Source of the DNA: Coprobacillus sp. CAG:698
Lineage (GTDB): Bacteria; Bacillota_I; Bacilli_A; ML615J-28; CAG-698
DNA: 64,000 nt
NCBI GenBank assembly: GCA_000431235.1
Contig: HF988734.1
Coordinates: forward strand, 72,647 to 136,646
Direction of reading: 5' to 3'
The notes under the pieces were generated by a model. That model searched no databases, was not told the origin of the DNA, and worked only from the letters and a program-made list of their open reading frames with translations. Every line of letters begins with the position of its first letter. Within the stretch, counting starts at the first letter, position 1. This document shows positions 1 through 64,000 of the stretch, piece by piece. Both the position numbers and the translations under genes were made by a program.

Positions 1-1323
1 AAACCAGAAGAAAAGATATATCAAAATTATATTTTGAAGAAATGTTTAACACTTCAAGAAATAAAAGATGAAGTGTTTAGCAAAGTAATAGATAATGAAT
101 TAGAATACTTAATGTTTGTTGAGATGAACTTATCCCAAGTTTTATCAAAGATGGAATATGATGGACTAAAAGTGGATTTAAACAAATTAGAAAAGATAGG
201 CAAAGATTTTACTGAAAAAGCTTTACAAAAAGAAGAAAGAATCTATGAACTTGCTCATGAAAAATTTAATCTTAATTCCCCAAAACAACTGGGAGAAGTA
301 TTATTTGATAAATTACAAATACCTTATGTGAAGGGAAAGAAAAAAGGGCATAACGGATATAGCACTAGTGCCGATATATTAGAAAAACTAAGTAAAGATT
401 ATGAAATTGTTCAAGAAATATTAGATTATAGAGCCTTAGCAAAACTTAATAACACTTATGTTAATGGCTTAAAAGATGTATGTGTAAACACTTATATCCA
501 TCCATTATATAAACAAGCCCTTACCAATACAGGAAGGCTTTCAAGTATAGAACCAAATATTCAAAATATGCCTATAAGAACAGAATTAGGACAAGTTATT
601 CGTGAAGTGTTTGTTTCAAGATTTACTGAAGGAATAATTTTAAGTGCAGACTATTCACAAATAGAATTAAGAATTCTTGCACATATGTCTAGAGATAAAA
701 AAATGATAAGTGCATTTAATAGTCATACAGATTTTCATACGCAAACAGCTAGTCAAATTTATGATATTGATGTGAAAGATGTAACAAAAGAAATGCGCCG
801 AACAGCAAAAGCTATAAACTTTGGTATAATATATGGTATGAGTCCTTGGGGATTAAGCGAGAGCTTAGGAATAACTCCTATGGAAGCTAATATATTTATA
901 AATAAGTATTTTTATAATTATCCATATGCGAAAAACTGCTTAGATGATTTCATTAAATATGCCAAAGAAAATGGATATTCAAAAACTTTATATGGACGAA
1001 GAAGATATATTCAAGAATTAAGCAGTTCAAATAACAACTTAAGACAGTTCGGAGAAAGAACAGCAATGAATTCACCTATTCAAGGAACGGCAGCTGACAT
1101 TATAAAGATCGCTATGAATAAAGTTAGTGAAGCTATAAAGCGTAAAAACTTGAAATCAATAATGATAGCTCAGGTACATGATGAATTAGTTTTTGATTGC
1201 CCAAAAGAAGAAATCGAAATAATGAAACAATTAGTCAAAGAAGAAATGGAAAATGCTGTGAAACTAGAAGTCCCACTTGAAGTGGGAATAGCATCTGGAA
1301 AGAACTGGTTTGAAGCAAAATAA
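1..1323 (+). CDS. polA: DNA polymerase I, C-terminal polymerase (family A) domain; 5' end lies outside the window
   Basis: ORF open from base 1 in this frame. Motifs of the Pol I palm and fingers are present (LSADYSQIELRILAHMS, RRTAKAINFGIIYG, QVHDELVF). Ends with TAA at 1323. Confidence 0.9.
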   Translation, partial: KPEEKIYQNYILKKCLTLQEIKDEVFSKVIDNELEYLMFVEMNLSQVLSKMEYDGLKVDLNKLEKIGKDFTEKALQKEERIYELAHEKFNLNSPKQLGEVLFDKLQIPYVKGKKKGHNGYSTSADILEKLSKDYEIVQEILDYRALAKLNNTYVNGLKDVCVNTYIHPLYKQALTNTGRLSSIEPNIQNMPIRTELGQVIREVFVSRFTEGIILSADYSQIELRILAHMSRDKKMISAFNSHTDFHTQTASQIYDIDVKDVTKEMRRTAKAINFGIIYGMSPWGLSESLGITPMEANIFINKYFYNYPYAKNCLDDFIKYAKENGYSKTLYGRRRYIQELSSSNNNLRQFGERTAMNSPIQGTAADIIKIAMNKVSEAIKRKNLKSIMIAQVHDELVFDCPKEEIEIMKQLVKEEMENAVKLEVPLEVGIASGKNWFEAK

Positions 1324-1335
1324 AGGAGAATAATT

Positions 1336-2718
1336 ATGCCTGAATTACCAGAAGTCGAAACCGTAAAAAATAGTTTAAAAGATTTAATTATAGGCGAAGA
1401 AATAAAAGACGTTAAAGTATATTATGATAAAATACTTAAGAACATTTCTAAAGATGATTTTGAAAACTCTCTCAAAGGTGAGCACTTTCTTGACATTCAG
1501 AGAAAAGGTAAATTTTTAATATTTATACTAGATCATTATATTATGGTTTCCCACTTGCGAATGGAAGGTAAATACCTTCTTCATAAAGATGAACCAATAA
1601 ATAAACATGAACATATCATATATGCTTTCAAAGATGGAAAAACCTTAAGATATGTAGACACAAGAAAATTCGGAGTTGTTTATTTGTTTAAAGAAACAAA
1701 CGTTGAAAAGGTCAAAGAAATGTACCCATTAAATACCCTAGGAATCGAACCTATTAGTAATTTGCTAACAGCTCAATACTTACAAAGCAAGATGGGGAAA
1801 AGTAACAAACCAATAAAAACCTTACTTCTTGATCAAACAATAATATCAGGTCTAGGTAACATTTACGCTGATGAAGTATGTTTTATGTGTAAATTAAACC
1901 CTCATGAAATTGGTAAAAACTTAAGTACGATTGATTTTGAAAATATTTGTGTAAATTCAAAAATAGTTTTAGAGAAAGCAATTAAACTTGGGGGAACAAC
2001 AATAAGAAGCTTTATGTCAAGCCATGAAATTACAGGTAAGTTTCAAAATGAACTCTTGGTGCATACTAAAACTAATTGCCCAATTTGCCAAAGCAAGATA
2101 AAAAAAGTATATATTGGTGGCCGTGGAACATACTATTGCCCAAACTGTCAAAAAGTTAAAAGGATGCTTATTGGCATAACAGGAGGCATAGCTTGTGGGA
2201 AAAGTGAGGTCATGAAGTATTTAAATGATAATAAATATAAAACATTTAATTGTGATGAATATTCTCATAGTTTACTTTTAGAAAGTAAAGTAAAGAATGA
2301 AATAGTAAAGACTTTTGGAGAAGAAGTTTTAGAAGGAAATGTTATAAATCGTCACAAATTAGCAGACCTAATATTTAATAATAATGCTAATAAACAAAAA
2401 CTAGAAGCAATAATACATCCTTTAGTAATTAATAAAATAAAAGAACTTAATGGACTAGTATTTGTGGAAGTACCTTTACTTTTTGAAGCCAACATGGTAA
2501 AGATATTTCAAAAAATAATATGTATTTCTTCTAGTAGAAATGTTGAAATAGATAGACTTATGAAAAGAAATAACCTTTCTCTTACAGAAGCTGAAAAAAG
2601 AATAAATGCGCAAATGGACCTTTTAGAAAAGGAAAAGAGATCGGATTATGTAATAAATAATAATACAGATATAGTGAGTTTATATAAACAAATTGAAGAT
2701 TTCCTAAAAACAATTTAA
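1336..2718 (+). CDS. mutM-coaE: Formamidopyrimidine-DNA glycosylase (Fpg/MutM) fused in-frame to dephospho-CoA kinase (CoaE)
   Basis: N-terminus is MPELPEVETV (catalytic Pro2/Glu3). It has a C4 zinc finger CPICQ...YYCPNCQK typical of the Fpg C-terminus. The frame then continues without a stop into MLIGITGGIACGKSEV, a CoaE P-loop. An internal ATG at 2173 is preceded by AAAGGA. Confidence 0.8.
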   Translation: MPELPEVETVKNSLKDLIIGEEIKDVKVYYDKILKNISKDDFENSLKGEHFLDIQRKGKFLIFILDHYIMVSHLRMEGKYLLHKDEPINKHEHIIYAFKDGKTLRYVDTRKFGVVYLFKETNVEKVKEMYPLNTLGIEPISNLLTAQYLQSKMGKSNKPIKTLLLDQTIISGLGNIYADEVCFMCKLNPHEIGKNLSTIDFENICVNSKIVLEKAIKLGGTTIRSFMSSHEITGKFQNELLVHTKTNCPICQSKIKKVYIGGRGTYYCPNCQKVKRMLIGITGGIACGKSEVMKYLNDNKYKTFNCDEYSHSLLLESKVKNEIVKTFGEEVLEGNVINRHKLADLIFNNNANKQKLEAIIHPLVINKIKELNGLVFVEVPLLFEANMVKIFQKIICISSSRNVEIDRLMKRNNLSLTEAEKRINAQMDLLEKEKRSDYVINNNTDIVSLYKQIEDFLKTI

Positions 2719-2725
2719 AATAAAA

Positions 2726-2755
2726 ATTGTAAATATACTATTATTGTAGTATAAT
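2726..2755 (+). promoter_or_regulatory. Sigma-A-like promoter (TTGTAA-N17-TATAAT) for the 121-aa gene
   Basis: ttgtaa atatactattattgtag tataat, followed by a strong RBS AAAGGAGG. Confidence 0.4.
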
Positions 2756-2790
2756 TAAACAAAAGTTAAAAAAACTAAAGGAGGATTAGT

Positions 2791-3156
2791 ATGAAGTTTT
2801 CAGATTATTTTTCAAACAACTTTGAAACTAAAGAAGATCATATGTATGAAACATTGAGAACACATTATTATCGTGCTCGTCTTGAAGAAGCTAAAAAAGA
2901 AGTGTTAGATCTAATTGAACGAGAAAAAGGTAAAATAATTGATGATAATGAAAAATATTCAGAAATTTATTATGAAACTCCAAGTTATAATTGTACAGTA
3001 ACACTTATTGCTACAACGCCAGTTGAAATTGCTATTGATTTTCGCGTTACAACGTATAATTTTATTTCATTTGGGAAAGGGAAAAAAGTGATTGAAAACC
3101 TTTATAAAGATTTAGACAGTAAATTATCTTATAAAGGGATATCACTTTACAAATAG
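2791..3156 (+). CDS. Hypothetical protein (121 aa)
   Basis: Strong RBS AAAGGAGG 7 nt upstream and its own promoter. No family recognised. It sits where nrdR or other genes lie in B. subtilis but is not NrdR-like. Confidence 0.5.
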   Translation: MKFSDYFSNNFETKEDHMYETLRTHYYRARLEEAKKEVLDLIEREKGKIIDDNEKYSEIYYETPSYNCTVTLIATTPVEIAIDFRVTTYNFISFGKGKKVIENLYKDLDSKLSYKGISLYK

Positions 3157-3158
3157 TA

Positions 3159-4382
3159 ATGATTACAATAAATGATAAAATACAAGTAAGAAAAATCCAA
3201 ATTGGTGGCGAAGATCTATTTGTTCTTACAAATTTATATATGCCAATAATGGGAATCGATAGCTTTGGATTATATATTTTCTTAAATAACTCAGAAGAAG
3301 AAATATATGTTCGAACGATATTAGATTTTCTTCATTTTGAAAATGTTGGAGTTTTGGAATACTCTTTAAACAAGTTAGAAGCTTTAGGGTTAGTTAATAA
3401 ATATCAAAGCAAAACAAAAGGATATTTGTATAGTTTCATAAGACCTGTAAGCAAAGAATCATTTAAGAATAATTCATTACTTGCTAATATGTTGATTTCA
3501 AATATTGGTGAAGTAGCCTTTACAAATCTTGTGAAAGAGGATAACTTAAAAGGATATAATTTAGAAACTAAAAGATTTGATGAAGTCTTTAAAAATAAAG
3601 GAACCATAAATAAAGTATTTGAAGCTAATGTTCCTAAAGAAATTAAAGATAATATAATTGTCAAGAATGAAAAATTTGATTATGTTGTTTTTAAAATGCT
3701 ATTTGACGATAATGAAATTGACAAAGATTTATTAAATGATTCAAATTTTGAAAAAGAAATATTAAAAATAAGTTATCAATATTCTTTAAACGAAGAAGAA
3801 ATGAAAGATGCTGTCATTAAGTCAATCAAACAAAATCATGATTTAAGATTTGAAGATATTAGGCAAAGAGCTGGATACATATATCAAAGCAAAGCCCCTG
3901 AGGCAGTACTATTCAAGGAGAAAAAGCCAGAAGAATATATTGTTGATCTAACAAGTGATGAAAATCAAATTTTAAAATGGGCGACAACGAAATCGATAAG
4001 TGATATGCTAGCAATGTTTAGTGGCGGCAAGGGATCACTTGCTGATATTCGTGACTTCACAAAGTTATGTGATGTAACTGGTCTACCTGTGGAAGTTATA
4101 AATGTATTAATTTTTCATTTGTGCGGAATAAAAGGTGGCGAAGGACTTTCGTTTAATTATCTAGAAAAAGTTGCTCGTAACTGGATTAAAGCTGGTATAA
4201 TAACTGCTAAAGATGCTCTTATCTTTATAAGAGAAAAGAAAGAAACAAAAGAAGAAGTCAAAAAAGGACGTAAATCTGTCGCTGCTGTTCCAGATTGGAT
4301 GAAAGAAAAGAAAGAAGTTAAAGAAGAAAAGAACTTCACAGACGATGAAGCAAAAGAACTTTTAAAGAAGGTGTTTGGATAA
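3159..4382 (+). CDS. dnaB: Replication initiation/membrane attachment protein DnaB-like (DnaD-domain protein)
   Basis: Lies immediately upstream of and overlapping dnaI, as in Bacilli. Has a Lys/Glu-rich C-terminus. Called by synteny plus weak DnaD-like similarity. Confidence 0.55.
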   Translation: MITINDKIQVRKIQIGGEDLFVLTNLYMPIMGIDSFGLYIFLNNSEEEIYVRTILDFLHFENVGVLEYSLNKLEALGLVNKYQSKTKGYLYSFIRPVSKESFKNNSLLANMLISNIGEVAFTNLVKEDNLKGYNLETKRFDEVFKNKGTINKVFEANVPKEIKDNIIVKNEKFDYVVFKMLFDDNEIDKDLLNDSNFEKEILKISYQYSLNEEEMKDAVIKSIKQNHDLRFEDIRQRAGYIYQSKAPEAVLFKEKKPEEYIVDLTSDENQILKWATTKSISDMLAMFSGGKGSLADIRDFTKLCDVTGLPVEVINVLIFHLCGIKGGEGLSFNYLEKVARNWIKAGIITAKDALIFIREKKETKEEVKKGRKSVAAVPDWMKEKKEVKEEKNFTDDEAKELLKKVFG

Positions 4383-4383
4383 T

Positions 4384-5217
4384 ATGAATGATAATATTAT
4401 AAATTATTTATATAGCTGTCAAGAGATAAAAGATTTCTGTAAGAAATATAAGCTTTCTAAAGAAGTAGTGTTAAGTAATTTTGCACAGTTTTCATCATAT
4501 AAAGATAGCGTTGAAGCTTGCAAGAAGTGTGATGGTAAAAAATGCTTATCGAAAACTAAAAATACTAAGATTGAACTTGAATATAAAAATGGGAAAGTAA
4601 TCAGTAATTTGTATAATTGCCCAATAATTGCTAGTGTTAATGCAAATAATTTTGAAGTTCTAAATTATACACAAAAAGATATAGAATTAGAAATGACGAC
4701 ACCAAGATATAATCTATTAACTTTCTTAAATAAGTTTATGGATGATTATTTCTCAAATAAAAATCCTAAAGGAATTTATCTATGGGGACCTTGTGGGAGT
4801 GGAAAAAGTTTTCTACTATATAAGTTCTCACAAACATTAGTAGGTAAAGGAGCTAAAGTTCTTTTTGCTTACTACCCAGATCTCGTTCGTGAATTGCAAT
4901 CTTCGTTTGGAACAACTTATCAGGAAAAACTTATTCTTCGTTTAAAACAAACTGATATTGTTGTTATCGATGACATAGGTCGCGAAGCAAACACACAATA
5001 CATAAGAGATGAAGTTTTAGGACCTATTTTACAATATCGTGTTGATAATAATTTACCAATGTTTATGTCTTCAAATAGAAACTTTGAAATGATTGAAAAG
5101 CATTTAAGCGAAACCAATACGACTATTGACTTGGTAAAAGCTCGTGCACTTGTTGAGAGGTTAAAATTCTTAATGAAAGAATATGAACTAAATGACAAAG
5201 ATTTTCGAAATAATTAG
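4384..5217 (+). CDS. dnaI: Primosomal helicase loader DnaI
   Basis: N-terminal Cys cluster (CKKCDGKKC) forms the zinc-binding domain. AAA+ Walker A is GPCGSGKSF and Walker B is IVVIDDIG. The start overlaps the dnaB stop. Confidence 0.8.
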   Translation: MNDNIINYLYSCQEIKDFCKKYKLSKEVVLSNFAQFSSYKDSVEACKKCDGKKCLSKTKNTKIELEYKNGKVISNLYNCPIIASVNANNFEVLNYTQKDIELEMTTPRYNLLTFLNKFMDDYFSNKNPKGIYLWGPCGSGKSFLLYKFSQTLVGKGAKVLFAYYPDLVRELQSSFGTTYQEKLILRLKQTDIVVIDDIGREANTQYIRDEVLGPILQYRVDNNLPMFMSSNRNFEMIEKHLSETNTTIDLVKARALVERLKFLMKEYELNDKDFRNN

Positions 5218-5236
5218 TTAAAAATCAATTTAAGTC

Positions 5237-5265
5237 TTTGCATTTTTATAATAAAGGTGTATAAT
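5237..5265 (+). promoter_or_regulatory. Sigma-A-like promoter (TTTGCA-N17-TATAAT) driving the T-box leader
   Basis: tttgca tttttataataaaggtg tataat. Confidence 0.4.
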
Positions 5266-5271
5266 AATACT

Positions 5272-5525
5272 ATCTGAAAATGTTGATAATGAATATGATT
5301 ACTAGATGGTAATATATAGAGATGTACTGATGGTGGAAATGTACAAATTATATTTAGTAGTTACTCTCATTGGAATGGCTTTAATAGAGCCCGCTTGGAG
5401 CGTTATAACTATGAAGATGCATTCATAAAGTTTTATGAATGAATAAAGGTGGTACCGCGGTAATTTCGTCCTTTTGTTAGTTAGAATCAATTTGATACTA
5501 ATTTACAAAGGACTTTTATTTTGCT
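5272..5525 (+). ncRNA. T-box leader (tRNA-sensing riboswitch) with terminator/antiterminator, upstream of NUDIX-thrS
   Basis: Conserved T-box sequence AAUAAAGGUGGUACCGCGG at about 5444-5462. AGAGA (stem I) motif at about 5317. Terminator stem GTCCTTT...AAAGGAC followed by TTTTATTTT at about 5468-5521. Confidence 0.6.
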
Positions 5526-5548
5526 CCCCTAATAAAGGAAGGTAAAAC

Positions 5549-6040
5549 ATGGAGATAATAAAAATAATTGGTGAGAACTATTTAGGTTCTTGGCATAAAC
5601 AGAGAACAAGCTGTCGAACCTTAGTTATTAAGGATGGGAAAGTATTACTAACATTTGAAAAGAATATTTGTCAGTATATGATTCCCGGAGGAGGAAAAGA
5701 ATCTGATGAAAGCGATACTGAGTGCGCCGAAAGAGAAGTTTCTGAAGAAACAGGATACATTGTAAAAACATCAGAATGTGTGCTTGAGATTGATGAATAT
5801 TATGAGGATAGTAAATATTTTAATAAATATTATCTAGGCACAGTAGTTGGGCAAACGTCTACACATCTAACTCAAAGAGAAAAAGAAAATGGAGCTGAAC
5901 CTGTCTGGGTAGATATTGATACAGCAATAAACATTTTTTCGGAGTACGAAAAATATGAAGATTCTAATGAAATGAAGCGTGGCTTATATTTAAGAGAATA
6001 TACAGCCCTTTGTAAAATATTAAAAAATAATAAAATATAA
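5549..6040 (+). CDS. NUDIX hydrolase
   Basis: Nudix box GG(x5)E(x7)REVSEETG is present. RBS AAAGGAAGG. Confidence 0.75.
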   Translation: MEIIKIIGENYLGSWHKQRTSCRTLVIKDGKVLLTFEKNICQYMIPGGGKESDESDTECAEREVSEETGYIVKTSECVLEIDEYYEDSKYFNKYYLGTVVGQTSTHLTQREKENGAEPVWVDIDTAINIFSEYEKYEDSNEMKRGLYLREYTALCKILKNNKI

Positions 6041-6065
6041 ATAAATTATAGGAAGGTACATTATT

Positions 6066-7979
6066 ATGAAAATTAAATTTTTAGACGGAAGCGTAAAAGA
6101 ATTTGAAAATGGAATGAGTGCAGGGAAAATAGCAATGGCTATTTCCCCAAGTTTAGCTAAAAAAAGTGTGGTTGCTAAAGTTAATGGAGTATTAGTTGAT
6201 TTAGATAAACCAATCAATGAAGATAGCGAATTAGAATTAGTTTTAAAAGAAAGTAGTGAAGCATATGCTGTTTTAAATCATTCATGTAGTCATTTACTTG
6301 CTTCAGCAATTCACAAATTATATCCAAAAGCAATGTTTGGAGTAGGACCTAATATTGAAGAAGGTTTCTATTATGATATAAACCCAGGCGAAGGAATTAC
6401 AATTACAGAAGCAGATTTTTCAAAAATTGAAAAAGAAATGCAAAGATTAGTAGCAGCAGATTTAAAATTTGAACGTAAAGAAGTATCAAAAGAAGAAGCT
6501 CTAAAAATGTTTGCAAACGATAAATATAAAACAGAACTAATTAATGAATTACCAGAAGGCGAAATAATCTCGGTTTATACTGATGGTGATTATAGTGATT
6601 TCTGCAGAGGTCCTCATGTTCCATCAACAAAATATTTGAAAAACTTCAAATTACTTGCTGTAAGTGGTGCATATTGGCGTGGCGATAGCAAAAATGAACA
6701 ATTACAAAGAATTTATGGTACATGTTTCTTTACACCAGAAGAATTAACTAAACATCTAGAAATTCTAAAAGAACGTGAAGCACGTGATCATCGTAAACTA
6801 GGAAAAGAATTAGAATTGTTTATGCTTTCTGAATATGGTCCTGGTTTCCCATTCTGGTTACCAAAAGGAATGATTCTTCGCCGTACTCTAGAAAACTATT
6901 GGGTAAAAATCCATTTACGTGAAGGATATCAATTAATTCAAACACCTATTATGTTAAACAAAGAATTATGGGAAATATCTGGTCACTGGGCAAATTATCG
7001 TGAAAATATGTATACTTCAACAATCGATGGTCATGAATTTGCAATCAAACCAATGAATTGTCCTGGTGGTATGCTAGTTTATAAGAACAGTTTACATTCA
7101 TATAAAAACTTCCCACTAAAAGTTGGTGAGTTAGGTCTAGTACACCGTCATGAGGCCAGTGGAGCTTTAAATGGTTTATTTAGAGTTCGTAACTTTACTC
7201 AAGATGATGCTCACATCTTTATGTGCGAAAGTCAAATCGTAACAGAAGTTGGAAAACTAATCAAACTATTTGATGAAATTTATTCAACATTTGGTTTAGA
7301 GTATAGTATTGTTCTCTCAACAAGACCTGAAAACAAGTACATAGGTAAAATTGAAACATGGAATATTGCTGAAAAAGCTCTTGCTGATGCTTGTACTTCT
7401 GTAGGCAGAGAGTTCAAAATAAATCCTGGAGATGGCGCATTCTATGGACCTAAACTAGACTTTAAATTAAGAGATTCAATGAATCGTGTATGGCAATGTG
7501 GAACAATCCAATTAGATATGCAATTACCTGAAAGATTCGATTTAACATATATCGATGAAAAAGGTGAAAAAGCTCGTCCAGTAATGCTTCATCGTGCTAT
7601 ATTTGGTTCACTAGAAAGATTTATTGGTATTATTACTGAACACTTTGGTGGAGCTTTCCCAACATGGCTTGCTCCTGTTCAAGTTAAATTAATTCCAGTT
7701 AATAACCAATATCATTTAGACTATGTTAATAAACTAAAAGATTTATTCTTTGCAGAAGATATTAGAGTTGAAGTTGATGATCGTGAAGAAAAATTAGGAT
7801 ATAAAATTCGTGAAGCTCAAACAAAGAAAATACCTTATCAATTAGTAATTGGCGACAAAGAAGTAAGTGAAGAAAGAATCACTTATCGTCGATATGGTCA
7901 AGATGCCCAAGTAAATGTATCAGTTGATGAATTCTTACAAATGATAAAAGAAGAAATTAGAACAATGAAAAGGTTATAA
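6066..7979 (+). CDS. thrS: Threonyl-tRNA synthetase
   Basis: Full-length ThrRS (637 aa): TGS domain, editing domain, class II core motifs and anticodon-binding domain. RBS AGGAAGG. Confidence 0.95.
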   Translation: MKIKFLDGSVKEFENGMSAGKIAMAISPSLAKKSVVAKVNGVLVDLDKPINEDSELELVLKESSEAYAVLNHSCSHLLASAIHKLYPKAMFGVGPNIEEGFYYDINPGEGITITEADFSKIEKEMQRLVAADLKFERKEVSKEEALKMFANDKYKTELINELPEGEIISVYTDGDYSDFCRGPHVPSTKYLKNFKLLAVSGAYWRGDSKNEQLQRIYGTCFFTPEELTKHLEILKEREARDHRKLGKELELFMLSEYGPGFPFWLPKGMILRRTLENYWVKIHLREGYQLIQTPIMLNKELWEISGHWANYRENMYTSTIDGHEFAIKPMNCPGGMLVYKNSLHSYKNFPLKVGELGLVHRHEASGALNGLFRVRNFTQDDAHIFMCESQIVTEVGKLIKLFDEIYSTFGLEYSIVLSTRPENKYIGKIETWNIAEKALADACTSVGREFKINPGDGAFYGPKLDFKLRDSMNRVWQCGTIQLDMQLPERFDLTYIDEKGEKARPVMLHRAIFGSLERFIGIITEHFGGAFPTWLAPVQVKLIPVNNQYHLDYVNKLKDLFFAEDIRVEVDDREEKLGYKIREAQTKKIPYQLVIGDKEVSEERITYRRYGQDAQVNVSVDEFLQMIKEEIRTMKRL

Positions 7980-7991
7980 GAGGGGTTATAA

Positions 7992-8828
7992 ATGGATTTA
8001 GTAAAAAGATATCGCTATTTATTCTTTCTAATAGGAGCATTAATTTTACTTGTAATTGGTTCATTATTTGGTATGTTTCCTGTATGTCTAATAGCATATA
8101 AAAAATTTGGCTATAGTTTGCAATTTACGCAAAAAATACTGGTCTTATTTTCAAACTATTATAGTACAGAAATATTTGAAAATGGTCAAACATACGCTCA
8201 GTTTGCAAGTGAGTATTTTACCCTCAATCCAGACTATTTTAATGCTGCTAAACATTTATCTGCTTTACTTCAGTTATTCTCGTATGCTCCGCTTGTTATC
8301 TTTATAGGTGTTTTCTTGTGGAAAGATCTATTAGAAGATGCCAAAAAAATGAAAAGTGAGTTTGGAAGAAACATGCTGATTGTTTTAATAGGTTTCATCT
8401 CGATGCTTGCTCTTTCATATATGGTAAATATAATTTATGCAATTCTTGGAGATAGTGGAACAAGTGTTAATGAAAGTACACTTCAATTGATGATGCAATC
8501 AACGGGTAAATGGTATTTATTAATAGCAGTTGTTATATTTGCTCCAATATGTGAAGAAATAGTATTTAGAAAACTAATAATAGATACATTTGAAAAATCA
8601 TTCAAACTAAATTCTACTATTGCTATTTGTGTTTCCGCATTTATTTTCGCTTTTATTCACGTTACTGATTGCCAAAGTTTCGTATATATCTTTCAGTATC
8701 TAGCCCTCGCCTTTCCTCTTTGTTTAGTTTATCATTTTTCAAAAAACAACATATATGTGTCAATAAGTGTTCATATGTTAAATAATTTATTAGTGGGCAT
8801 TATGTATCTAGTACAATATGGAATCTAA
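7992..8828 (+). CDS. CPBP family intramembrane glutamic endopeptidase (CAAX protease/Abi family)
   Basis: Multi-TM protein with the CPBP motifs EEIVFR, FxxxH (FAFIHV) and a distal H (HMLNN). Confidence 0.7.
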   Translation: MDLVKRYRYLFFLIGALILLVIGSLFGMFPVCLIAYKKFGYSLQFTQKILVLFSNYYSTEIFENGQTYAQFASEYFTLNPDYFNAAKHLSALLQLFSYAPLVIFIGVFLWKDLLEDAKKMKSEFGRNMLIVLIGFISMLALSYMVNIIYAILGDSGTSVNESTLQLMMQSTGKWYLLIAVVIFAPICEEIVFRKLIIDTFEKSFKLNSTIAICVSAFIFAFIHVTDCQSFVYIFQYLALAFPLCLVYHFSKNNIYVSISVHMLNNLLVGIMYLVQYGI

Positions 8829-9738
8829 CGAATATAATAAGTTAATAAAAAAAGCACAAGAGTACGCTGAAAAAGAAGATTACTTAGAAGCAATTGCTAT
8901 ATATAAAATGGCATTTAAATATGAAATACATTCAAATGATTATGCTGATTTAATATATTATTATTTAAGAGCTGATAAGTTAGAAGAAGCTTTAGTGACT
9001 ATAAAGGACTATCTTAAGTTAACTCATGGTGAATATTTAGGATATTACTATTATGGTGAATACTATGCTAAACAAAATGATTATAAAAATGCAATAAAGA
9101 AGTATAAAATAGCTTTACGCAAAGGCTTATGGGAAGTAAACTATAGAATAGGATTTTGTTATCAAGAACTTAGTGAAAATAACCAAAAGTATTTAAACAA
9201 AGCTCTTAAGTATTATAAGAATGTTATAAAAAGAAGTGGCTATGACTATGATACTTATTTCAATATATCTTTAGTTTATGAGCGAAAGAAAAAAATAAAA
9301 AAGGCTTTATCATATGCTTTAACAGCATATTCAAATAATAAAGAATATCCAGATATTGCTTTTAATATTGGAAATCTATATGCAAGACTTAAAGAATATG
9401 AAAATATGGAAAAGTATTACTTATTAGAAATTGCTAATGCTAATCCTAACTATAGAGCCTTTTATAACTTAGCTCTTTATTACAAAGAAATAAAAGAATA
9501 TGAGAAAGCTCAAGAATATTACATCAAAGGATTAGGCTACTGTAAAGATGATTATCGTATATGGTATAATCTTGGATGTTTATATTCAATTATGGAAAAA
9601 TATAAAAAAGCATCTGATTGTTTTTATAGTTCATATTTATTGAATGATAAAACTATTGACTATATAATAGCAGATGATGAAACACAAGAGTTTATTAAAT
9701 CTTCAGAGTTTGAAGACTTGAAACATAAAACAAAATAA
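8818..9738 (+). CDS. Tetratricopeptide (TPR) repeat protein
   Basis: Repeated A/Y-rich ~34-aa TPR-like units (YYxxGxYYxKQxxYxxAIKxY...). Overlaps the upstream gene by 11 nt. Confidence 0.55.
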   Translation: MESNEYNKLIKKAQEYAEKEDYLEAIAIYKMAFKYEIHSNDYADLIYYYLRADKLEEALVTIKDYLKLTHGEYLGYYYYGEYYAKQNDYKNAIKKYKIALRKGLWEVNYRIGFCYQELSENNQKYLNKALKYYKNVIKRSGYDYDTYFNISLVYERKKKIKKALSYALTAYSNNKEYPDIAFNIGNLYARLKEYENMEKYYLLEIANANPNYRAFYNLALYYKEIKEYEKAQEYYIKGLGYCKDDYRIWYNLGCLYSIMEKYKKASDCFYSSYLLNDKTIDYIIADDETQEFIKSSEFEDLKHKTK

Positions 9739-9762
9739 AGGCGTTATCAGCGCCTTTTTAGT
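9736..9762. terminator. Bidirectional intrinsic terminator between convergent genes
   Basis: AAGGCG-ttatcag-CGCCTT followed by TTTT. Confidence 0.5.
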
Positions 9763-9801
9763 TTGTATATATAGTTAATTGGTAGTCGTTATTTAAAGGT
9801 G

Positions 9802-11100
9802 TTATTTTTCAATACAAAAAATAGCATATAGAGGAATGGATTTAATTCCATTTTCAAAGCCAAAGTTCTTTAAAGATAATCTTAAAGAATATTTTGGTAA
9901 GTATTTGTTTATATAGACTGATAAACTCCTTGAACGTGTATTATCAGATGCTTTTACTTCAATAGGAATTATATCATCTTTTATTCTGGAAATGAAATCA
10001 ACTTCTGCTTGATTTCCACTTGTCCAGTAATATAAACTTAACCCATTACTTGTTAGCTGATTATAAACATAGTTTTCTGTTAACCCACCCTTAAAGTTTG
10101 ATAGTAAAATATTATCTCTTTGAATATCATCAAAGTGAATATCTTGACTTGCAGAGCACAATCCAACATCATTCATGTAGAATTTGAAATCTGTTAGGGA
10201 TCTATAAGCATTAAGAGGTAAGTTTATTTGCTCAACACGATATAATCTGCTCGCAATACCAGACAAACATAACCATTCAATAGCTCCTTCGAATTCAGAT
10301 GCCCTTCCTCCAGATTTCACATATTTATATTGAAACTTTTTATTTTCTTTTGCAAGTTGCGTACTGATATTTTTATAAACAATTTTTGTTTTAGGAATCT
10401 CTGATTGTTTATTATATTTACTCATATCATTTTGATAAGCTTCTAAAACAGACATTTGAGCAATTCTTACCATCTCAACATTTTTATTTTTAATGTAATT
10501 TTCAACGACTTCAGGCATTCCACCGACATACAAATATTCTTTGTAGTATTCAATTGCTCGTTCATGGAATAGATTATCTAGAGGTAAGTCTTTGTTAAAT
10601 GATTCTTTAATTTGTTCCATTAAATAATTTTCATTGCAAGCAAGTAAGTATTCTTCAAAGTCCATTGGATACATATTTAAAAACTGTACTTTTCCGACTG
10701 GAAAAGAAAAATTGCTGCGGTTTACGCTAACACCTAGTAAAGAACCAAGGGCAATTATGTGATATTCATTTGCTTCTTCATTGAAATACTTTAAGGATGT
10801 AATGGCTTTAGGACACGCTTGAATTTCATCAAATATAATTAAGGTATTTTTGGGTAGAATCTCTTTACGTTTATAGTTTTCTAGTTTATGAATAATGTTT
10901 GTTGGATTTAAATTATTAAAAAAGTCTTCTAAATCTTTTTCTTTTTCAAAATTACAATAAACATAATTAACATATTCTCTTCCAGCAAATAAGTTAACAA
11001 TATAAGTTTTACCTACTTGTCTAGCTCCTTGTAATATTAATGGTTTTCTGAAGTCACTATTTTTCCATTCAAGTAACTTTTGATAAATTTTACGTTCCAT
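9802..11100 (-). CDS. AAA family ATPase (AAA_14 + DUF4143 type)
   Basis: Walker A GARQVGKTY and Walker B IIFDEIQ. The C-terminal region is typical of DUF4143 ATPases. Confidence 0.7.
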   Translation of the reverse strand: MERKIYQKLLEWKNSDFRKPLILQGARQVGKTYIVNLFAGREYVNYVYCNFEKEKDLEDFFNNLNPTNIIHKLENYKRKEILPKNTLIIFDEIQACPKAITSLKYFNEEANEYHIIALGSLLGVSVNRSNFSFPVGKVQFLNMYPMDFEEYLLACNENYLMEQIKESFNKDLPLDNLFHERAIEYYKEYLYVGGMPEVVENYIKNKNVEMVRIAQMSVLEAYQNDMSKYNKQSEIPKTKIVYKNISTQLAKENKKFQYKYVKSGGRASEFEGAIEWLCLSGIASRLYRVEQINLPLNAYRSLTDFKFYMNDVGLCSASQDIHFDDIQRDNILLSNFKGGLTENYVYNQLTSNGLSLYYWTSGNQAEVDFISRIKDDIIPIEVKASDNTRSRSLSVYINKYLPKYSLRLSLKNFGFENGIKSIPLYAIFCIEK

Positions 11101-11209
11101 AGTAAACCTCCTTACAGTATTATTATATCATATTAGTGTATTAAAGTCAAAGAATATTACATTTTTTAATAGATAATTTCTAGCATTTTTTACATTTTTC
11201 TACACTTAA

Positions 11210-13102
11210 CTAATTTGTATAAAGGTATACATAATTATCTTGTATAATTCTTTCTCCTTGTTTAGGTATTTGATTTATGATTTTATCACCTTTACCGATT
11301 ATTTTTATTTTATAAAATGGATGAGGCAAAACTTCTTTTACATTTTTGTTTATATAATCTTCCACAGTATAATAGAACGAATCAACATACCATCTTGAAT
11401 CAATAGATATTCCTCCACTTTGTTTTTCGATGTTCATAATTGAAAAACTTTGAGTTAATACTTCTTTTACAAGAGGAGCAACAACTACACCTCCATATTG
11501 GACATAAGTTTTAGGAGCTTTGATAGCAATATAACAAGTAATTTGAGGGTTATTCATTGGCGCAATTCCCAAAAAGGAAAGAATATATGTGTTGTCAAGA
11601 TATACGCCATTTACAGGTATTTGGGCTGTACCAGTTTTTCCGCCAACTCGATATCCTTCAATATAAGCTGAACGCGCAGTTCCTAGGGAAACAACACGTT
11701 CTAAAGCAGTACAAACCACATCACTAGTTTCTTTAGAAATAACTCTTCTAACATTTTCTACGCTTTTATAAAATACCTTACTATTTTCGATGCCAATTCC
11801 TTTTACAATATAAGGTTTATTCAGCATACCGCCATTAACAGCAGCGCAAGAAGCATTAACGAGTTGGATAGCTGTTCCAGAGTTTCCTTGACCAAAACTA
11901 GATGTAGCAAGTTCAACGTTACCCACACGATCTAAATCAAATAATATACCTTTAGCTTCTCCCAGTAAATCAACGTTAGTCTTCTCTCCAAAACCATAGT
12001 TTTTAATGTATTTAAAAAGTTTTTCTTTTCCTAAGCGCAGGCCAATTTCCATAAATCCAGGGTTACACGAATTTTGCATTACTTCGAAAAATGTTTCATT
12101 ACCATGACCACCGGCCTTCCAGTCTCTTATTCTTGTTCCATCAACTATTCGATATCCACAACAATTAAAATGCTCGTTTGTATTAAATACTTTTTCTTCT
12201 AAACCTGCAGTATAAGTAACAAATTTAAATGTTGAACCATATTCATAAGTCATCCAAATTGGCAAATTACGATTGTATGTTTCTTGAGGATAATTTTGAT
12301 AATTAATGATATCAAAAGTAGGTCTACTAGCGATAGCAATAATTTCTGATGTCTGAGGATTCATCATAAGTCCTAGTGACTCTTCACTATCATATAACGA
12401 TACTGCATTATCTAAAACAGTTTCTAAGGCAATTTGCACGTCAATATTAATTGTTAGATATATATCTATTCCATTACCGCTTTTTGTGAAAGTGTCACTT
12501 AAATTATCAATCTTTTTTCCATGAGCATCAGTAAAAATATTTAAACTCCCTTTTTCACCTCTTAAAAGGCTGTCGTAAACAAATTCAAGGCCAGTTAGAC
12601 CTTGATTATCACTGCCAACAATCCCTAAAACGTGAGCTAAAGTATTGTTATATGGATAATACCTAACAACATCACCAGTAATATAAATACCTTCTATCCC
12701 AGAACTGATAATTGTTTTGGCTTTTTTAATGTCAATATTTTTACCTTCGGGTTTTATCATTTCTACGGAAACATTTTTTTCAAAGTGTTTACTAATTTTT
12801 TCTTTAGGAACATTTAAAACTGTTGATAAATAATTTATAGCATATTCCTTGTCTTTAATTTGCTTAGGAATAATTGATATTGACGGAGACAACGTATTTC
12901 CAACAATTAATTTTCCATTTGCATCAAATATACGACCTCTTTTATAGCTAACAGGAATGTTTCTAGTCCAAAGATCATAAGCTCTTTCGATATAATCTTC
13001 ACCTTTACTGAAGACAACAAGACCAACTTTTCCAAGAAGAGCGATAAAAAGAGCTAAAAATATAAATACGATTATAAATAATCTTTTATGAATTGTTTTC
13101 AT
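11210..13102 (-). CDS. Class B penicillin-binding protein (transpeptidase)
   Basis: SxxK (STFK), SxN (SCN) and KTG (KTGTA) motifs with an N-terminal TM anchor. I place the start at the internal ATG 13100-13102 (MKTIHK), which has RBS GGTGAT. The upstream 55 codons of the ORF look spurious. Confidence 0.85.
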   Translation of the reverse strand: MKTIHKRLFIIVFIFLALFIALLGKVGLVVFSKGEDYIERAYDLWTRNIPVSYKRGRIFDANGKLIVGNTLSPSISIIPKQIKDKEYAINYLSTVLNVPKEKISKHFEKNVSVEMIKPEGKNIDIKKAKTIISSGIEGIYITGDVVRYYPYNNTLAHVLGIVGSDNQGLTGLEFVYDSLLRGEKGSLNIFTDAHGKKIDNLSDTFTKSGNGIDIYLTINIDVQIALETVLDNAVSLYDSEESLGLMMNPQTSEIIAIASRPTFDIINYQNYPQETYNRNLPIWMTYEYGSTFKFVTYTAGLEEKVFNTNEHFNCCGYRIVDGTRIRDWKAGGHGNETFFEVMQNSCNPGFMEIGLRLGKEKLFKYIKNYGFGEKTNVDLLGEAKGILFDLDRVGNVELATSSFGQGNSGTAIQLVNASCAAVNGGMLNKPYIVKGIGIENSKVFYKSVENVRRVISKETSDVVCTALERVVSLGTARSAYIEGYRVGGKTGTAQIPVNGVYLDNTYILSFLGIAPMNNPQITCYIAIKAPKTYVQYGGVVVAPLVKEVLTQSFSIMNIEKQSGGISIDSRWYVDSFYYTVEDYINKNVKEVLPHPFYKIKIIGKGDKIINQIPKQGERIIQDNYVYLYTN

Positions 13103-13240
13103 GTAATCACCATTATATAATATTAACATACATGCTACTTTATAATTAAAAGAATAAAAAACATATAAACTTGAAAAAATAAATTGAAATAAAATGAAGT
13201 AAGTGATATAATAATATAAATTAAAATGAGGTGAATAATT

Positions 13241-13669
13241 ATGAAAATTGCCATTGGAAGCGATCATGGAGGATATTTACTAAAAGAAGATGTCAAGAAA
13301 TATTTAGAAGAAAAACAAATAGAAACTATTGATTTGGGTTGTAATTCTTTAGAAAGTGTTGATTACCCATTATATGCTCAAAAAGTATGCAAATTAGTAT
13401 CTAATGGCGAAGTATCAGTTGGAATTTTAGTGTGCACTACAGGAGTAGGAATGTGCATTGCCTCAAATAAAGTAAAAGGAGTACGAGCTGTACTAGTTAA
13501 TAATGAAGATATGTGCAGATTAAGTCGTGAGCATAACAACTGTAATGTGTTATGCTTAGGCAGCAAATATACAACGAAAGCTATGGCTGAGAAATATATA
13601 GATATATTTTTAAGCACACCTTTTGCAGGTGGACGCCATGAACGTCGTGTTAATATGATTGAACAATAA
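13241..13669 (+). CDS. rpiB: Ribose-5-phosphate isomerase B
   Basis: [11 protein letters not shown]...[13 protein letters not shown] is the RpiB/LacAB family signature. 142 aa. Confidence 0.85.
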
Positions 13670-13682
13670 AAGGAGGAACAAA

Positions 13683-14309
13683 ATGGGCAAATTAGTTGTT
13701 TTTAATCATCCACTTATTCATCACAAACTCGCACTAATAAGAGATGAAAAAACAGGAACAAAAGATTTTAGTCAAACTGTCGAAGAAATCGGTATGCTTA
13801 TGGCATATGAGGTAACAAGAGATTTTCCTACTGAAGAATGTGAAACAAAAACTCCATGTGGAATAGCAAAAACAAAGAAAATTGCAAAACAAGTAGTAAT
13901 TGTTCCAATTTTAAGAGCTGGCCTAGGAATGGTTGATGGAATTAGAAATCTTATCCCTACAGCAAAGATAGGACATATTGGTTTATATCGTGATGAAGAA
14001 ACATTAGAACCACATGAATACTACGTTAAGTTTCCTCAAAACATGGAAAACTCACTAGTACTAGTTGTTGATCCTATGCTTGCAACTGGTGGAAGTGTTT
14101 GCCACGCATTAGACATCGTTAAAAAAACAGGTGCAAAAGATGTACGTTATGTTGGTTTAGTTGGAGCTCCTGAAGGTGTAAAGAAAGTACAAGAATTACA
14201 TCCAGATATTGATATCTATCTTGCTTCATTAGATGAAAAGTTAAACGAAAATGGATATATTATTCCTGGATTAGGAGATTGCGGAGATAGATTATTTGGT
14301 ACAAAATAA
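13683..14309 (+). CDS. upp: Uracil phosphoribosyltransferase
   Basis: UPRTase motifs ([24 protein letters not shown]). RBS AAGGAGG with ATG at 13683. Confidence 0.9.
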
Positions 14310-14530
14310 TGGATAAACATATTATTTATATATTAATATGGGAAGTATTAGTTTTTGTTACTATATTCTCATTAATGTTTTACGCTTTGCAAGCATTAGA
14401 TTTCTCAAAGATATTTAAACAAAATAGCACTACACAAATTAAAATTGTTATTATGGCAGTATCAGCTTCAGTAGCTTTTGGTATTGCAAGCGGAATTGGA
14501 GAAATATTAAAATTAATTATTGAAATATAA
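14309..14530 (+). CDS. Small membrane protein (2 TM; DUF1146/YwzB-like)
   Basis: 73 aa, two hydrophobic helices. The start overlaps the upp stop (TAATG). Confidence 0.4.
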   Translation: MDKHIIYILIWEVLVFVTIFSLMFYALQALDFSKIFKQNSTTQIKIVIMAVSASVAFGIASGIGEILKLIIEI

Positions 14531-14597
14531 AATAAATATTTATAAATAAATGTATATTATTTTTATCATCGTAAATAATACATTTGAGGTGATAAAA

Positions 14598-15242
14598 ATG
14601 AAAAAGATATTAAATGCATTTAGTAAAGAAAAAGTTCAAAAATTACTTTTTCTTGCGATGATTGTTTTAGTGTTTGGTGTTTTTATGTTTTCAATTTTTA
14701 AAAGCAATAATACTGATAAACCTAACCCAGATGATCCAGATATAAATAATCCTGATAATCCAACTCCTGATAATCCAACTCCTGATAAACCAGAACCTGA
14801 AAAATACAAGGCTCCATGCGATAATTTATCATGTAGCATAATTAGGCATTTCTATTCTCTTGAAGATGATGCTGCAACTCAAGAAATGTCACTAATTCAA
14901 ATAGGCTCTAAATATCAAATGAGCAGAGGTATTACCTACAAGAAAGAAGATGATTCTTCATTTGACGTATGTGCAACATTAAGTGGTACAGTAACAAATG
15001 TTCAAGAATCTCCACTTTATGGAAATGTAATCACAATAGATCATGGGAATAATATAAAATCTGAGTATTTAGGTGTATCAAAAGTGCTTGTGAAAACTGG
15101 AGATACTGTAAAACAAGGTCAAACAATCGCATCAAGTGGTCAAGCTGAATATGATAAAGTTGCATCAAACCATGTTCATTTCCGCGTATCAATTGATGGA
15201 AAATTTGTTGACCCAGAGGATATTCTTGGAAAAGAAAAATAA
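14598..15242 (+). CDS. Membrane-anchored degenerate M23/LytM-domain protein with Pro-rich repeat linker (SpoIIQ-like)
   Basis: RBS GAGGTGA. N-terminal TM helix followed by a PDNPT tandem repeat. The C-terminal LytM fold has HxH (HVHFRV) but lacks the first HxxxD histidine (SSFDV). Confidence 0.6.
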   Translation: MKKILNAFSKEKVQKLLFLAMIVLVFGVFMFSIFKSNNTDKPNPDDPDINNPDNPTPDNPTPDKPEPEKYKAPCDNLSCSIIRHFYSLEDDAATQEMSLIQIGSKYQMSRGITYKKEDDSSFDVCATLSGTVTNVQESPLYGNVITIDHGNNIKSEYLGVSKVLVKTGDTVKQGQTIASSGQAEYDKVASNHVHFRVSIDGKFVDPEDILGKEK

Positions 15243-15247
15243 AAAAT

Positions 15248-15276
15248 AAGAGGCTATTTTGTGTAGCCCTTTTTTT
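15248..15276. terminator. Bidirectional intrinsic terminator
   Basis: AGGCTA-ttttgtg-TAGCCT followed by TTTTTTT. Confidence 0.5.
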
Positions 15277-15278
15277 GG

Positions 15279-16160
15279 TTAGAATAGTTCAACTTTTGCA
15301 TCACGATGATCTTTAAGAGTTGTTAGGAAAACAAATAATTTTTCTATAGATATATCTGTGATGTCGATTAAGTATTTTTGGAATTTTCGGCGTTCATCCT
15401 TTGATAAGTTTTTGTATATGCAAACTGATAAAGTGCCGTTTCTTTCTTCTTTACCAATAATTTTAATGTCATTAAGAAGTGGTAAAAGAACTTCAGTTTT
15501 TCCTGTTAATAGTTTGAAGTCTTCAAAGTCAGGTAGATTAAAGAAATCAATTAATTTACCTTTATCTAGAAATAATACACGATCTAAAAGAAAACTTATA
15601 TCATCAACTTTTTCAGTTGATAAAATTATAGTTCGTGGATATCTTTCTTTATGCAAATACAATTGATTGTAAAAGTCGTAGCGTATTTTCATATCTGCGT
15701 CAAATACAGGATCATCGATAATAGTAATATTTGCTCTTGAAGCTAAAGCACATATACCAATTATAAGATGCCTTTTATAAGGAGGCATTTGTTTCCAGGT
15801 TTTGCTATAGTCAATATTAAAAAATTTACAAAGATTATAAGCATAATAATTATCCCACTTAGGGAAAGTTCTATTCATATATTTAAATAGATTCTTAATA
15901 AGCAAATTGCTTGGATAAGATGTGTTTTTGTTTATGTAGCATATTTTATTTTTACACTCTCTTCTTTTAGATAGTTTATTACCATCTAAATAGACATTAC
16001 CAGAGTTATAAGAAGTATTAGCAGCTAAGATGTCAAGGAGCACATCTTTCCCAGAGTCACTTTTGCCAAGAATAGCATATGTTTTCTTATCTAAGAAGTT
16101 AAAAGAAAAATTATATAATTTTTTGTTTTTAGAAACATTTTCACATAAAATTACTGACAT
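15279..16160 (-). CDS. ABC-transporter ATPase-like protein with degenerate motifs
   Basis: Walker A-like GKSDSGKD and Walker B-like ITIIDDP. The signature LSGGQ is not conserved. Confidence 0.45.
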   Translation of the reverse strand: MSVILCENVSKNKKLYNFSFNFLDKKTYAILGKSDSGKDVLLDILAANTSYNSGNVYLDGNKLSKRRECKNKICYINKNTSYPSNLLIKNLFKYMNRTFPKWDNYYAYNLCKFFNIDYSKTWKQMPPYKRHLIIGICALASRANITIIDDPVFDADMKIRYDFYNQLYLHKERYPRTIILSTEKVDDISFLLDRVLFLDKGKLIDFFNLPDFEDFKLLTGKTEVLLPLLNDIKIIGKEERNGTLSVCIYKNLSKDERRKFQKYLIDITDISIEKLFVFLTTLKDHRDAKVELF

Positions 16161-16184
16161 AATTGTATCTCCTTTTAAAATAGT

Positions 16185-16793
16185 CTATAGGAATAGTGAT
16201 ATAGGTTCTGAAAAAGTGATTGAAATTTGGCCTTTTGTGAGTTCAATAAGTTTTTTATTTAAAGTTTCTTTTTCAGAAAAAGGAATTAAATATTTTAAAT
16301 AAATATCATCATTAAATGACTTATTTTGCTCGCTATATTCTAAGAGTAATCTAGATATTTTATTAAAATTATTATAACTTACATTTAATTCCATATATAC
16401 ACAAGTAGTTAAATGAAGAGGGACTATTGTTTTAACACATAGGGCGGTAGTAGAAGAGTATGCTCTTACTAAACCTGATGCTCCTAATTTAATTCCTCCA
16501 AAGTAACGGGTAACAACAGCTAAAACGTTTGTTAAATTGTTTTTCTTTAAACAATCAAGAATAACTACGCCTGCTGTTTGACTAGGTTCACCATCATCAC
16601 TAAATCTGACATTCTCGCCGTCGTAGCCGTAGATATAAGCATAACAGTTATGAGTAGCATCATAATATTTTTTTCTAATTTCGGAAAGTTTTATGCTCGC
16701 GTCATTACTATCTGTGATAGGTATAAGTGTACATATAAATTCACTTTTATTTATGATTTGTTTTTCTACGTATTCTTTATTAATTGTAATCAT
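16185..16793 (-). CDS. yigZ: YigZ/IMPACT family protein (UPF0029)
   Basis: Family motifs HNCYAY...DDGEPxxTAG...VVTRYFGGIKLGASGLVRAY are present. Confidence 0.8.
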   Translation of the reverse strand: MITINKEYVEKQIINKSEFICTLIPITDSNDASIKLSEIRKKYYDATHNCYAYIYGYDGENVRFSDDGEPSQTAGVVILDCLKKNNLTNVLAVVTRYFGGIKLGASGLVRAYSSTTALCVKTIVPLHLTTCVYMELNVSYNNFNKISRLLLEYSEQNKSFNDDIYLKYLIPFSEKETLNKKLIELTKGQISITFSEPISLFL

Positions 16794-16929
16794 TTATTTC
16801 ACCAAGATAATTATAAACTAAAAGTTAAAAAAATAAAAGAATAATTTGACGAAAAAATATGGAAAAAAAGAAAAAAATAATATATAATAAATGTATAAGT
16901 AAAAACGAAGAGAAAAGTGTGGTGAAAAC

Positions 16930-18432
16930 ATGGATAATCGAAGTCAAGAATTTCTAGCCAAAGCTAAAGATATTCTAAAAAAAATAACTTTCTCTGGTGG
17001 TGAAGGGTATATTATTGGTTCAAGCGTACTAAAAATCATTAATGAAGAAAATCTTGATAAAATAACCATTTACATAAATCTTGAGGAAAGATTAATGTAT
17101 GAGTTATTCAAAGATTATAATATTATTAAAATAAACGAAGGCATTTATCAACTTGGTTATCTTGGTTTCACATATGATATACTAACTGACAAGAGTTTAC
17201 AAGAGAATAAAATAAAAACATTAGAGTGTAAAAAACATTACTCAAAATTACTTTCTCAAAAAATGAAAGAAATAGATTATACTATTTATGCACTTGCTTT
17301 AAATCAAAACAATGTTGTATTTGATTTCTATTATGGAAAGAAGGATATAGAGAAAGGAATTGTTCGCTCTATATATTATGGCGTAAAAGCTTACTTTGAT
17401 CTTAAGCCAATTAAAATGCTAGACGCTATAAAAGTAGTTAGCCAAACAGGTTATAAGCTAGATACAAGATTATTTCAAGCGATTAAATCAAAGCGAAAGA
17501 AAATAAAAAAAGTTCCGCTTAACGAAGTAGCTACAATAATGTATGAGATTTATAGAGGAAAATATTTCAAAAAAGCTCTTAAAATACTTGTTAAGACTAA
17601 ACTATATAAGAATCTAGAATGGTATAAAGATGTTATTTTCCGTTTATATAAAAGATATCGTAAAGAGACAGATAAATTCTTTTTAGGATATGAAATGGTA
17701 AAAAGGAAAAAGTATGAACCAGTAATAGGAAATACAGCTGATAACGAATATGAACTACAAATGTTTGTTAACCTTGCAATTACAAATCCTACTGGTAAAT
17801 ATGATAAACTTACTCTTTACACATATGGTGTGCAAAATTGTGTTCTTGCTAATAGAATTAATTTTTTGTTAGGAAAAGCCAAAAAGCAATATAAAAAAAT
17901 ACGTGATGAATATAATAAATTACCTATCAAAAAAACATGTGATTTAGCATTTAAAGGCGAAGACATAATGTCTTTAGGAAATTATTCACCAGAACGCATT
18001 AATGAAATATTAGACGAAGTAATTGATTTAATATTAAATGAAAAAATAAAAAATGAAAAAGAAATCCTTAAAGACTTTATTTTAAATAAGTTGAATGGAT
18101 ATGATAACAGTAATGAAGTATATGCGAATGGTGAAAAAATCATTAAGCAAATAAACGATAACGAAAGCATTGATGTAATAACTTTTAAGAGATTACAAAA
18201 GCAACAAGAAGAATTTCATAAAAGATTATTAGAACTAGAAGTAAAAGATTTAGAGCGAGAAATAGATTACGAAGTGCGAAAAAAAATTGATGAAGGGAAG
18301 ATATTAGAAAATGTAATCCCTGAGCAAAGAAAGGATACGTACGACTCACTTTATAATTCTTATTATGAGTTTTTATTAAAAACAGAAAAATATAGTAAAT
18401 TAAAACAATACAAAAGTGATAAAAAGGAGTGA
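16930..18432 (+). CDS. CCA-tRNA nucleotidyltransferase/poly(A) polymerase-like protein with degenerate catalytic motif and coiled-coil C-terminal extension
   Basis: The head domain has pol-beta-NTase-like GGEGYIIGSSV in place of GGxVRDxLLG...DxD, and a RRDFTINA-like EIDYTIYALA. The DxD carboxylates are not evident. 500 aa. Confidence 0.45.
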   Translation: MDNRSQEFLAKAKDILKKITFSGGEGYIIGSSVLKIINEENLDKITIYINLEERLMYELFKDYNIIKINEGIYQLGYLGFTYDILTDKSLQENKIKTLECKKHYSKLLSQKMKEIDYTIYALALNQNNVVFDFYYGKKDIEKGIVRSIYYGVKAYFDLKPIKMLDAIKVVSQTGYKLDTRLFQAIKSKRKKIKKVPLNEVATIMYEIYRGKYFKKALKILVKTKLYKNLEWYKDVIFRLYKRYRKETDKFFLGYEMVKRKKYEPVIGNTADNEYELQMFVNLAITNPTGKYDKLTLYTYGVQNCVLANRINFLLGKAKKQYKKIRDEYNKLPIKKTCDLAFKGEDIMSLGNYSPERINEILDEVIDLILNEKIKNEKEILKDFILNKLNGYDNSNEVYANGEKIIKQINDNESIDVITFKRLQKQQEEFHKRLLELEVKDLEREIDYEVRKKIDEGKILENVIPEQRKDTYDSLYNSYYEFLLKTEKYSKLKQYKSDKKE

Positions 18433-18438
18433 CTGTAA

Positions 18439-19380
18439 ATGAAAATCAGTGAGTGTGAAATAGGTAAACCTGTAGAAATGATATTGAAGTTTACGAAAAT
18501 TCAATACTTTCCCCAAAACAGACAAGATTCTCAAGAATATGCGAGTATAACAGGATTAGATTGTGATAAGAGAACAATAGATGTAAGGATCTGGAAAGTT
18601 ACAGATGAAATTAAGAAACGTATTACTGAAAATGGTATATATTTATGCAAAGGTAAAATTAAACTATTTAATGATAAGAAACAGTTTATGATAGATAACG
18701 ATGGAATAACAGAAGCTAACGTTAATCCAGATGATTATTTAATAAAATGCCCTTTAGAAATCAATGAATTACAAATTGAAATCTCAAGATACATTCGAAA
18801 GATACAAAATGATAACTTGAGAAATATTGTTACTAAAGCCATAATGAAAATACAAAATGAATATTTTTCTTATCCAGCTGCCGTGTCAATTCACCACAAT
18901 TATTTAGGTGGTATTGCCTATCATGTTTATTCTATGTTAACTTTATCAGAGGTATATTTAAAACAATACAAGTACTTTAATTCTGATTTGGTATATGCAG
19001 GAATAATTATTCACGATATGGGTAAAGTAAAAGAATTAAGTGGTGTTGATAAAACAGCCTATACAGCAGAAGGTAATTTACTAGGTCATATAACAATTGG
19101 CGTAAATATGCTTCATGACGTGTGTAAAGAACTATCTTTAGAAAATACCGAGGAAGCTTTAGCACTAGAACATATAATTTTATCTCATCATGGTAAACAA
19201 GAATATGGATCACCAATAATACCTAAGATACCAGAAGCAGCTTTAATATTTATTTTAGATTATTCTGATTCACGTTTTGCTTCTTTATCAGAAATTATGA
19301 AACAAGTAAAGCCAGGAGAATATACTGAACCAGTGTTTGCTTTTGATAAGAGAATATTTTATATTCCTGACATAAAATAA
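18439..19380 (+). CDS. yhaM: 3'-5' exoribonuclease YhaM-like (OB-fold + HD domain)
   Basis: HD-domain motifs HHNYLGGIAYH, IIHDMGK and LSHHG. Starts 6 nt downstream of the previous gene. Confidence 0.75.
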   Translation: MKISECEIGKPVEMILKFTKIQYFPQNRQDSQEYASITGLDCDKRTIDVRIWKVTDEIKKRITENGIYLCKGKIKLFNDKKQFMIDNDGITEANVNPDDYLIKCPLEINELQIEISRYIRKIQNDNLRNIVTKAIMKIQNEYFSYPAAVSIHHNYLGGIAYHVYSMLTLSEVYLKQYKYFNSDLVYAGIIIHDMGKVKELSGVDKTAYTAEGNLLGHITIGVNMLHDVCKELSLENTEEALALEHIILSHHGKQEYGSPIIPKIPEAALIFILDYSDSRFASLSEIMKQVKPGEYTEPVFAFDKRIFYIPDIK

Positions 19381-19425
19381 CAAAAAAGGCTTTACAAAGA
19401 AAATAAAATGTAGTAAAATAAAATA

Positions 19426-19548
19426 GTCCTGTTAAGGACGTCATATGATATCGTCTACTAAACCCTTAGTTAGTAGACCCTCTCTTTCTTATTTCCTACT
19501 ATTATCAAGGCAAAAGGCTTCTAACAGTATTAGAGGTCTTTTGTTTTT
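19426..19548 (+). ncRNA. Candidate small RNA, copy 1 (promoter TTTACA-N17-TAAAAT at 19391-19419)
   Basis: Transcript-start hairpin GTCCTgttaAGGAC. Perfect 9-bp hairpin GTCTACTAA/TTAGTAGAC. CU-rich tract CCCUCUCUUUCUUAUUUCCU. Terminator GGCTTCTAA-cagta-TTAGAGGTC followed by TTTTGTTTTT. Confidence 0.4.
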
Positions 19549-19612
19549 AAAAAAATAAAAAAATTTTTAAAAAACTCTTTACAAAAAAAACCTAATGGTA
19601 TATAATATTAGT

Positions 19613-19740
19613 GTCCTATTAATTAGGACATCATATGATATCGTCTACTAAACCCCTAGTTAGTAGACCCTCTCTTTCTTATTTCCTACTATTATCAAAG
19701 CAAAGTGCTCTTAACTCTGTTGAGGGCATTTTGTTTTTTT
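19613..19740 (+). ncRNA. Candidate small RNA, copy 2 (promoter TTTACA-N17-TATAAT at 19578-19606)
   Basis: About 95% identical to copy 1 over the core (one C/T change in the hairpin loop, one A/G change). The terminator stem has a different sequence but the same structure: GCTCTTAAC/GTTGAGGGC followed by TTTTGTTTTTTT. Confidence 0.4.
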
Positions 19741-20058
19741 ACTCGCTTTTTTGGTTCATTTTCATCTCAAAAATATCAAAATTATTATTTTTTGGCTGAT
19801 TTATTTTTAGACATTACCATGACATAAAATAAAATAAATAACAAAATAAGACACTATTTTGATGGTATTTATGAAAAAAACTGAATAAAAAGAATAAAAT
19901 ATGACAAAATAATGGAAAAGTTACCATTGAATTAAAAAAAATGTTTACTTTTTACTAGAAAAGTAGTATAATACTAATGTTACATTAAAAAAGTGTACAT
20001 ACACACATATTATTAAAACAAAAGATGAAAAATAATAGTTTTAAGGAGAATGATTTTT

Positions 20059-23000
20059 ATGAATGGTTCATCTATTTTCAAAAAAGTATTTCCAGTAGTT
20101 CTAGTAATTGCAATGATATGCTTAATTACATTAGTAACAACATGTGCTAAAACTGGAAAAACAAACAAACCTGAGATTTCAAATCCTAATGGTGAGTACA
20201 TTTCAATAAAAGAAACTATTAACGGAAAAGAGTACAAGTACGTTATTTCTCGTAGTGAAATGTATGAAGAATTAAAGAGTGGAATCGGACTTAGCACACT
20301 CATTACTGAAGCTAACAAGAAAGTATTAGCTGAAGAAATGAAATCTGTTTCTGAAGAAGATATCGAAAAGGAAATCAAAAAGGCTACATATGGTGAAGAT
20401 GTAGACCCTGAAGATTTAACTGAAGAAAACAGAAATAAAAAGAAAAAAGAATTTGAAGAGTCAATGTTACAAGGCTATGGCTATGAAAACGAAGACGAAA
20501 TCAAAGATCATTATCGTTTAGTTCTTGCAAAAAAAGCTTATACGAATAAAAAACTTTATGAAGAAGCTAAAGATGCAAAAGATGGTGATGATTTATATAT
20601 CGCTGATACAAAAATTGATGATTATTATAAAGACAATTATAATAAATCATATTATGCAATTATCGTTCCATTTGCTTCAAGTGAAAGCATTAAGAGTGCA
20701 TTATTACAACTTGGTGTTGTAAGAAGTGGTGATAAATGGTATCATGCAGAATTGAAAGAAATCAAAGTTGGTTCTGGAATTTATGAAGTAGATCGTAAAG
20801 AAGAATTAACAGTTAATGAAATAATCGAAACTATTCTTAAACTTAATGAAATGGTTTATGGTTATCAAAAAGATTACGGATATAAAGTTGAAAATGCAAT
20901 ATTTGATTCTGAAAAGAAGACATATAGAGTTCCTGAAGGATGTGACTATGCAGTTGTAAGTTGTGCTGATAAATTAGCAGAACTAAAAGCATTAGCTACT
21001 GAGCTTACTCCTTTAGTGACTCCTGCAGATGGAAGTAAATTAACAGATGAAGAAAAACAAGCTGCTTTAGCTAAAGTTACTGAAATCCAAGCTAAATTAG
21101 ATGAAATTTCTGAAATGTTAGTTTATACAACAGAAGTTAAGAAAATTCAAAACATTATTACTTCACTTACTGATTCTCTAAATTATGAGACTAAAGAAGA
21201 CGATAAAAACGAAACTCCTGAAGACCCAACTATAGTAACACAAACATTAAATAAGTTTATTAGCGAATTTGATGGTGTGGCTTATATCTTTAATACAAAC
21301 AATGAAGAAAGCAAATTCTTCTATTCATATAGTGATTTAAAAGCTTACGATAGCAATTTACCAAGTGAATTCAAAAACAATTATATTGAATACATTCCTT
21401 ATGGTGAAGGTGATAAATCAGCAAGTAAGAACGGCGAAAAATGGTTCTCTGCTTCTTATGTTTCAAGTGGAAATATGTATTACATAATTCTAAAAATCAA
21501 AGAAAAAGATGCTGAACAACTTGCAGATGTTAAGGAAGAAATCAAAAACAAATTGTTAGAAGAAAAATTAACTTCTTCATACATTGAGAAAAAAATGGCT
21601 GAGTTAAGAAACGATAAAGGTTTCAAAGTTTATGATACTGATTTAGAAAAAGAATACATTAATACAATCTCTTCTTACAAAATTAAATATAAACAAAGCA
21701 AGAAAGATGGAAGCAATGTTGTAGGTGAAATTGATGGAACTAAATTCACTTCTGATGATTTATTCAAAGCAATGGATAAGACTTCAGGTGCTGCTTCAGT
21801 AGTAAGTGAATTATCATATCGTAGAATGGTTAACAATACACTATTCAACAAATATTATGATTATACAACTGGTAAATGGATTGGCAAAGAAGGAAAAGAT
21901 AAACGTGATGAAATCACAACATCTATTGAAAATCAAAGATTATACTATTTATCAGGTGCTTATTCATCTTATGGATATGATCCAAGCTCAATGAGTTGGT
22001 CTGAATTCCTTAAGAATGTAAATGGTGCTAAAGATGAAAAAGATTTAGCATTCCTTAACCTTTATAGTCAAGTAATTTCTGATTATATCAAAAAAGCATT
22101 TAACACAATCACTGTAACAGGTGAAGGCAAAGATACTAAATTTGAAGATACATACGCAGAAGCTTTAACTTCTAAAGTATGGAAATTAATCGAAGAAAGA
22201 ATGAAGAAAGCTCAAGAAGAAGAATTTACTGTTAATGGTGTTCATTTATTAGTTTCTGCTTATAAAACTGTTAATGACGCTGTAGCATCAAAGAACTCTT
22301 CATCTTCGTCTTCGTCTTCATCTAAAGTTTCTGCTTTAGATCCAAAAGATTGGACTGAAGAACAAGTTAAACTTGCAAAAGAACTCATTGAAAAAGTAAG
22401 TTTATACTTAGAAAGTGCTGAAGGAACATATGAAAGCAAATTAGAAGCAGTTGTATCTGCATTCGATAGTGCTCCATATGCATATGTTGATCCAACAACA
22501 AACGAATATGTAAAAATCATCAACGATAGTGGTGAAGAATATAAGTATTATTTAGAATGCGCTGAATGTAAAATTGATTTAGCAAAATATAAATCTGCTG
22601 GTTTAACACTAACTTATCAAAACTTAGGATCTTTCACAAACGGAAAGATGGTTAAAGAATTTGAAGAAGCTGCAAGATCTATTTGGAAAAAAGATTATGC
22701 AGATAAAGAATTTAATAGAGTTACAGTATATGGAGAACCAATCAAAACTGAATTTGGATACCATTTATATGTAAATCTAAGTAGTTCAGACTATACAGAA
22801 TATGATAGCATTAAAGTAGATGCTAATGGAAATCCAGTTTATACAAATGATGTTCTTGAAAAATTTAAATCTGTTCTTCCAAGCTTATACGAAGTAAGAT
22901 TAGGTTTATTACTAACTGCTTTAGAAGCAATTGATCAAACTAAATTAAGTAAAGAAGATGCTAAAGTTGTTCAAGAAAAAATTGATGAATTAAAACCATT

Positions 23001-23271
23001 GTATACAACAGAAATTAAGACAGCTGTAGAAAAATATGCAACTCCAATTATTACAAATCTAAATAGTTCATATTATTCATCATTAGTTCAACAAGCTGAA
23101 GTATTATCATTAATGGAAGGCGTTACAATTGATTCACCAAGTGGAATCAATCTTGCAAAGATTAAGAAGTTAATGGATATTAGCAGAGCTTCAATATTTA
23201 AAAGTAATCTAGCAAACTTAGAAGAAGGCGATCAAGACATCGTTAAAGCTTCTGATGTTTATGGAAAGTAA
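20059..23271 (+). CDS. Large lipoprotein with split parvulin-type PPIase domain (PrsA-like foldase family, expanded)
   Basis: RBS AAGGAGA with ATG at 20059. Signal peptide plus lipobox LVTTC. C-terminal parvulin motifs VHLLVS ... GKMVKEFEEAA ... FGYHLY. A poly-Ser run is present. 1070 aa. Confidence 0.6.
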   Translation: MNGSSIFKKVFPVVLVIAMICLITLVTTCAKTGKTNKPEISNPNGEYISIKETINGKEYKYVISRSEMYEELKSGIGLSTLITEANKKVLAEEMKSVSEEDIEKEIKKATYGEDVDPEDLTEENRNKKKKEFEESMLQGYGYENEDEIKDHYRLVLAKKAYTNKKLYEEAKDAKDGDDLYIADTKIDDYYKDNYNKSYYAIIVPFASSESIKSALLQLGVVRSGDKWYHAELKEIKVGSGIYEVDRKEELTVNEIIETILKLNEMVYGYQKDYGYKVENAIFDSEKKTYRVPEGCDYAVVSCADKLAELKALATELTPLVTPADGSKLTDEEKQAALAKVTEIQAKLDEISEMLVYTTEVKKIQNIITSLTDSLNYETKEDDKNETPEDPTIVTQTLNKFISEFDGVAYIFNTNNEESKFFYSYSDLKAYDSNLPSEFKNNYIEYIPYGEGDKSASKNGEKWFSASYVSSGNMYYIILKIKEKDAEQLADVKEEIKNKLLEEKLTSSYIEKKMAELRNDKGFKVYDTDLEKEYINTISSYKIKYKQSKKDGSNVVGEIDGTKFTSDDLFKAMDKTSGAASVVSELSYRRMVNNTLFNKYYDYTTGKWIGKEGKDKRDEITTSIENQRLYYLSGAYSSYGYDPSSMSWSEFLKNVNGAKDEKDLAFLNLYSQVISDYIKKAFNTITVTGEGKDTKFEDTYAEALTSKVWKLIEERMKKAQEEEFTVNGVHLLVSAYKTVNDAVASKNSSSSSSSSSKVSALDPKDWTEEQVKLAKELIEKVSLYLESAEGTYESKLEAVVSAFDSAPYAYVDPTTNEYVKIINDSGEEYKYYLECAECKIDLAKYKSAGLTLTYQNLGSFTNGKMVKEFEEAARSIWKKDYADKEFNRVTVYGEPIKTEFGYHLYVNLSSSDYTEYDSIKVDANGNPVYTNDVLEKFKSVLPSLYEVRLGLLLTALEAIDQTKLSKEDAKVVQEKIDELKPLYTTEIKTAVEKYATPIITNLNSSYYSSLVQQAEVLSLMEGVTIDSPSGINLAKIKKLMDISRASIFKSNLANLEEGDQDIVKASDVYGK

Positions 23272-23284
23272 GGAGGTTAATAAA

Positions 23285-25921
23285 ATGAAAAAAATAATTG
23301 CGATATTATTAACACTCGTATTAACAGTATCTTTAGTAGGTTGTACTAAAAACGATAAAAAGAATCCTCAACTTACAAATGGTGCTCAAGAACTTAGCTC
23401 AATCACTGAAAATGGCGTTAAATATGTAGTTACAAACCAAGAAGCATATAATGCTTTAAAGGCACAATATGGTAGCACTATTCTAATTGATTTAATCGAT
23501 ACAAAATTAATGAGTACTCTTAAAAACAAAGATGGAAAAACATTCTTTGATGCAGTTTTAGATGAAGACATCGTTAAAGAAATCGATAAAGTTATGTATG
23601 GTGAAGATGAATTAACTGATAAAGAAAAAGATGAAAAGAAAAAAGATTTTCTTGAAAATTTATTCATTGGTAGCGGTATTATTACTGAAGATCCTTATGC
23701 AACAGAAGTAAAAGATAAATATCGTTTAGTTCTTGCTGAAAGAGCTTATGCTAAAGAATTATTAGCAAAAGATGTTAAGGAAAACGATGCTAAATACGAA
23801 GAATACGCTAAGTTAACAAAAGAAGAACAAGAACAAAAATTAAAAGATGAACCAAAAACTCCAACTGATTATTATTTTGCTGATTCAAAAATCCAAGCTA
23901 AATATGCAAAAGATGTTTATAGTAAATTTGAAGCAATAATTGTTCCATTTACTTCAAAACGTCAAGCTGAAATAGCATTAACACAAATTAACGTAACTGT
24001 TAAAGATGGTGTTTGGACTGATGGAACAAATGCATTATCAGCTCTTCAAGTTTTTGAAAAATTCATTGAACTTTATAAAGTTGTTTACGGATACAAAGTT
24101 ACTGGTGAGTTAAATAAAGATAGTGAAGAATTCAAATTTAACGAAGGCGATTTAAATAGTAATATTCTAAAAGTCGTTAAAGATAAATTAGAAACATATA
24201 CAGAAGATAGCAAGAATGAAGCACCTAAATGGTACACACCTAACGCAATCGAAATTGGTTCAGGTAATGAAGCTATTTATGTATTAAAATTAAATGAAGA
24301 GTTAGCTACATCTTATGAAGATTTAGACGAAGCTGGCAAAAAAGCTCAAAGAGAAAAATATACTGATGCTTTAATTGATGAAACAGTTACATCTAATTAT
24401 GTACTTGTAAAAATGGGTTTATTAAGAAAAGAACAAAATATAGTTATCTATGATAGCGTTGTTGAAAACTTATATAGTAATGCAATGTCTAAGTTATCTG
24501 TAACATATGATAAAACAAAATTAGAAAGTGCTGAGTATGTTGCTGAAACAACTGATATTAAAGTAACACCAAAAGATTTATATGATGCTATGCTTAAATA
24601 TCAAGGTGCTGCTATTGTTATGGATAAACTTGTTGAAAAGAGAGCTTTATATAATAAGAACTTCAATAAGTATTATGATATGAGCACTAACAAATGGTTA
24701 AATAATAATAAGAAAACTGAAATAACTGATTTAATTGAAGCTGAAAAGAAAAACTTCAAAAATGGAAACTATAAAGATTATGGATATGATCCTAGTCAAA
24801 TGAGTTGGACATTATTTATTAAATCATTATATACAGTTGAAAACGAAGATGAATTAGTTCTTTCATTCTTAGCTGAATCTATTACAAAAGAATATGCTAA
24901 GAATATCAATAGATTTGCTGAACTAAACGATAAAGGCGAATTCGTACTTTCTAACGATGCTGCACTAACTGATAACTATTGGCGTTTAATAAGCAATCAA
25001 ATGGAAGCTGAAGCAAAGAAAAAATTCAGCGTTGAAGGAATTCATTTATTAGTATCACACTATGATACAGTTGAAGATTATATCAGCGGAAGCAATATTG
25101 TTGATCCAGAAAAGTGGACAGAAGAACAAAGAGTAGCTGCTGAAAAATTAGTTAACGAAGTTATTGCTTTCGTTAAAGATTCAAAGGGCTCATATGCTTC
25201 TCGTTTAGAAAGAATTGCAGAAGCTTTCAAATATGCTCCTGTTAAAAATGCTGATGCAACATATGCTAATAACAAAGTTGCAAGAACAATCGTTAGTGAT
25301 GGCGGTGCTGTTACAATTAACTTAAGTGAATATAAAGAAAAAGGTTTATATGTAAAATATGAATCATTAGGTGTTTTCGCTCAAGGTAAGATGGTTGAAT
25401 CTTTCAATGATGCTGTTAAGAAAATTTGGGATGCAGATGCAGATAAAGACGTATTCAATGACAAAGATCTTAATGATGTAGATAAAGTAACAGTTTTAGA
25501 AACTCCAATTAAGACTTCATTTGGATATCATGCATATATTAATATTGAAAGTAAAGAATTAAGTTCTTATATCAAAGTTATCACAGATTCTGTAGATGGT
25601 AAAACATTCCATAAATATCAATACGTACCAACTATGGATGAAGTTCGTAAGTATGTTAAGAATACAAATACTACTGAAATAACTGAAAAAGTTAAAAATG
25701 CTATTAAGACATATTATACTCCAATAGCAGATGAATTAAGTGGTGATGCATTCTCATACATTATGATGGTTAATGCTTTAGAACAAGTTATAAGTTCTTA
25801 TTCATCAACTGATAACGGAGTATCTCAAGATGCTTTAAAGAAATATATTGAATGTTATAAAGATTATACATTTAGTGATTTATTAAGTAATGTTACAGTT
25901 GATTATTTATATGTAAAATAA
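23285..25921 (+). CDS. Large lipoprotein, paralog of the upstream gene (PrsA-like split parvulin domain)
   Basis: RBS AAGGAGG. Lipobox LVGC. Many blocks are collinear with the upstream protein (DKYRLVLAE..., GYDPSQMSW, IHLLVSHYD, GKMVESFNDA, FGYHAYIN). 878 aa. Confidence 0.6.
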   Translation: MKKIIAILLTLVLTVSLVGCTKNDKKNPQLTNGAQELSSITENGVKYVVTNQEAYNALKAQYGSTILIDLIDTKLMSTLKNKDGKTFFDAVLDEDIVKEIDKVMYGEDELTDKEKDEKKKDFLENLFIGSGIITEDPYATEVKDKYRLVLAERAYAKELLAKDVKENDAKYEEYAKLTKEEQEQKLKDEPKTPTDYYFADSKIQAKYAKDVYSKFEAIIVPFTSKRQAEIALTQINVTVKDGVWTDGTNALSALQVFEKFIELYKVVYGYKVTGELNKDSEEFKFNEGDLNSNILKVVKDKLETYTEDSKNEAPKWYTPNAIEIGSGNEAIYVLKLNEELATSYEDLDEAGKKAQREKYTDALIDETVTSNYVLVKMGLLRKEQNIVIYDSVVENLYSNAMSKLSVTYDKTKLESAEYVAETTDIKVTPKDLYDAMLKYQGAAIVMDKLVEKRALYNKNFNKYYDMSTNKWLNNNKKTEITDLIEAEKKNFKNGNYKDYGYDPSQMSWTLFIKSLYTVENEDELVLSFLAESITKEYAKNINRFAELNDKGEFVLSNDAALTDNYWRLISNQMEAEAKKKFSVEGIHLLVSHYDTVEDYISGSNIVDPEKWTEEQRVAAEKLVNEVIAFVKDSKGSYASRLERIAEAFKYAPVKNADATYANNKVARTIVSDGGAVTINLSEYKEKGLYVKYESLGVFAQGKMVESFNDAVKKIWDADADKDVFNDKDLNDVDKVTVLETPIKTSFGYHAYINIESKELSSYIKVITDSVDGKTFHKYQYVPTMDEVRKYVKNTNTTEITEKVKNAIKTYYTPIADELSGDAFSYIMMVNALEQVISSYSSTDNGVSQDALKKYIECYKDYTFSDLLSNVTVDYLYVK

Positions 25922-25930
25922 AAGTAAATA

Positions 25931-25968
25931 GTTGTTACATAGCTTTATAGTTATGTGACAACTTTTTT
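25931..25968 (+). terminator. Intrinsic terminator after the lipoprotein pair
   Basis: GTTGTTACATA-(10 nt)-TATGTGACAAC followed by TTTTTT. Confidence 0.5.
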
Positions 25969-26182
25969 CATTAAATCATTTGCATCTGATTGTAATAATG
26001 AATTAATTGAATTTGTACCTGATGACCCTGAAAGAGAAGGATACACTTTTAAAGGATGGTACAAAGAAGCAGAGTGCACAAGCAAATGGGATTTTGAAAT
26101 TGACATTGTTCCTAAAAAAGATAATGCAGAAGAATTTATAGAAACTAAATTATATGCTAAGTGGGATAAAGTGAAAGATTAG
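25955..26182 (+). pseudogene. Orphan fragment encoding a Listeria-Bacteroides (InlB B-repeat-like) repeat; likely a gene remnant
   Basis: Motif GYTFKGWY...W.F...LYAKW. It has only a GTG start, which lies inside the preceding terminator hairpin, and no RBS or promoter. Confidence 0.3.
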
Positions 26183-26346
26183 AAATGTGAAAATTACAAA
26201 GTAATATATAAATATAGATAATATAAACAACATCCTTGTATATAAGTCAATTAGTACTCAGATAATTTGGATATTCATTGACTTTTTTTATGTTGATAAA
26301 AGGATATATTTGTTGTATAATATTTATATTAGGAGAAAAAAAGTTT

Positions 26347-27114
26347 ATGAAAGTATGTGTTTTATCTAGCGGTTCAAAAGGTAATATGACTTATGTAGAA
26401 GGTGGGAATACTCGTTTATTGATTGATGCGGGGATTACCTTGACTAATGCATGTAGAAGGAATCCTAATTTACCATTAGACAAAGTTACAGATATTATTG
26501 TTACTCATGAACATGGGGATCATGTAGGATACTTAGATACTATATCAAAGAAAACAAAGGCTAATATTTATATTTCTAAAAAAAGCTTTTTAGGTTTAAA
26601 ACCAGCATTTAGAGATAAGTTCGTTGGAAAAAAGATATGTTTCATAGAACCAGAAGCAAAGTATAAAATAGGTGATTTGGATGTTTATACATTTAAACTA
26701 AATCATGATTGCATGGAAGTGTTAGGATATGTAATTTCATATGAAGGAAAAAGCGTAGGGTACTTTACTGATACTGGAATTATGCCTGACAAATATTTGC
26801 CATATTTAAGTGGTTTAGATGTTCTTATCATTGAAGCTAACCATAATGTTGAAAAGTTACTTAATAGTAATCGTGACTATAGTTTGATTAATCGTATATT
26901 AAGTACTGAAGGACATATTTCTAATCAAAAATGTTATGAAATATTAAAATCTGTTTTAAACGAAAAGAATAAATATGTTATTTTAGCTCATATAAGTGAA
27001 GATTGTAACTCTGAACAATGCTTATATGAAGAAATTATAAACAAATTATACAATTTTAAAGGTACTATTCTTATTGCAAGCCAATATGAAGCTAGTGAGG
27101 TAATAGAACTATGA
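26347..27114 (+). CDS. MBL-fold metallo-hydrolase (YycJ/WalJ-like)
   Basis: Motif HEHGDH. Promoter TTGATA-N17-TATAAT upstream. ATG at 26347 follows GGAGAAAAAAAG. Confidence 0.7.
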   Translation: MKVCVLSSGSKGNMTYVEGGNTRLLIDAGITLTNACRRNPNLPLDKVTDIIVTHEHGDHVGYLDTISKKTKANIYISKKSFLGLKPAFRDKFVGKKICFIEPEAKYKIGDLDVYTFKLNHDCMEVLGYVISYEGKSVGYFTDTGIMPDKYLPYLSGLDVLIIEANHNVEKLLNSNRDYSLINRILSTEGHISNQKCYEILKSVLNEKNKYVILAHISEDCNSEQCLYEEIINKLYNFKGTILIASQYEASEVIEL

Positions 27115-27575
27115 TTTCTTTAGATCTTGTTTGTGTTGGTAAAATTAAAGAAAAGTATTTAGATGATGCAATAATCGAATATTTGAAAAGAATTAAGCCT
27201 TATTGCAATTTCAAAATAACAGAAATCAAAGAGATAAATACACCTGATATGAATAAAAATTTGCTTGAAGAAGGAAAAAATATTCTTCAGTGTATAAGTG
27301 ATAATGATTATGTAATAACTTTAGAAATAGATGGCAAGATGCTAGATAGTGTAGCTTATTCAAAACTAATAGAAAATCATTACACATATGATAATCGTAA
27401 GATTATTTTTGTTATCGGAAGTAGTGACGGATTATCAAAGGATGTTAAAGAAAGAAGTAATTATAAGCTAAGCTTTTCAAAGATGACTTTCCCTCACCAG
27501 TTAATGAGAGTTATCTTTTTAGAACAAACATATCGAGCTTTTGCGATAATGAATAATATAAAGTATCATAAATAG
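27111..27575 (+). CDS. rlmH: 23S rRNA (pseudouridine1915-N3)-methyltransferase RlmH (SPOUT)
   Basis: 154-aa protein of the YbeA/RlmH family ([14 protein letters not shown]...). Overlaps the upstream gene by 4 nt. Confidence 0.85.
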
Positions 27576-27586
27576 GTGGTGAAAAT

Positions 27587-29557
27587 ATGCCTTTTGAATT
27601 AGTTAGTAAATATAGTGGTGCTGGAGATCAAGTACAAGCAATCGAAAAGTTAACCGAAGGAATTAATGATGGATTGCATGCAATGACACTTTTGGGTGCT
27701 ACAGGAACAGGTAAGACGTTTACTATTGCTAATGTAATAAAAAACACAGGTAAGAAAACAATTGTACTAGCTCATAATAAGACATTAGCTGGGCAACTAT
27801 ATAGTGAACTAAAAGCTTTTTTTCCAAATAACCATGTTGAATATTTTATTTCTTATTATGATTACTATCAACCAGAAGCTTACGTTGCCAGCAAGGATTT
27901 ATATATTGAAAAAGATTCAAGTATCAATGATGATATTGACCAAATGCGTCATAGTGCTGTAAGTAGTTTACTCACGTATGATGATGTCATTGTTGTTGCG
28001 AGCGTTTCTTGCATCTATGATATAGGTGACCCTAATGACTATCGTGAGAATATGTTAGTTTTAAAAGAAGGAATGAGTTATCCTTTAAAGGAACTCTTTG
28101 AAAAACTAATATCGATGCAATATGTTCGTAATGATTATGATATTTCTAGAGGAACATTTAGAGTTCGTGGTGATACAGTTGATATCTTTCCAACATATGA
28201 AAAAAATCAAGGAATTCGTTTAGAGTTCTTTGATGATGAACTTGAGAAAATTAAAATTATTGAAAGTGTTTCTGGAAAGGTGCTTTCCTCAAAAAAAGTT
28301 ATTACTATAAATCCAGCAACATTATTTTCTGTTAATAATGATAAATTAAAAGAAGCAATTAGAAGAATAAAAGAAGAAATGGAAGAGCAAGTAAAATTCT
28401 TCGAAGATAGAAAACTTTTACTTGAGGCTGAACGAATTAGAAAACGTACAATGTATGATATAGAAATGCTTGAAGAGATAGGATATTGTACGGGAATAGA
28501 AAATTACTCAAGACATTTAAGTTTACGTGCTGAGGGAGAAAAACCTTATACGTTACTAGATTTCTTTGGTGATGATTATTTAATGGTAATTGATGAGTCT
28601 CATGTAACATTGCCTCAGGTTAGAGCTATGTATAATGGTGACAGATCACGAATAATGAGTCTTGTTGAGAATGGTTTCAGATTACCTTCTGCCCTTGATA
28701 ATCGTCCTCTAACGTTTGATGAGTTTGAACAGCTAATTAGACAGGTAATCTTTGTAAGTGCAACACCGGGCGAATATGAGCGTGAAAATGGGGAAATTGT
28801 CGAACAAATCATTAGACCAACAGGGCTATTAGATCCTCTTATTGAAATAAGACCAATAAACGGACAAATTGATGATTTAATAAGAGAAATTCGCACTCGA
28901 AAGGCAAAAAATGAAAGAACTCTTATTCTAACACTTACGATTCAAATGAGTGAAGACTTAACAAATTATTTGAAAGATTTAAACATTAAAGTGGCTTATT
29001 TGCATTCTGAAGTAAAATCATTAGAAAGATTAGAAGTAATTAGAAAACTAAGGCAAGGAGTATACGATTGCTTAGTTGGCATTAATCTTTTAAGAGAAGG
29101 ATTAGACATTCCGGAAGTTTCATTAATAGCAATTTTAGATGCTGATAAAGAAGGATTCTTAAGAAGCACAACTTCCTTAATTCAAATTATAGGTAGAGCT
29201 GCTAGAAATGCAAATGGTAAAGTTATTATGTATGCTGATAAAATTACCGATTCAATGCAATATGCTATTACAGAAACTAATCGAAGAAGAGAAATTCAAG
29301 ATGAATACAATAAAAAACATAATATCATCCCGAAGACAATATATAAAGACATATCTGATTCAATTGTTATAACGCAAACAGAAGCGATAGATAAAGTAGA
29401 TGTTGATTTAAATGATATGTCTAATATGAGCGCTTTAGAAAAAAAGAATTTAATAACAAAATTAGAAAAACAAATGAAAGATGCTGCTAAGGAATTAAAT
29501 TTTGAGGAAGCTATGGCATTAAGAGATTTAATTCTAGAAATAAAGAGCACATTATAG
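27587..29557 (+). CDS. uvrB: Excinuclease ABC subunit B
   Basis: Walker [10 protein letters not shown], helicase motifs and the C-terminal UVR domain ([10 protein letters not shown]). Confidence 0.95.
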
Positions 29558-29564
29558 GTGTAAT

Positions 29565-30677
29565 ATGAAGAAAAAAGTAGTTGTTGGATTAAGTGGTGGA
29601 GTTGATTCCGCAGTAGCTGTAATTATCCTTCAAAAAGCCGGTTATGAGGTTGAAGGTATGTTTATGAGAAACTGGGATTCTCTACTTAATAATGATGTTT
29701 TAGGTAATCCTCATACCTTAGATTCAGTTTGTCCTCAAGAAGTTGATTATATGGATGCTGTAAGAGTTTCAGAAAAGCTGGGAATTAAACTTCACCGAGT
29801 TGATTTTGTTATGGAATATTGGGATCGTGTATTCACATATTTTCTTGATGAATACAAAAATTATCGTACACCAAATCCTGATATCCTATGTAATAAAGAA
29901 ATCAAATTTAAGGCATTTCTTGAGAAAGCTATGGAAATGGGCTATGATTACATTGCAATGGGACATTATGCAAGAATAACTCATGATCCTTTAAAAATAT
30001 ATAAAGGTTTAGATAGTAATAAAGATCAAACATATTTCCTTTCACAACTTTCGAAAGAACAATTAGATAAAGCTTTATTTCCAATTGGCGATTTAACAAA
30101 AAAAGAAGTGCGTGAAATTGCCAAAGAATATGGATTAGAAGTTGCTACAAAGAAAGACTCAACTGGAGTGTGCTTTATAGGTGAAAGAAATTTCAAGCAA
30201 TTTTTAGAAAATTATTTGCCAGCGCAAAAAGGAAATATGGAAACACTAGATGGTGAAGTTGTTGGCACACATGATGGAATAATGTACTATACAATAGGAC
30301 AACGCCACGGATTAGGCCTTGGTGGTGAAGGTGATCCATGGTTTGTCCTTGGTAAAGACGTAAAGAGAAACGTCTTATATGTGGGTAGAGGTGCAAACAA
30401 TGATTATTTGTATTCAAATAGATGCATTGTAAGCAAAATTAATTGGCTTGGAGAGCCATTCACAGAAAGAAAAATCAATGTAAAATTTAGATATCGTAGT
30501 AAAGATATTGAAGCTACACTAAGAAATTTAGGTGATGGTAGATTCGAAATATTATACCCACAAATGTTTAAAGCAGTAACCCCAGGACAAGCAGCAGTCT
30601 TCTATGATGGAGATGAAATGTTAGGTGGTTCAACAATTGATGAAGTATATATGAATAATGAAAGAAGAAAATATTAA
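29565..30677 (+). CDS. mnmA: tRNA-specific 2-thiouridylase MnmA
   Basis: PP-loop SGGVDSAV with conserved catalytic Cys residues. 370 aa. Confidence 0.9.
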   Translation: MKKKVVVGLSGGVDSAVAVIILQKAGYEVEGMFMRNWDSLLNNDVLGNPHTLDSVCPQEVDYMDAVRVSEKLGIKLHRVDFVMEYWDRVFTYFLDEYKNYRTPNPDILCNKEIKFKAFLEKAMEMGYDYIAMGHYARITHDPLKIYKGLDSNKDQTYFLSQLSKEQLDKALFPIGDLTKKEVREIAKEYGLEVATKKDSTGVCFIGERNFKQFLENYLPAQKGNMETLDGEVVGTHDGIMYYTIGQRHGLGLGGEGDPWFVLGKDVKRNVLYVGRGANNDYLYSNRCIVSKINWLGEPFTERKINVKFRYRSKDIEATLRNLGDGRFEILYPQMFKAVTPGQAAVFYDGDEMLGGSTIDEVYMNNERRKY

Positions 30678-30679
30678 AA

Positions 30680-32920
30680 ATGGAAAAATTAGAAGGAACT
30701 ATTGAAAAAATATTATTCAAAAACGAAGAAAATGGTTATGCTGTGTTAAGGATCAAATTAGATTATACTAAGAAAAAAATGGCAAAGTATAAAGATATTT
30801 TATATACTAATCTCTTAACAGTTACATCATTTTTTGATCGCTTTCCCGTAATAGGAGAACAATTAGAATTTCAAGGTGACTTCGAAGAAAGTAAATATGG
30901 GATTCAGTTTAAAGCCCAATCATACTCACGAATAAATGAGGATACTCTTGAAACAGTAATAGCATACCTTTCGAGTGACTATTTTCCGGGAATTGGTAAA
31001 AAAATTGCCGCAAAGATATTTGAAGTAATCGGAAAAAATTGTTTAGAAAAAATCAGAAAAGATAAAAATATCTTAGATAAAGTAGATGGTTTAACGCTAA
31101 TTCAAAAGGATACTATCTATAAAGGACTTATCGATAATAAAAAGAAAGAAAAAGATACGCTTGATTATATAAACATGGGTTTTACTATCCAAATGGCCCA
31201 AAGAATATTAACTGAACTAACAAAAGAAGAAATAGAAGTAGCCAAAGAAAATCCTTACCTGTTAATAGATAAAGTTGAAGGCATTGGGTTTTTAAAAGCT
31301 GATAAAATAGCTTTAGCAATGGGCATAAGCGAACACGATCCTCTAAGAATAAAAGCATGTCTTAAATTTATTATCGATAGAATGACCTTTGAAACTGGGA
31401 ATTGCTATTTAGAAAAAGATAAACTTCTAATTACTGTAAATAAATATATAAAGTTAGACAGTGAAGATTACGAAAAATATTTAAATATTCTTGAAACCGA
31501 TGGAAAAATTTATATTGATGAATCTAACGTTTATGAATATTCTTTATATGAATCTGAAGGAAAATTAGCTGCAATTATAGCTTCTTTAATAATACATAAT
31601 CACGAAAGCCTAAATAAAGAAGTTATTATTGATAAACTTGAAAAAGTAAAAAAAGAATTAAAAATCGAATATAGTCCCAAACAAGAAGAAGCCATTATCA
31701 ATGCCTTTATAGAAAAAATAATGGTTATAACTGGTGGACCAGGTACTGGAAAAACAACAATCGTGGAAGGGATTATAGACTTATACAAAAAACTATACCC
31801 ATCACCAAATTTAACGGAAGAAGTATATCTACTAGCACCAACTGGTAGAGCCAGTAAAAGATTAGCTGAAGTAACAAAAATGCCTGCACAAACAATTCAT
31901 AAGTTTTTAGCATATGATGGCAAAACATTTCATAATAATGAAAATAATCCCATTAATGCTAAACTTGTCATAATTGATGAAATGTCAATGGTAGATGTTG
32001 TGCTAGCATGTAAATTATTTTCGGCCTTAACAAATGAAACTAGAATTATAATTGTTGGAGACGTTGATCAAATTCCTTCTGTCTCACCAGGTAATGTTCT
32101 TGAAGATATAATTAAAACCGGAAAAATAAAAACTATAAAATTAGATAAAATTCATAGACAAGCCCAAGATTCATCAATCATACGCCTTGCTCATGAAGTC
32201 AATCACGGAATAATACCTTTAGATTTATTTGAGAAACAAAAAGATCGAAATTTTATTAATATAGATGATGAAAATATTATTATAAATAGTTTAAAGAAAA
32301 TAATACACAAAGCTATAGAACAAAATATGAGTATCTTTAAAGATATACAAGTATTAATCCCAATGTATAAACGTCCTTTAGGAATTGATAATATTAATAA
32401 CATTCTTCAAGAAGAATTTAATCCATTAAATGATGCTAATAATGAAATAGTTTTTGGTAAACAAAAATTTCGAATTAATGATAAAGTTATTCAGTTAGTA
32501 AACAGGAATGATGATAATATTATGAATGGTGATATAGGAATAGTAGAATCATTTATATATGATGAAAATAAAATAATTGGGATGTTTGTGAAATTCGATA
32601 ATGGTCTTGTTGAATACACAAAAGATAATTATGAAGAATTAAAATTAGCATATGCAATTTCAATACATAAATCGCAAGGTAGTGAATTCAATACGACTAT
32701 CATACCTTTTTCTAAAAGCTATTCAATAATGCTTAAAAGAAGACTATATTACACAGCAATTACACGAGCTAAGAAATTCTTAATAATGATAGGAAGCTTC
32801 GAAGCTTTTAAAATGGCAGTTAGTAATACGGATTATTCACGAAATACGAAATTAAAAGAAAAAATTTTAGAAGCAATTAATAACTATGAACAAGAAATAA
32901 AACACCTCAAAAAAGAATAA
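30680..32920 (+). CDS. recD2: RecD2-type ATP-dependent DNA helicase (RecD/TraA family)
   Basis: N-terminal HhH domains, Walker A GGPGTGKTT and SF1 helicase motifs. 746 aa. Lies after mnmA as in B. subtilis (yrrC). Confidence 0.85.
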   Translation: MEKLEGTIEKILFKNEENGYAVLRIKLDYTKKKMAKYKDILYTNLLTVTSFFDRFPVIGEQLEFQGDFEESKYGIQFKAQSYSRINEDTLETVIAYLSSDYFPGIGKKIAAKIFEVIGKNCLEKIRKDKNILDKVDGLTLIQKDTIYKGLIDNKKKEKDTLDYINMGFTIQMAQRILTELTKEEIEVAKENPYLLIDKVEGIGFLKADKIALAMGISEHDPLRIKACLKFIIDRMTFETGNCYLEKDKLLITVNKYIKLDSEDYEKYLNILETDGKIYIDESNVYEYSLYESEGKLAAIIASLIIHNHESLNKEVIIDKLEKVKKELKIEYSPKQEEAIINAFIEKIMVITGGPGTGKTTIVEGIIDLYKKLYPSPNLTEEVYLLAPTGRASKRLAEVTKMPAQTIHKFLAYDGKTFHNNENNPINAKLVIIDEMSMVDVVLACKLFSALTNETRIIIVGDVDQIPSVSPGNVLEDIIKTGKIKTIKLDKIHRQAQDSSIIRLAHEVNHGIIPLDLFEKQKDRNFINIDDENIIINSLKKIIHKAIEQNMSIFKDIQVLIPMYKRPLGIDNINNILQEEFNPLNDANNEIVFGKQKFRINDKVIQLVNRNDDNIMNGDIGIVESFIYDENKIIGMFVKFDNGLVEYTKDNYEELKLAYAISIHKSQGSEFNTTIIPFSKSYSIMLKRRLYYTAITRAKKFLIMIGSFEAFKMAVSNTDYSRNTKLKEKILEAINNYEQEIKHLKKE

Positions 32921-32979
32921 AAATTATATTTTTGGAAATAATAATATTAAAGTAGAAAATTAGTGAGGTGAAAATAGTT

Positions 32980-33132
32980 ATGAAAAAAGCTATCGCATAT
33001 ATGATGATTGGTGCAGCAACTTATGGAGTCATAAGTATGATGGTTTGTAAGAAAAATTCTATCGAAAAAAAGTTAAAAAAATTAAAGAAAAATGGTATGG
33101 ATGCATACAATAAAGTAAAAACAATTCTCTGA
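32980..33132 (+). CDS. Small membrane protein (50 aa), hypothetical
   Basis: RBS GAGGTGA 6 nt upstream. One TM helix plus a Lys-rich tail. A terminator follows. Confidence 0.3.
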   Translation: MKKAIAYMMIGAATYGVISMMVCKKNSIEKKLKKLKKNGMDAYNKVKTIL

Positions 33133-33163
33133 ATGTCTATCGCTTATGATAGGCATTTTTTTA
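33133..33163 (+). terminator. Intrinsic terminator
   Basis: ATGTCTATC-gcttat-GATAGGCAT followed by TTTTTTT. Confidence 0.45.
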
Positions 33164-33211
33164 AAGCAAAAAAACTAATAAACAGTTAATATGTAAGTGG
33201 AAGGTGATAAA

Positions 33212-33727
33212 ATGAAAATTATTAAATTAGTAAAGAAAATTAAAATTAAATACTTAATCGTTGGGGGAGTAAGTTTAATATTACTACTTTTTGGATTCAT
33301 TTTAAATGCTAGTGATAAAGTAGAATTAGTCACTTCAAATAAGAATAGTGTTTTAGTAAGTGTACAAGGAGAAGTACGCTACCCAGGAACATATGCTATG
33401 ACAGATAAAGATCGAATACTTGATGCTATACGAAAGGCAGGAGGTGTAACCTTTTTAGGTAATCAAAGTAAACTAAATCTTGCTGACAAAGTGTCTGATG
33501 GAATGATAATAATAGTACCTAAAAATACAGAAGAAGGACTAATAAATTTAAATACATGTGAGGAAAAAGATTTTGATAGATTTAAGTATTTAGGTTTAAC
33601 GGATACGTCAATAAAAACAATTGTTAAGTATTCTAAAAATAATGGCTTTACAAGAAAAGAAGAATTACTTGAAATAGGCATAAAAGAAAATGTTTATAAC
33701 AAAATTAAAGAATACATTATTCTATAG
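33212..33727 (+). CDS. comEA: Competence protein ComEA (SLBB + helix-hairpin-helix DNA-binding)
   Basis: TM anchor and a C-terminal HhH pair (VNLNTCEEKDFDRFKYLGL...GFTRKEELLEI). RBS GGAAGGTGA. Confidence 0.75.
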   Translation: MKIIKLVKKIKIKYLIVGGVSLILLLFGFILNASDKVELVTSNKNSVLVSVQGEVRYPGTYAMTDKDRILDAIRKAGGVTFLGNQSKLNLADKVSDGMIIIVPKNTEEGLINLNTCEEKDFDRFKYLGLTDTSIKTIVKYSKNNGFTRKEELLEIGIKENVYNKIKEYIIL

Positions 33728-35819
33728 GACTTTAATTAATAATTTTATATATGTTTCATTTAGCATAATTCTTATCGCAGTTATTATAAATAATCATTAT
33801 ATGTTTTTTCTTTACATAATATATCTTATATATATTTACAAAAGAAATAAAATTATTTGTAAAAGTATTATAATAATAAACATTATATTTATTATTATCT
33901 ATATAATTTATTCTTTTGCAATCAAAGACTATGGTTTGACAGAATTTGAAGGTATAGTAACATGTATAGAGAAAAAAGATAAAAGTAATAAAATTGAAAT
34001 TACAAACTACTTTAAGAAAGTAATAATATATGATAAAAATTACACGCCTATAGAGATTGGTGATAAAGTAATTGTTACAGGTATAAACCGAAAAATAAGT
34101 GCTAATCACAATCAATATGCATTTGACTACCAAAAATATTGTTTTAGTAAAAGGATAGTATCAATAATCAATGCTGAAGTAATTGAAACAAAGAAAAGTG
34201 TAAATGTTTATATAGTAAAAAAATATATATATAAATACTTAGATCATTTCTTTAATCAATCAATATGCAAAAGTTATATTTTAGGTTTTATTTTTGGTGA
34301 TACATCGCTTTTAAGTACTGAAATAGAAGAAAGCATAAAAGTAAATAGCATTTCCCATTTGTTTGCAATATCAGGACTTCATGTAGGGATTATTATAAGT
34401 ATAATTGAAAAACTATTGGGAAAAGTAATAAGAAATAGTAAAACAAGAGAAAATGTGATATGTGTAGTAATTGGTATTTATCTATTTGTTAATTACTTTC
34501 AAGTATCAATTTCGAGAGCTGTTGTCATGTATTATTTAAAAATAATAAATAAAAGAAAAGATTTAAAATTATCATCTTTAGATAATGTAAGTATTGTATT
34601 TATTATTTTTTTATTCGTTAATCCATTTCTTATCTATAATATAAGTTTTAAACTTAGCTTTCTTGCAAGTTTTGCAATTATTATATATTCTGAGAGTATA
34701 AAAAATACAAAAATTGAATCAATAAATCCAATTTTAAATAATTTGTTAATGACAATATTTGTTCAGTTAATAACTTTACCAATTGTAATAAATATGAATA
34801 ATTCTTTTAATATCATTTCCCCATTTGTAAATGTTATATTTATAGCTTTAGTATCATATATTATATTACCGATAACATTTTTATCTCTTTTTTTCCCAGT
34901 AGTTAGTAGTATATACTTCTATATTTTAGAAACATTTGAATATGCCAACATTTTATTTAAAAATCTTAATATAAGTTTTGTTATCCCGTCACTAAATATT
35001 ATAGAAATAGTTATATTTTATATAATTATCTTTTTATTTACAAAGTATTATAAAAAGACTTGGATTTATGTTGCTAGTATTATATTAGTGTTTATATTTA
35101 TGAATAAGGTTAGTTTTAACTTGCTAGGAAAAACATCTTTTATGTCTTTGCCTGAAGGAGATGCTATAATAATTGATTTGCCCTTAAATAAAGGGGTTAT
35201 TATGATTGACACTGGAAAAAGGGAAACTGATGATGTTATAAATTATTTAAAAAGTTCAGGAATTAGAAAAATTGATTATTTAATTCTAACTCATAATCAT
35301 GATGATCATAATGGAAAAGCAAGTGAAATAATTAATGAATTCAAAGTAACAAATATTGTTGTTAGTGAATATGATAATAGTAAATATAGCAAAACAAACA
35401 AAACAATAAAAGTAAAAAAAGGTGATAAAATAAATGTAAATGGTTACGTAATAGATGTTCTTTCCCCAAAACAAAAAAGTAATGATGAGAATGACAATAG
35501 TATAGTTCTTACAATAAAATTAGGAAATTTAAAATATTTATTCTTAGGCGATGCTACTAAGAACGTAGAAAGAGAGATAGAAATAAGTAAAGTAGATGTC
35601 GTCAAAGCTGGTCATCATGGTTCAAATACGAGCTCAGATAGATCATTTTATGAAAAGGTTAATCCCAAATATATTATAATAACTTCAGGTTACAATAATA
35701 AATATGGTTTTCCTCATCAAGAAGCACTGGAAAATATTGGTGATAGAGAAGTTCATCGTACTGATCTTGAAGACCAAATTATCATTTATTTCACACATTT
35801 ATTTAGTATAATAACATAG
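33690..35819 (+). CDS. comEC: DNA internalisation competence protein ComEC/Rec2
   Basis: Polytopic membrane domain with the competence motif ISHLFAISGLHVG. C-terminal MBL domain ILTHNHDDHNG. The exact start is uncertain. Confidence 0.8.
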   Translation: MFITKLKNTLFYRTLINNFIYVSFSIILIAVIINNHYMFFLYIIYLIYIYKRNKIICKSIIIINIIFIIIYIIYSFAIKDYGLTEFEGIVTCIEKKDKSNKIEITNYFKKVIIYDKNYTPIEIGDKVIVTGINRKISANHNQYAFDYQKYCFSKRIVSIINAEVIETKKSVNVYIVKKYIYKYLDHFFNQSICKSYILGFIFGDTSLLSTEIEESIKVNSISHLFAISGLHVGIIISIIEKLLGKVIRNSKTRENVICVVIGIYLFVNYFQVSISRAVVMYYLKIINKRKDLKLSSLDNVSIVFIIFLFVNPFLIYNISFKLSFLASFAIIIYSESIKNTKIESINPILNNLLMTIFVQLITLPIVINMNNSFNIISPFVNVIFIALVSYIILPITFLSLFFPVVSSIYFYILETFEYANILFKNLNISFVIPSLNIIEIVIFYIIIFLFTKYYKKTWIYVASIILVFIFMNKVSFNLLGKTSFMSLPEGDAIIIDLPLNKGVIMIDTGKRETDDVINYLKSSGIRKIDYLILTHNHDDHNGKASEIINEFKVTNIVVSEYDNSKYSKTNKTIKVKKGDKINVNGYVIDVLSPKQKSNDENDNSIVLTIKLGNLKYLFLGDATKNVEREIEISKVDVVKAGHHGSNTSSDRSFYEKVNPKYIIITSGYNNKYGFPHQEALENIGDREVHRTDLEDQIIIYFTHLFSIIT

Positions 35820-35902
35820 ATTTAGTAAATAATAATTTTGTCCATTAAAGAGTTTTTAATTACTGAAAAGTAATTAATTCCTCTTTTAATGTATATATAT
35901 AT

Positions 35903-35932
35903 GAAGATCTTTTTAGATCTTCCTCTTTTTTT
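35903..35932 (+). terminator. Intrinsic terminator after comEC
   Basis: GAAGATCT-tttt-AGATCTTC followed by CTCTTTTTTT. Confidence 0.5.
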
Positions 35933-35996
35933 AGTTTGTTATTTTCTTTTTATAAAAGTTATGATATAATTTATATAAAGGTAAAGGTGAATTCTA

Positions 35997-36959
35997 ATGG
36001 CAAATAGAGTATATTTATATAAAGGCGATGAAAAATATCTAACGAATGCAAAAATTCAACGTATCATAAAAGAAAGTAAAGCTGATGAAATAAATATTAC
36101 TACATATGATTGTTCTGAGGTGAATCTTGAAAAAGCTATTTTTGATGCTTTAACTCCTGCTTTTCTTGGTGGGAATAAAGTAGTTATAATAACTAATCCT
36201 ATTTTCTTATCATCTGAAAAGAACTCAAACATGCATAATACAAAAATACTTTTAAGTTACCTTGATAAACCATCTGAGACAACTTATTTAATCATAAATG
36301 CAAGTGGTTTTAAAGTTAATGAAAAATTAGAAATAACTAAAGCATTACTTCATAAAGCTAATGTCGTTACTACAAATGGTATTAGCGAAGTTGAATTTCG
36401 TGGTTGGTTAGAACGTGAGTGTTCAATTCAAAATGTAAGAATTGAAAAAAATGCTTTATCACTAATGTATAAAGCTTTTGGTTCTAATCTTGAAGAGACT
36501 AAAAATGAAGTTGATAAGTTAACAAGTTATGTTGGCTCTGGTGGGGTAATTACAGAAATAACTTTAAAGGAACTAATGAGTAAAGGTAATAATGGAGATG
36601 TTTATGAGCTAGTTAATGCATTATATAAAGGTGAAAAAGAAAAAGCTATAAAACTATATTTAGAGTTAAGTAAGTATCAAAAGGATGCAAGTTTCTTTAT
36701 AAATGTTATTTCTAAGTCTTTTAAAGATAATTATCTTGTAAAAAAAATGATGGAGATGAAATATAATCAAAGTGAAATTAGTTCAAAACTTAATCTAAAC
36801 TCTAATAGAGTTTATTATATGATGAAAGATGTAAGTAATATCACAACCGAAAAAATGGAAAAATATATTATAAAACTCGCTGACCTTGATTTACGAATTA
36901 AAACAGGTTTAATCGACAAAAAAATAGGTTTTGAAGAATTTTTATATGGAATTGAGTAA
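35997..36959 (+). CDS. holA: DNA polymerase III delta subunit
   Basis: 320 aa, delta-subunit-like N-terminus (MANRVYLYKGDE). Synteny comEC-holA. Extended -10 TGATATAAT lies upstream. Confidence 0.75.
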   Translation: MANRVYLYKGDEKYLTNAKIQRIIKESKADEINITTYDCSEVNLEKAIFDALTPAFLGGNKVVIITNPIFLSSEKNSNMHNTKILLSYLDKPSETTYLIINASGFKVNEKLEITKALLHKANVVTTNGISEVEFRGWLERECSIQNVRIEKNALSLMYKAFGSNLEETKNEVDKLTSYVGSGGVITEITLKELMSKGNNGDVYELVNALYKGEKEKAIKLYLELSKYQKDASFFINVISKSFKDNYLVKKMMEMKYNQSEISSKLNLNSNRVYYMMKDVSNITTEKMEKYIIKLADLDLRIKTGLIDKKIGFEEFLYGIE

Positions 36960-36961
36960 AC

Positions 36962-36992
36962 AAAAAACATCTGATTGACAGATGTTTTTTAT
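36962..36992. terminator. Bidirectional terminator between holA (+) and rpsT (-)
   Basis: AACATCTG-attga-CAGATGTT flanked by A-run and T-run. Confidence 0.5.
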
Positions 36993-37255
36993 TTACCAAT
37001 GTTATTAACAGTTAAAGATAAACGTGATTTGTTACGAGCAACAAAGTTTTTATGGAAAATACCTTTTGCTAAACCTTTATCAAGTTTCTTTGATGCTAGG
37101 TTATAAGCTTTTACAGCACCATCTTTATCACCTGCTGCAGCTTTTGCAAGTACAGCTTTAATAGCAGTTTTTACAGAAGATTTAAAAGAAGCGTTTTGTA
37201 ATTTTTTCTTTTCACTAGTTTTGATACGTTTAACTTGTTGTTTAATGTTTGCCAT
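36989..37255 (-). CDS. rpsT: 30S ribosomal protein S20
   Basis: MANIKQQVKRIKTSEKKKLQN... matches S20. I take the start as the ATG preceded by GGAGGTG, not the longer upstream ORF. Confidence 0.9.
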   Translation of the reverse strand: MANIKQQVKRIKTSEKKKLQNASFKSSVKTAIKAVLAKAAAGDKDGAVKAYNLASKKLDKGLAKGIFHKNFVARNKSRLSLTVNNIGK

Positions 37256-37396
37256 TGATTTCACCTCCACATTAAATACTAGTTTAATATATACTTATAT
37301 ATTATACAAGAAAACTTGAAAAAAATCAAGATAATTTTTAAGTTTTATCTCATAAAAGTAAGATATTTTGTTAATAATAAAATATGAGGTGATAAA

Positions 37397-38392
37397 ATGG
37401 ATAAATATTCTGTTAGAACAGACTTAGCTTCAGAAGCGATAAAAGATTTTCAAATACCTGAAGAAGAGAAAAATATTAATGGAATTGAATTAAAAAGAGT
37501 TTTTGTTGATGAAGAAAATAGTGGCCGAATCGGAAAAAAACCAGGTGTTTATTATACAATAGATACGAGGGCAATTGAAACTCATGACAATGATGACATA
37601 GTGAATTGTGAAAATGTTCTTGCAAATGTCATAAAAGAAGTTATGGAGTTTGAAAACATAAAAAACGAAGATAAAGGATTGATAGTAGGATTAGGTAATA
37701 TCAATGTTACCCCAGATTCACTAGGACCATTAGTTGTAGATAATGTAATAGTTACTAGGCATATGTTTATGATTAATCCAAGCAAAGTAAGTCCAGGAAT
37801 CAGAGAAGTTAGTGCAATTGCTCCAGGAGTAATGGGTACTACAGGTATAGAAACTTTTGATATTATAGAAGCTGTTAAGAGTAAAATAGATGTGGATTAT
37901 ATGATAGTAGTTGATGCTTTAGCATCAAGATCAATAGATCGAGTTAATAAAACTATTCAAATTACAAATACGGGAATAAGCCCTGGCTCAGGAGTTGGAA
38001 ATAGAAGAAAGGAATTAAGCAAGGAAACAATTGGCATCGCTGTGATAGCTATAGGGGTACCAACAGTTGTAGACGCGGTAACAATTACAAGTGATACAAT
38101 AGACATTATTATGAAATATATGAATAATCTTCACCGAAACAAGCCTGAAGAAATAGATATTGAAAATACTCCAAGGCCAAACAAAGAATATCGTGAAGAG
38201 TTATTTGGTAATGTTGGAGCCTTAAGTGAAGAAGAGAAAAGGCAATTAATAGATGAGATTTTAACGCCAACTGGCTTTAATATGATGGTAACACCAAAAG
38301 AAGTTGATTTAGACATATCTGACCTTACACAAATAATAAGTAAAGCAATAGATCAAGCGTTACATCCAATTGTAGGTCCGTATGAAGCCTAG
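37397..38392 (+). CDS. gpr: Germination protease GPR (spore endopeptidase)
   Basis: 331 aa. N-terminal MDKYSVRTDLASEA and GLGNxNVTPDSLGP match the GPR family. Same position as B. subtilis gpr, next to rpsT. Confidence 0.85.
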   Translation: MDKYSVRTDLASEAIKDFQIPEEEKNINGIELKRVFVDEENSGRIGKKPGVYYTIDTRAIETHDNDDIVNCENVLANVIKEVMEFENIKNEDKGLIVGLGNINVTPDSLGPLVVDNVIVTRHMFMINPSKVSPGIREVSAIAPGVMGTTGIETFDIIEAVKSKIDVDYMIVVDALASRSIDRVNKTIQITNTGISPGSGVGNRRKELSKETIGIAVIAIGVPTVVDAVTITSDTIDIIMKYMNNLHRNKPEEIDIENTPRPNKEYREELFGNVGALSEEEKRQLIDEILTPTGFNMMVTPKEVDLDISDLTQIISKAIDQALHPIVGPYEA

Positions 38393-38657
38393 GCATGTAA
38401 TATTTTTAATTTTCTTGTTCTTTTTCTTTGGATATGTAATGAATGTTCCAAACGATGAAACAAGTGGAAGAATATCAAATGAAAAATTAAAAGAATTCGA
38501 GGGAAAAATCTCTACAAAAGATAATACATACAAACCATCAGAAAATGTTGTTGAAGAAAATATTTTTAATAAAGGTGGAAAAAAGGTAGAAGGGATTATT
38601 GACTCTGGTTTTGATATTTTATTTGATATTGTAAAAGGATTCATTGATGAAAAATAA
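38382..38657 (+). CDS. Hypothetical small membrane-anchored protein (91 aa)
   Basis: N-terminal TM helix. Overlaps the gpr 3' end by 11 nt. No family recognised. Confidence 0.35.
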   Translation: MKPRHVIFLIFLFFFFGYVMNVPNDETSGRISNEKLKEFEGKISTKDNTYKPSENVVEENIFNKGGKKVEGIIDSGFDILFDIVKGFIDEK

Positions 38658-38737
38658 AGAACTTAACAAAAAGTTATTGATATTAATTATTGCTTATATG
38701 GTATTCTTTTTCATAATAAGGTTTATTAATAAAAAAT

Positions 38738-38760
38738 AGAGGGAAGGTCCCTCTTTTTAA
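38738..38760 (+). terminator. Intrinsic terminator
   Basis: AGAGGG-aaggt-CCCTCT followed by TTTTT. Confidence 0.5.
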
Positions 38761-38829
38761 ATTAAGAATTGCAATAATTAAATAATTAATATATAATATA
38801 CTAAGAAGTAAATAAAATAGGTGATAAAA

Positions 38830-39930
38830 ATGCATGTGTGTATAATTGGTGGTGGTGCTTCCGGTGTTTTTGCAGGAATAACAATAAAACATTTAGATAG
38901 TACTATTGATGTTACAATAATTGAACAAAATAATAAACTATTAAAAAAAGTATCTAAAACAGGTAGTGGTAAATGCAATATAATGAATAAAAACATAAGT
39001 AAAGAATTCTATAATGATTTTTCACTTATTGAAAAGAATATGACAAAAGTTGAAATTGATAAAATGCTAACAGCTTATGGAATTCTATTACGTGAAGGAA
39101 CAGAAGGTAGACTATATCCTTACAGTTTACAAGCTAAAACTGTGTGCGATGTTCTCACTTTTGATTTACAAGAGTTAAAAGTGAATGTCTTACTGAATAC
39201 GAAAGTAACTTCTGTAAAAAAGGTTAAAACTGGATACAAAATAAATGATAGTATAAATTGCGATTATCTTGTTTTTGCTACAGGATCAAAAGCCCAAGCA
39301 GAAACTAACTGCTATGAACTACTTTCAAGTTTAGGACATAAAATTACACCTATTGAACCAGGATTAGTTCCAATTATCACAAAAGAGAAAACTAATCAAC
39401 TTTATGGTATAAGATGGAAAGTAAAGATAAACTTTAAAAACGAAAGTAGAACAGGAGAATTACAATTCCGTGATAATGGATTATCGGGTATTTGTATAAT
39501 GGATGCATCTAATGTACTTAAGGAAAATGATGTTATTAATATAGATCTAATGCCTGAGTATAGTATTAATGATTTAAAACAATTAGTCAGCGAAAGAAAA
39601 CTAAAGTTTTTAGAAAATGTCTTTCCTAAGAATCTATGGAATGAAATAGTTTCAAGAAGTGATAAAAGTACTATCTCCATTTTGAAAACGATAAAAAATC
39701 TAAAGTATACAGTGCTAGCAAAGAGGGATTTCAATGAGGCTCAAATAGCTCTAGGTGGAGTCAGTATCCAAGAAATTACAAATTCTTTTGAAAGTAAATT
39801 AAATAATAATTTATATATACTTGGGGAAACGATTGATGTTGCAGGAGCAACTGGTGGATACAATTTGTATTTTGCATGGCTTAGCGGATATATATGTGCA
39901 GAGAATATCGTAAATAAAAAAGGCTCGTAA
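38830..39930 (+). CDS. FAD-dependent flavoprotein, HI0933/YhiN (aminoacetone-oxidase-like) family
   Basis: GxGxxG dinucleotide fold at the N-terminus (MHVCIIGGGASG). RBS AGGTGA with ATG at 38830. Confidence 0.75.
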   Translation: MHVCIIGGGASGVFAGITIKHLDSTIDVTIIEQNNKLLKKVSKTGSGKCNIMNKNISKEFYNDFSLIEKNMTKVEIDKMLTAYGILLREGTEGRLYPYSLQAKTVCDVLTFDLQELKVNVLLNTKVTSVKKVKTGYKINDSINCDYLVFATGSKAQAETNCYELLSSLGHKITPIEPGLVPIITKEKTNQLYGIRWKVKINFKNESRTGELQFRDNGLSGICIMDASNVLKENDVINIDLMPEYSINDLKQLVSERKLKFLENVFPKNLWNEIVSRSDKSTISILKTIKNLKYTVLAKRDFNEAQIALGGVSIQEITNSFESKLNNNLYILGETIDVAGATGGYNLYFAWLSGYICAENIVNKKGS

Positions 39931-39937
39931 GGGCCTT

Positions 39938-40213
39938 TTATTCTTCGTCATTTAAAAGTTGTTCGTAAATTTTAAATACGCCATCTAAAATTTCATCGTC
40001 ATCAATAAATTCATATTCAGCATCTCCATCTTCGTATTCAGTGCACTTAAAGACGAAAGCTTCATCTTCTGGGGCATTAGGAATACTAGTAGGTAAAAGA
40101 ATCAAATAGAAATCATCTTTGTAGTTAATACCTGCGATTACGTCAAATTCGACTTCTTCTCCTTCATCATTCACAAGAGTTAATTTGTTTTCAAATTCAT
40201 CATTAGTATTCAT
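39938..40213 (-). CDS. DUF1292 (UPF0473) family protein
   Basis: Acidic ~91-aa protein (LVNDEGEEVEFDV...). I take the start as MNTNDEF, preceded by GGAGGA, not the longer ORF. Confidence 0.55.
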   Translation of the reverse strand: MNTNDEFENKLTLVNDEGEEVEFDVIAGINYKDDFYLILLPTSIPNAPEDEAFVFKCTEYEDGDAEYEFIDDDEILDGVFKIYEQLLNDEE

Positions 40214-40311
40214 ATAACTTTCCTCCGAATATATATAGTTTACCATATATTTGTGTTTTCTTCAATAAATGAATTGAAAAAAAATAAAAAATGATATATA
40301 ATAAGTCGGAC

Positions 40312-40400
40312 AATTTAAATGGGAGCTTCGGCTGAGAGGTTACGAAAGTAACGACCATCTAACCTGATCTAGGTAATGCTAGCGTAGGAATTTAAATTTC
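40312..40400 (+). ncRNA. TPP (thiamine pyrophosphate) riboswitch
   Basis: Conserved THI-box elements GGCTGAGAG ... AACCTGATCTAGGTAATGCTAGCGTAGGAA. Promoter TTGAAA-N17-TATAAT at 40282-40310. A T-tract terminator-like platform precedes thiT. Confidence 0.8.
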
Positions 40401-40453
40401 TATACACATATAGCATTCCAAAAACTATTTTTTGTTTTGGGAGGTTATTAATT

Positions 40454-41053
40454 ATGAAGAAAAAAGTAGTTTTTAATATCACTTTTACAGCGGTGATGAT
40501 AGGTTTAGCTGTAGCCTTTGATTTTGTAGCAGGATTAATTCCATTTTTGAAATTTCCTTATGGAGGATGCATTTCTTTTGCAATGCTTCCATTAGTGTTA
40601 ATTTCTATTATGTGTGGACCTGTTTATGGCATCATTGGTGGAAGTCTTTTTGGCTTAATAAATTATTTTATTGATGGATATGGATTTAATATAATTTCAT
40701 TTCTATTAGATTATATTGTTGCTTTTGCCACACTAGCAATTATTTCTGTTTTTAGAAAGAAAATTCTTGAAGGAAAAAAAGGATACTTTGTGTTAGGCTT
40801 TGCACTAGGATTAATTTTAAGATGGATTTCAAGTAGTATAAGTGGTGTCTTGAATGCAGCGTCTTTTGGAATTGATGGTCCATTTTTAGAAAGTATTTTT
40901 GGAAATGGTAAAACTTCATTATTGTATATATGCATATATTCATTTATTTTGTATAATATGCCTTATATTTTCGCTTCTGGTGTACTTTGCATAGTTTTAG
41001 GTCTAATTATGTATAACAGTGTTATAATGAGAAAAAATGGTGAAAATGAATAA
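40454..41053 (+). CDS. thiT: ECF transporter S component for thiamine (ThiT-like)
   Basis: Six-TM protein of about 200 aa directly downstream of the TPP riboswitch. RBS GGGAGG. Confidence 0.7.
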   Translation: MKKKVVFNITFTAVMIGLAVAFDFVAGLIPFLKFPYGGCISFAMLPLVLISIMCGPVYGIIGGSLFGLINYFIDGYGFNIISFLLDYIVAFATLAIISVFRKKILEGKKGYFVLGFALGLILRWISSSISGVLNAASFGIDGPFLESIFGNGKTSLLYICIYSFILYNMPYIFASGVLCIVLGLIMYNSVIMRKNGENE

Positions 41054-41164
41054 ATAATTATAATCTGTAACTATTTTTGAAAATTAATAGTATTTACTAT
41101 TAATAAGAAATATGGTATAATGAATATAGTAAAATATAGTTTTAGCACGAAAGGAAAATAAAAA

Positions 41165-41776
41165 ATGAATTTACCTAATAAATTAACAATAGCAAGAATG
41201 TGTGCGATTCCAGTAGTAATTGTTGTATCATTACTATCTGTACTTCAAAATGTGTCAAGAGTTGTAAATGTGCAATTGTTGATCTTACTAGTAGTTTTTG
41301 CTTTAGCATCAATTACTGATTTCCTTGATGGAAAGATTGCTCGAAAATACAATTTAGTTACTAACTTTGGAAAGTTTATGGATCCTCTTGCTGATAAACT
41401 ATTAGTTATGGCAACAATGATAGCAATGCTTGAATTAGGAATATTTAAAGCATTCAATATTAGTTTTGGATTTGTAATTACAATTATTCTTGCAAGAGAG
41501 TTTGCGGTTACAGGTTTACGTACTTTAGCAGCTGATAATGGTGTTGTTATTGCGGCAAGTAAGTTAGGAAAATCAAAAACAGTAACGCAGATGGCTATGA
41601 TCATTTATGTATTAGCAATTAATATGGTAGATATAAATAATAATATTGGAATAGCTAAGGACATTATAACATTGGTATTAGTTTCTCTTGCTACAATTAT
41701 GACAATTGTGTCTGGAATTGACTATTTTGTAAAAAATGTTAATGTTTTAAAAGAGAAGAATAATAAGGAGAACTAG
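41165..41776 (+). CDS. pgsA: CDP-diacylglycerol--glycerol-3-phosphate 3-phosphatidyltransferase
   Basis: CDP-alcohol phosphatidyltransferase motif [27 protein letters not shown]. Confidence 0.85.
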
Positions 41777-41777
41777 A

Positions 41778-42815
41778 ATGGCTGAAGATAAGATTCAAAA
41801 AGAAGAATTAGAAAAAGCAAAAGCAATGGAAGAAAAAAATAAGGCCCTAAATGATGCTTTCAAATCTATAGAAAAACAATTTGGAAAAGGCTCTATTATG
41901 AGACTTGGAGATAAAGTGAATGAACAATATGAAGTTGTTCCAACTGGATCAATTGCCTTGGATATGGCTTTGGGTGTAGGTGGTTACCCTAAAGGCAGAA
42001 TCATAGAAATATATGGACCTGAAAGTAGTGGTAAAACAACTTTTGCTTTACATGCAATTGCTGAAGCGCAAAAACAAGGAGGCATTGCGGCATTTATTGA
42101 TGCTGAACATGCTTTAGATCCTCGCTACGCATTTAGTTTAGGTGTAGATGTTGATAATCTAATTGTGTCTCAACCAGATACTGGAGAGCAAGCATTAGAG
42201 ATATGTGATTATTTAATAAGAAGTGGAGCAGTATCAATTATTGTTGTTGACTCAGTTGCTGCTTTAGTTCCAAAAGTTGAAATAGATGGTGATATGGGTG
42301 ATTCTCATATAGGATTACAAGCACGTTTGATGTCACAAGCAATGCGTAAGTTGAGTGGAGCAATTAGCAAAACTAATTGTGTTGCGATATTTATAAATCA
42401 AATTAGAGAAAAAGTTGGCGTTATGTTCGGTAGCCCAGAAACAACTTCTGGAGGAAGAGCGTTAAAGTTCTATGCGACTATTAGATTAGACATTAGAAGA
42501 GTAGAACAAATTAAACAAGGAGATACGGCAATAGGTTCTATAACTAGAGTAAAGGTAGTTAAGAACAAAGTGGCTCCTCCATTTAAGACATGCGATGTTG
42601 ATTTAATCTATGGTAAAGGTATCTCTAAAGAAGCTGAAATAATTGATTTAGGTGTTAAATATGATATAATTGAAAAGAGTGGTTCATGGTTTGCCTATAA
42701 TGATGAAAAATTAGGTCAAGGCCGTGAAAATGTAAAAGAGTATTTAAGACAAAATCCAAATTTATCAGAAGAAATACTTACAAAGATTAAAAATAAGTAT
42801 TTTAATATAGAATAA
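41778..42815 (+). CDS. recA: Recombinase RecA
   Basis: Walker [10 protein letters not shown] plus the L1/L2 loops. Very conserved. 345 aa. Confidence 0.97.
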
Positions 42816-42819
42816 AATG

Positions 42820-42849
42820 ATGGTTAGTTTGACTAACCATTTTCTTTTT
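42820..42849 (+). terminator. Intrinsic terminator after recA
   Basis: ATGGTTAG-tttga-CTAACCAT followed by TTTCTTTTT. Confidence 0.6.
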
Positions 42850-42891
42850 AAAAAACTAATATCAAAAATAAATAAATCAACTATAAATTGT

Positions 42892-42920
42892 CATTGACTA
42901 TAGACTAAAAAAGTAGTATA
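42892..42920 (+). promoter_or_regulatory. Sigma-A promoter for rny (TTGACT-N17-TATAAT)
   Basis: ttgact atagactaaaaaagtag tataat. Confidence 0.5.
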
Positions 42921-43006
42921 ATATAAAAGTATGAAATATAGTATTATTTTAAATTCATTTTATAATTGTATTAGATTTTGTAATATATTTTTGAAAATTG
43001 GAGGTT

Positions 43007-44617
43007 ATGATGAACACATTAGTTTATTTAGGAATTAGTGTTGGAATCTTCGTACCTGTTATTGTTGTTGCATTAGCACTAGGTGTTGCTGGTGGATATT
43101 TAGTACTAAGATATATTTTAATGAAATCTGGAAAAGATGCCAAAAAAATAATTGAGGAAGCTAAAAAAACTGCAGAGACACATCGTAGAGAAGCTGTTAT
43201 GGAGTTAAAACAAGAACTTCGTAACATGAGACAAGAAAGTGATAAAGAAAATCAAGCTAAAAAAATTGCTGCTGAACGTGAAATTGATGAGAAAAAGAAA
43301 GCAGCTAATGAGTTAGAACAAAAATTATTACAACGTGAAGAACGTTTGGATAATCGTAGTAATAACCTTGATAAGCGTGAAGAAATCTTAAATGTCAAAG
43401 AGCAAAAAATCGATCAAGTAAAAGCTGATCTTGATGGACAATTTGCGAAAGCTAATGAACTAATTGAAGAACAGAACAAGAAACTAATTGAAATTTCTGG
43501 ATTAAAAGTTGAAGATGCAAAGAAGATAATTCTTGAAAGTATTGAAAATGAAATGGCCGATGAAGTAGCAGTTGTTGTTAAAGAGGCCGAAGACAGAGCA
43601 AAAGTTGAAAGTAACAAGAAATCCCAAATGATTCTTGCTAATGCCATTCAACAATATGCTGGTGATGCAGTAAGTGAAAAAACTGTTTCAGTTGTTCCAC
43701 TACCAAATGATGATATGAAGGGTCGTATCATTGGACGTGAAGGCCGTAATATACGTGCTATAGAAGCTTCTACAGGAGTTGATTTAATAATTGATGATAC
43801 CCCAGAAGCAGTAGTAATTTCATGCTTTGATCCTATTAGAAGAGAAATCGCTAAAAGAACGTTAGAGGCATTAATTTCTGATGGTCGTATTCAACCATCA
43901 AGAATTGAAGAATTAGTAGCCAAATTTAAAAAGGAATTAGATAACGAAATTCGTGAAGCAGGTGAAAAAGCAATCTATGAAGTTGGTGTTGGTAAGATGC
44001 ATCCTGAACTAATCAAACTTGTTGGTAGATTAAAATTCCGTACAAGTTATGGTCAAAATGCTTTATCACATTCAAAGGAAGTTGCTTTCTTAACTGGTAA
44101 ACTTGCTGCCGAAATCGGATTAAATGAAACTTTAGCTCGTCGTGCTGGTTTATTACATGATATTGGAAAAGCTGCAGACCATGAAATGGAAGGAAGCCAC
44201 GTTGATATAGGGGTTGAATTAGCAACAAGATATCGCGAAAATCCTGTTGTTATAAATGCAATTGCCTCTCACCATGGAGATAAAGAAGCAACAGATATGA
44301 TTTCTTTATTGGTTGCTGCTGCAGATACAATTTCAGCTGCAAGACCTGGTGCTAGAAGTGAATCAATTGAAAATTACATTAAGAGATTAACACAACTTGA
44401 AGAAATATGTAATGAATTTAAAGGTGTTGATAAATCATATGCTTTACAAGCAGGTCGTGAAATACGTGTAATGGTTAAACCAACTGAAATTGATGATACA
44501 CTAGCATACAAATTAGCTAGAGATATTCGCATTAAAATTGAAAATACGCTTACTTATCCTGGTACTATCAAAGTAACTGTTATTAGAGAAACAAGAGTTC
44601 AAGAAACAGCTAAATAA
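43007..44617 (+). CDS. rny: Ribonuclease Y
   Basis: N-terminal TM helix, coiled coil, KH domain ([12 protein letters not shown]) and HD domain (HSKEVA...LLHDIGK). The start could be ATG 43007 or 43010. Confidence 0.9.
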
Positions 44618-44649
44618 TACTTTTGATGATTTGGATTAGTAACAGAATA

Positions 44650-44682
44650 AATGTTTCTAAGTCATCCTTAGAAACATTTTTA
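44650..44682 (+). terminator. Intrinsic terminator/attenuator between rny and ymdB
   Basis: AATGTTTCTAAG-tcatc-CTTAGAAACATT followed by TTT. Confidence 0.5.
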
Positions 44683-44695
44683 AAAAGGAGTATAT

Positions 44696-45472
44696 ATGAA
44701 AATATTATTTGTTGGTGATGTCTTTTCTAAACTTGGAAGAAAAGCCTTAGAAACAAACATAAAGAGAATTAAAGAATCACAAAAAATTAATTTTGTTATT
44801 GTAAATGGGGAAAATATTTCCCATGGTAAAGGTATCAATGAAGGACATTATTTATGGCTTTTAGAACAAGGTGTAAATGTTGTAACTCTAGGAAATCATT
44901 CTTTCCAACAAAGTAGTATTATGAATATAATTGATAATGCCAAATGTTTAGTTAGACCATATAATTATCTTGACGATAAACCGGGTAAAGGATATCTTGA
45001 GGTAAATTACAATGGCATAAAAATTGTTATCATCCAAATGCTTGGTCAAGTATTTATGAATGAAGAAGTTAAAAATCCATTTCAAGAAACAAAGAAATTA
45101 CTTGAACAATTAACATATGACATATGCATAATCGATTTTCACGCAGAAAGTACAAGCGAAAAAATTGCTTTTGGGTATGCGTTTGATGGACTAGCAACGG
45201 CTATCATTGGAACTCATACTCATGTGCAAACTGCTGACGAGAGAATCCTAACGAAAGGTACAGCTTTTATAACTGATGTAGGAATGACTGGACCACTTGA
45301 CGGTGTCATAGGAGTTAAAAAAGAAATAATTATTGATAGATATTTGAATGATGGTTGGCACAGATTTGATCCTCAAGATGATGGATTAATGCAATTTAGT
45401 GCAGTTATTTTAGAAATAAATGAATTAACGCACAAAGTGACACGTATCGACAGAGTACATGTGATAGAATAA
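44696..45472 (+). CDS. ymdB: YmdB-family metallophosphoesterase (2',3'-cyclic-nucleotide phosphodiesterase)
   Basis: MKILFVGDVFSKLGR...NGEN...GNH matches the calcineurin-like YmdB family (TIGR00282). Lies after rny as in B. subtilis. Confidence 0.85.
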   Translation: MKILFVGDVFSKLGRKALETNIKRIKESQKINFVIVNGENISHGKGINEGHYLWLLEQGVNVVTLGNHSFQQSSIMNIIDNAKCLVRPYNYLDDKPGKGYLEVNYNGIKIVIIQMLGQVFMNEEVKNPFQETKKLLEQLTYDICIIDFHAESTSEKIAFGYAFDGLATAIIGTHTHVQTADERILTKGTAFITDVGMTGPLDGVIGVKKEIIIDRYLNDGWHRFDPQDDGLMQFSAVILEINELTHKVTRIDRVHVIE

Positions 45473-45543
45473 TTCCTGTAAAGGCATAAAATCATAAACT
45501 AGCGAATATAATTTTATGACCAAACTTAACAGGAGGAAAAACA

Positions 45544-45807
45544 ATGGATATTTTAAAAGTTTCATCAAAATCAAAACCAGCTTCAGTAGCAGGTGCTCTA
45601 GCTAATGCCTTTAGGACTCAGGAATCGATTGAAATTCAAGCGATTGGAGCCGGTGCATTAAATCAAGCTATTAAATCAGTTGCAATTGCTCGTGGGTATG
45701 TTGCCCCAACAGGAAAAGATTTAATCTGCATACCAGCATTTAGTGATATTCAAATTGAAGGCGAAGAAAGAACAGCAATTAAGTTAATTGTTGAAAAGAG
45801 AAAATAG
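45544..45807 (+). CDS. spoVS: Stage V sporulation protein S
   Basis: 87 aa (MDILKVSSKSKP...AIGAGALNQAIKS...) with high identity to SpoVS. RBS AGGAGG. Confidence 0.85.
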   Translation: MDILKVSSKSKPASVAGALANAFRTQESIEIQAIGAGALNQAIKSVAIARGYVAPTGKDLICIPAFSDIQIEGEERTAIKLIVEKRK

Positions 45808-45816
45808 TTAAAACTC

Positions 45817-45856
45817 AAGGACTTACAAGTTTTATTACTTGAGTCCTTTTTTAAAT
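45817..45856 (+). terminator. Intrinsic terminator after spoVS
   Basis: Imperfect hairpin AAGGACTTACAAGT...ACTTGAGTCCTT followed by TTTTTT. Confidence 0.45.
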
Positions 45857-45980
45857 TATGTAAAAAGAGTTTAGAACTATTTATGTTTATTATTTAAAAG
45901 ATATTGAAAAAAAACACAAAATGTATTAAAATAATAACAAAAAAGTCATTAAATAAATATAATGAAAATGGGACGATAAA

Positions 45981-46559
45981 ATGATAAATAATTTACCAAT
46001 CTTAGAAACTCAAAGATTAATTTTAAGGGAAATATGTGAAAAGGATGCTAAGGACATGAATGAGTATGCTAAAATACCTTATGTTGGTCCAGAAGCAGGA
46101 TGGGAACCGCACACAACACTCTCATATACAAAAAATGTAATAAGAATGTTTAATAGAAAAAAATATTATGGACAATTAGGTGTATTTGCAATTATTTTAC
46201 GTGAAAATAATAAAATGATTGGGACTGTTGAACTTCATACTTATACACCATCTTTTAAAGCAGAACTCGGATATACAGTTAGTCCATATTATTGGGGCTT
46301 TGGATATGCTGTTGAAGCAAGTAAGGAAGTTATAAAATATGGATTTGAAGAATTAAACTTAAAAAGAATTGAATGCATGTGTTTTCCAGAAAACGCACAA
46401 TCAAAAAGAGTATGCGAAAAGCTATTATTTCCTTATGAAGGAGTGAGACGAAAGGGGTACCAATTATATAATGGAAGAATTAGTGATCTAATTTCTTTTG
46501 CTATGACTGATGACGATTATTATAAAATAAAGGAAGAAAAATTATGGGAAAAGAAATAG
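45981..46559 (+). CDS. GNAT family N-acetyltransferase (RimJ/RimL-like)
   Basis: 192 aa with acetyl-CoA binding motifs characteristic of GNATs of the RimL/YdaF class. Confidence 0.65.
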   Translation: MINNLPILETQRLILREICEKDAKDMNEYAKIPYVGPEAGWEPHTTLSYTKNVIRMFNRKKYYGQLGVFAIILRENNKMIGTVELHTYTPSFKAELGYTVSPYYWGFGYAVEASKEVIKYGFEELNLKRIECMCFPENAQSKRVCEKLLFPYEGVRRKGYQLYNGRISDLISFAMTDDDYYKIKEEKLWEKK

Positions 46560-47533
46560 TATCTTATGTAAAAAGACATTTATCAAAATATCCGAAAATG
46601 GAAACTATAGATATTTTCAAACTTCTTTATCAAGAAGTTTTTCTAACAGGACATATAATAAATGAAAATTCTCTAAAATACTTATTAGAGGAAGCAAAAG
46701 AAGTGAAGGAAAACGATAATTTATTATATGAATACATAGCCAATGGGCAAGTTAGAATAAATCTTTATCCATACTTAAAATATTATAGTATAGATAATCT
46801 TTATGAAAAAATGCTTCTTTCAAGTAAAGAAGAAATTAATAAAGATATCTTTTATGAGGTTGATTATATTAAAGGAGCTAGTATATGTGAGAATCGAATA
46901 CTTGCAAGTCTTCTTTATATAAATGTATATAATAATTTACTTCCATCACATAGTAAAATATATAAAAATTATTACGAGCCTCATTATCGTTTACTATCTT
47001 CAAAATATTTAGATTGTGATGTTCGTAAAAGAAAACTTCAGAGTTTCATCGAAAAAGTAAAAAAACCAAATGAGAAAATAATAATAGCATGTGAGGGAAG
47101 ATGTGCATCAGGTAAAACAACAATAACAAATATGTTAGAAGATGTTACCGTAATTCACGTTGATGATTTCTTCCCTGAAAATAAAGATGAAAGACTAGAT
47201 TTCGAAAGAATAAAAAGTGTACTCAAAGAAATCAAATCAAATGATAAAGTAACCTATATGGCAAGAAACTGCCAAACAAAAACTTATGAAAAGAAAGAAT
47301 TAGAACTAAAAGATATAGTAATTATCGAAGGTGTATATAGTTATGATGAGTGTTTACGTAACTATATAGACTATTTAGTTTTCTTTATAACAACTAAGAA
47401 TCTTCAAAAAGAAAGATTAGTTAAAAGAGAAACAACAAAGCATTTAGAAATGTTCAATAAGATCTGGATCCCTCGTGAAGAAGCTTATTATAAAACCTTT
47501 GATTTTATACAAAATAGTGATATACTAATATAA
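46544..47533 (+). CDS. Two-domain protein: unknown N-terminal domain + uridine-kinase-like P-loop NTP-binding C-terminal domain
   Basis: P-loop GRCASGKTT, VIHVDDFF and IIEGVY resemble the Udk/PRK kinase fold. Overlaps the GNAT gene by 16 nt. Confidence 0.45.
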   Translation: MGKEIVSYVKRHLSKYPKMETIDIFKLLYQEVFLTGHIINENSLKYLLEEAKEVKENDNLLYEYIANGQVRINLYPYLKYYSIDNLYEKMLLSSKEEINKDIFYEVDYIKGASICENRILASLLYINVYNNLLPSHSKIYKNYYEPHYRLLSSKYLDCDVRKRKLQSFIEKVKKPNEKIIIACEGRCASGKTTITNMLEDVTVIHVDDFFPENKDERLDFERIKSVLKEIKSNDKVTYMARNCQTKTYEKKELELKDIVIIEGVYSYDECLRNYIDYLVFFITTKNLQKERLVKRETTKHLEMFNKIWIPREEAYYKTFDFIQNSDILI

Positions 47534-47554
47534 ATTATTAAAACGGAGAAGAAT

Positions 47555-48991
47555 ATGAAAAAAGAATTTAGTCGATTTGTGATTCCAAACATTAATATGG
47601 AAAGAAAAAGAATGGCCAAAGAAACCCAAATAATACAATATAAGATTGATGATAAATGTTTAAATATAGGTAATGGTAAATATTATCATATAAAAACATA
47701 TGGTTGTCAAGGCAATCTATCTGATAGTGAAAAAATATCAGGTCTTCTTGAAAAAATGGGTTTTGTGTCTACAGATTCTGATGCTAAAGCAGATATAATA
47801 GTATTTAATACTTGTGCAATTAGAGAAAATGCTGAAAACAGAGTGTTTGGAGAATTGGGTAGAATCAAAAACTTGAAAAAAGAAAATCCTAATCTATTGA
47901 TGGTTTTATGTGGATGCATGGCCCAAGAAGAAAAAGTTGTAAAAAGGATAACTGAAAAATACCCACAAGTTGATATAGTTTTAGGAACACATAATATTCA
48001 TATGTTACCTGAGTATATTTATGAAGCTTATGACAAGAATAGCCGTGTTATAGATGTGTATTCTGAAGAAGGTGATATTGTCGAAGGCATGCCTGTTAGA
48101 CGAAGTCACAATAAAAAGGCTTGGGTTGACATTATGTATGGCTGTGATGAATTTTGTACTTATTGTATAGTTCCCTATACAAGAGGTAAAGAGCGTTCTC
48201 GTTTGCCTGAAGATATTATTAAAGAAGTAACTGACTTAGCAAAAGAAGGATATATTGAAGTTACTTTACTAGGACAAAATGTAAATGCTTATGGTAAAGA
48301 TTTTAAAGACAGAAAATATACTTTTGCTGATCTTTTAAAAGATTTGAATAAACTTGATATAAAACGTATTAGATATACAACTTCACATCCTCGTGATTTA
48401 GATGATGAAACAATTGAAGCGATGAGATATGGCGGAAATATAATGCCACACTTACACTTACCAGTACAATCTGGAAGTAATCAGATTCTAAAACGTATGA
48501 ATAGAAAGTATACAAAAGAAGAATACTTAGATAAGATTAATAAGCTAAAACAAACAGTTCCCGGTATTTCATTAACTACAGATATAATTGTTGCTTTTCC
48601 TGGAGAAACTGAAGAAGATTTTGAAGAAACATTAGATTTAGTACACAAAGCAGATTTTGAGGGAGCGTACACATTCATATATTCACCAAGAGAAGGTACA
48701 CCAGCTGCGAAGTACGAAAATCTATTAACTGAAAAAGAAAAAAAGGAAAGACTATTAAAGCTAAATAAATTAATTAATGAAGGTTATTTAAAAGGCAACA
48801 AAAGATTTGAAGGCGAAATTGTTGAAGTGTTAGTTGAAGGCTTTTCAGAGAAAAATAAAAACTATTTAACTGGTTACACTAAACACAATAAACTTGTAAA
48901 CTTTATTGGAGACGAAAGCCTAATTGGAACACTTGTTAATGTGAAAATTGAAAAAGCCTATAGTTGGCATTTAAAGGGTAAAATAGTTTAA
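47555..48991 (+). CDS. miaB: tRNA-2-methylthio-N6-dimethylallyladenosine synthase MiaB (radical SAM)
   Basis: MTTase N-terminus YGCQ(G)N, radical-SAM CxxxCxxC (CDEFCTYC) and a TRAM domain. Confidence 0.9.
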   Translation: MKKEFSRFVIPNINMERKRMAKETQIIQYKIDDKCLNIGNGKYYHIKTYGCQGNLSDSEKISGLLEKMGFVSTDSDAKADIIVFNTCAIRENAENRVFGELGRIKNLKKENPNLLMVLCGCMAQEEKVVKRITEKYPQVDIVLGTHNIHMLPEYIYEAYDKNSRVIDVYSEEGDIVEGMPVRRSHNKKAWVDIMYGCDEFCTYCIVPYTRGKERSRLPEDIIKEVTDLAKEGYIEVTLLGQNVNAYGKDFKDRKYTFADLLKDLNKLDIKRIRYTTSHPRDLDDETIEAMRYGGNIMPHLHLPVQSGSNQILKRMNRKYTKEEYLDKINKLKQTVPGISLTTDIIVAFPGETEEDFEETLDLVHKADFEGAYTFIYSPREGTPAAKYENLLTEKEKKERLLKLNKLINEGYLKGNKRFEGEIVEVLVEGFSEKNKNYLTGYTKHNKLVNFIGDESLIGTLVNVKIEKAYSWHLKGKIV

Positions 48992-49043
48992 AACTGTAGC
49001 AAACGTATTCCTCCTTGAATATATTGTATTGAGGAGGGATTTT

Positions 49044-49559
49044 ATGAATGATATAAGAGAAATAGTTACCAAGGCTGTCGTAGGCAAAGGTAAAAAGATT
49101 ATCCAACGAACTGATGAAGTTGTTGCTAGTAATGAACCTTTTAGTGTACTAGGATGTTGGGTAATTAATCATGATTTTCAAGGAACTCTTGATGATAACG
49201 TTGTAACTGTTGAAGGAACATATGAAATAAATATATGGTATTCATATGATAACAATACTAAAACAGATATTGCTAGAGGCGAAGTAAACTACTTAAAGAA
49301 AATTAATACTAAAACAATTGTTCAAGATATAAACAAAGATACTCGTGAAATAATTATTGAAACAATTCAAGAGCCTACATGCACTAATGCATCTATAAAT
49401 GGTACATCTATCTGTGTCGATGTATGTTTTGAATTATTAGCTTCAATAATTGGCGAAACAAGAGTTAGAGTAGCTATTTTAGACCAAATTGATTGTACTG
49501 ACTATACTGACGATGATTTCGAAGATGAAATTAATGAGAATTTTATAAGTGAAGAATAG
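49044..49559 (+). CDS. cotE: Spore coat morphogenetic protein CotE
   Basis: Strong similarity to B. subtilis CotE by recall (REIVTKAVVGKGKK, VLGCWVINH, YEINIWYSYDNNTKT, acidic C-terminus). RBS GAGGAGGG. Lies after miaB as in B. subtilis. Confidence 0.8.
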   Translation: MNDIREIVTKAVVGKGKKIIQRTDEVVASNEPFSVLGCWVINHDFQGTLDDNVVTVEGTYEINIWYSYDNNTKTDIARGEVNYLKKINTKTIVQDINKDTREIIIETIQEPTCTNASINGTSICVDVCFELLASIIGETRVRVAILDQIDCTDYTDDDFEDEINENFISEE

Positions 49560-49598
49560 AATCAATTGGGTATCCAATTGATTTTTTATGGAGGCATT

Positions 49599-50270
49599 AT
49601 GTACAAAGCATTACTTGTAGATTTAGATAATACATTATTAGATTTTAATAAAGCTGAAGAGAGAGCTCTTACGACTACGCTCTTAAGATATGGACTAAAT
49701 GATACAAAAGAAATAAAAGAAGAATTTAAAAAAATAAATAGTAAGTATTGGATGATATTTGAAAAAGGTGAAATATCTAAAGAAGATCTTTTAGTACAGA
49801 GATTTAAAGATTTCTTTGAAAAATATATTCCTAATCCTAAGGCAAAAGAAATAAACACTTTTTATCTCAATCAATTAGCTGAATCAGGTGATTTAGTAGT
49901 GCATGCACTTGAAACGTTAGAAACTATCAAAGATAAGGTTAAGATTTATCCAGTAACTAATGGAGTATATAACACACAAGTTAGGCGCTTAGAAAAATCT
50001 GGTTTGAATAAATTTTTTGAAAAAATATTTGTTTCTGAAAAAATAGGATATCAAAAACCAAAAAAAGAATTCTTTGATTATGTCTTCAATAATATAGAAT
50101 ATAATAAAGATGAAGTTTTATTGCTTGGTGATAGTTTAACAGCCGATATCATAGGCGGAATAAACTATGGTATTGATACATGTTGGTACAATCCTAATCA
50201 CTTAAGTAGTAATCTAAAAATAACGTATGTTATAGATGATTTATTAGATTTAATAAAACTTATAAAATAA
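49599..50270 (+). CDS. HAD-superfamily hydrolase (YjjG-like nucleotidase subfamily)
   Basis: Motif I DLDNTL and motifs III/IV (LGDSLTADIIGG). 223 aa. Confidence 0.7.
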   Translation: MYKALLVDLDNTLLDFNKAEERALTTTLLRYGLNDTKEIKEEFKKINSKYWMIFEKGEISKEDLLVQRFKDFFEKYIPNPKAKEINTFYLNQLAESGDLVVHALETLETIKDKVKIYPVTNGVYNTQVRRLEKSGLNKFFEKIFVSEKIGYQKPKKEFFDYVFNNIEYNKDEVLLLGDSLTADIIGGINYGIDTCWYNPNHLSSNLKITYVIDDLLDLIKLIK

Positions 50271-50318
50271 ATGAAAATTTCACTTGATATATATGGATAA
50301 TTATGGTAAAATGTAGGT

Positions 50319-50429
50319 GTGAGACTAAAAACTCATTCCTAAGAGATTTTAAAATCTATATATTATATATTTAGGATAAGTATTATGTAGTGAAATGTAA
50401 AACTCTCTTAGGTAAAAGGGAGTTTTTTT
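50319..50429 (+). ncRNA. Candidate small structured RNA with own promoter (TTGATA-N17-TAAAAT at 50284-50312) and intrinsic terminator
   Basis: Long-range complementarity CCTAAGAGA (50338-46) / TCTCTTAGG (50407-15). Terminator CTCTCTT-aggta-AAGGGAG followed by TTTTTTT. Confidence 0.3.
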
Positions 50430-50680
50430 GCGAGTAGACTATTTAAATATTTTGATATAAAAATTATGATTTAAAAATATTAATAGAATAACATAAAGAT
50501 TTTTGAGTGTTGTAAAAATAGATTATATTATATTTAATGCATATAATAATAATGATAAAACAGTATGAGGAGGTAGTGTATGAAAATTTATCTTGTATTA
50601 AAGAAAATCATCAAAGAGTTTGTTAGCCATGGCATACGGCTAAAAGTATGCCACTAAAAATTAATGAAAGGAGTGAAAGA

Positions 50681-51778
50681 ATGAAAAAAATAATATCTTT
50701 AATTTTAATAGTAATGTTTGCTATGTGTTTATTAAGTTGTAATAATGCCAATAACAACGAAAATACAAATCCTAAAACAACTGAAAACACAAAAGAGAAT
50801 GAAAACACAAAAGAAAACGAAAACAAAGGAAAAGAAGAAGTAAAAAACAACGAAACAAAGAATAATGAAACAGAAAAAAATGATGAAAAAGATATTTTTC
50901 CTGAAGAAAATAAGCTAACTGAACAAGAGATAAATACTATTAACAATTTATATTTAATAACTTCATCTGGTTCTTGCACATTTGGAAGTGAATATTCATT
51001 TGCAAATAATCTTTCTCTTTATAAAGAAAAAAAGAAAAATATATACTTGATAGATTATGAAGCAAGTTTTGAAAGATATCTTTGTGGATATATACCTATA
51101 GAAATTTACACAAAAATGAGTGAAGAATCATTGTTTGACCCAATGCATTGTGGAGGCTCTGATGTTTTAAATAGGTATAAAAAATATCTTAATAAGTTAG
51201 ATATTAATGGCTTTGGTACAGATGATATTATCTGGACTAGTTATATGTCTATGGATGATATTAAATTTGTATATGATGATAAGTATGTTGCTCAACTTAT
51301 TTTAGTGGAAAGCAAAGTCAAAATAATTACTGATTTATATGGTAATGAAATAAATCAAGAAGTATTAGATTTATCACCAATAGCATATAGAGTAAAAGAT
51401 AATAACTTTAGAATCTTAGGTGCAATAAATATACTAGATAGTAGCAAATATATTGTTAATACAAAATACTATGAGAGTTTTGAGAATGTACCATTCCTTG
51501 ACATTGTAGATGCATCGACAGCCTATCCACTTCCTGCATATCTAGCTAAAGCAGACGAAGATAATAATTTTATGCTACCAATTACCGAACAATATGGTTC
51601 TGAGCCCACTGATCTAGTTGAATATATCTTCAAAGAACATGCAGATAAGTTTAGAGAATGTATTGTAAAAACGGAGGATATTTCAAGAAATGTTAATGGT
51701 AAGGATGTATTTTTCAAAAGAATAGGATATTTTAACTTTGAAAAGTATAGAAATGTAATAATTTCATTAATGCAATAA
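50681..51778 (+). CDS. Lipoprotein with Asn/Glu/Thr/Lys-rich repeat linker, hypothetical
   Basis: RBS AAAGGAG. Signal peptide plus lipobox LLSC. ENTKEN tandem repeat. Lies 25 nt upstream of the metalloprotease gene. Confidence 0.6.
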   Translation: MKKIISLILIVMFAMCLLSCNNANNNENTNPKTTENTKENENTKENENKGKEEVKNNETKNNETEKNDEKDIFPEENKLTEQEINTINNLYLITSSGSCTFGSEYSFANNLSLYKEKKKNIYLIDYEASFERYLCGYIPIEIYTKMSEESLFDPMHCGGSDVLNRYKKYLNKLDINGFGTDDIIWTSYMSMDDIKFVYDDKYVAQLILVESKVKIITDLYGNEINQEVLDLSPIAYRVKDNNFRILGAINILDSSKYIVNTKYYESFENVPFLDIVDASTAYPLPAYLAKADEDNNFMLPITEQYGSEPTDLVEYIFKEHADKFRECIVKTEDISRNVNGKDVFFKRIGYFNFEKYRNVIISLMQ

Positions 51779-51803
51779 AATAAGCGTAAGGAAGGAGAAT
51801 TAA

Positions 51804-54542
51804 ATGAAGCTTTTAAGAAAAACAATTTTAACTACTATAATTATTTTATTTGTCGTCTTATCTTTTGCATCAATTAAGAATTATGTATACGCACATAACG
51901 CAGATTTAGATGTTGAATATGATATATGTGATCTTGATGAGGGAAATTTGTGGTATTATATCTCATCACAAAAATATGTATCATATCCACATGGGGAAAG
52001 AGTTTACTATAAAGATTTAACACATCTTAGTCAGGAAGTTACTACTATTTCATATTATATAAATAATAACTCAAAAGACAATGTAAATTATACGTGGACT
52101 ACAAATTTAACTGAAGAAGAAGCATTGAATGTAAAACAAACATTTGTTAATAGTATGTTAAAATGGAATGATATTTACTATTATTCTTATGATCAACAGG
52201 GTAATAGAGTAACTAATAAAGTAATTAATATCGTAGAAACATTAGAAAAAAATAATGCTGAAATTGTTATATATCCAAAATATGAAGTCAAAAATGATGA
52301 TGGGCTGTATTATGCATGCACTTCACAAGAAAGTGAACCAAATACAATTGAAGAAGATATAAAAGAAGAAGGCTCTGAAAATTACTCACATTCACATGTA
52401 TTAAAATGGGATATTGAAGTAAATTTATATATGTATAATCCACGAGAAGAAGAATTTTCCCATGTGAGTAAGGTGACTGGAGAGCATGAAATAGGTCATG
52501 TACTTGGACTTCGAGATGTTGATACAATATGTGATCATTATTTACCTCAACATTCAGAATTATTGATGGGATATGGAGGTACTTCTAATAGCCATGTAAC
52601 ATACGCAACATATAAAGATATTGCAGGTGTTAGTATTACTAGAGGGTTTCACGATGTCGACGACCATATATGGATGAAAAGGATTAATGATGATGGATCA
52701 ATAGATTTGATTTGTGCGTTGTGTAATGGCATTATGAAAAACATAACACTAGATTCTAATGGATTAACATATAATGGAAAAATGATAAACAAATATAAAG
52801 ATTGTATCCATTACGGAAAATATAATTCAAATATGCTATTGGTTGCTACTGACGGAATTAGAAACTTCTTTAAATGTTTAAACTGCAGACACATAGATAC
52901 TATTGAAATTAATAATGAATATAATTTATTAAATGAATTAACAATGATTAATGATTCATATAATATTAATGCGGGTAAAAAGAATGTTTTTAAATTGAAT
53001 ATTGATAGAACAAATTTATATGAAATACTTCTTAATTCAACATCACCAAGTGAAATTAGACTATATGATGAAAACTTTAATAAAATCACAACATTTAGTT
53101 CAGTAGATAACACTACTTTGATAACTAATAAAATTCTAAATGCAGGGACTTATTATATAGAAATAGAAAATAAAGGAACAAATAGTGCTAATTATACAAT
53201 GAAAATTATATTTGATAATTCTGTGGATTTACGTGAAGAACGCAACAATATATTATTAAATATTAATAGAGGAATTGGGAATTATCGCTATTATAATACT
53301 AATGGTGCAGGGTTTTATAAATTTTCATTATATGGTACAAAAACAGATAATTCTTTAATCACTTATCCATCAGGTTCATTGAAAATATATGATAATGCTT
53401 TAAAGAATGTATTAATGAATAAATATAATTTAGATGTTATATCAAATTATGCCCAAAGTAAATATAATGAGAATAGCATAATTGTATATTTATCAAGAAA
53501 CGATTATTTCTTTTTAAATATTGATATTCCTGCTAATGATTTATCAAGTTTATACTTAGATATTACACAATTAGAAAATCAGGAAATAAATTTGTTTAAT
53601 TATTCTGAAACGTCAGACCAAACGCAAAACATTTTAAATATAAATAGCAAAGGAGACTATTTTAAGAAAATATTAATTAAGCAAACTGGAAAATTTGTGA
53701 TTTACACAAATTTTGAAGTCCAAGGAAATAATAATATTATATTTGTCTTGCTTAAACTAGATTATGATATCTCTACCAATACATCTACAACTACAACAGT
53801 AATAGAAAAAGAACTAACAAACGAGTATGATTCATATCAAACAACAGTTTCATTAACTGATGGAACGTATTATATAGGATATTTTGATAAATATGACTTA
53901 AGTAATTTTAGGGTTTCATTTAAAAGATTGATTTCTTTATCTGGTGGAGATGCTCTAGTCACAGATCCAGATAGTGGCACTTTGTGCGGTAGTCAGATAA
54001 ATATAATCGAAATGAATAAATCTAGTAAAAGTTATAGAGAGACATATATTACTAGATATTTCACGAGAGTTATTTATCCTGATTCTAACTTGGGAATATC
54101 AAACTCAAGACTAGATTATAATTGGTATTCAAGTGATGAAACAATAGCTACAGTATCTTCATACGGAACAGTTTTTGGTAAAAATTTTGGTACAGTTAAA
54201 ATTATGGCAGTTTTAAAGAATGACCCTTCAAAGACATTTGTCAAAGAATTTTCGGTTATTGATGATATAGCAGCAAATCCTTTGACTATCATTAATACAT
54301 ATACAGTTAAATTTACAGATAGAAGAAACTTTAAAATTAATTTTGAAAAAATTAATTGCCCATATCCATGGATACAATATTATAACTGGAGCCTTGATAC
54401 AAAATGTCATAATAGCAAGATAACTGTTTCTATGGATAAATGGGGAACAATAAAAGCTGATGATAGGGGATGTTTCACATTGACTGGTTCGTATACATTG
54501 AATACAAGAATTACGATTAAAATACATGTTATAATATCATAA
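51804..54542 (+). CDS. Secreted metzincin-like zinc metalloprotease (HExxHxxGxxD, snapalysin/M7-like motif) with C-terminal Big_2 Ig-like domain
   Basis: N-terminal signal/TM. HEIGHVLGLRD motif. C-terminal Big_2-like segment (NWYSSDETIATVSSYGTVFGKNFGTVKIMAV). 912 aa. Confidence 0.6.
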   Translation: MKLLRKTILTTIIILFVVLSFASIKNYVYAHNADLDVEYDICDLDEGNLWYYISSQKYVSYPHGERVYYKDLTHLSQEVTTISYYINNNSKDNVNYTWTTNLTEEEALNVKQTFVNSMLKWNDIYYYSYDQQGNRVTNKVINIVETLEKNNAEIVIYPKYEVKNDDGLYYACTSQESEPNTIEEDIKEEGSENYSHSHVLKWDIEVNLYMYNPREEEFSHVSKVTGEHEIGHVLGLRDVDTICDHYLPQHSELLMGYGGTSNSHVTYATYKDIAGVSITRGFHDVDDHIWMKRINDDGSIDLICALCNGIMKNITLDSNGLTYNGKMINKYKDCIHYGKYNSNMLLVATDGIRNFFKCLNCRHIDTIEINNEYNLLNELTMINDSYNINAGKKNVFKLNIDRTNLYEILLNSTSPSEIRLYDENFNKITTFSSVDNTTLITNKILNAGTYYIEIENKGTNSANYTMKIIFDNSVDLREERNNILLNINRGIGNYRYYNTNGAGFYKFSLYGTKTDNSLITYPSGSLKIYDNALKNVLMNKYNLDVISNYAQSKYNENSIIVYLSRNDYFFLNIDIPANDLSSLYLDITQLENQEINLFNYSETSDQTQNILNINSKGDYFKKILIKQTGKFVIYTNFEVQGNNNIIFVLLKLDYDISTNTSTTTTVIEKELTNEYDSYQTTVSLTDGTYYIGYFDKYDLSNFRVSFKRLISLSGGDALVTDPDSGTLCGSQINIIEMNKSSKSYRETYITRYFTRVIYPDSNLGISNSRLDYNWYSSDETIATVSSYGTVFGKNFGTVKIMAVLKNDPSKTFVKEFSVIDDIAANPLTIINTYTVKFTDRRNFKINFEKINCPYPWIQYYNWSLDTKCHNSKITVSMDKWGTIKADDRGCFTLTGSYTLNTRITIKIHVIIS

Positions 54543-54602
54543 AATTTATGCTTACAACTAATATATCTATATTAAAATAGTAGTCTAACTATAAATTATA
54601 TA

Positions 54603-54643
54603 AAACTGTGAGAAATTGGTATAAACTAACTCACAGTTTTTTT
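54603..54643 (+). terminator. Intrinsic terminator after metalloprotease gene
   Basis: AAACTGTGAG-(17 nt)-CTCACAGTTT followed by TTTT. Confidence 0.55.
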
Positions 54644-55057
54644 GAGGCTGTAAAAAAATAGGTTGATAATTAAAATTAAAAATTTTAATTATTGACGATA
54701 AATCGTCCCTGTCAAGAATTAGGTTGATAAAAAAAGTCAATCAATGTTCATATTATCTGAGTGTTGGTTGGCTTTTTATTGTCATACAAAAATCATTGCT
54801 AGCTTGTTGTTTAAATAATTTTCTGTGTTTGTGAGTTCAATTTTTATAATAATGTAAATTTAAAAGTAAAATTCTAGTTCTTAGTGTGATGTAACGAAAT
54901 CAAATTTTGCTAAAGTATTATAATAGATCATAAATTGAACTTTTTGGATATTGTGTAAATTAACGTGAAATATAATAGTTGAATCACTAATATCTAATTT
55001 TAAAAATAAAAAGAATTAAATGACAAAAATAGATAATCCTAATGTTAGGTGATTAAC

Positions 55058-55471
55058 ATGTGGATTATTTTTTCTTTATTATCAGCTTTGTTTGGAGCAT
55101 TAATGACGATTTTTATAAAACTAGGATTAAAAGGTATTAATCCAATTCTTTCATTAACAATAAGATCTATAATAGTATGTCTTTTTTTACTTGTTTTTAT
55201 AGTAATAAATAATTCAATTAAAGAAATAAAAGCTATTGATAAGAACAAATGGATATGGCTATTTTTAACTGCAGTTGTAACTTTTGCAACGTGGGTTTTT
55301 TACTACTTAGCACTAAGTAAAAATGATGCATATAAAGTTGCAAGTTTAGAAAAAATCAGTATAATAATAGTTTTTATTTTATCATTTTTTGTTCTCAATG
55401 AAAAAATAACAATTTTAGGAATTTTAGGGATGATTTTAATTCTTGTAGGGAGCATTATGACATCTCTTTAA
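55058..55471 (+). CDS. EamA-domain small membrane transporter (DMT superfamily, single EamA domain)
   Basis: Four-TM protein of about 138 aa with EamA-like helices. RBS AGGTGA. Confidence 0.6.
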   Translation: MWIIFSLLSALFGALMTIFIKLGLKGINPILSLTIRSIIVCLFLLVFIVINNSIKEIKAIDKNKWIWLFLTAVVTFATWVFYYLALSKNDAYKVASLEKISIIIVFILSFFVLNEKITILGILGMILILVGSIMTSL

Positions 55472-55535
55472 AAAACGTAAAAACCTCTTTAAAAAAATAA
55501 GAATATGTGGTATAATAGTAAAAAAGGTGAATTGT

Positions 55536-56030
55536 ATGGATACTAAGTCAATTAATAAACTAAACGATCAAATAAATGTGTTGAAAAGACAATTTACTGA
55601 AGAATTAAACACTGTAAATTACTATTACTGGCCGCTTACAAGCAAAAGCAAGAAAAAGTTAGGTAATTTAAAATGGTATTTTACACTTGCATGTTGCTTA
55701 TTCTTTAGTGTTATAATCCTTTTACTTTTGCATGAAGTTACTAATCCTTATTGGATTGGAATTGGATTAGGAGTAAGTGGAGTGATTTTAATACTTACAC
55801 TTTTCTTTCTTTTAAAAGCAAGAAAAAAAGATAAGTCTTTAAATAAAGAATGGGAAAAATCACTTGAGCCTTCTAAAAAACTTCAAAAAGAATTAAATGA
55901 AAATATTGACAAGGCTATAGAAATGATGCTAACTTTTTTCGGTAGTGAAAGAGATTATATAGTAAAGAATATTGGGACATCATATGAAGATATATTAGAT
56001 TACTATTATAGTAAAACAGAAAATAATTAA
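55536..56030 (+). CDS. Hypothetical membrane protein (2 TM, coiled-coil C-terminus)
   Basis: RBS AAGGTGA and extended -10 TGTGGTATAAT upstream. Confidence 0.45.
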   Translation: MDTKSINKLNDQINVLKRQFTEELNTVNYYYWPLTSKSKKKLGNLKWYFTLACCLFFSVIILLLLHEVTNPYWIGIGLGVSGVILILTLFFLLKARKKDKSLNKEWEKSLEPSKKLQKELNENIDKAIEMMLTFFGSERDYIVKNIGTSYEDILDYYYSKTENN

Positions 56031-56053
56031 CTAGCTATATAGGAGTATTACAA

Positions 56054-56893
56054 ATGGAAAGAACATTAAAAATAGAAAATTTACATGTCAATGTTGTTGA
56101 CAAAGAAACTTCAAAAGAGATTTTGAAAGGAATCAACTTAGAAGTAAAAACCGGAGAAATCCATGCTATTATGGGACCTAATGGTAATGGTAAGAGTACT
56201 TTAGCAAATACACTAATGGGTCATTATAAATACAAAGTTACTGCCGGCGATATTCTCTTAGATGGAGAGAATATTGTAGATATGCCAGTAGATGAAAGAA
56301 GTCGCAAGGGTTTGTTTCTTGCAATGCAATATCCTAATGAGATCAGTGGTGTAACAAATTCTGATTTCATTAAACAAGCTATGCAAGCAAGACTTCCTGA
56401 AGGTGAACATATAAAGTTATATAAGTTTATCAAAGAATTAGATAAATCAGTAAAAGATTTAAAGATGAATCAAGATTTGCCTCATCGTTACTTAAATGAA
56501 GGATTTAGTGGTGGTGAGAAAAAAAGGAATGAAATATTACAAATGAAAATGTTGAAGCCAAGTTTTGCCATTCTTGATGAGATTGATTCCGGACTTGATG
56601 TTGATGCTTTGAAAATTGTTGGTGAAAACATTGATGCTATGCGTTCAAAAGATTTCGGAGCAATTATAATTACTCACTATGAAAGATTATTAGATTATGT
56701 TCATTGTGATTATGTACATATTCTAATGGATGGAAAAATCGTGAAAACCGGTGGAAAAGAATTAATTGAAAAAATAGATAATGAAGGATACGACTGGTTA
56801 AAAGCTGAATTAGGAATTGTTGATGAAATCCCTGAAAAAGTAAGAACAGTTTTAGGAACTTGTGCAGTAAAGAAAACGACTGGAGATAAATAA
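56054..56893 (+). CDS. sufC: Fe-S cluster assembly ATPase SufC
   Basis: Walker A GPNGNGKST, signature FSGGEKKR and Walker B ILDEIDSGLD. Confidence 0.95.
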   Translation: MERTLKIENLHVNVVDKETSKEILKGINLEVKTGEIHAIMGPNGNGKSTLANTLMGHYKYKVTAGDILLDGENIVDMPVDERSRKGLFLAMQYPNEISGVTNSDFIKQAMQARLPEGEHIKLYKFIKELDKSVKDLKMNQDLPHRYLNEGFSGGEKKRNEILQMKMLKPSFAILDEIDSGLDVDALKIVGENIDAMRSKDFGAIIITHYERLLDYVHCDYVHILMDGKIVKTGGKELIEKIDNEGYDWLKAELGIVDEIPEKVRTVLGTCAVKKTTGDK

Positions 56894-57738
56894 TGGATAA
56901 ACTATTAGAATTATTGAATAAGGAGAAGAAACAAATACTAGTTAATCAACCCAATATATCTATTAACGAAGATGGTTGTTATAATGTATTTCTAAATGTT
57001 ACAAGTGATGTGGAAATTAAAGTAAATATTTCTAAGGGAAAAGATGTAACTATTTATGAATATATAAACTATTGTAACAATGTTAAAGTAAATTATGATT
57101 TAAACATAGAAGAAAATAGCAAACTTACTATCATTTCTCTTTATTCTTCAAAAAATTGTAAACCAGTGATAAATGCCAAAACAAATTTATGTGAAAATGC
57201 ATATTGTAGTAGTATGAAACTATTTTTGTTTGGTAGTGAAATAGAATATACAAGCAATACACTTTTATTAGGGAAAAAGGCAAATATAAATGATTATAAT
57301 GTTGTGATTAATAACAGTGGACTTATTCAAAAGTATGTGATGAATTGTATTCATGAAAATGTTGAGACAACTTCACAAATGAGAAATTATGTAATTTGTA
57401 AAGGCTCTTCTACAATTAACATTGACACTAATGGTCATATCAAGCAAGGAATGAAAGAAAGTAATATTAGCCAAAAGACAAAAGGTATTTTGCTTTCCCT
57501 TGAAAGTGGAATTAGTGCTAATCCTTTACTTTTGATTGATGAATACGATTGCTTGGCTTCACATGGTGCCGGTATTGGGGCGATAGATGAAGAAGATTTA
57601 TTTTATCTTATGAGTCGTGGTCTAACAAGAGAAGAAAGTGAAGAACTAATAATTGGAGGCTTTGTAAATCCAATATACAAAGCATATCCAGAAGAAATAA
57701 AAGAATATATAATTGAGATAGTTTCAAAATATTTATAA
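56893..57738 (+). CDS. sufD: Fe-S cluster assembly protein SufD (short form)
   Basis: C-terminal SufBD fold ([24 protein letters not shown]). Position between sufC and sufS. 281 aa. Confidence 0.8.
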   Translation: MDKLLELLNKEKKQILVNQPNISINEDGCYNVFLNVTSDVEIKVNISKGKDVTIYEYINYCNNVKVNYDLNIEENSKLTIISLYSSKNCKPVINAKTNLCENAYCSSMKLFLFGSEIEYTSNTLLLGKKANINDYNVVINNSGLIQKYVMNCIHENVETTSQMRNYVICKGSSTINIDTNGHIKQGMKESNISQKTKGILLSLESGISANPLLLIDEYDCLASHGAGIGAIDEEDLFYLMSRGLTREESEELIIGGFVNPIYKAYPEEIKEYIIEIVSKYL

Positions 57739-57742
57739 GTGG

Positions 57743-58963
57743 GTGATAAAAGTGCTTGATGTTTTGAAAATTAGAAAAGAATTTCCAATGTTTGAAAATA
57801 ACCCTAATATGTGTTATTTAGATAACGGAGCAACATCGTTAAAACCAAAATGTGTAATTGATAAGATGAATGAATATTATATGAATTATGGTGTAAATAT
57901 TCATCGAGGAGTTTATGAACTTAGTTATAAAGCAACTGATGAGTTTGATCTTGCTAGAGAAAAGGTAGCTAAGTTTATTAATTCTAAACCAGAAGAAGTA
58001 ATTTTTGTAAGAAACGCAAGTGAGGCTTTAAACTTATGTGCTTTAACATATGGAGAAGAAAACATAAAAGAAGAAGATGAAATAGTAACAAGTGAACTAG
58101 AACATCATTCTTCGGTTCTGCCATGGATGATTCTTGCAAAACGTAAAAATGCAAAGCTTAAATATATTCCATTAGATGAAACAGGAAGAATTACTGTTGC
58201 TAATTTCTTAAAAACTATAACAGACAAAACAAAAGTAATTGCTATCACATATGTTTCCAATGTTATGGGTTATGTGACACCAATTAAAGAAATTATCAAA
58301 AATGCTCATGAAAGAGGTATCATTGTAGTTGTTGATGCCGCTCAAGCAGTTGCTCATATGAAAGTAGACGTTAAAGAACTAGATTGTGATTTCCTCGCTT
58401 TTTCTGGACATAAGATGTTAGGCCCAACTGGTGTTGGTGTCTTGTATGGCAAAAAAAGTATTTTGAAGAAATTATCTCCACTATATTATGGTGGTGATAT
58501 GAATGAGGAAGTTTACAAAGATAATGTTGATGTAAAAGATATCCCTTCGAGATTTGAAACAGGAACACCTGATATTGCATCAGTTATTGGATTAGGAGCA
58601 GCAATTGATTATCTTTCGTCTATAGGATTTGATAATATTCATGAATATACATTAAATTTATATAATTATATGATGGAAAAAATAAAAGATATTGATGGTA
58701 TTGAAGTTTATAACAAAAATCCAGAAGTACCAATAATAGCCTTCAATATAAAAGGTATTCATCCACATGATGCGGCGACTATCTTTGATGAAGGCGGAGT
58801 GTGCCTGCGTGCAGGACATCATTGTGCTCAGCTGTTAACAAAATGGCTTATGTGCAATGGTACTTTAAGAGGTTCTCTCTATATATATAATACTAAAGAA
58901 GATGTTGATAAATTTATAGAAAAGGTTAAAGAAACTGTAGATTTCTTTAAGAGAGTATGGTAA
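57743..58963 (+). CDS. sufS: Cysteine desulfurase SufS
   Basis: Class V aminotransferase fold with PLP lysine (SGHKMLGPTG) and catalytic Cys (RAGHHCAQ). GTG start at 57743 or 57752. Confidence 0.9.
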   Translation: MIKVLDVLKIRKEFPMFENNPNMCYLDNGATSLKPKCVIDKMNEYYMNYGVNIHRGVYELSYKATDEFDLAREKVAKFINSKPEEVIFVRNASEALNLCALTYGEENIKEEDEIVTSELEHHSSVLPWMILAKRKNAKLKYIPLDETGRITVANFLKTITDKTKVIAITYVSNVMGYVTPIKEIIKNAHERGIIVVVDAAQAVAHMKVDVKELDCDFLAFSGHKMLGPTGVGVLYGKKSILKKLSPLYYGGDMNEEVYKDNVDVKDIPSRFETGTPDIASVIGLGAAIDYLSSIGFDNIHEYTLNLYNYMMEKIKDIDGIEVYNKNPEVPIIAFNIKGIHPHDAATIFDEGGVCLRAGHHCAQLLTKWLMCNGTLRGSLYIYNTKEDVDKFIEKVKETVDFFKRVW

Positions 58964-59391
58964 CTATGAATGATTTAGAAAATCTATATAAACAAGTGAT
59001 ATTTGATCATTATAAAAATCCTCGTAATAAAGGATTAAAGGGCTATGATCATGTTCATCTACGCAATCCTTCATGTGGTGATGATATAACTGTAGAAATA
59101 AAAATTAAAGATGGTGTAATTGAAGAAATAAATCATGCTGGAAGTGGATGTTCTATTTGTTGTTCTTCAGCTTCAGTTCTATCAGAAACATTAAAAGGGA
59201 AAACTGTTGATGAAGCAAAACATCTAATCCAAGAATTTTATGATATGATGATAGGCAAAGATGATCCTGATGAAGAATTAGAAGAAGCTTTGGTTTATCA
59301 AGGCGTTTCAAAGTTCCCTGCTCGAATAAAGTGTGCTACACTTTCTTGGAAAGCTTTAGAAAAGCTTTTAAATGGTGAAAAAGATGAATAA
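58957..59391 (+). CDS. sufU: SUF-system zinc-dependent sulfur transfer protein SufU (NifU/IscU-like)
   Basis: [17 protein letters not shown] and KCATLSW are the conserved Cys ligands. The start may instead be 58966. Confidence 0.85.
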
Positions 59392-60790
59392 TAATGAGAA
59401 AATTAATGAGATAATTGGCGATTATAAATATGACTTTAAAACCGAAACTGATAATGTATTTAATACAGGTAAAGGCCTAACAAGAGATATTGTAAAAGCT
59501 ATTTCTAAGTACAAAGAAGAACCAGAGTGGATGCTTGAGATACGATTGAAAGCATATGATTCCTTTGTAAAATTAAAGAATCCAACTTATGGACCTGATT
59601 TAAGCTTTATTGATTTTGATGATTACACATATTATCGTAAAGACAATAAAAAAGTTGAAAAGAAATGGGAAGATGTTCCTGAGAACATTAAAAATACTTT
59701 CGATAAACTAGGTATTCCTGAAGCTGAAAGAGATTTCTTAGGTGGAGTTACAACCCAATTCGAATCTGAAGTAGTATATCATAGTACATTAGTTGAACTT
59801 GAAAAACAAGGAGTACTATTCTGTGATACTGATACAGCAGTAAAAAAATATCCAGAAATAGTTAAAGAGTACTTTAGTAAAGTTATACCATATAATGATA
59901 ATAAATATGCAGCTCTAAATACAGCTGTTTGGAGTGGTGGTTCATTTATTTACATTCCTAAAGGTGTTAAAATTGATAAACCATTGCAATCATATTTTAG
60001 AATCAATTCTGAAAGAATGGGTCAATTTGAAAGAACATTAATAATTGTGGAAGAAGATGCAAGTTTATATTATGTGGAAGGATGTACAGCTCCTATCTAT
60101 TCAAAAGATTCACTTCACGCCGGTGTTGTAGAGATATACATAAAAGATGGTGGATATTGCCGTTATTCAGCAATTCAGAATTGGTCAAATAATATTTTGA
60201 ACTTAGTAACAAAAAGAGCAATATGTTATAAAAATGCTCATATGGAATGGATTGATGGTAACATAGGTTCTATGGCAAACATGAAATACCCAGCTTGTAT
60301 TTTGGCTGGTGATGGTGCAAAAGGAACAACTATTTCGATAGCTTTCGCAGGCACAGGACAATACCAAGACACTGGTGCTAAGATGATACATTTAGCTCCT
60401 AATACAACAAGTACAATAATTTCTAAATCGATTTGTCGAGGTGGAGGAATTGTTAACTATCGTGGAACAGTAAAACATGGTAAAAACGCATATAACGCTA
60501 AAAGCCATGTTGAATGTGATACAATTATTTTAGATGGTATTTCTAAGAGTGATACAATTCCAACTAATATTGTCTTAAATAATACAGCTAGAATTGAACA
60601 TGAGGCTACTGTTTCTAAAGTAAGTGAAGAGCAAATGTTCTATCTTATGAGTAGAGGTTTAACCGAAGCTCAAGCGCTAGAAATGATAATCATGGGATTT
60701 ATTGAACCATTCTCTCGAGAACTTCCTATGGAATATGCAGTTGAATTAAATCAATTAATTAAACTTGAAATGAATGGAGCAATCGGATAA
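59372..60790 (+). CDS. sufB: Fe-S cluster assembly protein SufB
   Basis: 472 aa, conserved SufB C-terminal half ([22 protein letters not shown]). Confidence 0.95.
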
Positions 60791-60792
60791 AT

Positions 60793-60820
60793 AAAATGAG
60801 GAGCTAATCCTCATTTTTAT
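60793..60820 (+). terminator. Intrinsic terminator after suf operon
   Basis: AAAATGAGGA-gcta-ATCCTCATTTT. Confidence 0.6.
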
Positions 60821-60874
60821 TTTGCTTTTAAAATAAATGTATGATATAATTATAAAAGAAAAAGGAGACAAATT

Positions 60875-61696
60875 ATGAGATATAACTATGCCAAACCATT
60901 TCCTAAAATTTTAGTAACCATTTTTTTACTAATAGTAACTGTTGTAATTTTTTATTTAGTAAGAAGTAACCTGTATATATTTGATACTATTACCTATAAA
61001 GAACAAATCGAAAAAGCCATAAATATAATAATAAATTATGGTAAATATTTTGCACTTGCAATAATCATTCTAAATGTGATTGAACTAATTGATTATATTG
61101 TAAATGCTAAAAGAGATGAAGTAATCAATGCTAACTTAGAATATATGAATAATAATATAGGTATAAGGGTGTTCTTTAAAAACTACTTTGCCCCTTTATT
61201 TACTAAAGAGCCTTATATGTTTGCTTCTCAAGAAAAAGCAATCGGTCAAAGAAGAAGATTTATCAATACAATAATAAGTATAATTAAATATATTTATTGG
61301 GTTGTCTTTGGTTGTTTGCTATTAATTTGTTTTTATTATAAAGGCCAAGATTCTCAAAAACAAAGTTTATATATTAATGTAGCAATTATTTTTGCTTGCA
61401 TAAATTGCAATGTTTTTGTCTATGCACTATATAGAATTTTACCATTATATGAAGCACAAAGCTATGATTTAATAACTTATTATAGCGATGGAACAAGCAG
61501 TTCTAGACAAGAAACACATAGTAATTTTATTGCCATAATTCTTGTGGGAGGCTTTGTTTATATTTACTATAGCATCTTTTATATCTCATGTTTTGCTAAT
61601 AGATTAGTTAGAGGCATTGAAACAAAAAGATTTAAAAAGTTTATAAAAAAATGTGATACAGATCAAAGTATTTTAAGCTTCTATCGATATAAATAG
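60875..61696 (+). CDS. Hypothetical polytopic membrane protein
   Basis: RBS AAAGGAGA. Extended -10 TGATATAAT upstream. Multiple TM helices. Confidence 0.4.
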   Translation: MRYNYAKPFPKILVTIFLLIVTVVIFYLVRSNLYIFDTITYKEQIEKAINIIINYGKYFALAIIILNVIELIDYIVNAKRDEVINANLEYMNNNIGIRVFFKNYFAPLFTKEPYMFASQEKAIGQRRRFINTIISIIKYIYWVVFGCLLLICFYYKGQDSQKQSLYINVAIIFACINCNVFVYALYRILPLYEAQSYDLITYYSDGTSSSRQETHSNFIAIILVGGFVYIYYSIFYISCFANRLVRGIETKRFKKFIKKCDTDQSILSFYRYK

Positions 61697-61741
61697 CATA
61701 TAAATACTTTTACAAACTCTTATGAAATAGGAGGAATAATA

Positions 61742-62551
61742 GTGTACTTAGAATTTAAAGAATATATACTTGGAAAATATGATATCAATTTAGAATTAGA
61801 AAACAAGACTATATATTTAGTTTTCTCAAGAAACAAAGAATATACATCTCGTTTTATCACTTCCATTTCTGGAATAAATTATCATAGTGGCAAATGCTTG
61901 TATAATGAAAATGATATATTTGATAATAAAGATTATTTCCAAAAGAGACTACTTATAGATTTTAATAAAAAATATATTAAAACTTTAAACTGGAAAATTG
62001 TTAGTGACTCGTTTAGCACATTTTCATATATAAAGTTTAATAGTGATACATTTAAAAAGTCAATTAATGAAGTTGACTTAAGGAGAGAAGTATTAATAAA
62101 AGATGAGTATAATTTTTCTGATTTAGGAATTAAATTATGTGCTTATTGCCTAATTAAAAGCTTAAACTATGAAAATTTATTAGTACTAAATCCATACACA
62201 AAAGGTAAACGTGAAGTAATCACTAAAGTCATAAGTGAAATAACTGATAGAAGTAAATATAATACTTCTATAATTGAGAATAATAACTTATCCATTCTGT
62301 CACAATATGTTGATAAAATAATTGTCTTAACAGACTATAATGATGCGAAAGTGATATCAAGAAATGATTCTTTTTTGATATGCAATGATAACATCTATTT
62401 ACGAAATAAAATATTTAGAGAAGATAGTATTGTAGTATCTATAAATGATTATACAAAAGAAGAACTTAAGAACTTAAATAAATGTAAACTTAAGTTTAAA
62501 ATAATAACTTTTAAAGAACTAATAGAATATTTAGGTGACAAATATGACTAA
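61742..62551 (+). CDS. Hypothetical protein, possibly a degenerate ABC-ATPase-like fold
   Basis: RBS AGGAGG. Faint resemblance to an ABC ATPase lacking Walker A (LLVLNPYT resembles a Walker B). Overlaps the next gene. Confidence 0.35.
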   Translation: MYLEFKEYILGKYDINLELENKTIYLVFSRNKEYTSRFITSISGINYHSGKCLYNENDIFDNKDYFQKRLLIDFNKKYIKTLNWKIVSDSFSTFSYIKFNSDTFKKSINEVDLRREVLIKDEYNFSDLGIKLCAYCLIKSLNYENLLVLNPYTKGKREVITKVISEITDRSKYNTSIIENNNLSILSQYVDKIIVLTDYNDAKVISRNDSFLICNDNIYLRNKIFREDSIVVSINDYTKEELKNLNKCKLKFKIITFKELIEYLGDKYD

Positions 62552-63104
62552 AAAGAAAATGCTTTATATTGGCATATATTTACTATTAATCATTCTCTCT
62601 ACAGCTTTATTGGGATCAAAAAAACTATTAGAAAATAAAATGTCATTAATACTTTTTTATGTAATGTCATTAGGTCTTATAATATATATTAATTCGTACA
62701 CAGAAAAGTTTGAAGTATATCTTGCTTTTGGGCAAACACGAAAAGAAATATTTAAGAACATATACACTAATATACTCATAATGATACTCTTTGCATTTCT
62801 AGGAGTAGTGATTAATGTTATTACAAAAGCCATATTATTTAAAAATGTTAATATAGTAGACGAATTAATTAGGTTTTATGAAAATGGTTCATTGTATCTA
62901 TTTTCTGTATCTATTAGCTTCTTAGTAATGATTTTATTTAAAAACAAATATATAAACCTAGTAATTGTAGCTATTACATTTGTTATGTTTCTTTGCAATA
63001 TAATGAGCTTATTTATTTTCTTAGGCTTTATTCTTATTGTATTATCAGTGATACTCTTATTCCTTAATAAATACTATATAATGAAAATAAAAGTTAAACA
63101 ATAA
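62535..63104 (+). CDS. Hypothetical membrane protein (about 6 TM)
   Basis: Overlaps the upstream gene by 17 nt, suggesting translational coupling. Confidence 0.4.
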   Translation: MTNMTKKKMLYIGIYLLLIILSTALLGSKKLLENKMSLILFYVMSLGLIIYINSYTEKFEVYLAFGQTRKEIFKNIYTNILIMILFAFLGVVINVITKAILFKNVNIVDELIRFYENGSLYLFSVSISFLVMILFKNKYINLVIVAITFVMFLCNIMSLFIFLGFILIVLSVILLFLNKYYIMKIKVKQ

Positions 63105-63131
63105 AAAAGTGGTGATTAGGCCACTTTTTAT
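63105..63131 (+). terminator. Intrinsic terminator
   Basis: AAGTGG-tgattagg-CCACTT followed by TTTTTT. Confidence 0.5.
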
Positions 63132-63237
63132 TATCTATTATTTTATCTTTAAATAGACAAAAAAATGAAAATTTATATTTTTTGACTATTTAAATTGATT
63201 TTATAACTACTTAGTGTTATAATTATGTTATGTATAG

Positions 63238-63471
63238 GAGTGGTTTTATGATTTTATATTAAGAGATGATCATTTAAATTATTCATATTTACAAATTGCT
63301 TACACGATTTTAGATAGTATTAAAACTGAAGACAGAGAATATGCTCCACATGAATTAATCAAAGATAATTATCCAAAGTATGTTCTAACAACAGACTTTC
63401 TAATCCAAAAAAGAAATGGAATTATTCATGCTAATATAGCTAATTTCATTGAAGATAATCTAAAATTTTAA
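63238..63471 (+). pseudogene. Start-less 78-codon reading frame; probable 3' remnant of an AAA_14/DUF4143-type ATPase gene
   Basis: The frame opens directly after a TAG and has no Met. The tail YVLTTDFLIQKRNGIIHANIANFI resembles DUF4143 ATPase C-termini. Confidence 0.25.
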
Positions 63472-63577
63472 TTATAAAAATAGCTGTGAAAAAAAGTTAT
63501 GTGACTATATTCACAGCCTTTTATTTTGGAAATATACAATTAAACATAAATTCACTTAAATAATCATAATATTAAGT

Positions 63578-64000
63578 ATGAGAAAAGAGACAGTAAAAAC
63601 AAATTATGGTAATATGAAGTTATTAATTTCTGATAATTTCAAAGATAAAAAGACAATTGTATTATTACATGGATGGGGAATGAATAAAGAAACCTTTCTA
63701 AAAATCTGTAATCGGTTAAAAGGGTTTAACTATATTATCTGTGATTTCTTAGGATTTGGTTCAAGTGATGATCCCATCAAGCCCTTAACAATAAATGATT
63801 ACGTGGAAACTGTAAAGAGGATAGTTGATAAATATCCTTCGAAGAAATATCTTTATTTGCTTGGTCACTCATTTGGAGGAAGAGTTGCCATTGCCTATGC
63901 TAGTAAGTATGAAGTTCGTAAAGTATTTTTAGTAAATGCAAAAGCTTTTAAAAATAGAAAAATAAAACATAAGGTAAAGATATTGAAATATAAATTAGTA
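63578..64000 (+). CDS. Alpha/beta hydrolase (partial, 3' end beyond window)
   Basis: HGWGM oxyanion region and nucleophile elbow GHSFGG. The frame is open to the window end. Confidence 0.6.
   Translation, partial: MRKETVKTNYGNMKLLISDNFKDKKTIVLLHGWGMNKETFLKICNRLKGFNYIICDFLGFGSSDDPIKPLTINDYVETVKRIVDKYPSKKYLYLLGHSFGGRVAIAYASKYEVRKVFLVNAKAFKNRKIKHKVKILKYKLV

Follow-up and report, generated by a model that had tools for sequence, protein, structure and literature searches.

An uninterrupted Fpg/MutM-dephospho-CoA kinase (CoaE) reading frame in a gut Coprobacillus: a catalogued domain architecture of probable operon origin

The pairing of a DNA-repair glycosylase with the dephospho-CoA kinase CoaE has been touched upon in two published studies. 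In four phytoplasma genomes, CoaE was reported to be 'annotated as formamidopyrimidine-DNA glycosylase', and in the supplement of that study mutM and coaE share locus numbers in the four genomes (Kube et al. 2012, PMC3322544). A conserved frame-transition GeneTack cluster named 'DNA glycosylase / Dephospho-CoA kinase' was listed by Antonov et al. (2013, PMC3711429), with experimental data indicating that programmed frameshifting and translational coupling may both occur in the cluster. Our literature searches returned only these two indirect mentions, and no paper dedicated to a MutM-CoaE fusion or to its biochemistry was found.

Here we describe a locus in a 64-kb stretch of DNA (the window, G+C content 28%) where the two enzymes are encoded by one reading frame that contains neither a stop codon nor a change of frame. 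The fusion represents an already catalogued and widespread domain architecture and is neither a novelty nor an error. With considerable confidence, we propose that it is a bifunctional protein that arose by the collapse of a coupled operon pair, in which the two activities would be independent of each other and the main effect of the joining would be their obligatory co-expression.

The fused reading frame and its operon

The fused open reading frame (ORF) occupies positions 1336..2718 of the window on the + strand, where it starts with an ATG and encodes 460 residues followed by a stop codon. The initial annotation had described one 460-residue Fpg-CoaE ORF without an intervening stop and this description is borne out by both the ORF list and the sequence. 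The zinc-finger and P-loop peptides that it quoted are likewise present in the sequence, and the size of roughly 52 kDa that it gave agrees with a calculated mass of 52.9 kDa. Residues 1-272 (1336..2151, + strand) form the Fpg/MutM half and residues 277-460 (2164..2715, + strand) the CoaE half, the two being separated by the four junction codons AAA GTT AAA AGG (2152..2163, + strand), which specify Lys273-Val-Lys-Arg276 (KVKR). The junction reads TGC CCA AAC TGT CAA AAA GTT AAA AGG ATG CTT ATT GGC ATA ACA GGA GGC and is translated as CPNCQ-KVKR-MLIGITGG, with no in-frame stop of any type.

Four Pfam domains were found along the chain, namely Fapy_DNA_glyco (residues 1-114), H2TH (135-225), zf-FPG_IleRS (248-274) and CoaE (277-446). 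All three Fpg domains (PF01149, PF06831 and PF06827) score above their gathering thresholds, and the NCBIfam model for fpg, TIGR00577, is matched over its full length (residues 1-272 against profile positions 1-276 of 276) with 304.6 bits where the cut-off is 203.3. The Fpg half begins with MPELPEVE, which holds the Met-Pro-Glu start by which members of the family are recognised together with the catalytic Pro2 and Glu3. Also present are the void-filling residues Met76, Arg110 and Phe112 and the C4 zinc finger (Cys248, Cys251, Cys268 and Cys271; 2077..2148, + strand). The CoaE half gives full-length matches to both PF01121 (E = 7.9e-42, profile positions 1-178 of 180) and the NCBIfam dephospho-CoA kinase model TIGR00152 (residues 278-454 against profile positions 1-187 of 188; 156.9 bits, cut-off 65.55). 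Its P-loop, GGIACGKS (residues 283-290; 2182..2205, + strand), follows the GxxxxGK[ST] pattern, and the aspartate after strand 2 (Asp307), the lid arginines Arg407 and Arg411 and the further motif residues His361-Pro362 and Pro380-Leu381..Glu384 were all identified. As both NCBIfam equivalog models are matched end to end, the chain consists of two complete enzymes joined by about four residues. The predicted activities are those of an 8-oxoG/Fapy glycosylase-AP lyase (beta,delta-lyase) for the Fpg half and of a dephospho-CoA kinase for the CoaE half. No second coaE or fpg was found within the 64-kb window.

The AlphaFold2 model of the fusion has a mean pLDDT of 89.1 and a pTM of 0.72, and the junction region is modelled with a pLDDT of about 88-91. 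The sole poorly modelled segment comprises residues 224-230, which we interpret as the Fpg loop that caps the lesion. The modelled Fpg half superimposes on MutM-DNA complexes with a TM score of 0.93 and an rmsd of 1.8 Å, while the CoaE half aligns from residue 4 of the Aquifex CoaE structure (2IF2), its P-loop, Asp307, Arg407 and Arg411 being among the aligned residues. Among the structural matches there was no solved chain spanning both halves.

The gene upstream of the fusion, in the same operon, is polA (DNA polymerase I), of which only the 3' part (1..1323, + strand; Pfam DNA_pol_A, E = 6.9e-149) lies in the window, cut by the window start and closed by a TAA stop at 1321-1323. On three identical contigs (L001, L003 and L004), the polA product is 867 residues long and its gene ends 12 nt before the fused ORF. 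A putative Shine-Dalgarno sequence read from the DNA, AAGGAG (1323..1328, + strand), starts on the final base of the polA stop and precedes the start codon of the fusion by 7 nt. Just 3' of the fused ORF there is a promoter-like site, TTGTAA-17 nt-TATAAT (2727..2755, + strand; 10 of 12 matches), in a region where the total of such matches is no higher than in shuffled sequences. This site may be the start of a downstream unit composed of a 121-residue ORF, dnaB and dnaI; if it is real, the fused gene would be the last gene of the polA operon. The neighbouring genes are the same on all identical contigs (ornithine decarboxylase, VanY, polA, fusion, 121-residue ORF, dnaB, dnaI, a NUDIX gene and thrS), and the order VanY-polA-fusion-122 aa-dnaB-dnaI-thrS is retained on the 758-kb contig of a relative that is 47% identical.

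Conservation of the fused architecture and its unfused relatives

The fusion is conserved in most of the relatives compared. Out of the 120 best clusters at 90% identity, 114 have lengths of 454-493 residues and both Pfam domain sets, at identities to the window protein that range from 98% down to 42%. When 1.84 billion representatives at 50% identity were searched exhaustively with HMMER, about 110 of the 150 best proved to be fusions, with identities to the window protein of 34-50%; 13 of the fusions have unusual P-loops and were counted by eye. The junction is mostly 5-12 residues long among the fused representatives at 50% identity, and the distance between the last zinc-finger CxxCQ and the P-loop GxTG is 6-9 residues in 43 of 44 aligned fusions. 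This near-constant short junction implies that no linker has been added, the fusion being simply the tail of Fpg followed by the head of CoaE.

Among the 44 aligned fusions, the invariant positions of the Fpg half comprise the whole stretch from Met1 to Val7, with Pro2 and Glu3, as well as Lys59, Met76, Arg110, Phe112, Asn175, Arg263 and the four zinc-finger cysteines, whereas those of the CoaE half are Gly283, Gly288, Lys289, Asp307, His361, Pro362, Pro380, Leu381, Glu384, Arg407 and Arg411. The roles of these residues are established in the structural literature on Fpg and CoaE. Pairwise identity averages 55% in the Fpg half and 41% in the CoaE half, with a correlation between the two of r = 0.75 (44 fusions). 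Nei-Gojobori dN/dS values of 0.06 (Fpg) and 0.17 (CoaE) were obtained against a relative that is 80% identical, and of 0.05 and 0.37 respectively against a 70% relative, where dS is saturated and the ratios are rough. Both halves are under purifying selection. The CoaE half was also observed to evolve faster than the Fpg half.

By these sequence comparisons, the fusion is genuine and long-established and not a one-off loss of a stop codon. A genuine bifunctional fusion was one of the options considered in the initial annotation, and it is the option that fits an architecture kept down to 34% identity with its catalytic residues invariant. Another option, loss of the Fpg stop codon, holds as an evolutionary route but fails as a recent lesion in this genome, since the fused architecture persists at such low identity.

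Unfused relatives were also found, and two of them share synteny with the window. In L087, whose Fpg half is 69% identical, the junction reads CQK-TAG-gaggaaagt-ATG-FIGITG, so that two genes lie in the same frame with one stop between them. In L085 (64%), CQK is followed by TAA, then by 14 nt containing AAGGAG and then by the ATG of a second gene. The KVKR codons of the fusion occupy the place of the stop plus the Shine-Dalgarno spacer of these two relatives. The expectation of a stop at this position in relatives is therefore correct for L085 and L087 and incorrect for most relatives; its presence in only some of them points to a fused state that is polymorphic across the clade and not to an error here.

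The junction states across Bacilli were surveyed on contigs that match the Fpg peptides MPELPEVE and HLRMEGK, mostly with distant Fpg sequences, among the matches listed, and the survey confirms that mutM and coaE lie next to each other in Bacilli, as the initial annotation had stated. The two genes overlap by TGATG in Streptococcus and by ATGA in Solobacterium. The distance from the mutM stop to the CoaE P-loop is 10-33 nt in Acholeplasma, Izemoplasmatales, Enterococcus, Lentilactobacillus, Staphylococcus and Exiguobacterium, with values of 10-14 nt in Acholeplasma, Enterococcus and Lentilactobacillus. In Bacillus and Paenibacillus, mutM and coaE are about 700-980 nt apart, the gap being occupied by a gene that we take to be ytaF. 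In a neighbour-joining tree of the Fpg domains, built with no support values, a large Erysipelotrichales/Acholeplasmatales-like clade is fused throughout, with unfused members scattered among the fused ones. This arrangement points to several fusion or fission events, and is compatible with one ancient fusion followed by reversions as well as with several independent fusions.

Three candidate features of the junctions were discarded. An out-of-frame TAA in GT-TAA-AA was considered as a relic of the ancestral stop and rejected, as the 80% and 70% relatives have no TAA. Reading of TGA as Trp (table 4) is irrelevant to a junction that holds no stop of any kind. A 481-residue table-4 ORF in Solobacterium (L027) was rejected as a fusion, the genes there overlapping by ATGA in different frames.

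Origin of the fusion and competing explanations

The abutting or overlapping genes of the relatives point to a fusion that resulted from the collapse of a translationally coupled pair within the polA-mutM-coaE operon. The proposed starting point would be the coupled mutM-coaE pair of this conserved Bacilli operon where, because the stop of mutM abuts or overlaps the start of coaE, a single substitution or an indel of 1-2 nt is enough to remove the stop and bring the two frames into line. The genes would then have been joined head to tail with essentially no linker, Fpg being N-terminal and CoaE C-terminal. This order is the one to be expected. The nucleophile of Fpg is the free N-terminal proline that is exposed by removal of the methionine, from which it would follow that Fpg can be extended only at its C-terminus and must be the N-terminal partner, whereas CoaE tolerates N-terminal partners, as in the eukaryotic CoA synthase. 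The two halves would most likely work independently, and the consequence of the fusion would be that both are necessarily expressed 1:1, from a single ribosome-binding site within the polA operon. Across most of the family CoaE has no start codon of its own and would be made only as part of the fusion.

Several other readings were weighed against the collapse of a coupled pair. The initial annotation had allowed for an assembly or base-call error, in which a 1-nt indel in the A-run of the junction or a miscalled stop would give two genes the appearance of one. The junction is A-rich (CAAAAAGTTAAAAGG) and, with L085 and L087 having two genes, one wrong base could in principle produce an apparent fusion. 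However, the identical 460-residue product was recovered by exact-sequence look-up from no fewer than 23 contigs of independent samples and assemblers (independent ENA, NCBI and Logan assemblies, with NCBI MAGs among the sources); the identical protein is recorded as CCY08113.1 and as OLA10862.1 from Coprobacillus sp. 28_7, a human-gut member of the Erysipelotrichales, family Coprobacillaceae. In the corresponding 90% cluster of 66 members, the junction CQKVK[R/K]MLIGITGG is common to all the 460-residue members listed, and the fused state, with a junction of equal length, recurs in more than 100 divergent clusters. Given the identical product on so many contigs and the junction kept in the listed cluster members, an assembly error is effectively refuted and we assign it practically no weight. 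Somewhat more credible, and still very improbable, is a fusion in name only, where the stop was lost but most CoaE would still be translated separately, starting at the internal ATG, the 53-kDa species being a minor by-product. The codon in question, Met277 (codon 277; 2164..2166, + strand), is located exactly at the coaE start position of the unfused relatives, follows a purine-rich AAAAGG and is probably the former coaE start codon; in overlapping mutM/coaE pairs, moreover, a frameshift product and downstream initiation may both occur (Antonov et al., PMC3711429). Independent translation of CoaE from this ATG with a weak AAAGGA Shine-Dalgarno sequence had been suggested in the initial annotation, which placed the ATG at 2173, 9 nt from its actual position, and the suggestion finds no support in the sequence, as the final A of AAAGGA is the A of the ATG itself and AAAAGG directly abuts it with a spacing of 0 nt. 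Such a spacing is too short for a Shine-Dalgarno site. A strain variant carries AAG in place of AGG (KVKK), the 80% relative reads AAA GTC AAA CAC ATG without an SD-like sequence, and the 70% relative reads AAA CCT AAA CAC TTA TTA ATA with no ATG, GTG or TTG. Methionine was found in the junction of four of the 44 aligned fusions (12 of 97 in a wider set) and is missing from the other 40, and the lack of an upstream stop would leave no terminating ribosome to re-initiate. Both Met277 and the AGG codon are species-level features that are not conserved among fused relatives, and with neither a conserved Shine-Dalgarno sequence nor a conserved Met, and no start codon at all in the 70% relative, CoaE would be made as part of the fusion across the family, although in this species some low-level internal initiation at Met277 might still take place.

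A real functional coupling as the reason for the fusion, in place of a mere collapse of neighbours, is also unlikely in our judgement. Under such a coupling, the supply of CoA, as a low-molecular-weight thiol antioxidant, might be tied to the repair of oxidative DNA damage, or else the tethered kinase domain or its ligands (ATP, dephospho-CoA and CoA) might modulate Fpg or target the 3'-phosphate ends left by its action. The adjacency and translational coupling of mutM and coaE are conserved across Bacilli, a frameshift-derived fused product may also arise from overlapping pairs (Antonov et al., PMC3711429), and CoA has been reviewed as a low-molecular-weight thiol and antioxidant (PMC10950700, PMC8228455). 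In a B. subtilis mutant of the GO system, the CoaE protein rose by a factor of 9.5 (PMC10968225), a rise that could nevertheless be a polar effect of the mutM disruption. In E. coli K-12, coaD and mutM are convergent with 38 nt between them, coaBC is found four genes further on and coaE is three genes from mutT; these neighbourhoods were noticed post hoc, however, and are not co-transcribed, since the genes either converge or are encoded on opposite strands. A fixed geometry could be indicated by the junction, which is very short, nearly constant in length and confidently modelled by AlphaFold2, yet a pTM of 0.72 neither proves nor excludes a fixed interdomain interface, and the conserved positions all belong to the standard catalytic motifs of each family. 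Against a coupling, the fused and unfused states alternate among close relatives of identical synteny, as would be expected if covalent linkage mattered little, and so free an alternation suggests that the covalent link itself is not critical. A broader version, to which we give slightly less credence again, regards the fusion as one end of a general and functionally coupled association between GO repair/sanitation genes and the last steps of CoA synthesis. This association may take the form of fusion (here and in phytoplasmas), of translational coupling or possible frameshifting (Lactobacillales) and of the E. coli neighbourhoods of coaD/mutM, coaBC and mutT..coaE. If it were true, CoA output or the nucleotide-binding state of CoaE would be linked to the repair of oxidative DNA damage, for instance with Fpg under allosteric control or with CoA co-regulated as an antioxidant thiol. 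It would be of interest if GO repair and CoA metabolism were truly linked, the present support for this being circumstantial and drawn from gene neighbourhoods.

Against the preferred reading, the recurrence of GO-system and CoA genes in the same E. coli neighbourhoods hints that their co-localisation may not be purely accidental.

For one and the same gene pair, the locus offers a clean natural series of states, from genes that overlap or abut, through genes with only one in-frame stop between them, to the fused gene, and is on that account of use in studies of the way in which fusions arise from translationally coupled neighbours. It also calls for caution in the 'Rosetta-stone' inference of function from fusions. 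The names given to the window protein and its relatives at NCBI are only 'DNA-formamidopyrimidine glycosylase' or 'hypothetical protein'. With CoaE hidden under an Fpg name, metabolic reconstructions that rely on names could list the final step of CoA synthesis as absent. This caveat touches Erysipelotrichales, phytoplasmas and related gut MAGs, and for phytoplasmas the correction has already been made by Kube et al.

Comparison with known systems

The solved structures of the separate enzymes are the structural counterparts of the two halves. Residues 1-273 of the window protein align end to end with MutM of Geobacillus stearothermophilus and Lactococcus lactis (1L1T, 1R2Y and 1PM5; E = 2e-59), and the catalytic and zinc-finger residues of these enzymes are conserved in the fusion. 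The solved MutM chains end just past the zinc finger, whereas the chain described here runs into CoaE after four residues. Residues 277-460 in turn span the whole kinase, from the first strand and P-loop onward, when compared with the stand-alone CoaE of Aquifex (2IF2), Haemophilus (1JJV) and E. coli (1VHL). The eukaryotic bifunctional CoA synthase (DPCK domain, 2F6R) resembles the present fusion in that its kinase is likewise the C-terminal part of a fused chain. Its N-terminal partner is PPAT, the preceding enzyme of the pathway, whereas the N-terminal partner here is a DNA-repair enzyme.

At the level of the genes, a close counterpart is found in 'Candidatus Phytoplasma', where MutM and CoaE were assigned to one locus that is named as a glycosylase only, as is the case here (Kube et al. 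2012). The phytoplasma fusions described in that paper belong to the Acholeplasmatales lineage, whereas the window fusion belongs to the Erysipelotrichales. The separate but coupled mutM/coaE pairs of other Bacilli (Streptococcus, Enterococcus, Acholeplasma and others), to which the cluster of Antonov et al. corresponds, have the same gene order and the same enzymes as the fusion, with a stop and a start that overlap or are about 10-30 nt apart. The fusion in the window, in contrast, has neither a stop nor a frame change and is a constitutive, directly encoded product.

The fpg-coaE junction in a relative and an apparent second Fpg fusion

The relative's locus L087, in which fpg and coaE are two genes, has an Fpg half that is 69% identical to the one encoded in the window. 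The two genes lie in the same reading frame there, and only a TAG stop codon and nine further nucleotides (gaggaaagt; L087 1566-1590) separate them. This arrangement is either one substitution short of a fusion or the product of a recent fission.

A search of representatives at 50% identity contained P0227, a protein of 579 aa whose Fpg part is 52% identical over residues 1-275. It continues into another C-terminal region, of about 300 aa and without a CoaE P-loop. P0227 appears to be a different Fpg fusion.

In the NCBI records OLA10862.1, MCI6014592.1 and MDY4145711.1, the fused protein (1336-2718 in the window) is named only as 'DNA-formamidopyrimidine glycosylase' or 'hypothetical protein'. 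Because these names omit CoaE, the CoaE function is hidden from name-based pathway reconstruction.

Genes flanking the fusion

The window begins within polA (1-1323, + strand), which encodes a PolA of 867 aa on contigs identical to the window; the TTG at 34 in the ORF list was rejected as its start, being an artefact of the window edge.

Directly 3' of the fused ORF, and 5' of the genes for a 121-aa protein, dnaB and dnaI, lies a near-consensus promoter-like site on the + strand (TTGTAA-17-TATAAT, 2727-2755); no intrinsic terminator was found between the fused ORF and these genes. The 121-aa ORF (2791-3156, + strand), located between the fusion and dnaB, has no family match in either Pfam or NCBIfam. 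Four relatives (L085, L087, L088 and L091) retain an ORF of 121-123 aa at the same position, and in some of them it overlaps the start of dnaB. The gene directly preceding dnaB in B. subtilis is nrdR.

Oxidised-base and CoA-synthesis genes

A NUDIX hydrolase gene (5549-6040, + strand) lies four genes 3' of the Fpg fusion, and its product has the YtkD family as its top NCBIfam match, far under the cut-off (27.3 bits, E = 2.2e-06). YtkD is the MutT-like protein of B. subtilis in the GO-system literature.

As a post hoc observation on two stretches of E. coli K-12 (NC_000913.3), CoA-synthesis genes adjoin genes for oxidised-base avoidance: mutT, yacG, zapD and coaE form a run of consecutive genes in the first (110500-114500), while coaD and mutM are convergent with a gap of 38 nt in the second (3808000-3813000), and dfp (coaBC) lies four genes away from this pair.

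Follow-up and report, generated by a model that had tools for sequence, protein, structure and literature searches.

A NUDIX hydrolase gene between a threonine T-box leader and thrS: a probable recent passenger insertion

The T-box leaders of thrS and thrZ in Bacillus subtilis (Rfam family RF00230) combine a long Stem I, a K-turn, a specifier loop, distal double T-loop motifs and a Stem III with a UGGNACC bulge, a competing terminator and antiterminator, a threonine specifier and thrS downstream, and all of these features recur at the locus described here, which lies in a 64-kb stretch of DNA analysed as a whole (the window). The surrounding dnaB-dnaI...thrS neighbourhood presumably matches that of B. 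subtilis as well. The specifier of B. subtilis thrS is ACC, whereas the window has ACU, with a C 3' of the codon, a reduced Stem II that is accompanied by a score below the Rfam cut-off, and a gene for a NUDIX hydrolase of 163 amino acids before thrS.

T-box operons in which the synthetase gene does not come first have been described before. The genes cysS and asnS frequently take second place in an operon under T-box control, and in streptococci small uncharacterised ORFs follow T-boxes for Thr, Val, Ala and Gly, for example spr1471 (Thr, Table 2 of that survey), which the authors propose to be tRNA-ligase related (Wels et al., 2008; PMC2494555). The present locus follows the same principle of another ORF before the synthetase; here, however, it is a NUDIX hydrolase gene, a type that does not occur in the survey of Wels et al. 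(2008; PMC2494555), and the insertion is datable to a single species. A further parallel is provided by a contig from a human gut metagenome (L172), with the order Thr T-box, aldo/keto reductase, 4HBT thioesterase and thrS. In both cases unrelated enzyme genes, tightly packed, have been inserted independently between a Thr T-box (95.5 bits and GAA-G-ACU-A in L172) and thrS, while L172 differs in its cargo, in having two genes rather than one, in the canonical purine after the codon and in its lineage (ThrRS 52% identical, 41% GC). Since another cargo occupies the same position there, such insertions recur with arbitrary cargo.

Table 1. Features of the locus, with positions counted along the window.
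Feature	Position	Strand	Evidence and remarks
Promoter-like site TTTGCA-17-TATAAT	5237-5265	+	10/12 consensus positions; ends 9 nt upstream of the T-box match
T-box leader	5274-5476	+	RF00230 covariance-model match; Stem I with K-turn, specifier loop, AG bulge and distal loop; reduced Stem II; IIA/B region; Stem III; antiterminator
Specifier codon ACU (Thr)	5363-5365	+	Invariant UUACUCUCA in five leaders, all ahead of thrS
T-box bulge UGGUACC (7 nt)	5450-5456	+	Direct reading, Rfam alignment; invariant among five leaders
Intrinsic terminator	5468-5522	+	Bulged hairpin 5468-5513 (GUCCUUUUGU...ACAAAGGAC) and U-tract UUUUAUUUU 5514-5522; minimum-free-energy fold
Direct repeat, left copy TAAAGGAAGGTA	5533-5544	+	Repeat family D1, 514-nt spacing; holds the NUDIX ribosome-binding site
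NUDIX hydrolase gene, 163 aa	5549-6040	+	PF00293, 41.7 bits against a cut-off of 21.1; species-specific insert
Spacer NUDIX-thrS, 25 nt	6041-6065	+	AT-rich, AGGAAGG, no hairpin, no terminator
Direct repeat, right copy TATAGGAAGGTA	6047-6058	+	Is the thrS ribosome-binding site, inside the spacer
thrS, threonine--tRNA ligase, 637 aa	6066-7979	+	TIGR00418, 718.7 bits against a cut-off of 383.65; TGS, tRNA_SAD, class II core and anticodon-binding domains
Rce1-like CAAX protease-family membrane protein gene	7992-8828	+	PF02517, 64.3 bits; 12 nt 3' of thrS
TPR-repeat protein gene	8818-9738	+	Several TPR families match; 11-nt overlap with the Rce1-like gene
First intrinsic terminator after the leader	9737-9757		AAAGGCGTTATCAGCGCCTTT and T-run; bidirectional, scan positive on both strands; faces a convergent gene

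The leader RNA

The leader is a genuine T-box RNA. The covariance-model search proposed with the original prediction gave a match to RF00230 at 82.1 bits over model positions 1-219, which is the whole model, with an E-value of 4.5e-18 in a local search and 3.1e-16 when all 64 kb of the window are searched. This falls short of the Rfam gathering score of 93 bits, a database convention rather than a biological feature, and for that reason the leader is absent from a default Rfam scan and was recovered by a permissive search. The low score is due to the reduced Stem II together with a non-canonical S-turn in the specifier loop. Orthologous leaders of the sister lineages score 89.4, 90.2, 97.1 and 100.1 bits and those of the 68% relatives 74-85 bits; for annotation it is relevant that the gathering score can be missed by T-boxes in this clade of low-GC gut Bacilli.

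The T-box motif AATAAAGGTGGTACCGCGG can be read from the sequence at 5442-5460, and the T-box sequence AAAGGUGGUACCGCG is placed at 5445-5459 by both the sequence and the Rfam alignment. By the rule for pairing between the bulge and the tRNA 3' end given in the T-box literature (PMC7583486), UGGU of the bulge (5450-5453) would pair with the tRNA end ACCA, with A as the discriminator. In the Rfam alignment a K-turn (GA motif) is present as UGA...GGA on both sides of the basal Stem I helix, the distal loop GGUGGAAA is found, and the AGAGA bulge and GAUGGUGGAAA line up with AGAGA and GgUUGGUGaaA of the model, being (nearly) invariant across the five leaders. Between strains the leader shows 1 change in 331 nt and is better kept than the synonymous sites of the neighbouring genes.

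Promoter-like matches in this AT-rich region occur at chance frequency (17 observed, 16.7 expected), so the case for a promoter rests on position and conservation; all five aligned leaders share TATA in the -10 and TT in the -35 element, which makes the site at 5237-5265 a plausible candidate. At the other end, a T-box sequence and a terminator hairpin with U-tract do lie directly upstream of the NUDIX gene, as originally predicted. The terminator was missed by a simple scan because its stem is long and bulged, and was revealed by folding. The 5' arm of the terminator and the 3' arm of the antiterminator overlap, GUCCUU being common to the terminator and to antiterminator helix A1, and the two structures are mutually exclusive in the folds of the window and of the four sister leaders alike. 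All four sister leaders have an equivalent hairpin and U-run, with a varying stem sequence (UUUGU/ACAAA as against UUUAU/AUAAA). This layout is that of the standard transcription-attenuation class of T-box.

In the proposed mechanism, transcription would start from a promoter near 5237-5265 and, while charged tRNA(Thr) is in the majority, the hairpin and U-tract would end the transcript. Uncharged tRNA(Thr) would pair with ACU through its anticodon and with UGGU through its ACCA end, which would stabilise the antiterminator and let RNA polymerase read through. The leader is thereby predicted to respond to tRNA(Thr).

The inserted NUDIX gene

In the four nearest sister lineages (L087-L090, with ThrRS 91, 82, 81 and 79% identical) the T-box lies directly before thrS, with no NUDIX gene, and one sister species without the insert shares 85% DNA identity with the window in thrS. 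The distance from the T-box core to the thrS start is 31-259 nt in 60 of 61 other thrS loci as against 620 nt here, so no gene fits between leader and thrS in those 60, and the arrangement is indeed atypical, as had been supposed. The comparison with related genomes that had been suggested earlier gives the same picture: the NUDIX-thrS order is missing in L087-L090, and none of 80 reference-genome loci has a member of the NUDIX family immediately ahead of thrS or immediately after a T-box. The contigs with the two closest homologues likewise have the gene in neither place; it adjoins there a GNAT gene, or gapA and a methyltransferase gene. The neighbourhoods of the family are variable, with GNATs dominant, and hold no conserved neighbour, the largest cluster of shared neighbours comprising 6 of the 80 loci. 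The T-box-NUDIX-thrS order is thus rare and recent, and these comparisons place the insertion in one species alone.

Several candidate parallels among the NUDIX homologues were discarded. Fuzzy T-box-motif matches upstream of five of them (L011, L020, L042, L051 and L080) turned out with Rfam to be two tRNA genes and otherwise nothing. The T-box near another (L043) is real and belongs to valS, from which a GC-rich hairpin parts the NUDIX gene; it was judged to be at chance level, roughly one aminoacyl-tRNA synthetase neighbour being expected by chance in 80 NUDIX loci. A supposed NUDIX-thrS operon (L066) was rejected, as thrS lies 2.6 kb off on the opposite strand.

Homology to the sister leader L087 ends after the terminator U-tract, just upstream of the left repeat, and restarts at the final bases ahead of the thrS ATG. 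These boundaries were read jointly from the leader alignment, the pairwise alignment and the repeat search, the global pairwise alignment being distorted by the gap. In the ancestral state the leader stood directly ahead of thrS and the Rce1-like and TPR genes; in the window's species only, an insertion of 514 nt has since separated the U-tract of the terminator from the ribosome-binding site of thrS. The segment comprises a complete NUDIX gene with its own ribosome-binding site, flanked by a 12-nt repeat containing a ribosome-binding site. Its position implies that a fall in tRNA(Thr) charging would induce NUDIX together with thrS and probably also with the two genes that follow. An inverted repeat between the 3' arm of the terminator and the NUDIX 3' end (I1) was rejected as a long-range structure, since the stretch encodes the family-conserved YTALC. 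A foreign composition of the insert was rejected too, its GC (31.7%) and GC3 (21%) being like those of the flanking genes; as the closest homologues also lie on contigs of 27-28% GC, relocation within the clade and transfer among low-GC relatives are inseparable.

The Nudix box of the product is intact (G48-x5-E54-x7-R62-E63-V64-x-E66-E67-x-G69-Y70, pattern GX5EX7REUXEEXGU), with no substitution at G48, E54, R62, E63, E66, E67 or G69 among 32 homologues. The AlphaFold2 model (pLDDT 95.5, pTM 0.88) has the Nudix alpha/beta/alpha fold, and the top 50 Foldseek matches against the PDB are all Nudix proteins (best E 1e-8). Between strains, 6 synonymous and 3 non-synonymous changes give a pN/pS of ~0.12, which indicates purifying selection on the coding sequence. 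The intact box, the confident model and the pN/pS together indicate a complete and still-functional gene. Its retention in all sampled strains under purifying selection suits a neutral passenger and equally suits a selected benefit of the new regulation.

Substrate assignment gave a uniformly negative picture. Among the substrate-defined Nudix subfamilies of NCBIfam none reaches its cut-off: YtkD/RppH (TIGR02705) scores 27.3 against 154.4, MutT (TIGR00586) 17.2 against 97.9, RppH (NF001938) 16.4 against 116 and ADP-ribose pyrophosphatase (TIGR00052) 16.6 against 79.55. Neither a subfamily score above cut-off nor a close structural match places the protein among the Ap4A hydrolases, a sequence search of the PDB returned matches at E 1e-5 or weaker, and the structural neighbours found with Foldseek have TM values of just 0.5-0.6 and are spread over many substrate classes. 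PHROGs and PADLOC returned generic Nudix only, with no substrate signal. Generic Nudix hydrolases such as the Enterococcus faecalis MutT/nudix family protein (PDB 2azw) and BdRppH (3ees) share the fold, the Nudix box and a length of ~150-165 aa, at 20-23% identity and TM 0.55-0.6, whereas the N-terminal GxNYxGxW...R..CR and C-terminal EMxRGxYLRE motifs of the family are matched by no characterised subfamily. No substrate class can be inferred from sequence, structure or neighbourhood.

A standard tRNA(Thr) T-box with an ACU specifier, followed by a recent NUDIX insertion that is most likely a passenger, is therefore considered the probable reading. The threonine-responsive expression of the gene would most likely be owed to its landing site, with no sign of an aminoacylation or alarmone role, and a functional link between NUDIX and ThrRS is probably lacking. 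The suggestion that the enzyme connects to translational stress or alarmones accordingly finds no support, the gene being absent in the sisters, the family having no such association, the product giving no substrate signal and L172 carrying a different cargo. The alternative that survives best, though it is still unlikely, is adaptive recruitment, in which the NUDIX activity would be useful at low tRNA(Thr) charging, for instance in the hydrolysis of Ap4A-type dinucleotides that ThrRS produces, or of a different stress nucleotide. Fixation of the insert in all sampled strains with a coding sequence under purifying selection would fit this, as would the good ribosome-binding site of the gene, its tight 25-nt junction with thrS and the presence of Ap4A hydrolase and RNA pyrophosphohydrolases among the Foldseek neighbours, the last at the level of the generic fold only. 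Against it stand the four sister lineages without the gene at this site, a family with no thrS or T-box association in 80 genomes save the chance-level valS neighbour, its variable and GNAT-dominated neighbourhoods, the subfamily scores far below cut-off (YtkD/RppH 27 against 154, MutT 17 against 98) and the different cargo of L172 in the same position. The fuller version, that the gene was recruited and not just trapped and that starvation-dependent expression serves to remove a stress nucleotide or a nucleotide that ThrRS forms as a by-product, is decidedly improbable; if true, it would be a natural case of a housekeeping Nudix enzyme wired to an aminoacylation-sensing riboswitch. The co-regulation itself would be significant only if the enzyme acts on a ThrRS-related nucleotide, and the practical value is limited. 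As a probable passenger insertion, the locus offers a clean, datable case of a riboswitch-controlled operon gaining a gene, and such insertions can make new regulatory connections by accident.

Extent of the transcription unit

The NUDIX gene is followed by thrS after 25 bp with no terminator, as had been described, and both genes are identified by their family models (PF00293 and TIGR00418). The spacer is 100% conserved across strain variants, and with no terminator and no room for a promoter in it, NUDIX and thrS would share one upstream terminator that senses tRNA(Thr). Co-regulation of the two by tRNA-Thr, as claimed in the original prediction, thus holds as far as the shared leader and terminator go, and co-transcription behind that one leader is a likely consequence of the layout.

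The unit probably extends further than the earlier reading, which overlooked this, had placed it. The Rce1-like gene stands behind thrS in L087-L090 as well, with gaps of 3-12 nt and no terminator between, and is a probable ancestral passenger of the T-box-thrS unit; the TPR gene behind it is likewise conserved in these lineages. The T-box unit would then run through both genes to the terminator at 9737-9757, and with two unrelated genes in it, unrelated passengers would already be normal in this operon.

A separate promoter or terminator between NUDIX and thrS would have uncoupled the genes; the spacer contains neither, while promoter-like hexamers do occur inside NUDIX (5655-5682, 5784-5812 and 5990-6018) at chance frequency, and thrS could also have T-box-independent expression. 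Were a promoter in the 3' part of NUDIX to drive thrS, the T-box would mainly control NUDIX and thrS would be largely constitutive. Matches on the + strand (TTGAAA-16-TATGAT at 5655-5682, TTAAGA-17-TAAAAT at 5990-6018) speak for such decoupling, but matches like these are expected by chance in DNA of 28% GC, the count given above being 17 for an expected 16.7. Furthermore, the leader is conserved above the synonymous sites of its neighbours, which argues for continued use, and T-box control of thrS is ancestral and nearly universal in the sampled relatives, so that decoupling seems quite unlikely.

Specifier codon and integrity of the locus

The original prediction expected ACC or ACU as the specifier, and ACU is obtained once 15 other thrS leaders are used to set the register. 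It occupies the codon slot in the Rfam alignments of L088 and L090, and the same slot holds ACC or ACU in 11 of 11 further thrS T-boxes and AUC in the Ile T-box (ileS leader) of the same clade. On this comparative basis the specifier is read as ACU and the leader as Thr-specific. When the window sequence is aligned alone, CUC (Leu) falls into the three codon columns, and a leader that is not Thr-specific would follow from this raw covariance-model alignment. However, the CUC register is produced by a single additional A-U pair in the helix under the loop (AAUGA/UCAUU, shared by the window and L087, as against GUGA/UCAU for L088-L090), and with ACU or ACC in the slot of the orthologous and the 11 other leaders and thrS downstream in every case, a leucine specifier is highly improbable. 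Reading CUC followed by U would require disregarding the extra base pair, reading the second CUC (followed by A) would break the helix between K-turn and loop, and the registers UAC, UUA and UCU were rejected on comparative grounds. For annotation, an extra base pair confined to one lineage can evidently displace the register of the covariance model, so that the wrong specifier is assigned. No tRNA(Thr) gene, and no tRNA gene giving an anticodon or discriminator, lies in the 64-kb window.

A purine directly 3' of the specifier is described as conserved (PMC7583486), and the base is A or G in the 11 other thrS leaders, but it is C5366 in the window and C in all four sister leaders. This is treated as a clade-specific deviation from a conserved, non-defining feature. 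A cytosine in place of the purine might weaken tRNA binding, and its clade-wide occurrence may interest T-box structural biologists.

That the NUDIX gene was merely misjoined to the thrS locus in a chimeric assembly is scarcely credible: although the window derives from a metagenome assembly, the identical arrangement is found on 14 contigs, taken from NCBI, ENA and Logan assemblies that were made independently from different samples with different assemblers and that include strains whose flanking genes have diverged by 1-3%, and the insert is present in all sampled strains.

Layout and reading of the threonine T-box unit

The gene between the threonine T-box leader and thrS, encoding a 163-aa Nudix hydrolase (NUDIX), is a live gene that was very recently inserted into the 5' untranslated region. 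The original prediction, which placed a T-box leader with terminator hairpin and U-tract ahead of NUDIX and put thrS 25 nt behind it with no terminator between, was confirmed in every particular by the results for the motif, RF00230 (the Rfam T-box model), the terminator fold, PF00293 and TIGR00418. Its T-box motif, AATAAAGGTGGTACCGCGG, is located at 5442-5460. In a permissive search, the leader gave a full-length match to RF00230 of 82.1 bits (E 4.5e-18 locally, 3.1e-16 for the whole window), which falls under the curated cut-off of 93 bits while lying far beyond chance. The Rfam default scan of the window left the T-box unreported and listed as its sole element a TPP riboswitch (RF00059, 40309-40407 on the + strand, 60.8 bits, over the gathering score); apart from this riboswitch and the T-box, the window has no Rfam element. 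The K-turn, the AGAGA bulge, the GGUGGAAA distal loop, Stem III and the UGGUACC bulge are all visible in the RF00230 alignment, with Stem II shrunk to a short hairpin. The terminator hairpin appears in the minimum-free-energy fold; its 5' arm, GUCCUUU, doubles as the antiterminator's 3' arm. Both proteins score well over their cut-offs (NUDIX, 41.7 bits against 21.1; thrS, 718.7 bits against 383.65).

Features of the leader and the genes behind it, in window positions
Feature	Position	Strand	Basis or remark
Promoter-like TTTGCA-17-TATAAT	5237-5265	+	promoter-motif match
T-box leader	5274-5476	+	RF00230
Terminator hairpin	5468-5513	+	minimum-free-energy fold
UUUUAUUUU (U-tract)	5514-5522	+	directly after terminator hairpin
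NUDIX ORF, 163 codons	5549-6040	+	PF00293; own ribosome-binding site ahead
NUDIX-thrS spacer, 25 nt	between 6040 and 6066	+	AT-rich, with AGGAAGG
thrS	6066-7979	+	TIGR00418
Rce1-like membrane protease gene	from 7992	+	12 nt after thrS
TPR gene		+	overlaps Rce1-like gene by 11 nt
First + strand terminator past leader	9737-9757	+	faces convergent gene

Since the first terminator past the leader comes at 9737-9757, four genes probably make up the T-box unit. The thrS-Rce1-TPR block is conserved in L087, L088, L089 and L090, the thrS loci of the four nearest sister lineages; unrelated genes therefore already ride on the T-box clade-wide, and NUDIX is the newest passenger added to the unit. In sister lineages an Ile T-box (GAA-G-AUC-A; L088 7789-8014, L089 7761-7983) lies with ileS about 2 kb past the thrS cluster. 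The window has in this place, after the TPR gene, a convergent 432-aa gene (9802-11100, - strand), indicating that synteny breaks here.

A conventional tRNA(Thr)-responsive transcription-attenuation switch is the most likely mechanism, and is proposed with considerable confidence. Uncharged tRNA(Thr) would pair with the ACU specifier and with UGGU of the bulge, stabilising the antiterminator against the terminator hairpin, and RNA polymerase would then continue through NUDIX and thrS, and probably through the Rce1-like and TPR genes as well. From UGGU in the bulge, discriminator A is expected in the tRNA(Thr); the window contains no tRNA genes. Induction of NUDIX under threonine limitation would be a by-product of its position, and adaptive recruitment of the gene to the unit is rather improbable. 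Less probable again is an internal promoter uncoupling thrS; promoter-like hexamers occur inside NUDIX at chance frequency.

Register of the specifier codon

The original prediction had listed a specifier other than threonine among the findings that would refute it; comparison of leaders fixes the register on ACU (threonine) at 5363-5365, since a five-leader alignment and three external anchors agree. When the window leader is aligned alone to RF00230, the codon columns hold C-U-C (Leu). The K-turn/specifier-loop helix (5291-5295 / 5367-5371) carries one extra A-U pair in the window and L087, reading AAUGA/UCAUU against GUGA/UCAU in L088-L090, a compensated two-sided indel, and it is this extra pair that makes the fixed-length Rfam model slide register and put CUC in the codon slot. 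In the alignment with the thrS leaders of L087, L088, L089 and L090 (ThrRS 91, 82, 81 and 79% identical, respectively), UUACUCUCA is unchanged across all five leaders, and for L088 and L090 the Rfam alignment puts A-C-U in the codon columns. The external anchors are the Ile T-box of the window's clade (GAA-G-AUC-A), the leader before thrS in the human gut metagenome contig L172 (GAA-G-ACU-A) and ten more thrS T-boxes with ACC or ACU in the codon columns, among them the 68%-identity relatives, which share the unusual GUU/GAUU motif before the codon. A specifier for an amino acid other than threonine is very improbable.

The base after the codon (5366) is C in all five leaders of the window's clade and A or G in 11 of 11 comparison thrS leaders; a conserved purine, stacking under the codon-anticodon helix, is normal 3' of the specifier (PMC7583486). 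This cytosine is a new detail, as is the register shift that can mislead automated calling of the specifier.

Distribution and origin of the NUDIX insertion

The window (GC 28%) is identical to a contig in metagenome assembly GCA_900521995.1, and the closest ThrRS proteins carry the labels 'Bacilli bacterium' or Acholeplasmataceae MAGs. In NCBI, ENA and Logan assemblies, 14 contigs encode the identical NUDIX protein, each with the gene order dnaB-like, dnaI-like, leader, NUDIX, thrS. Strain variants differing by 1-3% in the flanking genes keep the same arrangement, which is therefore not a chimera, and misassembly is effectively excluded. Between the window and the strain variant L095, NUDIX shows 6 synonymous (pS 0.062) and 3 non-synonymous changes (pN 0.0076), and the leader 1 change in 331 nt; by this comparison both appear constrained.

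The sister lineages share the order dnaB-dnaI-(~315 nt with the T-box)-thrS-Rce1-like-TPR, except that L087 differs upstream, and NUDIX is absent from the thrS locus in all four. L087, the closest sister species, has a different upstream gene, yet the T-box is directly followed by thrS. The gene in question, where others have dnaI, is a 209-aa lipoprotein-like ORF (L087 256-885) with a signal peptide and Cys, no Pfam match and no homologue in the window. The neighbourhood around the thrS leader is variable.

The rating of the NUDIX-thrS order as atypical was borne out in two samples. The first covered 84 thrS loci, the four sisters and 80 loci from metagenomes whose ThrRS is 52-68% identical; a recognisable T-box core lay within 1.6 kb of thrS in 61, and in all but one of these its distance to the start codon was 31-259 nt (median 93), the distance in the window being 620 nt. 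The second comprised 80 reference genomes with NUDIX family members 48-57% identical to the window protein, ranging over Lachnospiraceae, Oscillospiraceae, Erysipelotrichaceae, Acholeplasmatales and even Treponema, and in none of them did the family immediately precede thrS or immediately follow a T-box. The only aaRS-adjacent case in these 80 loci, probably due to chance (a rough estimate gives ~1 aaRS neighbour per 80 loci), is the Clostridiales MAG locus L043 (1048-4501), in which a strong T-box (123 bits) and valS are followed by a GC-rich hairpin lacking a clear U-tract, with the NUDIX homologue 55 nt downstream. In one further locus thrS lies 2.6 kb off on the opposite strand. The two closest homologues (59-61% identical, on 27-28% GC contigs) have as neighbours a GNAT acetyltransferase gene, or gapA together with a methyltransferase gene. 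Across the 80 loci no neighbour of the family is conserved, the largest neighbour cluster being GNATs (6/80).

Homology between the window and L087 extends through the terminator U-tract ACAAAGGACTTTTATT, stops, and restarts a few bases ahead of the thrS ATG. The insert measures 514 nt and is flanked by a 12-nt direct repeat, TA(A/T)AGGAAGGTA, with copies TAAAGGAAGGTA (5533-5544) and TATAGGAAGGTA (6047-6058) that provide the ribosome-binding sites of NUDIX and thrS. The repeat may be the footprint of the insertion event. The right copy is similar to the thrS ribosome-binding site of L087, which may point to a recombination within the ribosome-binding-site region or to its duplication. The insert comes with no transposase, integrase or long inverted repeats. 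Its composition (31.7% GC, GC3 21%) is like that of its neighbours, so the insert probably came from another low-GC relative or from elsewhere in the same genome.

At 1336-2718 the window also holds a single 460-aa ORF joining Fpg DNA glycosylase domains and dephospho-CoA kinase (CoaE), which are two adjacent genes in L088-L090 (272-277 aa and 182-184 aa); it looks like a species-specific gene fusion.

The NUDIX enzyme and precedents for its position

The Nudix box is intact (G48-x5-E54-x7-R62-E63-V-x-E66-E67-x-G69-Y), and the family has conserved motifs of its own, an N-terminal GxNYxGxW..R..CR and a C-terminal EMxRGxYLRE. The AlphaFold2 model is confident (pLDDT 95.5), with structural neighbours reaching a TM of only 0.5-0.6. 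The proposed ppGpp/Ap4A-type substrate found no specific support: all NCBIfam equivalogs are far under their cut-offs, and the structural neighbours are spread over many classes (RNA pyrophosphohydrolase, Ap4A hydrolase, CTP pyrophosphohydrolase, diphosphoinositol-polyphosphate phosphohydrolase and ADP-ribose pyrophosphatase). Searches of PDB, PHROGs and PADLOC returned generic matches only.

The leader RNA belongs to a very well-known family, and there are precedents for T-box units of several genes that include unrelated passengers. In streptococci, Thr, Val, Ala and Gly T-boxes are followed by small unknown ORFs, e.g. spr1471 (Thr), which the authors proposed to be tRNA-ligase related, and cysS and asnS frequently come second in a T-box operon (Wels et al., 2008; PMC2494555). 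The same survey makes no mention of Nudix or MutT (PMC2494555). The NUDIX cargo and the dating of its insertion to a single species are new. In L172 (799-4429) a Thr T-box (95.5 bits) is followed by an aldo/keto reductase gene (283 aa), a 4HBT thioesterase gene (159 aa) and thrS, in close succession with gaps of 21 nt and 1 nt; this marks an independent insertion of unrelated cargo at the same position between Thr T-box and thrS.

What the first reader, a model, noticed from the sequence alone, without database searches (positions are those of the whole stretch)
16930..19380. Catalytically degenerate CCA-nucleotidyltransferase-like protein coupled to YhaM 3'-5' exoribonuclease
The 500-aa protein has the head-domain layout of CCA-adding/poly(A) polymerase enzymes (GGEGYIIGSSV..., an EIDYTIYALA block in the position of RRDFTINAMA). 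However, the GGxVRD...DxD carboxylate motif appears lost, and a long coiled-coil-like C-terminal extension is added. It is followed after only 6 nt by a YhaM-type OB+HD 3'-5' exonuclease. A pseudo-NTase that retains tRNA/RNA 3'-end binding, translationally coupled to a 3'-exonuclease, suggests an RNA 3'-end surveillance pair.
Basis: partly seen in the sequence, partly recalled or inferred. Interest (0 to 1): 0.55.

Follow-up and report, generated by a model that had tools for sequence, protein, structure and literature searches.

The report
Dead CCA-adding enzyme beside YhaM nuclease
A gut bacterium related to the mycoplasmas has kept its tRNA "CCA-adding" gene but lost every catalytic residue, added a new helical tail, and placed it directly in front of a 3'-5' exonuclease gene, so the enzyme now probably serves as a non-catalytic RNA-end-binding protein.

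Summary
ORF 16930-18432 (500 aa) has the full class II CCA-adding-enzyme fold (AF2 pLDDT 89; Foldseek 1MIV E 1e-19). It keeps only 1 of 13 active-site and nucleotide-templating residues that are invariant in 37 canonical relatives: GGxVRD is GSSVLK, DxD is KIT, RRDFTxNA is EIDYTIYA, EDxxR is LKPIK. An intact YhaM gene follows after 6 nt, with its Shine-Dalgarno sequence inside the first ORF.

The gene is not an extra paralogue. It is the positional orthologue of cca: yigZ lies divergently upstream and yhaM downstream, as in Izemoplasma-type genomes with a canonical cca. A tree shows one clade with stepwise decay, scoring 13/13, then 8-9, then 5-7, then 1-3, with the window at the tip. After the first step the clade gained a C-terminal helical module. 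That module occurs nowhere else among 1.84 billion representative proteins (46 hits, all this family or fragments). All 15 extended-family loci have yhaM abutting.

Classical Mollicutes template CCA in all tRNA genes and lost CCAase; here the gene was remodelled instead. A functional link to YhaM (guiding or limiting tRNA 3' trimming) is inferred, not shown. Whether the genome has a second cca, or CCA-templating tRNA genes, could not be tested. A covarying, unclassified small RNA lies just downstream.

The parts
16185..16793 (-). yigZ / IMPACT-family gene, divergent upstream neighbour. It serves as the synteny anchor showing that the next gene is the positional orthologue of cca.
   Evidence: Pfam UPF0029 3e-36 and TIGR00257 164 bits. 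A yigZ homologue lies divergently upstream of the cca or cca-like gene in nearly all loci with enough upstream sequence.
16860..16888 (+). Candidate sigma-70-type promoter (TGGAAA-17-TATAAT) in the 136-nt yigZ / cca-like intergenic region.
   Evidence: Consensus scan, 10 of 12 matches. This is a pattern match only. The region as a whole has no more matches than its shuffles.
16930..18432 (+). Whole ORF of the catalytically degenerate CCA-adding-enzyme orthologue (500 aa plus stop).
16930..17367 (+). Head (NTase) domain, residues 1-146. The fold is kept, but motif A (GSSVLK...KIT) and motif B (EIDYTIYA) are degenerate. Motif C (D132, G136, D139) is retained.
   Evidence: 1MIV alignment, motif table, residue census, pLDDT 87-96.
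17368..18096 (+). Neck, body and tail domains, residues 147-389. The motif D nucleotide template is lost (LKPIKMLDAIKV). The tail, with LPIKKTCDLAFKGEDI, is the region best conserved with canonical enzymes.
   Evidence: Pfam tRNA_NucTran2_2 8e-14. Per-domain identity between canonical and extended sets is 0.37 for the tail against 0.19-0.27 elsewhere. Invariant columns are listed.
18097..18165 (+). Variable acidic/polar linker, residues 390-412, predicted disordered.
   Evidence: pLDDT below 50 for residues 392-412. Length and sequence vary between homologues.
18166..18429 (+). Family-specific C-terminal helical module, residues 413-500 (helices 413-456, 464-483, 486-499), ending in the conserved ...LYxxYYxxLIxxxKYxKLK.
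   Evidence: AF2 and alignment A3. A profile search of 1.84e9 representative proteins gave 46 hits, and every full-length hit is a CCA-like body plus this module. There is no Pfam or PDB match.
18424..18429 (+). Shine-Dalgarno sequence AAGGAG for yhaM. It lies inside the last codons of the upstream ORF, 9 nt before the ATG at 18439. Stops are TGA at 18430-18432 and, in the same frame, TAA at 18436-18438.
   Evidence: Read directly from the sequence.
18439..19380 (+). yhaM: a 3'-5' exonuclease with an N-terminal OB fold and an HD domain, apparently intact.
   Evidence: PDB 9h3f 1.3e-62 and 9o7t 6.7e-57. NF010007 261 bits over positions 29-312 of 314, Pfam HD 1.4e-11, weak OB match.
19507..19547 (+). 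First strong hairpin plus U-run downstream of yhaM. It is the terminator of small-RNA copy a. No terminator lies between the yhaM stop and this point, so operon transcripts probably end here.
   Evidence: Fold of 19426-19556 gives an 18-bp hairpin followed by UUUUGUUUUU. No terminator-like site was found between 18432 and 19453.

Best explanation
Shown. The 500-aa ORF is the direct descendant (positional orthologue) of the cca gene of this lineage. It keeps the whole class II CCA-adding-enzyme fold. It has lost both motif-A metal-binding aspartates, the GG/RD triphosphate-binding residues, the RRD/N ribose-sensing residues and the EDxxR nucleotide template, so it cannot plausibly polymerise nucleotides. 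It is under purifying selection, most strongly on the tRNA-binding tail. It acquired a conserved, family-specific C-terminal three-helix module joined by a disordered linker. It is organised with an intact yhaM as a tight pair: a 6-nt spacer, with the yhaM Shine-Dalgarno sequence inside ORF1.

Inferred. In a lineage whose relatives template CCA in all tRNA genes, CCA synthesis became dispensable, and the protein was kept as a non-catalytic binder of the tRNA acceptor/T-arm and its 3' end. The most likely role is as a partner of YhaM. It would either present 3'-extended tRNA precursors to the exonuclease or cap the templated CCA so that trimming stops there. The C-terminal helices would provide oligomerisation or docking. 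The identity as a pseudoenzyme is about 0.9 likely. The YhaM-linked tRNA 3'-end role is about 0.3-0.35 likely.
For: - **Fold.** AF2 gives pLDDT 89 and pTM 0.70. Foldseek top hits are all CCA-adding enzymes: 1MIV E 1.4e-19, target-normalised TM-score (TMt) 0.66-0.71. NF009814 aligns end to end.
- **Loss of catalysis.** This shows in the alignment to 1MIV. Of 13 residues invariant in 37 canonical relatives, 1 is retained. The third carboxylate, E in 37 of 37 canonical sequences, is not conserved in the family.
- **Orthology.** The same yigZ(-) | cca | yhaM framework is found in canonical and degenerate genomes. A neighbour-joining tree puts the Acholeplasma-like and extended forms in one clade nested within canonical Izemoplasma-type cca, with stepwise decay.
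- **Selection.** The ORF is intact in 86 near-identical members and in more than 20 clusters down to 27% identity. The tail domain is the best conserved region.
- **New module.** It is conserved and found only in this family among 1.84e9 representative proteins.
- **Pairing.** yhaM abuts or overlaps the gene in the window, in 10 genome loci and in 4 contig loci. The Shine-Dalgarno sequence lies inside ORF1. YhaM is intact.
- **Context from papers.** Tenericutes template CCA in all tRNA genes (PMC5143459). Mollicutes lost CCAase and RNase Z because CCA is encoded, while a CCAase homologue and YhaM persist in the Acholeplasma/phytoplasma branch (PMC4014445).
- **From my own knowledge.** B. subtilis YhaM contributes to exonucleolytic 3' maturation of CCA-containing tRNA precursors (Wen, Oussenko, Pellegrini, Bechhofer and Condon 2005).
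Against: - No experiment or computation here shows tRNA binding or a physical contact with YhaM.
- The cca...yhaM neighbourhood is older than the decay. It exists with an unrelated pullulanase gene in between in genomes with a canonical cca. Abutment could therefore be a by-product of genome compaction.
- YhaM also has reported roles unrelated to tRNA: hpf mRNA in S. aureus (PMC11347170) and ssDNA processing during transformation (PMC12107432).
- No tRNA gene was found in the window, its flanks or any fetched locus. CCA-templating in this organism therefore rests on literature about relatives.
- A second, xenologous cca elsewhere in the genome cannot be excluded.
Confidence: 0.5

Rival explanations
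1. The protein is a non-catalytic RNA- or tRNA-binding protein whose function has nothing to do with YhaM. Candidate roles are a tRNA chaperone, a protector of the CCA end, or a scaffold acting through the new C-terminal module. On this view the abutment with yhaM is inherited gene order, tightened by genome reduction.
For: - The cca and yhaM genes are already syntenic in 32 canonical loci, at a constant distance of about 2.05-2.1 kb, with an unrelated pullulanase between them.
- Acholeplasma-like genomes have the two genes abutting (11-nt gap) without the extension.
- YhaM has several reported substrates unrelated to tRNA (PMC11347170, PMC12107432).
Against: - The abutment or overlap is kept without exception in 15 of 15 extended-family loci, across proteins only 27-55% identical.
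- The Shine-Dalgarno-in-ORF arrangement suggests stoichiometric co-expression.
Confidence: 0.3
2. The protein is still an active nucleotidyltransferase (CCA-, CC-, A- or poly(A)-adding) that uses non-canonical residues.
For: - The fold is fully retained with high model confidence.
- Motif C (D132, D139), D116 and an Asp at the third-carboxylate position (D83) remain.
- Basal members of the clade keep ExE or ExD and EDxxR and may retain some activity.
Against: - In the window protein both motif-A carboxylates are K and T, the GG turn is GS, RD is LK, RRD is EID, and EDxxR is LKPIK.
- No replacement acidic pair is conserved in the family.
- The positions that replace catalytic residues vary freely between members, as expected for relaxed constraint.
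- TIGR01942 (PcnB) scores 28 bits against a cutoff of 306.
Confidence: 0.05
3. The gene is a decaying relic on its way to deletion, as happened in classical Mollicutes, and has no remaining function.
For: CCAase was lost outright in most Mollicutes once CCA was templated (PMC4014445). Catalytic residues decay stepwise along the tree.
Against: - The 500-aa frame is uninterrupted in 86 near-identical sequences and in more than 40 clusters at 50% identity.
- Tail and body motifs are strongly conserved.
- The family gained and kept a new 90-residue module.
- AF2 confidence is high.
Confidence: 0.05
4. The pair is an NTase-plus-HD-nuclease anti-phage or toxin-type module, analogous to CBASS or MenT systems.
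For: There is a superficial architectural resemblance: an NTase-fold protein next to an HD nuclease.
Against: - PADLOC gives no hit for the NTase-like protein and only weak Cas3-HD similarity for YhaM, E 1e-3.
- The locus is core-genome synteny shared by more than 50 genomes, not an island.
- The closest structures are housekeeping CCA enzymes and YhaM.
Confidence: 0.02

Closest known systems
Class II bacterial CCA-adding enzyme (tRNA nucleotidyltransferase) of the Bacillus type (Geobacillus stearothermophilus 1MIV; NCBIfam NF009814; Pfam PF01743, PF12627, PF13735)
   Same: It has the same four-domain head-neck-body-tail fold and collinear end-to-end homology. Motif C and the tail-domain motifs are retained. 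It occupies the same chromosomal position as the canonical cca of related genomes.
   Different: Twelve of 13 invariant catalytic or templating residues are replaced, and the scores fall far below the family cutoffs. It also carries about 110 extra C-terminal residues (a linker and a three-helix module) that are absent from all described CCA enzymes.
Split CC-adding and A-adding enzymes (for example Aquifex aeolicus and Bacillus halodurans; PDB 1VFG, 4WC2)
   Same: These are class II relatives in which the ancestral activity was altered by changes in the head and neck.
   Different: Those enzymes keep the DxD and GG motifs and remain polymerases with restricted specificity. Here the catalytic centre itself is gone.
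Loss of CCAase in Mollicutes (Grosjean et al. 2014, PMC4014445)
   Same: The evolutionary setting is the same: relatives of the Mollicutes, CCA templated in tRNA genes, and a CCA-adding function that is dispensable.
   Different: Classical Mollicutes deleted the gene. This lineage kept it, let the active site decay and added a new domain, which amounts to exaptation rather than loss.
YhaM / Cbf1 3'-5' exonuclease (B. subtilis, S. aureus, S. pyogenes; PDB 9h3f, 9o7t)
   Same: ORF2 has the OB-plus-HD architecture, conserved HD motifs and about 45% identity to solved YhaM proteins.
   Different: No protein partner of YhaM has been described, to my knowledge. In B. subtilis, yhaM and cca are not neighbours (from memory). 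The score is below the NCBIfam equivalog cutoff (261 against 460).
Ro60 (Rsr) / Y RNA / PNPase 'RYPER' complex of Deinococcus and Salmonella (analogy only, recalled from memory)
   Same: In RYPER a non-catalytic RNA-binding protein specialises a 3'-5' exonuclease, and a small RNA gene lies next to the protein gene.
   Different: There is no homology, no evidence here of a complex, and the small RNA found downstream has no tRNA-like or Y-RNA-like features.

Membership tests
Class II CCA-adding enzyme (tRNA nucleotidyltransferase) | Pol-beta-like head domain plus neck, body and tail fold | tested here: met
   AF2 pLDDT 89. Foldseek hits 1MIV, 6Q52 and 7OQX with E 1e-19 to 1e-18 and TMt 0.66-0.71.
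Class II CCA-adding enzyme (tRNA nucleotidyltransferase) | Motif A: GGxVRD plus the two metal-binding carboxylates DxD | tested here: not met
   The window has GSSVLK and K44-I-T46. The canonical residues are invariant in 37 of 37 relatives.
Class II CCA-adding enzyme (tRNA nucleotidyltransferase) | Motif B: RRDFTxNA (ribose recognition) | tested here: not met
   The window has EIDYTIYA. Only the Asp (D116) is kept.
Class II CCA-adding enzyme (tRNA nucleotidyltransferase) | Motif D: EDxxRxxRAxRF (the protein template that selects CTP or ATP) | tested here: not met
   The window has LKPIKMLDAIKV. E, D and both R residues are replaced.
Class II CCA-adding enzyme (tRNA nucleotidyltransferase) | Curated family score (NF009814 cutoff 290 bits; Pfam PF01743 full head domain) | tested here: not met
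   NF009814 scores 119 bits. PF01743 scores 24.6 bits and covers only profile positions 54-126.
Class II CCA-adding enzyme (tRNA nucleotidyltransferase) | Descent from cca (orthology by position and phylogeny) | tested here: met
   The yigZ | cca | yhaM framework is shared with canonical genomes. The clade is nested within canonical sequences.
Class II CCA-adding enzyme (tRNA nucleotidyltransferase) | CCA-adding activity on tRNA | not testable with these tools
   This needs a biochemical assay.
Poly(A) polymerase PcnB (the name given in one database record) | TIGR01942 family score and an intact NTase centre | tested here: not met
   TIGR01942 scores 28.5 bits against a cutoff of 305.65. Catalytic residues are absent.
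YhaM 3'-5' exonuclease (ORF2) | N-terminal OB fold plus C-terminal HD domain, collinear with characterised YhaM | tested here: met
   9h3f E 1.3e-62 over residues 46-311. NF010007 aligns over positions 29-312 of 314. Pfam HD 1.4e-11, with a weak OB match at 0.043.
YhaM 3'-5' exonuclease (ORF2) | HD-domain metal-binding His/Asp motifs | tested here: met
   HHN..H, IIHDMGK, LSHHGK and LDYSD all align with identical residues in B. subtilis YhaM (alignment).
YhaM 3'-5' exonuclease (ORF2) | NCBIfam equivalog cutoff (460 bits) | tested here: not met
   The score is 260.9 bits. ORF2 is a divergent member, consistent with the phylogenetic distance from Bacillus.
Known anti-phage defence systems (PADLOC) | Match to any defence-system protein model | tested here: not met
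   There is no hit for ORF1. ORF2 has only weak Cas3-HD similarity, E about 1e-3.

The most novel reading that the evidence does not exclude
The dead CCA enzyme is an obligate specificity subunit of YhaM. It would act as a 'CCA-end ruler or cap' that docks on the exonuclease through its new C-terminal helices and lets YhaM trim tRNA 3' trailers exactly to the genome-templated CCA, in bacteria that can no longer rebuild it. The conserved small RNA encoded just downstream might act as a further adaptor or substrate. This would be a previously unknown kind of tRNA 3'-end maturation and protection complex, built from a pseudoenzyme.
Probability: 0.2. Interest if true: 0.8.

Novelty: new variant of a known kind. 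Interest (0 to 1): 0.6.

Why it matters
CCA-adding enzymes are regarded as universally conserved, catalytically uniform housekeeping enzymes. The only evolutionary outcomes I know of are retention, splitting into CC-adding and A-adding enzymes, or outright loss, as in Mollicutes. This family shows a fourth outcome. The orthologue is kept for a long time with a dead active site and a new domain, and every intermediate of the decay series survives in living lineages.

That gives a natural experiment on what the non-catalytic parts of a CCA enzyme are good for, such as tRNA recognition, end protection or quality control. It also offers a candidate first protein partner for YhaM, whose cellular role is still debated.

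There is a practical consequence for annotation. These proteins are currently labelled 'poly(A) polymerase family protein' or 'hypothetical protein'. They should not be counted as CCA-adding activity in metabolic or translation-apparatus reconstructions of gut Bacilli.

Tried and rejected
- **tRNA genes.** I looked for tRNA genes to test CCA-templating. There were none in the window, in about 17 kb of extra flanks, or in about 60 fetched loci.
- **Second cca.** No other cca-like sequence exists in the window plus flanks. The genome-collection scan returned only one locus per genome for the lineage-typical tail motif. A xenologous copy cannot be excluded. The 364-aa canonical CCAs P0025-P0030, picked up at E 1e-6 to 1e-4, are singleton clusters without names and gave no link to this organism.
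- **C-terminal module.** It has no Pfam hit in 22 members. It has no significant PDB sequence hit; the best is E 0.011, to a calmodulin-like domain. One Pfam call failed because of a frame error.
- **Defence-system reading.** Rejected.
- **Coding potential of the downstream repeat.** A 38-codon frame exists in copy a, but 1-nt indels in L001 and a 7-nt deletion in L061 break it. The element is also invariant at all codon positions, so it is an RNA.
- **Targets of the small RNA.** Duplex energies against the 48 translation-initiation regions of the window were no better than with shuffled seeds.
- **Rfam.** No family matches the small RNA at gathering score or at E up to 10, apart from noise.
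- **Literature.** No paper was found linking YhaM with CCA enzymes or describing an inactive tRNA nucleotidyltransferase.
- **Complex prediction.** I did not attempt a fused or complex AF2 prediction. The tool returns no inter-chain confidence and accepts only window sequences.
Full report
**1. What is in the sequence.**

The window has two same-strand ORFs exactly as reported: 16930..18432 (500 aa) and 18439..19380 (313 aa). The first ends AAG GAG TGA and is followed by CTG TAA, and then by the ATG of the second. A consensus Shine-Dalgarno sequence (AAGGAG, 18424-18429) therefore sits inside the last codons of ORF1, 9 nt before the second start. No promoter-like or terminator-like site of note separates the two genes. 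Upstream, across 136 nt, lies a divergent yigZ/IMPACT gene at 16185..16793. The window is about 28% G+C and otherwise carries ordinary chromosomal genes: thrS, polA, mutM, dnaB/dnaI, uvrB, mnmA, recD2, comEC, holA, gpr, recA, rny, ymdB and the suf genes. Identical proteins are recorded from human-gut assemblies named 'Coprobacillus sp. CAG:698' or 'Bacilli bacterium'. There the protein is annotated 'poly(A) polymerase family protein' or 'hypothetical protein'.

**2. ORF1 has the CCA-enzyme fold but no active site.**

- NCBIfam's Firmicute CCA model NF009814 aligns end to end (residues 6-386 against profile positions 3-392 of 396). It scores only 119 bits against a cutoff of 290.
- Pfam finds the tail domain (tRNA_NucTran2_2, 8e-14) but only the second half of the head domain.
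- An AlphaFold2 model built on 22 homologues is confident (pLDDT 89, pTM 0.70). Its best structural matches are all class II CCA-adding enzymes: 1MIV E 1.4e-19, with target-normalised TM-scores of 0.66-0.71.
- In the alignment to 1MIV and to canonical relatives, motif A GGxVRD...DxD reads GSSVLK...K-I-T. Motif B RRDFTxNA reads EIDYTIYA. Motif D EDxxRxxRAxRF reads LKPIKMLDAIKV. Motif C (D132, G136, D139) is kept.
- I took the 13 positions that are invariant in all 37 canonical relatives retrieved: G31, R34, D35, D44, D46, R114, R115, D116, N120, E158, D159, R162 and R165 in window numbering. The window protein keeps one of them, D116.
- The third carboxylate is Glu in 37 of 37 canonical sequences. 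It is Asp in the window, but hydrophobic or basic in most family members.
- No alternative acidic pair is conserved.

On established knowledge of Pol-beta-type nucleotidyltransferases, a protein without the two motif-A carboxylates cannot bind the catalytic metals. I therefore regard it as a pseudoenzyme.

**3. It is the orthologue of cca, and the decay is stepwise.**

A scan of one genome per species for the lineage-typical tail motif gave 51 loci. In Izemoplasmatales, Anaeroplasmatales and related MAGs the gene is a canonical cca of about 395 aa. A divergent yigZ lies upstream, and yhaM lies a constant 2.05-2.1 kb downstream. The intervening gene is a pullulanase.

Three Acholeplasma-like MAGs have a 406-aa form (GGVVRS, ExD; 8-9 of 13 residues) directly abutting yhaM, with an 11-nt gap.

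Ten further genome loci, the window and four metagenomic contigs carry 480-565-aa forms with a C-terminal extension. All abut or overlap yhaM, and all have yigZ upstream.

A neighbour-joining tree places the Acholeplasma-like and extended forms in one clade nested within the canonical sequences. It has a ladder-like topology along which the retained residues fall from 8-9 to 5-7, then 2-4, then 1-3. The window clade is at the tip. Basal extended members still show ExE or xxD and EDxxR-like motifs.

The window gene is thus not an accessory paralogue. It is what became of cca in this lineage. The genome scan returned only one locus per genome, and the window plus about 17 kb of flanks has no second cca-like sequence. 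A xenologous cca elsewhere in the genome cannot be excluded with the tools available.

**4. It is maintained, not decaying.**

- The cluster at 90% identity has 86 members with intact 500-aa frames.
- The word-indexed search found about 23 clusters, and the exhaustive search found about 46 clusters at 50% identity.
- Between canonical and extended proteins the tail domain is the best conserved part, at 0.37 identity against 0.19-0.27 for head, neck and body. Within the extended family the tail is again the most conserved, at 0.45.
- Family-wide near-invariant residues cluster in the body and tail: GKYFKKA, VNLAITNP..YD, AN.IN and LPIKKTCDLAFKGEDI.

In solved class II enzyme-tRNA complexes, the body and tail hold the acceptor/T-arm and the tRNA elbow. 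This is my own knowledge; 5HC9 and 4WC2 are among the structural hits. Retained RNA binding is therefore the simplest reading, but it is an inference.

**5. The C-terminal extension is a new, family-specific module.**

After a variable, acidic, low-confidence linker (residues 392-412), AF2 predicts helices at 413-456, 464-483 and 486-499. The last 90 or so residues are alignable across the family, with near-invariant L and Y positions and a C-terminal ...YYxxLIxxxKYxKLK signature. A profile of this module was searched against all 1.84 billion representative proteins. It gave only 46 hits at E up to 1e-3. Every full-length hit (500-565 aa) has the CCA-like body in front, and nearly all the short ones look like fragments; a few weak short hits could not be placed. 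The module has no Pfam match in any of 22 members and no significant PDB sequence match. Its function (oligomerisation, or docking to a partner) is open.

**6. ORF2 is an intact YhaM.**

It matches solved YhaM/Cbf1 structures at E 1e-62 and 7e-57, with all HD-domain His/Asp motifs identical. It matches NF010007 along its whole length at 261 bits, which is below the equivalog cutoff.

**7. How it most likely works.**

Two papers set the context.
- Ardell and Hou found that all tRNA genes template CCA in Tenericutes (PMC5143459).
- Grosjean et al. concluded that, because CCA is encoded, CCAase and RNase Z became obsolete and were lost in Mollicutes after the Acholeplasma/phytoplasma branch. They also noted that YhaM persists in phytoplasmas and in the Spiroplasma group (PMC4014445).

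The present lineage belongs to the same radiation. Its cca homologues nest among the Izemoplasma, Anaeroplasma and Acholeplasma sequences. Relaxed selection on catalysis is therefore expected. What is unexpected is that the gene was remodelled rather than lost.

In B. subtilis, YhaM is one of the exonucleases that trim CCA-containing tRNA precursors (Wen et al. 2005; from my own knowledge). I therefore favour a model in which the dead CCA enzyme binds the acceptor end of tRNA or pre-tRNA and works with YhaM. It would either present 3' trailers to the nuclease or shield the irreplaceable templated CCA. The helical module would mediate assembly.

- Shown: the fold, the loss of catalytic residues, orthology, conservation, and the tight gene pairing.
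- Inferred: RNA binding, the partnership with YhaM, and CCA-templating in this organism.

The main rival is that the protein has a YhaM-independent RNA-binding role and the abutment is inherited synteny, since cca and yhaM were already neighbours, separated by an unrelated gene, while cca was still canonical. Residual polymerase activity, a functionless relic and a defence system are all unlikely.

**8. Novelty.**

I found no paper describing an inactive tRNA nucleotidyltransferase or a YhaM partner. Curated libraries do not recognise the family. It is best described as a new variant of a known kind: a pseudoenzyme derivative of the class II CCA-adding enzyme with a novel appended module.

**9. 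Seen in passing: a small RNA downstream.**

Immediately downstream of yhaM are two tandem copies of a small-RNA gene of about 125 nt (19425-19547 and 19612-19737). Each has its own strong promoter and a terminator.

- A stretch of about 30 nt, predicted unpaired (CUCUCUUUCUUAUUUCCUACUAUUAUCAAA), is invariant in genomes whose flanking proteins are only 31-58% identical.
- The predicted hairpins covary: 16 pairs show compensatory changes and 97.6% of cells are paired, against 39-56% when the partners are slid.
- No Rfam family matches.
- Among loci with enough flanking sequence, it lies just after yhaM in all but one. In L067 it lies without yhaM, in front of a similar downstream promoter and ribosome-binding site.

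Its relation to the gene pair is unknown.

Noticed in passing
window 19425-19547 (+) and 19612-19737 (+); also L020 8480-8604 and 8679-8803, L001 8573-8700, L060 12567-12697, L061 12632-12753, L062 12669-12794, and L064, L066, L067, L068: Two tandem copies of an unclassified small-RNA gene of about 125 nt lie in the gap between yhaM and the next gene. Each copy has its own promoter (TTTACA-17-TAAAAT or TATAAT), two 5' hairpins, a CU-rich stretch of about 30 nt predicted unpaired (CUCUCUUUCUUAUUUCCUACUAUUAUCAAA), and a terminator hairpin. That stretch is invariant across genomes whose flanking proteins are only 31-58% identical. Sixteen base pairs show compensatory changes. There is no Rfam match. 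It is not coding, because indels break the only frame. It usually follows yhaM, but in L067 it occurs without yhaM nearby. No convincing target was found within the window.
   Followed up: partly
window 20050-23271 (+, 1073 aa) and 23255-25921 (+, 888 aa): Two large consecutive proteins have no Pfam or NCBIfam match. The first has an N-terminal hydrophobic segment. The pair is syntenic downstream of yhaM and the small RNA in distant relatives, at 1039-1070 aa plus 831-878 aa in L052 and L060-L062. Lengths vary between strains, with 1275 aa for the second protein in L053. They are probably envelope or surface proteins of unknown function.
   Followed up: no
window 1336-2718 (+, 460 aa): A single ORF combines Fpg/MutM domains (Fapy_DNA_glyco, H2TH, zf-FPG) with a CoaE dephospho-CoA kinase domain, according to the precomputed Pfam hits. 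It looks like a fusion of two genes that are separate neighbours in Bacillus (from memory).
   Followed up: no
window 40309-40407 (+): A TPP riboswitch (RF00059, 60.8 bits, above the gathering score) lies upstream of the ORF at 40454-41053.
   Followed up: no
window 37397-38392 (gpr); also CotE and SpoIIR in the flanks (L058 1452-1967, L056 3143-3628) and SpoIIID in L063 4725-4991: Sporulation and germination genes are present. This relative of the wall-less Mollicutes therefore appears to be an endospore former that uses TGA as a stop codon.
   Followed up: no
L013-L051 (for example L041 7151-9256): In Izemoplasma-type genomes a pullulanase-like gene of about 700 aa (PulA_N1, CBM48, alpha-amylase) sits at a strikingly constant spacing between the canonical cca and yhaM (gap 2045-2105 nt in 32 loci). 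Its deletion created the cca-yhaM abutment seen in the window's lineage.
   Followed up: partly

Follow-up and report, generated by a model that had tools for sequence, protein, structure and literature searches.

What is encoded by the two short, nearly identical segments that follow one another between a yhaM-like gene and two giant lipoprotein genes in Coprobacillus sp. CAG:698? The original prediction, derived from the letters of this DNA, took them for a duplicated small RNA (sRNA) with a CU-rich tract resembling an anti-Shine–Dalgarno (anti-SD) sequence. We analysed the whole stretch of 64,000 nucleotides in which they lie (hereafter, the window) together with the homologous loci of other genomes. 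The units represent a genuine conserved family of small non-coding RNAs which is absent from Rfam 15. By analogy with known regulators, we hold with moderate confidence that each unit is independently transcribed into an RNA of ~125 nt, acting in trans as a C/CU-rich sRNA that pairs with the ribosome-binding sites of mRNAs.

The region 19391-19741 consists of two head-to-tail units, each composed of a promoter, a 5' hairpin, a 9-bp hairpin (hairpin 2), a CU tract, and a terminator (Table 1). The proposed tandem arrangement of near-identical units about 190 bp apart is borne out by a 114-nt direct repeat (19435-19548 and 19625-19738) with 87% identity and a spacing of 190 nt; the mean column identity across the full units is 88%. 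Exactly two occurrences of the 45-nt block GTCTACTAAACCCYTAGTTAGTAGACCCTCTCTTTCTTATTTCCT, made up of the 9-bp hairpin and the first part of the CU tract, were counted in the window, as against none in its shuffles. Similarly, the covariance model described below finds exactly two copies in the 64-kb window, at ~146 bits each, and no third one. The window has a GC content of ~29%, and its long ORFs read through under the standard code.

The sigma-A-like promoters postulated at 19391 and 19578 were recovered by a promoter scan, in which both rank among the best sigma-70-like sites of the region; the promoter of copy 1 begins 10 nt past the yhaM stop codon. Folding of the + strand agrees with the proposed hairpin at the transcript start, 9-bp hairpin, and CU tract, with energies of -37.3 kcal/mol (z = -5.3) for copy 1 and -41.0 kcal/mol (z = -7.7) for copy 2, while the minus strand does not stand out in its folding (z = -2.2 and -1.5, respectively). 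The loop of hairpin 2 reads ACCC(U/C)UAG in the window copies, and CCCUCUC stands directly 3' of this hairpin. Terminators are present in both units as had been claimed, but the 9-bp length given for their stems has to be corrected to 16-19 bp, since the A-rich and U-rich extensions also pair.

Table 1. Positions of the tandem units and of their neighbours, counted from the first letter of the window.
Feature	Position	Strand	Details
yhaM-like gene, HD-domain 3'-5' exoribonuclease, upstream neighbour	18439..19380	+	Pfam HD; homologues annotated as 3'-5' exoribonuclease
Promoter of copy 1	19391..19419	+	TTTACA-N17-TAAAAT; scan score 10/12; A-rich stretch upstream
sRNA copy 1, ~124 nt	19426..19549	+	Fold; covariance-model match of 146.3 bits at 19426-19554
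Copy 1, 5' hairpin	19426-19439	+	
Copy 1, linker	19440-19452	+	
Copy 1, hairpin 2	19453-19478	+	Loop ACCCUUAG
Copy 1, CU tract	19479-19508	+	Unpaired, G-free
Copy 1, invariant tract core, 25 nt	19482..19506	+	TCTCTTTCTTATTTCCTACTATTAT; 100% identity across units
Copy 1, terminator hairpin	19507-19547	+	With U tail
Promoter of copy 2	19578..19606	+	TTTACA-N17-TATAAT; score 11/12; top promoter-like site of the scanned region
sRNA copy 2, ~129 nt	19613..19741	+	Fold; covariance-model match of 146.9 bits at 19613-19744
Copy 2, 5' hairpin	19613-19629	+	
Copy 2, hairpin 2	19643-19668	+	Loop ACCCCUAG
Copy 2, CU tract	19669-19698	+	
Copy 2, invariant tract core, 25 nt	19672-19696	+	As in copy 1
Copy 2, terminator hairpin	19697-19737	+	With U tail
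Promoter of the lipoprotein operon	19944..19972	+	TTTACT-N17-TATAAT; ~200 nt downstream of copy 2; promoter scan
Lipoprotein operon, two paralogous giant lipoproteins	20059..25921	+	tblastn synteny at 8 loci
LipoA	20059-23271	+	Listed ORF from 20050; start at 20059 most likely
LipoB	23285-25921	+	Listed ORF from 23255; start at 23285 most likely; lipobox LVGC

Each unit contains an ATG ORF (19445-19558, 37 codons; 19635-19799, 54 codons), and both ORFs start 6 nt past the AGGA of the 5' hairpin, so the original statement that no ORF with a ribosome-binding site (RBS) is present does not hold to the letter. Its substance does: the unit is non-coding, since the ORF breaks down in most relatives. 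It is cut to 5-9 codons in six units (L001_u1, L009, L012, L029, L018, and L028; the L numbers are our labels of loci) and frame-shifted in L001_u2 and L115, and the linker has no ATG in L021, L022, L024, and L026. Thus, in 12 of the 16 units the ORF is truncated, frame-shifted, or devoid of its ATG, and it is not conserved in frame and length. A reading of the units as small-protein or type I toxin genes, with the 37- and 54-codon ORFs being translated, could draw on the existence of these ORFs, on the SD-like AGGA upstream of them (partly buried in the 5' hairpin), and on the differences between copies 1 and 2, part of which are synonymous or conservative. However, the ORF is broken in relatives while the nucleotide sequence stays invariant, and the loop length shifts by 1-2 nt (CCC, CCCC, CCCCC), which would be intolerable to any reading frame. 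We find translation of these ORFs hardly conceivable, and their breakdown among relatives refutes the coding or toxin reading in practice.

Apart from the lineage of the window, at least 11 lineages of species rank among the uncultured Bacilli/Acholeplasmatales-like bacteria have homologous units, with one locus per genome and conserved synteny. The nearest homologues of the YhaM-like protein belong to uncultured "Bacilli bacterium", Acholeplasmataceae, and "Coprobacillus" MAGs, the closest ones including a human-gut assembly of the same species from the Hadza. As judged by synteny downstream of yhaM, the tandem pair is present in the same species (L007) and kept in L001, the YhaM of which is 78% identical to that of the window, while one copy or more precedes the contig end in a relative with 77% identity (L006). 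In the linker and terminator, the first unit of the window matches the first unit of L001 and the second matches the second; the pairs are therefore orthologous, and the duplication is older than the split of these lineages. Single copies occur in L009, L012, and L115 (53-59% YhaM identity). In L013 (59%) the gene has been lost, leaving a 14-nt relic of the tract, ATTTCCTACTATTA, and no unit detectable by the covariance model; neither synteny nor this model revealed a unit in L111 and L113 (47-48%).

When the 19-mer TCTCTTTCTTATTTCCTAC was searched for on both strands in 185,579 species genomes, nine true loci and seven chance matches were obtained, most of the latter apparently lying within coding sequence. 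The true loci include that of Acholeplasmatales bacterium DTU056, in which YhaM is only 39% identical. L019 has a nearly identical tandem pair, separate from the pair of the window and L001, in which the duplication includes the promoter. The expectation that the unit and its pairing would be conserved in relatives is thus supported, and the tandem duplication arose independently at least twice. The sRNA family is confined to a patchy set of uncultured Bacilli/Acholeplasmatales-like lineages. Nothing similar to the unit was found in plasmids or phages (blastn, distant mode) or in the IMG/VR viral collections, and a mobile element was rejected on this ground.

The flanking signals are conserved together with the units. 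In 15 of 16 units, TTTAC(A/G) and a 17-nt spacer are followed by a -10 box 4-7 nt ahead of the G that opens the 5' hairpin; upstream of the -35 box, some relatives have a TGCAAC/TGTAAG motif and others an A-tract. A terminator with a U tail lies 3' of every unit in the 16 folds, the U tail of L001 copy 2 being poor.

When folded independently, the 16 units from 12 species-level lineages (that of the window included) give the same four-part architecture despite the differing sequences of their helices. Eight units, whose structure had been checked by hand, served to build the covariance model R1, with which all units were recovered (50-153 bits). In the structural alignment, standard pairing applies to 96.5% of cells, and both partners vary in 21 of the 31 pairs. 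This alignment was fitted to R1 and therefore somewhat favours the structure, but the folds computed for each sequence on its own are consistent with it. Two-sided changes account for five of the six pairs of the 5' hairpin, 14 of 16 pairs of the terminator, and two of nine pairs of hairpin 2, where six others are invariant. The observed pairing was not reached in any of 500 shuffles, and the slid controls were 38-55% paired. Hence, the covariation of hairpins and terminators that had been noticed between the two copies is kept in relatives, and it indicates that selection acts on the RNA structure.

The tract is constrained in its sequence. The 25-nt core TCTCTTTCTTATTTCCTACTATTAT is 100% identical in all units (for those found with the 19-mer, partly by construction), at a yhaM DNA identity to the window of 57-75%, and it is also invariant in an unbiased set, namely, the eight copies, belonging to six species, that were located only through synteny. 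Elsewhere in the unit, identity is 59-95% from the 5' hairpin to hairpin 2 and 52-82% in the terminator region. The tract is free of G over ~30 nt and is predicted to be unpaired in nearly all 16 independent folds. In most homologues, the loop of hairpin 2 contains a run of 3-6 C (CCC to CCCCCC); it is absent in L018, L028, and L001_u1, and in L018 and L028, hairpin 2 is shortened and the CUCUCUCU run is extended.

The original prediction had named a match to a known leader or riboswitch family as the result that would speak against it; Rfam 15 contains no leader, riboswitch, or sRNA family that fits. In the window, no family reached its gathering score and none was accepted at E up to 10 (cmscan of 19300-20100), and four divergent loci gave no Rfam match at E up to 1. 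The best match, sau-19, is confined to the terminator and scores 25.7 bits, where the gathering score is 80, and the match to RsaD is at chance level (18 bits against 50). We rejected membership in RsaE/RoxS (RF01820), which gave no covariance match in cmscan at E up to 10, at the gathering score in the window, or in the divergent loci, and in LhrC, which is absent among the cmscan matches at E up to 10. Membership in the csRNAs was rejected on account of the promoters, TTTAC(A/G)-N17-TAxAAT, which have no CiaR box TTTAAG-N5-TTTAAG replacing the -35. A full-text literature search for the tract sequence found no paper.

In its design, the unit nevertheless resembles the LhrC/RsaE/csRNA class, being analogous and not homologous to these RNAs and belonging to none of their families. 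It has the generic traits of trans-acting sRNAs: its own promoter, an intrinsic terminator, a conserved structure, and no conserved ORF. The LhrC genes, several of which lie in tandem, have LisRK as their regulator, and their targets also include oppA and tcsA, i.e., mRNAs of cell-surface proteins or lipoproteins. In Listeria monocytogenes, LhrC1-5 are multicopy sRNAs of ~110 nt induced by envelope stress; their redundant CU-rich/UCCC sites are located in a hairpin loop, in the single strand before the terminator, and in the terminator loop, and they were shown experimentally to bind SD regions, blocking translation at the lapB RBS (PMC4132741). The units studied here are likewise multicopy in some lineages, have a C-rich loop and a CU-rich single strand, and adjoin lipoprotein genes. 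However, they belong to another phylogenetic group and have no homology to LhrC in sequence or structure; instead of three short UCCC motifs they have a single invariant stretch of 25-30 nt, literal UCCC being found only in some relatives (e.g., L021 and L115), and their terminator loops (CAGUA, UCU) contain no C-rich motif, in contrast to the C-rich terminator loop of LhrC.

RsaE is a single-copy RNA linked to redox and TCA metabolism through ResDE/SrrAB. The C-rich regions in the loop and unpaired RNA of RoxS/RsaE were shown experimentally to pair with G-rich SD sequences (PMC4409812). Several such regions (CCC/CCCC) are present in the loop and unpaired RNA of our units, and the sequence of RsaE is also unusually conserved, across distant Firmicutes. 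The differences are that there is no CCCCUUUGUU duplication and that a link to ResDE/SrrAB or to redox/TCA functions is not evident at the locus of the units. The cia-dependent csRNAs of Streptococcus are encoded in several closely similar copies in each genome; they have two stem-loops, a conserved unpaired region between them that is complementary to the SD and start codon, and a very strong promoter (PMC3091779). The similar copies and the conserved unpaired region between stem-loops are shared with our units, whereas the CiaR repeat contrasts with the -35 TTTACA of the units, and there is no sequence similarity. A similar tandem design is represented by PrrF1/PrrF2 and OmrA/OmrB of Proteobacteria, which are near-identical, Hfq-dependent sRNA genes lying side by side; their promoters and terminators are separate, their seeds identical, and their flanks diverged. 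Their sequences are unrelated to those of the units, and the phyla are different.

The targets were approached through the complementarity of the tract. Against both strands of the 64-kb window, which amounts to about 5% of a genome, RNAduplex returned only the self-antisense match and no outlier. Among 52 initiation regions ranked in the window, that of a CAAX-protease gene was first (-18.7 kcal/mol), LipoB third (-15.6 kcal/mol), and LipoA ninth (-12.0 kcal/mol). A predicted duplex between UUAUUUCCUACUAUUAU of the tract and the LipoA region AAUAAUAG..AAGGAGAAU recurs in the close clade; tested species by species, the tract is predicted to form with the Lipo 5'UTR weak duplexes of -7 to -13 kcal/mol, with a register that shifts between species. 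In the carrier genomes, the 19-mer scan of both strands matched the sRNA genes alone, so that a long perfect antisense target is absent from these genomes. The sequence that would best complement the tract, AAAGAGAGGG, differs from the canonical SD AAGGAGG. Binding to rRNA is not supported: the best duplex of the tract with the E. coli 16S, 23S, and 5S rRNAs, used as a proxy, has -23.8 kcal/mol, and shuffled tracts average -22.5 kcal/mol.

The position of the locus, between the HD-domain YhaM-like gene upstream and LipoA/LipoB downstream, was correctly described. According to tblastn and ORF maps, every unit is located just upstream of a LipoA/LipoB homologue and on the same strand, and this linkage holds in L024 and L026, where the upstream neighbour is not yhaM; in L018, the sRNA and the Lipo gene are separated by an additional gene. 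The Lipo gene keeps its own promoter, with a conserved start of the 5'UTR, and a 5'UTR of ~80-170 nt in relatives with and without the sRNA; the unit can therefore not be taken for a mere leader or attenuator. Single-sequence Pfam searches found no domain in LipoA or LipoB. The family profile weakly matches the parvulin domain of PrsA in PDB (E = 5e-4), both proteins carry a weak parvulin/PrsA-like motif, and their conserved peptides FGYHLYVN and GxMVExF drew parvulin PPIases from metagenomes. On these sequence grounds, the giant lipoprotein may be a PrsA-like foldase. A metagenome scan seeded with the Lipo alignment gave generic parvulin PPIase loci only (L031-L110) and no further units; these loci hint at a parvulin-like C-terminal region of the Lipo proteins.

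We consider antisense pairing most likely because a C/CU-rich loop combined with a strand between hairpins is an established SD-binding module (LhrC, RoxS/RsaE, and csRNAs). Against a simple antisense seed, the invariance over 25-30 nt far exceeds the 6-12 nt usual for sRNA seeds, and it is no less compatible with a platform for protein binding or for multiple targets than with a short seed. The main rival is therefore an RNA that binds or titrates a protein, in which the tract and hairpin 2 would form a high-affinity platform, sponge, or cofactor; candidate partners are Rho (with YC-rich rut-like sites), a cold-shock protein, ribosomal protein S1, and the KH-domain proteins KhpA/B. The invariance of 25-30 contiguous nucleotides and of the hairpin 2 sequence, beyond what a short antisense seed needs, argues for this explanation, as do the failure of the search in the window and loci to give a convincing mRNA partner, the lack of a long complementary site in the carrier genomes, and the recurrent tandem duplication, which suits a stoichiometric, titrating role. 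Nevertheless, we think it unlikely: long conserved single-stranded regions serving multiple targets are known in base-pairing sRNAs as well, e.g., R1 of GcvB. Moreover, no candidate protein is linked to the locus, and C-rich motifs in the loop and tract are known to mark the sRNAs of low-GC Firmicutes that target SD sequences (PMC4132741, PMC4409812). Quite doubtful, in our opinion, is an extended form of the protein-binding explanation, according to which the tract might serve as a decoy or cofactor site of near-housekeeping rank, for example by mimicking an anti-SD or rut sequence and titrating a global RNA-binding factor, and its gene might be coupled to the PrsA-like Lipo operon; the units would then represent a new class of protein-binding RNAs of reduced-genome gut Bacilli, re-duplicated by dosage selection.

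The second rival assigns to the units a dedicated role in the adjacent operon of PrsA-like lipoproteins, either by pairing with the RBS of LipoA/LipoB or by read-through, when a partial bypass of the terminator would produce an alternative long leader with the CU tract masking the SD in cis. This suggestion is consistent with the invariable position of the unit upstream of a Lipo homologue (including L024 and L026), the recurring LipoA duplex in the close clade, the third rank of the LipoB initiation region, and the poor U tail of L001 copy 2. What weakens it is that L013, L111, and L113, which have no sRNA, retain the operon with its promoter and 5'UTR unaltered; in addition, the duplexes are weak and change register between species, LipoA is only ninth of 52, a gene intervenes in L018, and each tandem copy has its own promoter and terminator, so that we regard such a dedicated role as improbable. 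A cis-regulatory leader, riboswitch, or attenuator, or else a non-functional DNA repeat or mobile element, is very unlikely: the tandem layout upstream of an operon and the terminator-like flag on hairpin 2 with the following T-rich run could be interpreted in this way, but they are opposed by the promoter and strong terminator of each unit, the separate operon promoter downstream, the lack of an Rfam aptamer or leader match, the single syntenic locus per genome, its absence from the plasmid, phage, and viral collections, and the covariation, which means selection on RNA structure. We regard the coding, leader/riboswitch, and mobile-repeat readings as effectively excluded.

Returning to the trans-acting, RBS-pairing sRNA, which we prefer, the transcription of the units, the base-pairing action of the tract, and the kind of target are inferred. 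Transcription would start at the G opening the 5'-terminal hairpin and end at the long intrinsic terminator. In Firmicutes, such a 5'-terminal hairpin typically shields RNA from 5' exonuclease. The C-rich loop and CU tract would pair in trans with the purine-rich ribosome-binding regions of one or more mRNAs, and this pairing may block translation initiation and/or alter mRNA decay. The tandem duplication would raise the sRNA dosage.

The carriers of this family are uncultured, reduced-genome Bacilli/Acholeplasmatales-like bacteria from human and animal gut and digester communities, and to our knowledge their post-transcriptional control is almost entirely unexplored. The family's long invariant single strand pinpoints where to mutate, and its fixed genomic partner is a giant lipoprotein, possibly a PrsA-like foldase. 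Its targets or protein partner are directly testable by MAG-wide target prediction and in metatranscriptomes. The independent tandem duplications represent a natural case for dosage selection on sRNAs, and the family could join Rfam and serve as a lineage marker.

The small RNA gene found as a tandem pair in the window has been both lost and duplicated among its relatives. In L013, a related locus, a 14-nt relic of the invariant CU-rich tract (ATTTCCTACTATTA, L013:4977-4990) is located immediately 3' of the yhaM terminator and the rest of the gene is gone, which shows a lineage-specific loss. In L019, from a lineage whose YhaM is 55% identical to that of the window, the whole gene and its promoter are repeated, and the two copies differ in only a few places. 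This duplication is independent of the one in the window.

Coordinates of the annotated features
Feature	Location	Strand	Description
LipoA	window 20059-23271	+	paralogue of LipoB, 32% identity (alignment A2)
LipoB	window 23285-25921	+	paralogue of LipoA
Lipoprotein operon promoter and 5'UTR	window 19944-20058	+	TTTACT-N17-TATAAT, strongly conserved
Tandem sRNA duplication	L019:6167-6544	-	199-nt repeat, whole gene and promoter
TPP riboswitch (RF00059)	window 40309-40407	+	60.8 bits, above the gathering score

Upstream of the sRNA promoters, a TGCAAC/TGCAAG/TGTAAG motif is present at a fixed distance, 14-21 nt 5' of the -35 element, in eight loci (L009, L029, L115, L024, L026, L022, L018, and L028), often with a second copy about 21 nt further upstream or, in L115, as an inverted repeat. 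This motif looks like a regulator binding site. The window, L001, L019, L012, and L021 lack it and have a UP-like A-tract at this position. In the window, no terminator separates yhaM from the promoter of copy 1, which begins 10 nt past the yhaM stop codon (19380-19396); therefore, yhaM transcripts could continue into copy 1 and stop at its terminator, making a 3'UTR-derived isoform of this copy possible.

RF00059 is the sole Rfam family matched within the window, and an ORF (40454-41053) lies downstream of this riboswitch. In the same-species Hadza contig L007, a gene for a 1209-aa protein (L007:1-698) is located upstream of the ABC/Impact genes; the protein has a weak match to TIR_2 and an unmarked match to DUF6273. 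The gene is defence-like and may be strain-variable.

The promoter and 5'UTR of the lipoprotein operon were compared in the window, L001, L009, L012, L013, L024, L026, L111, and L115. The 5'UTR starts with ATGTTRYA, followed by a hairpin of species-variable sequence, and genomes devoid of the sRNA share this layout; the 5'UTR may be a cis-regulatory element of its own. Beyond the lipoprotein genes, the operon continues in relatives with an MBL-fold (YycJ-like) gene and then rlmH and uvrB. No Pfam domain was found in the two giant lipoproteins; the motifs GxHLLVS and FGYHLYVN are conserved (alignment A2). The parvulin domain of PrsA foldases matches the family profile weakly (E = 5e-4), and the giant lipoproteins may represent PrsA-like foldase lipoproteins of unusually large size.
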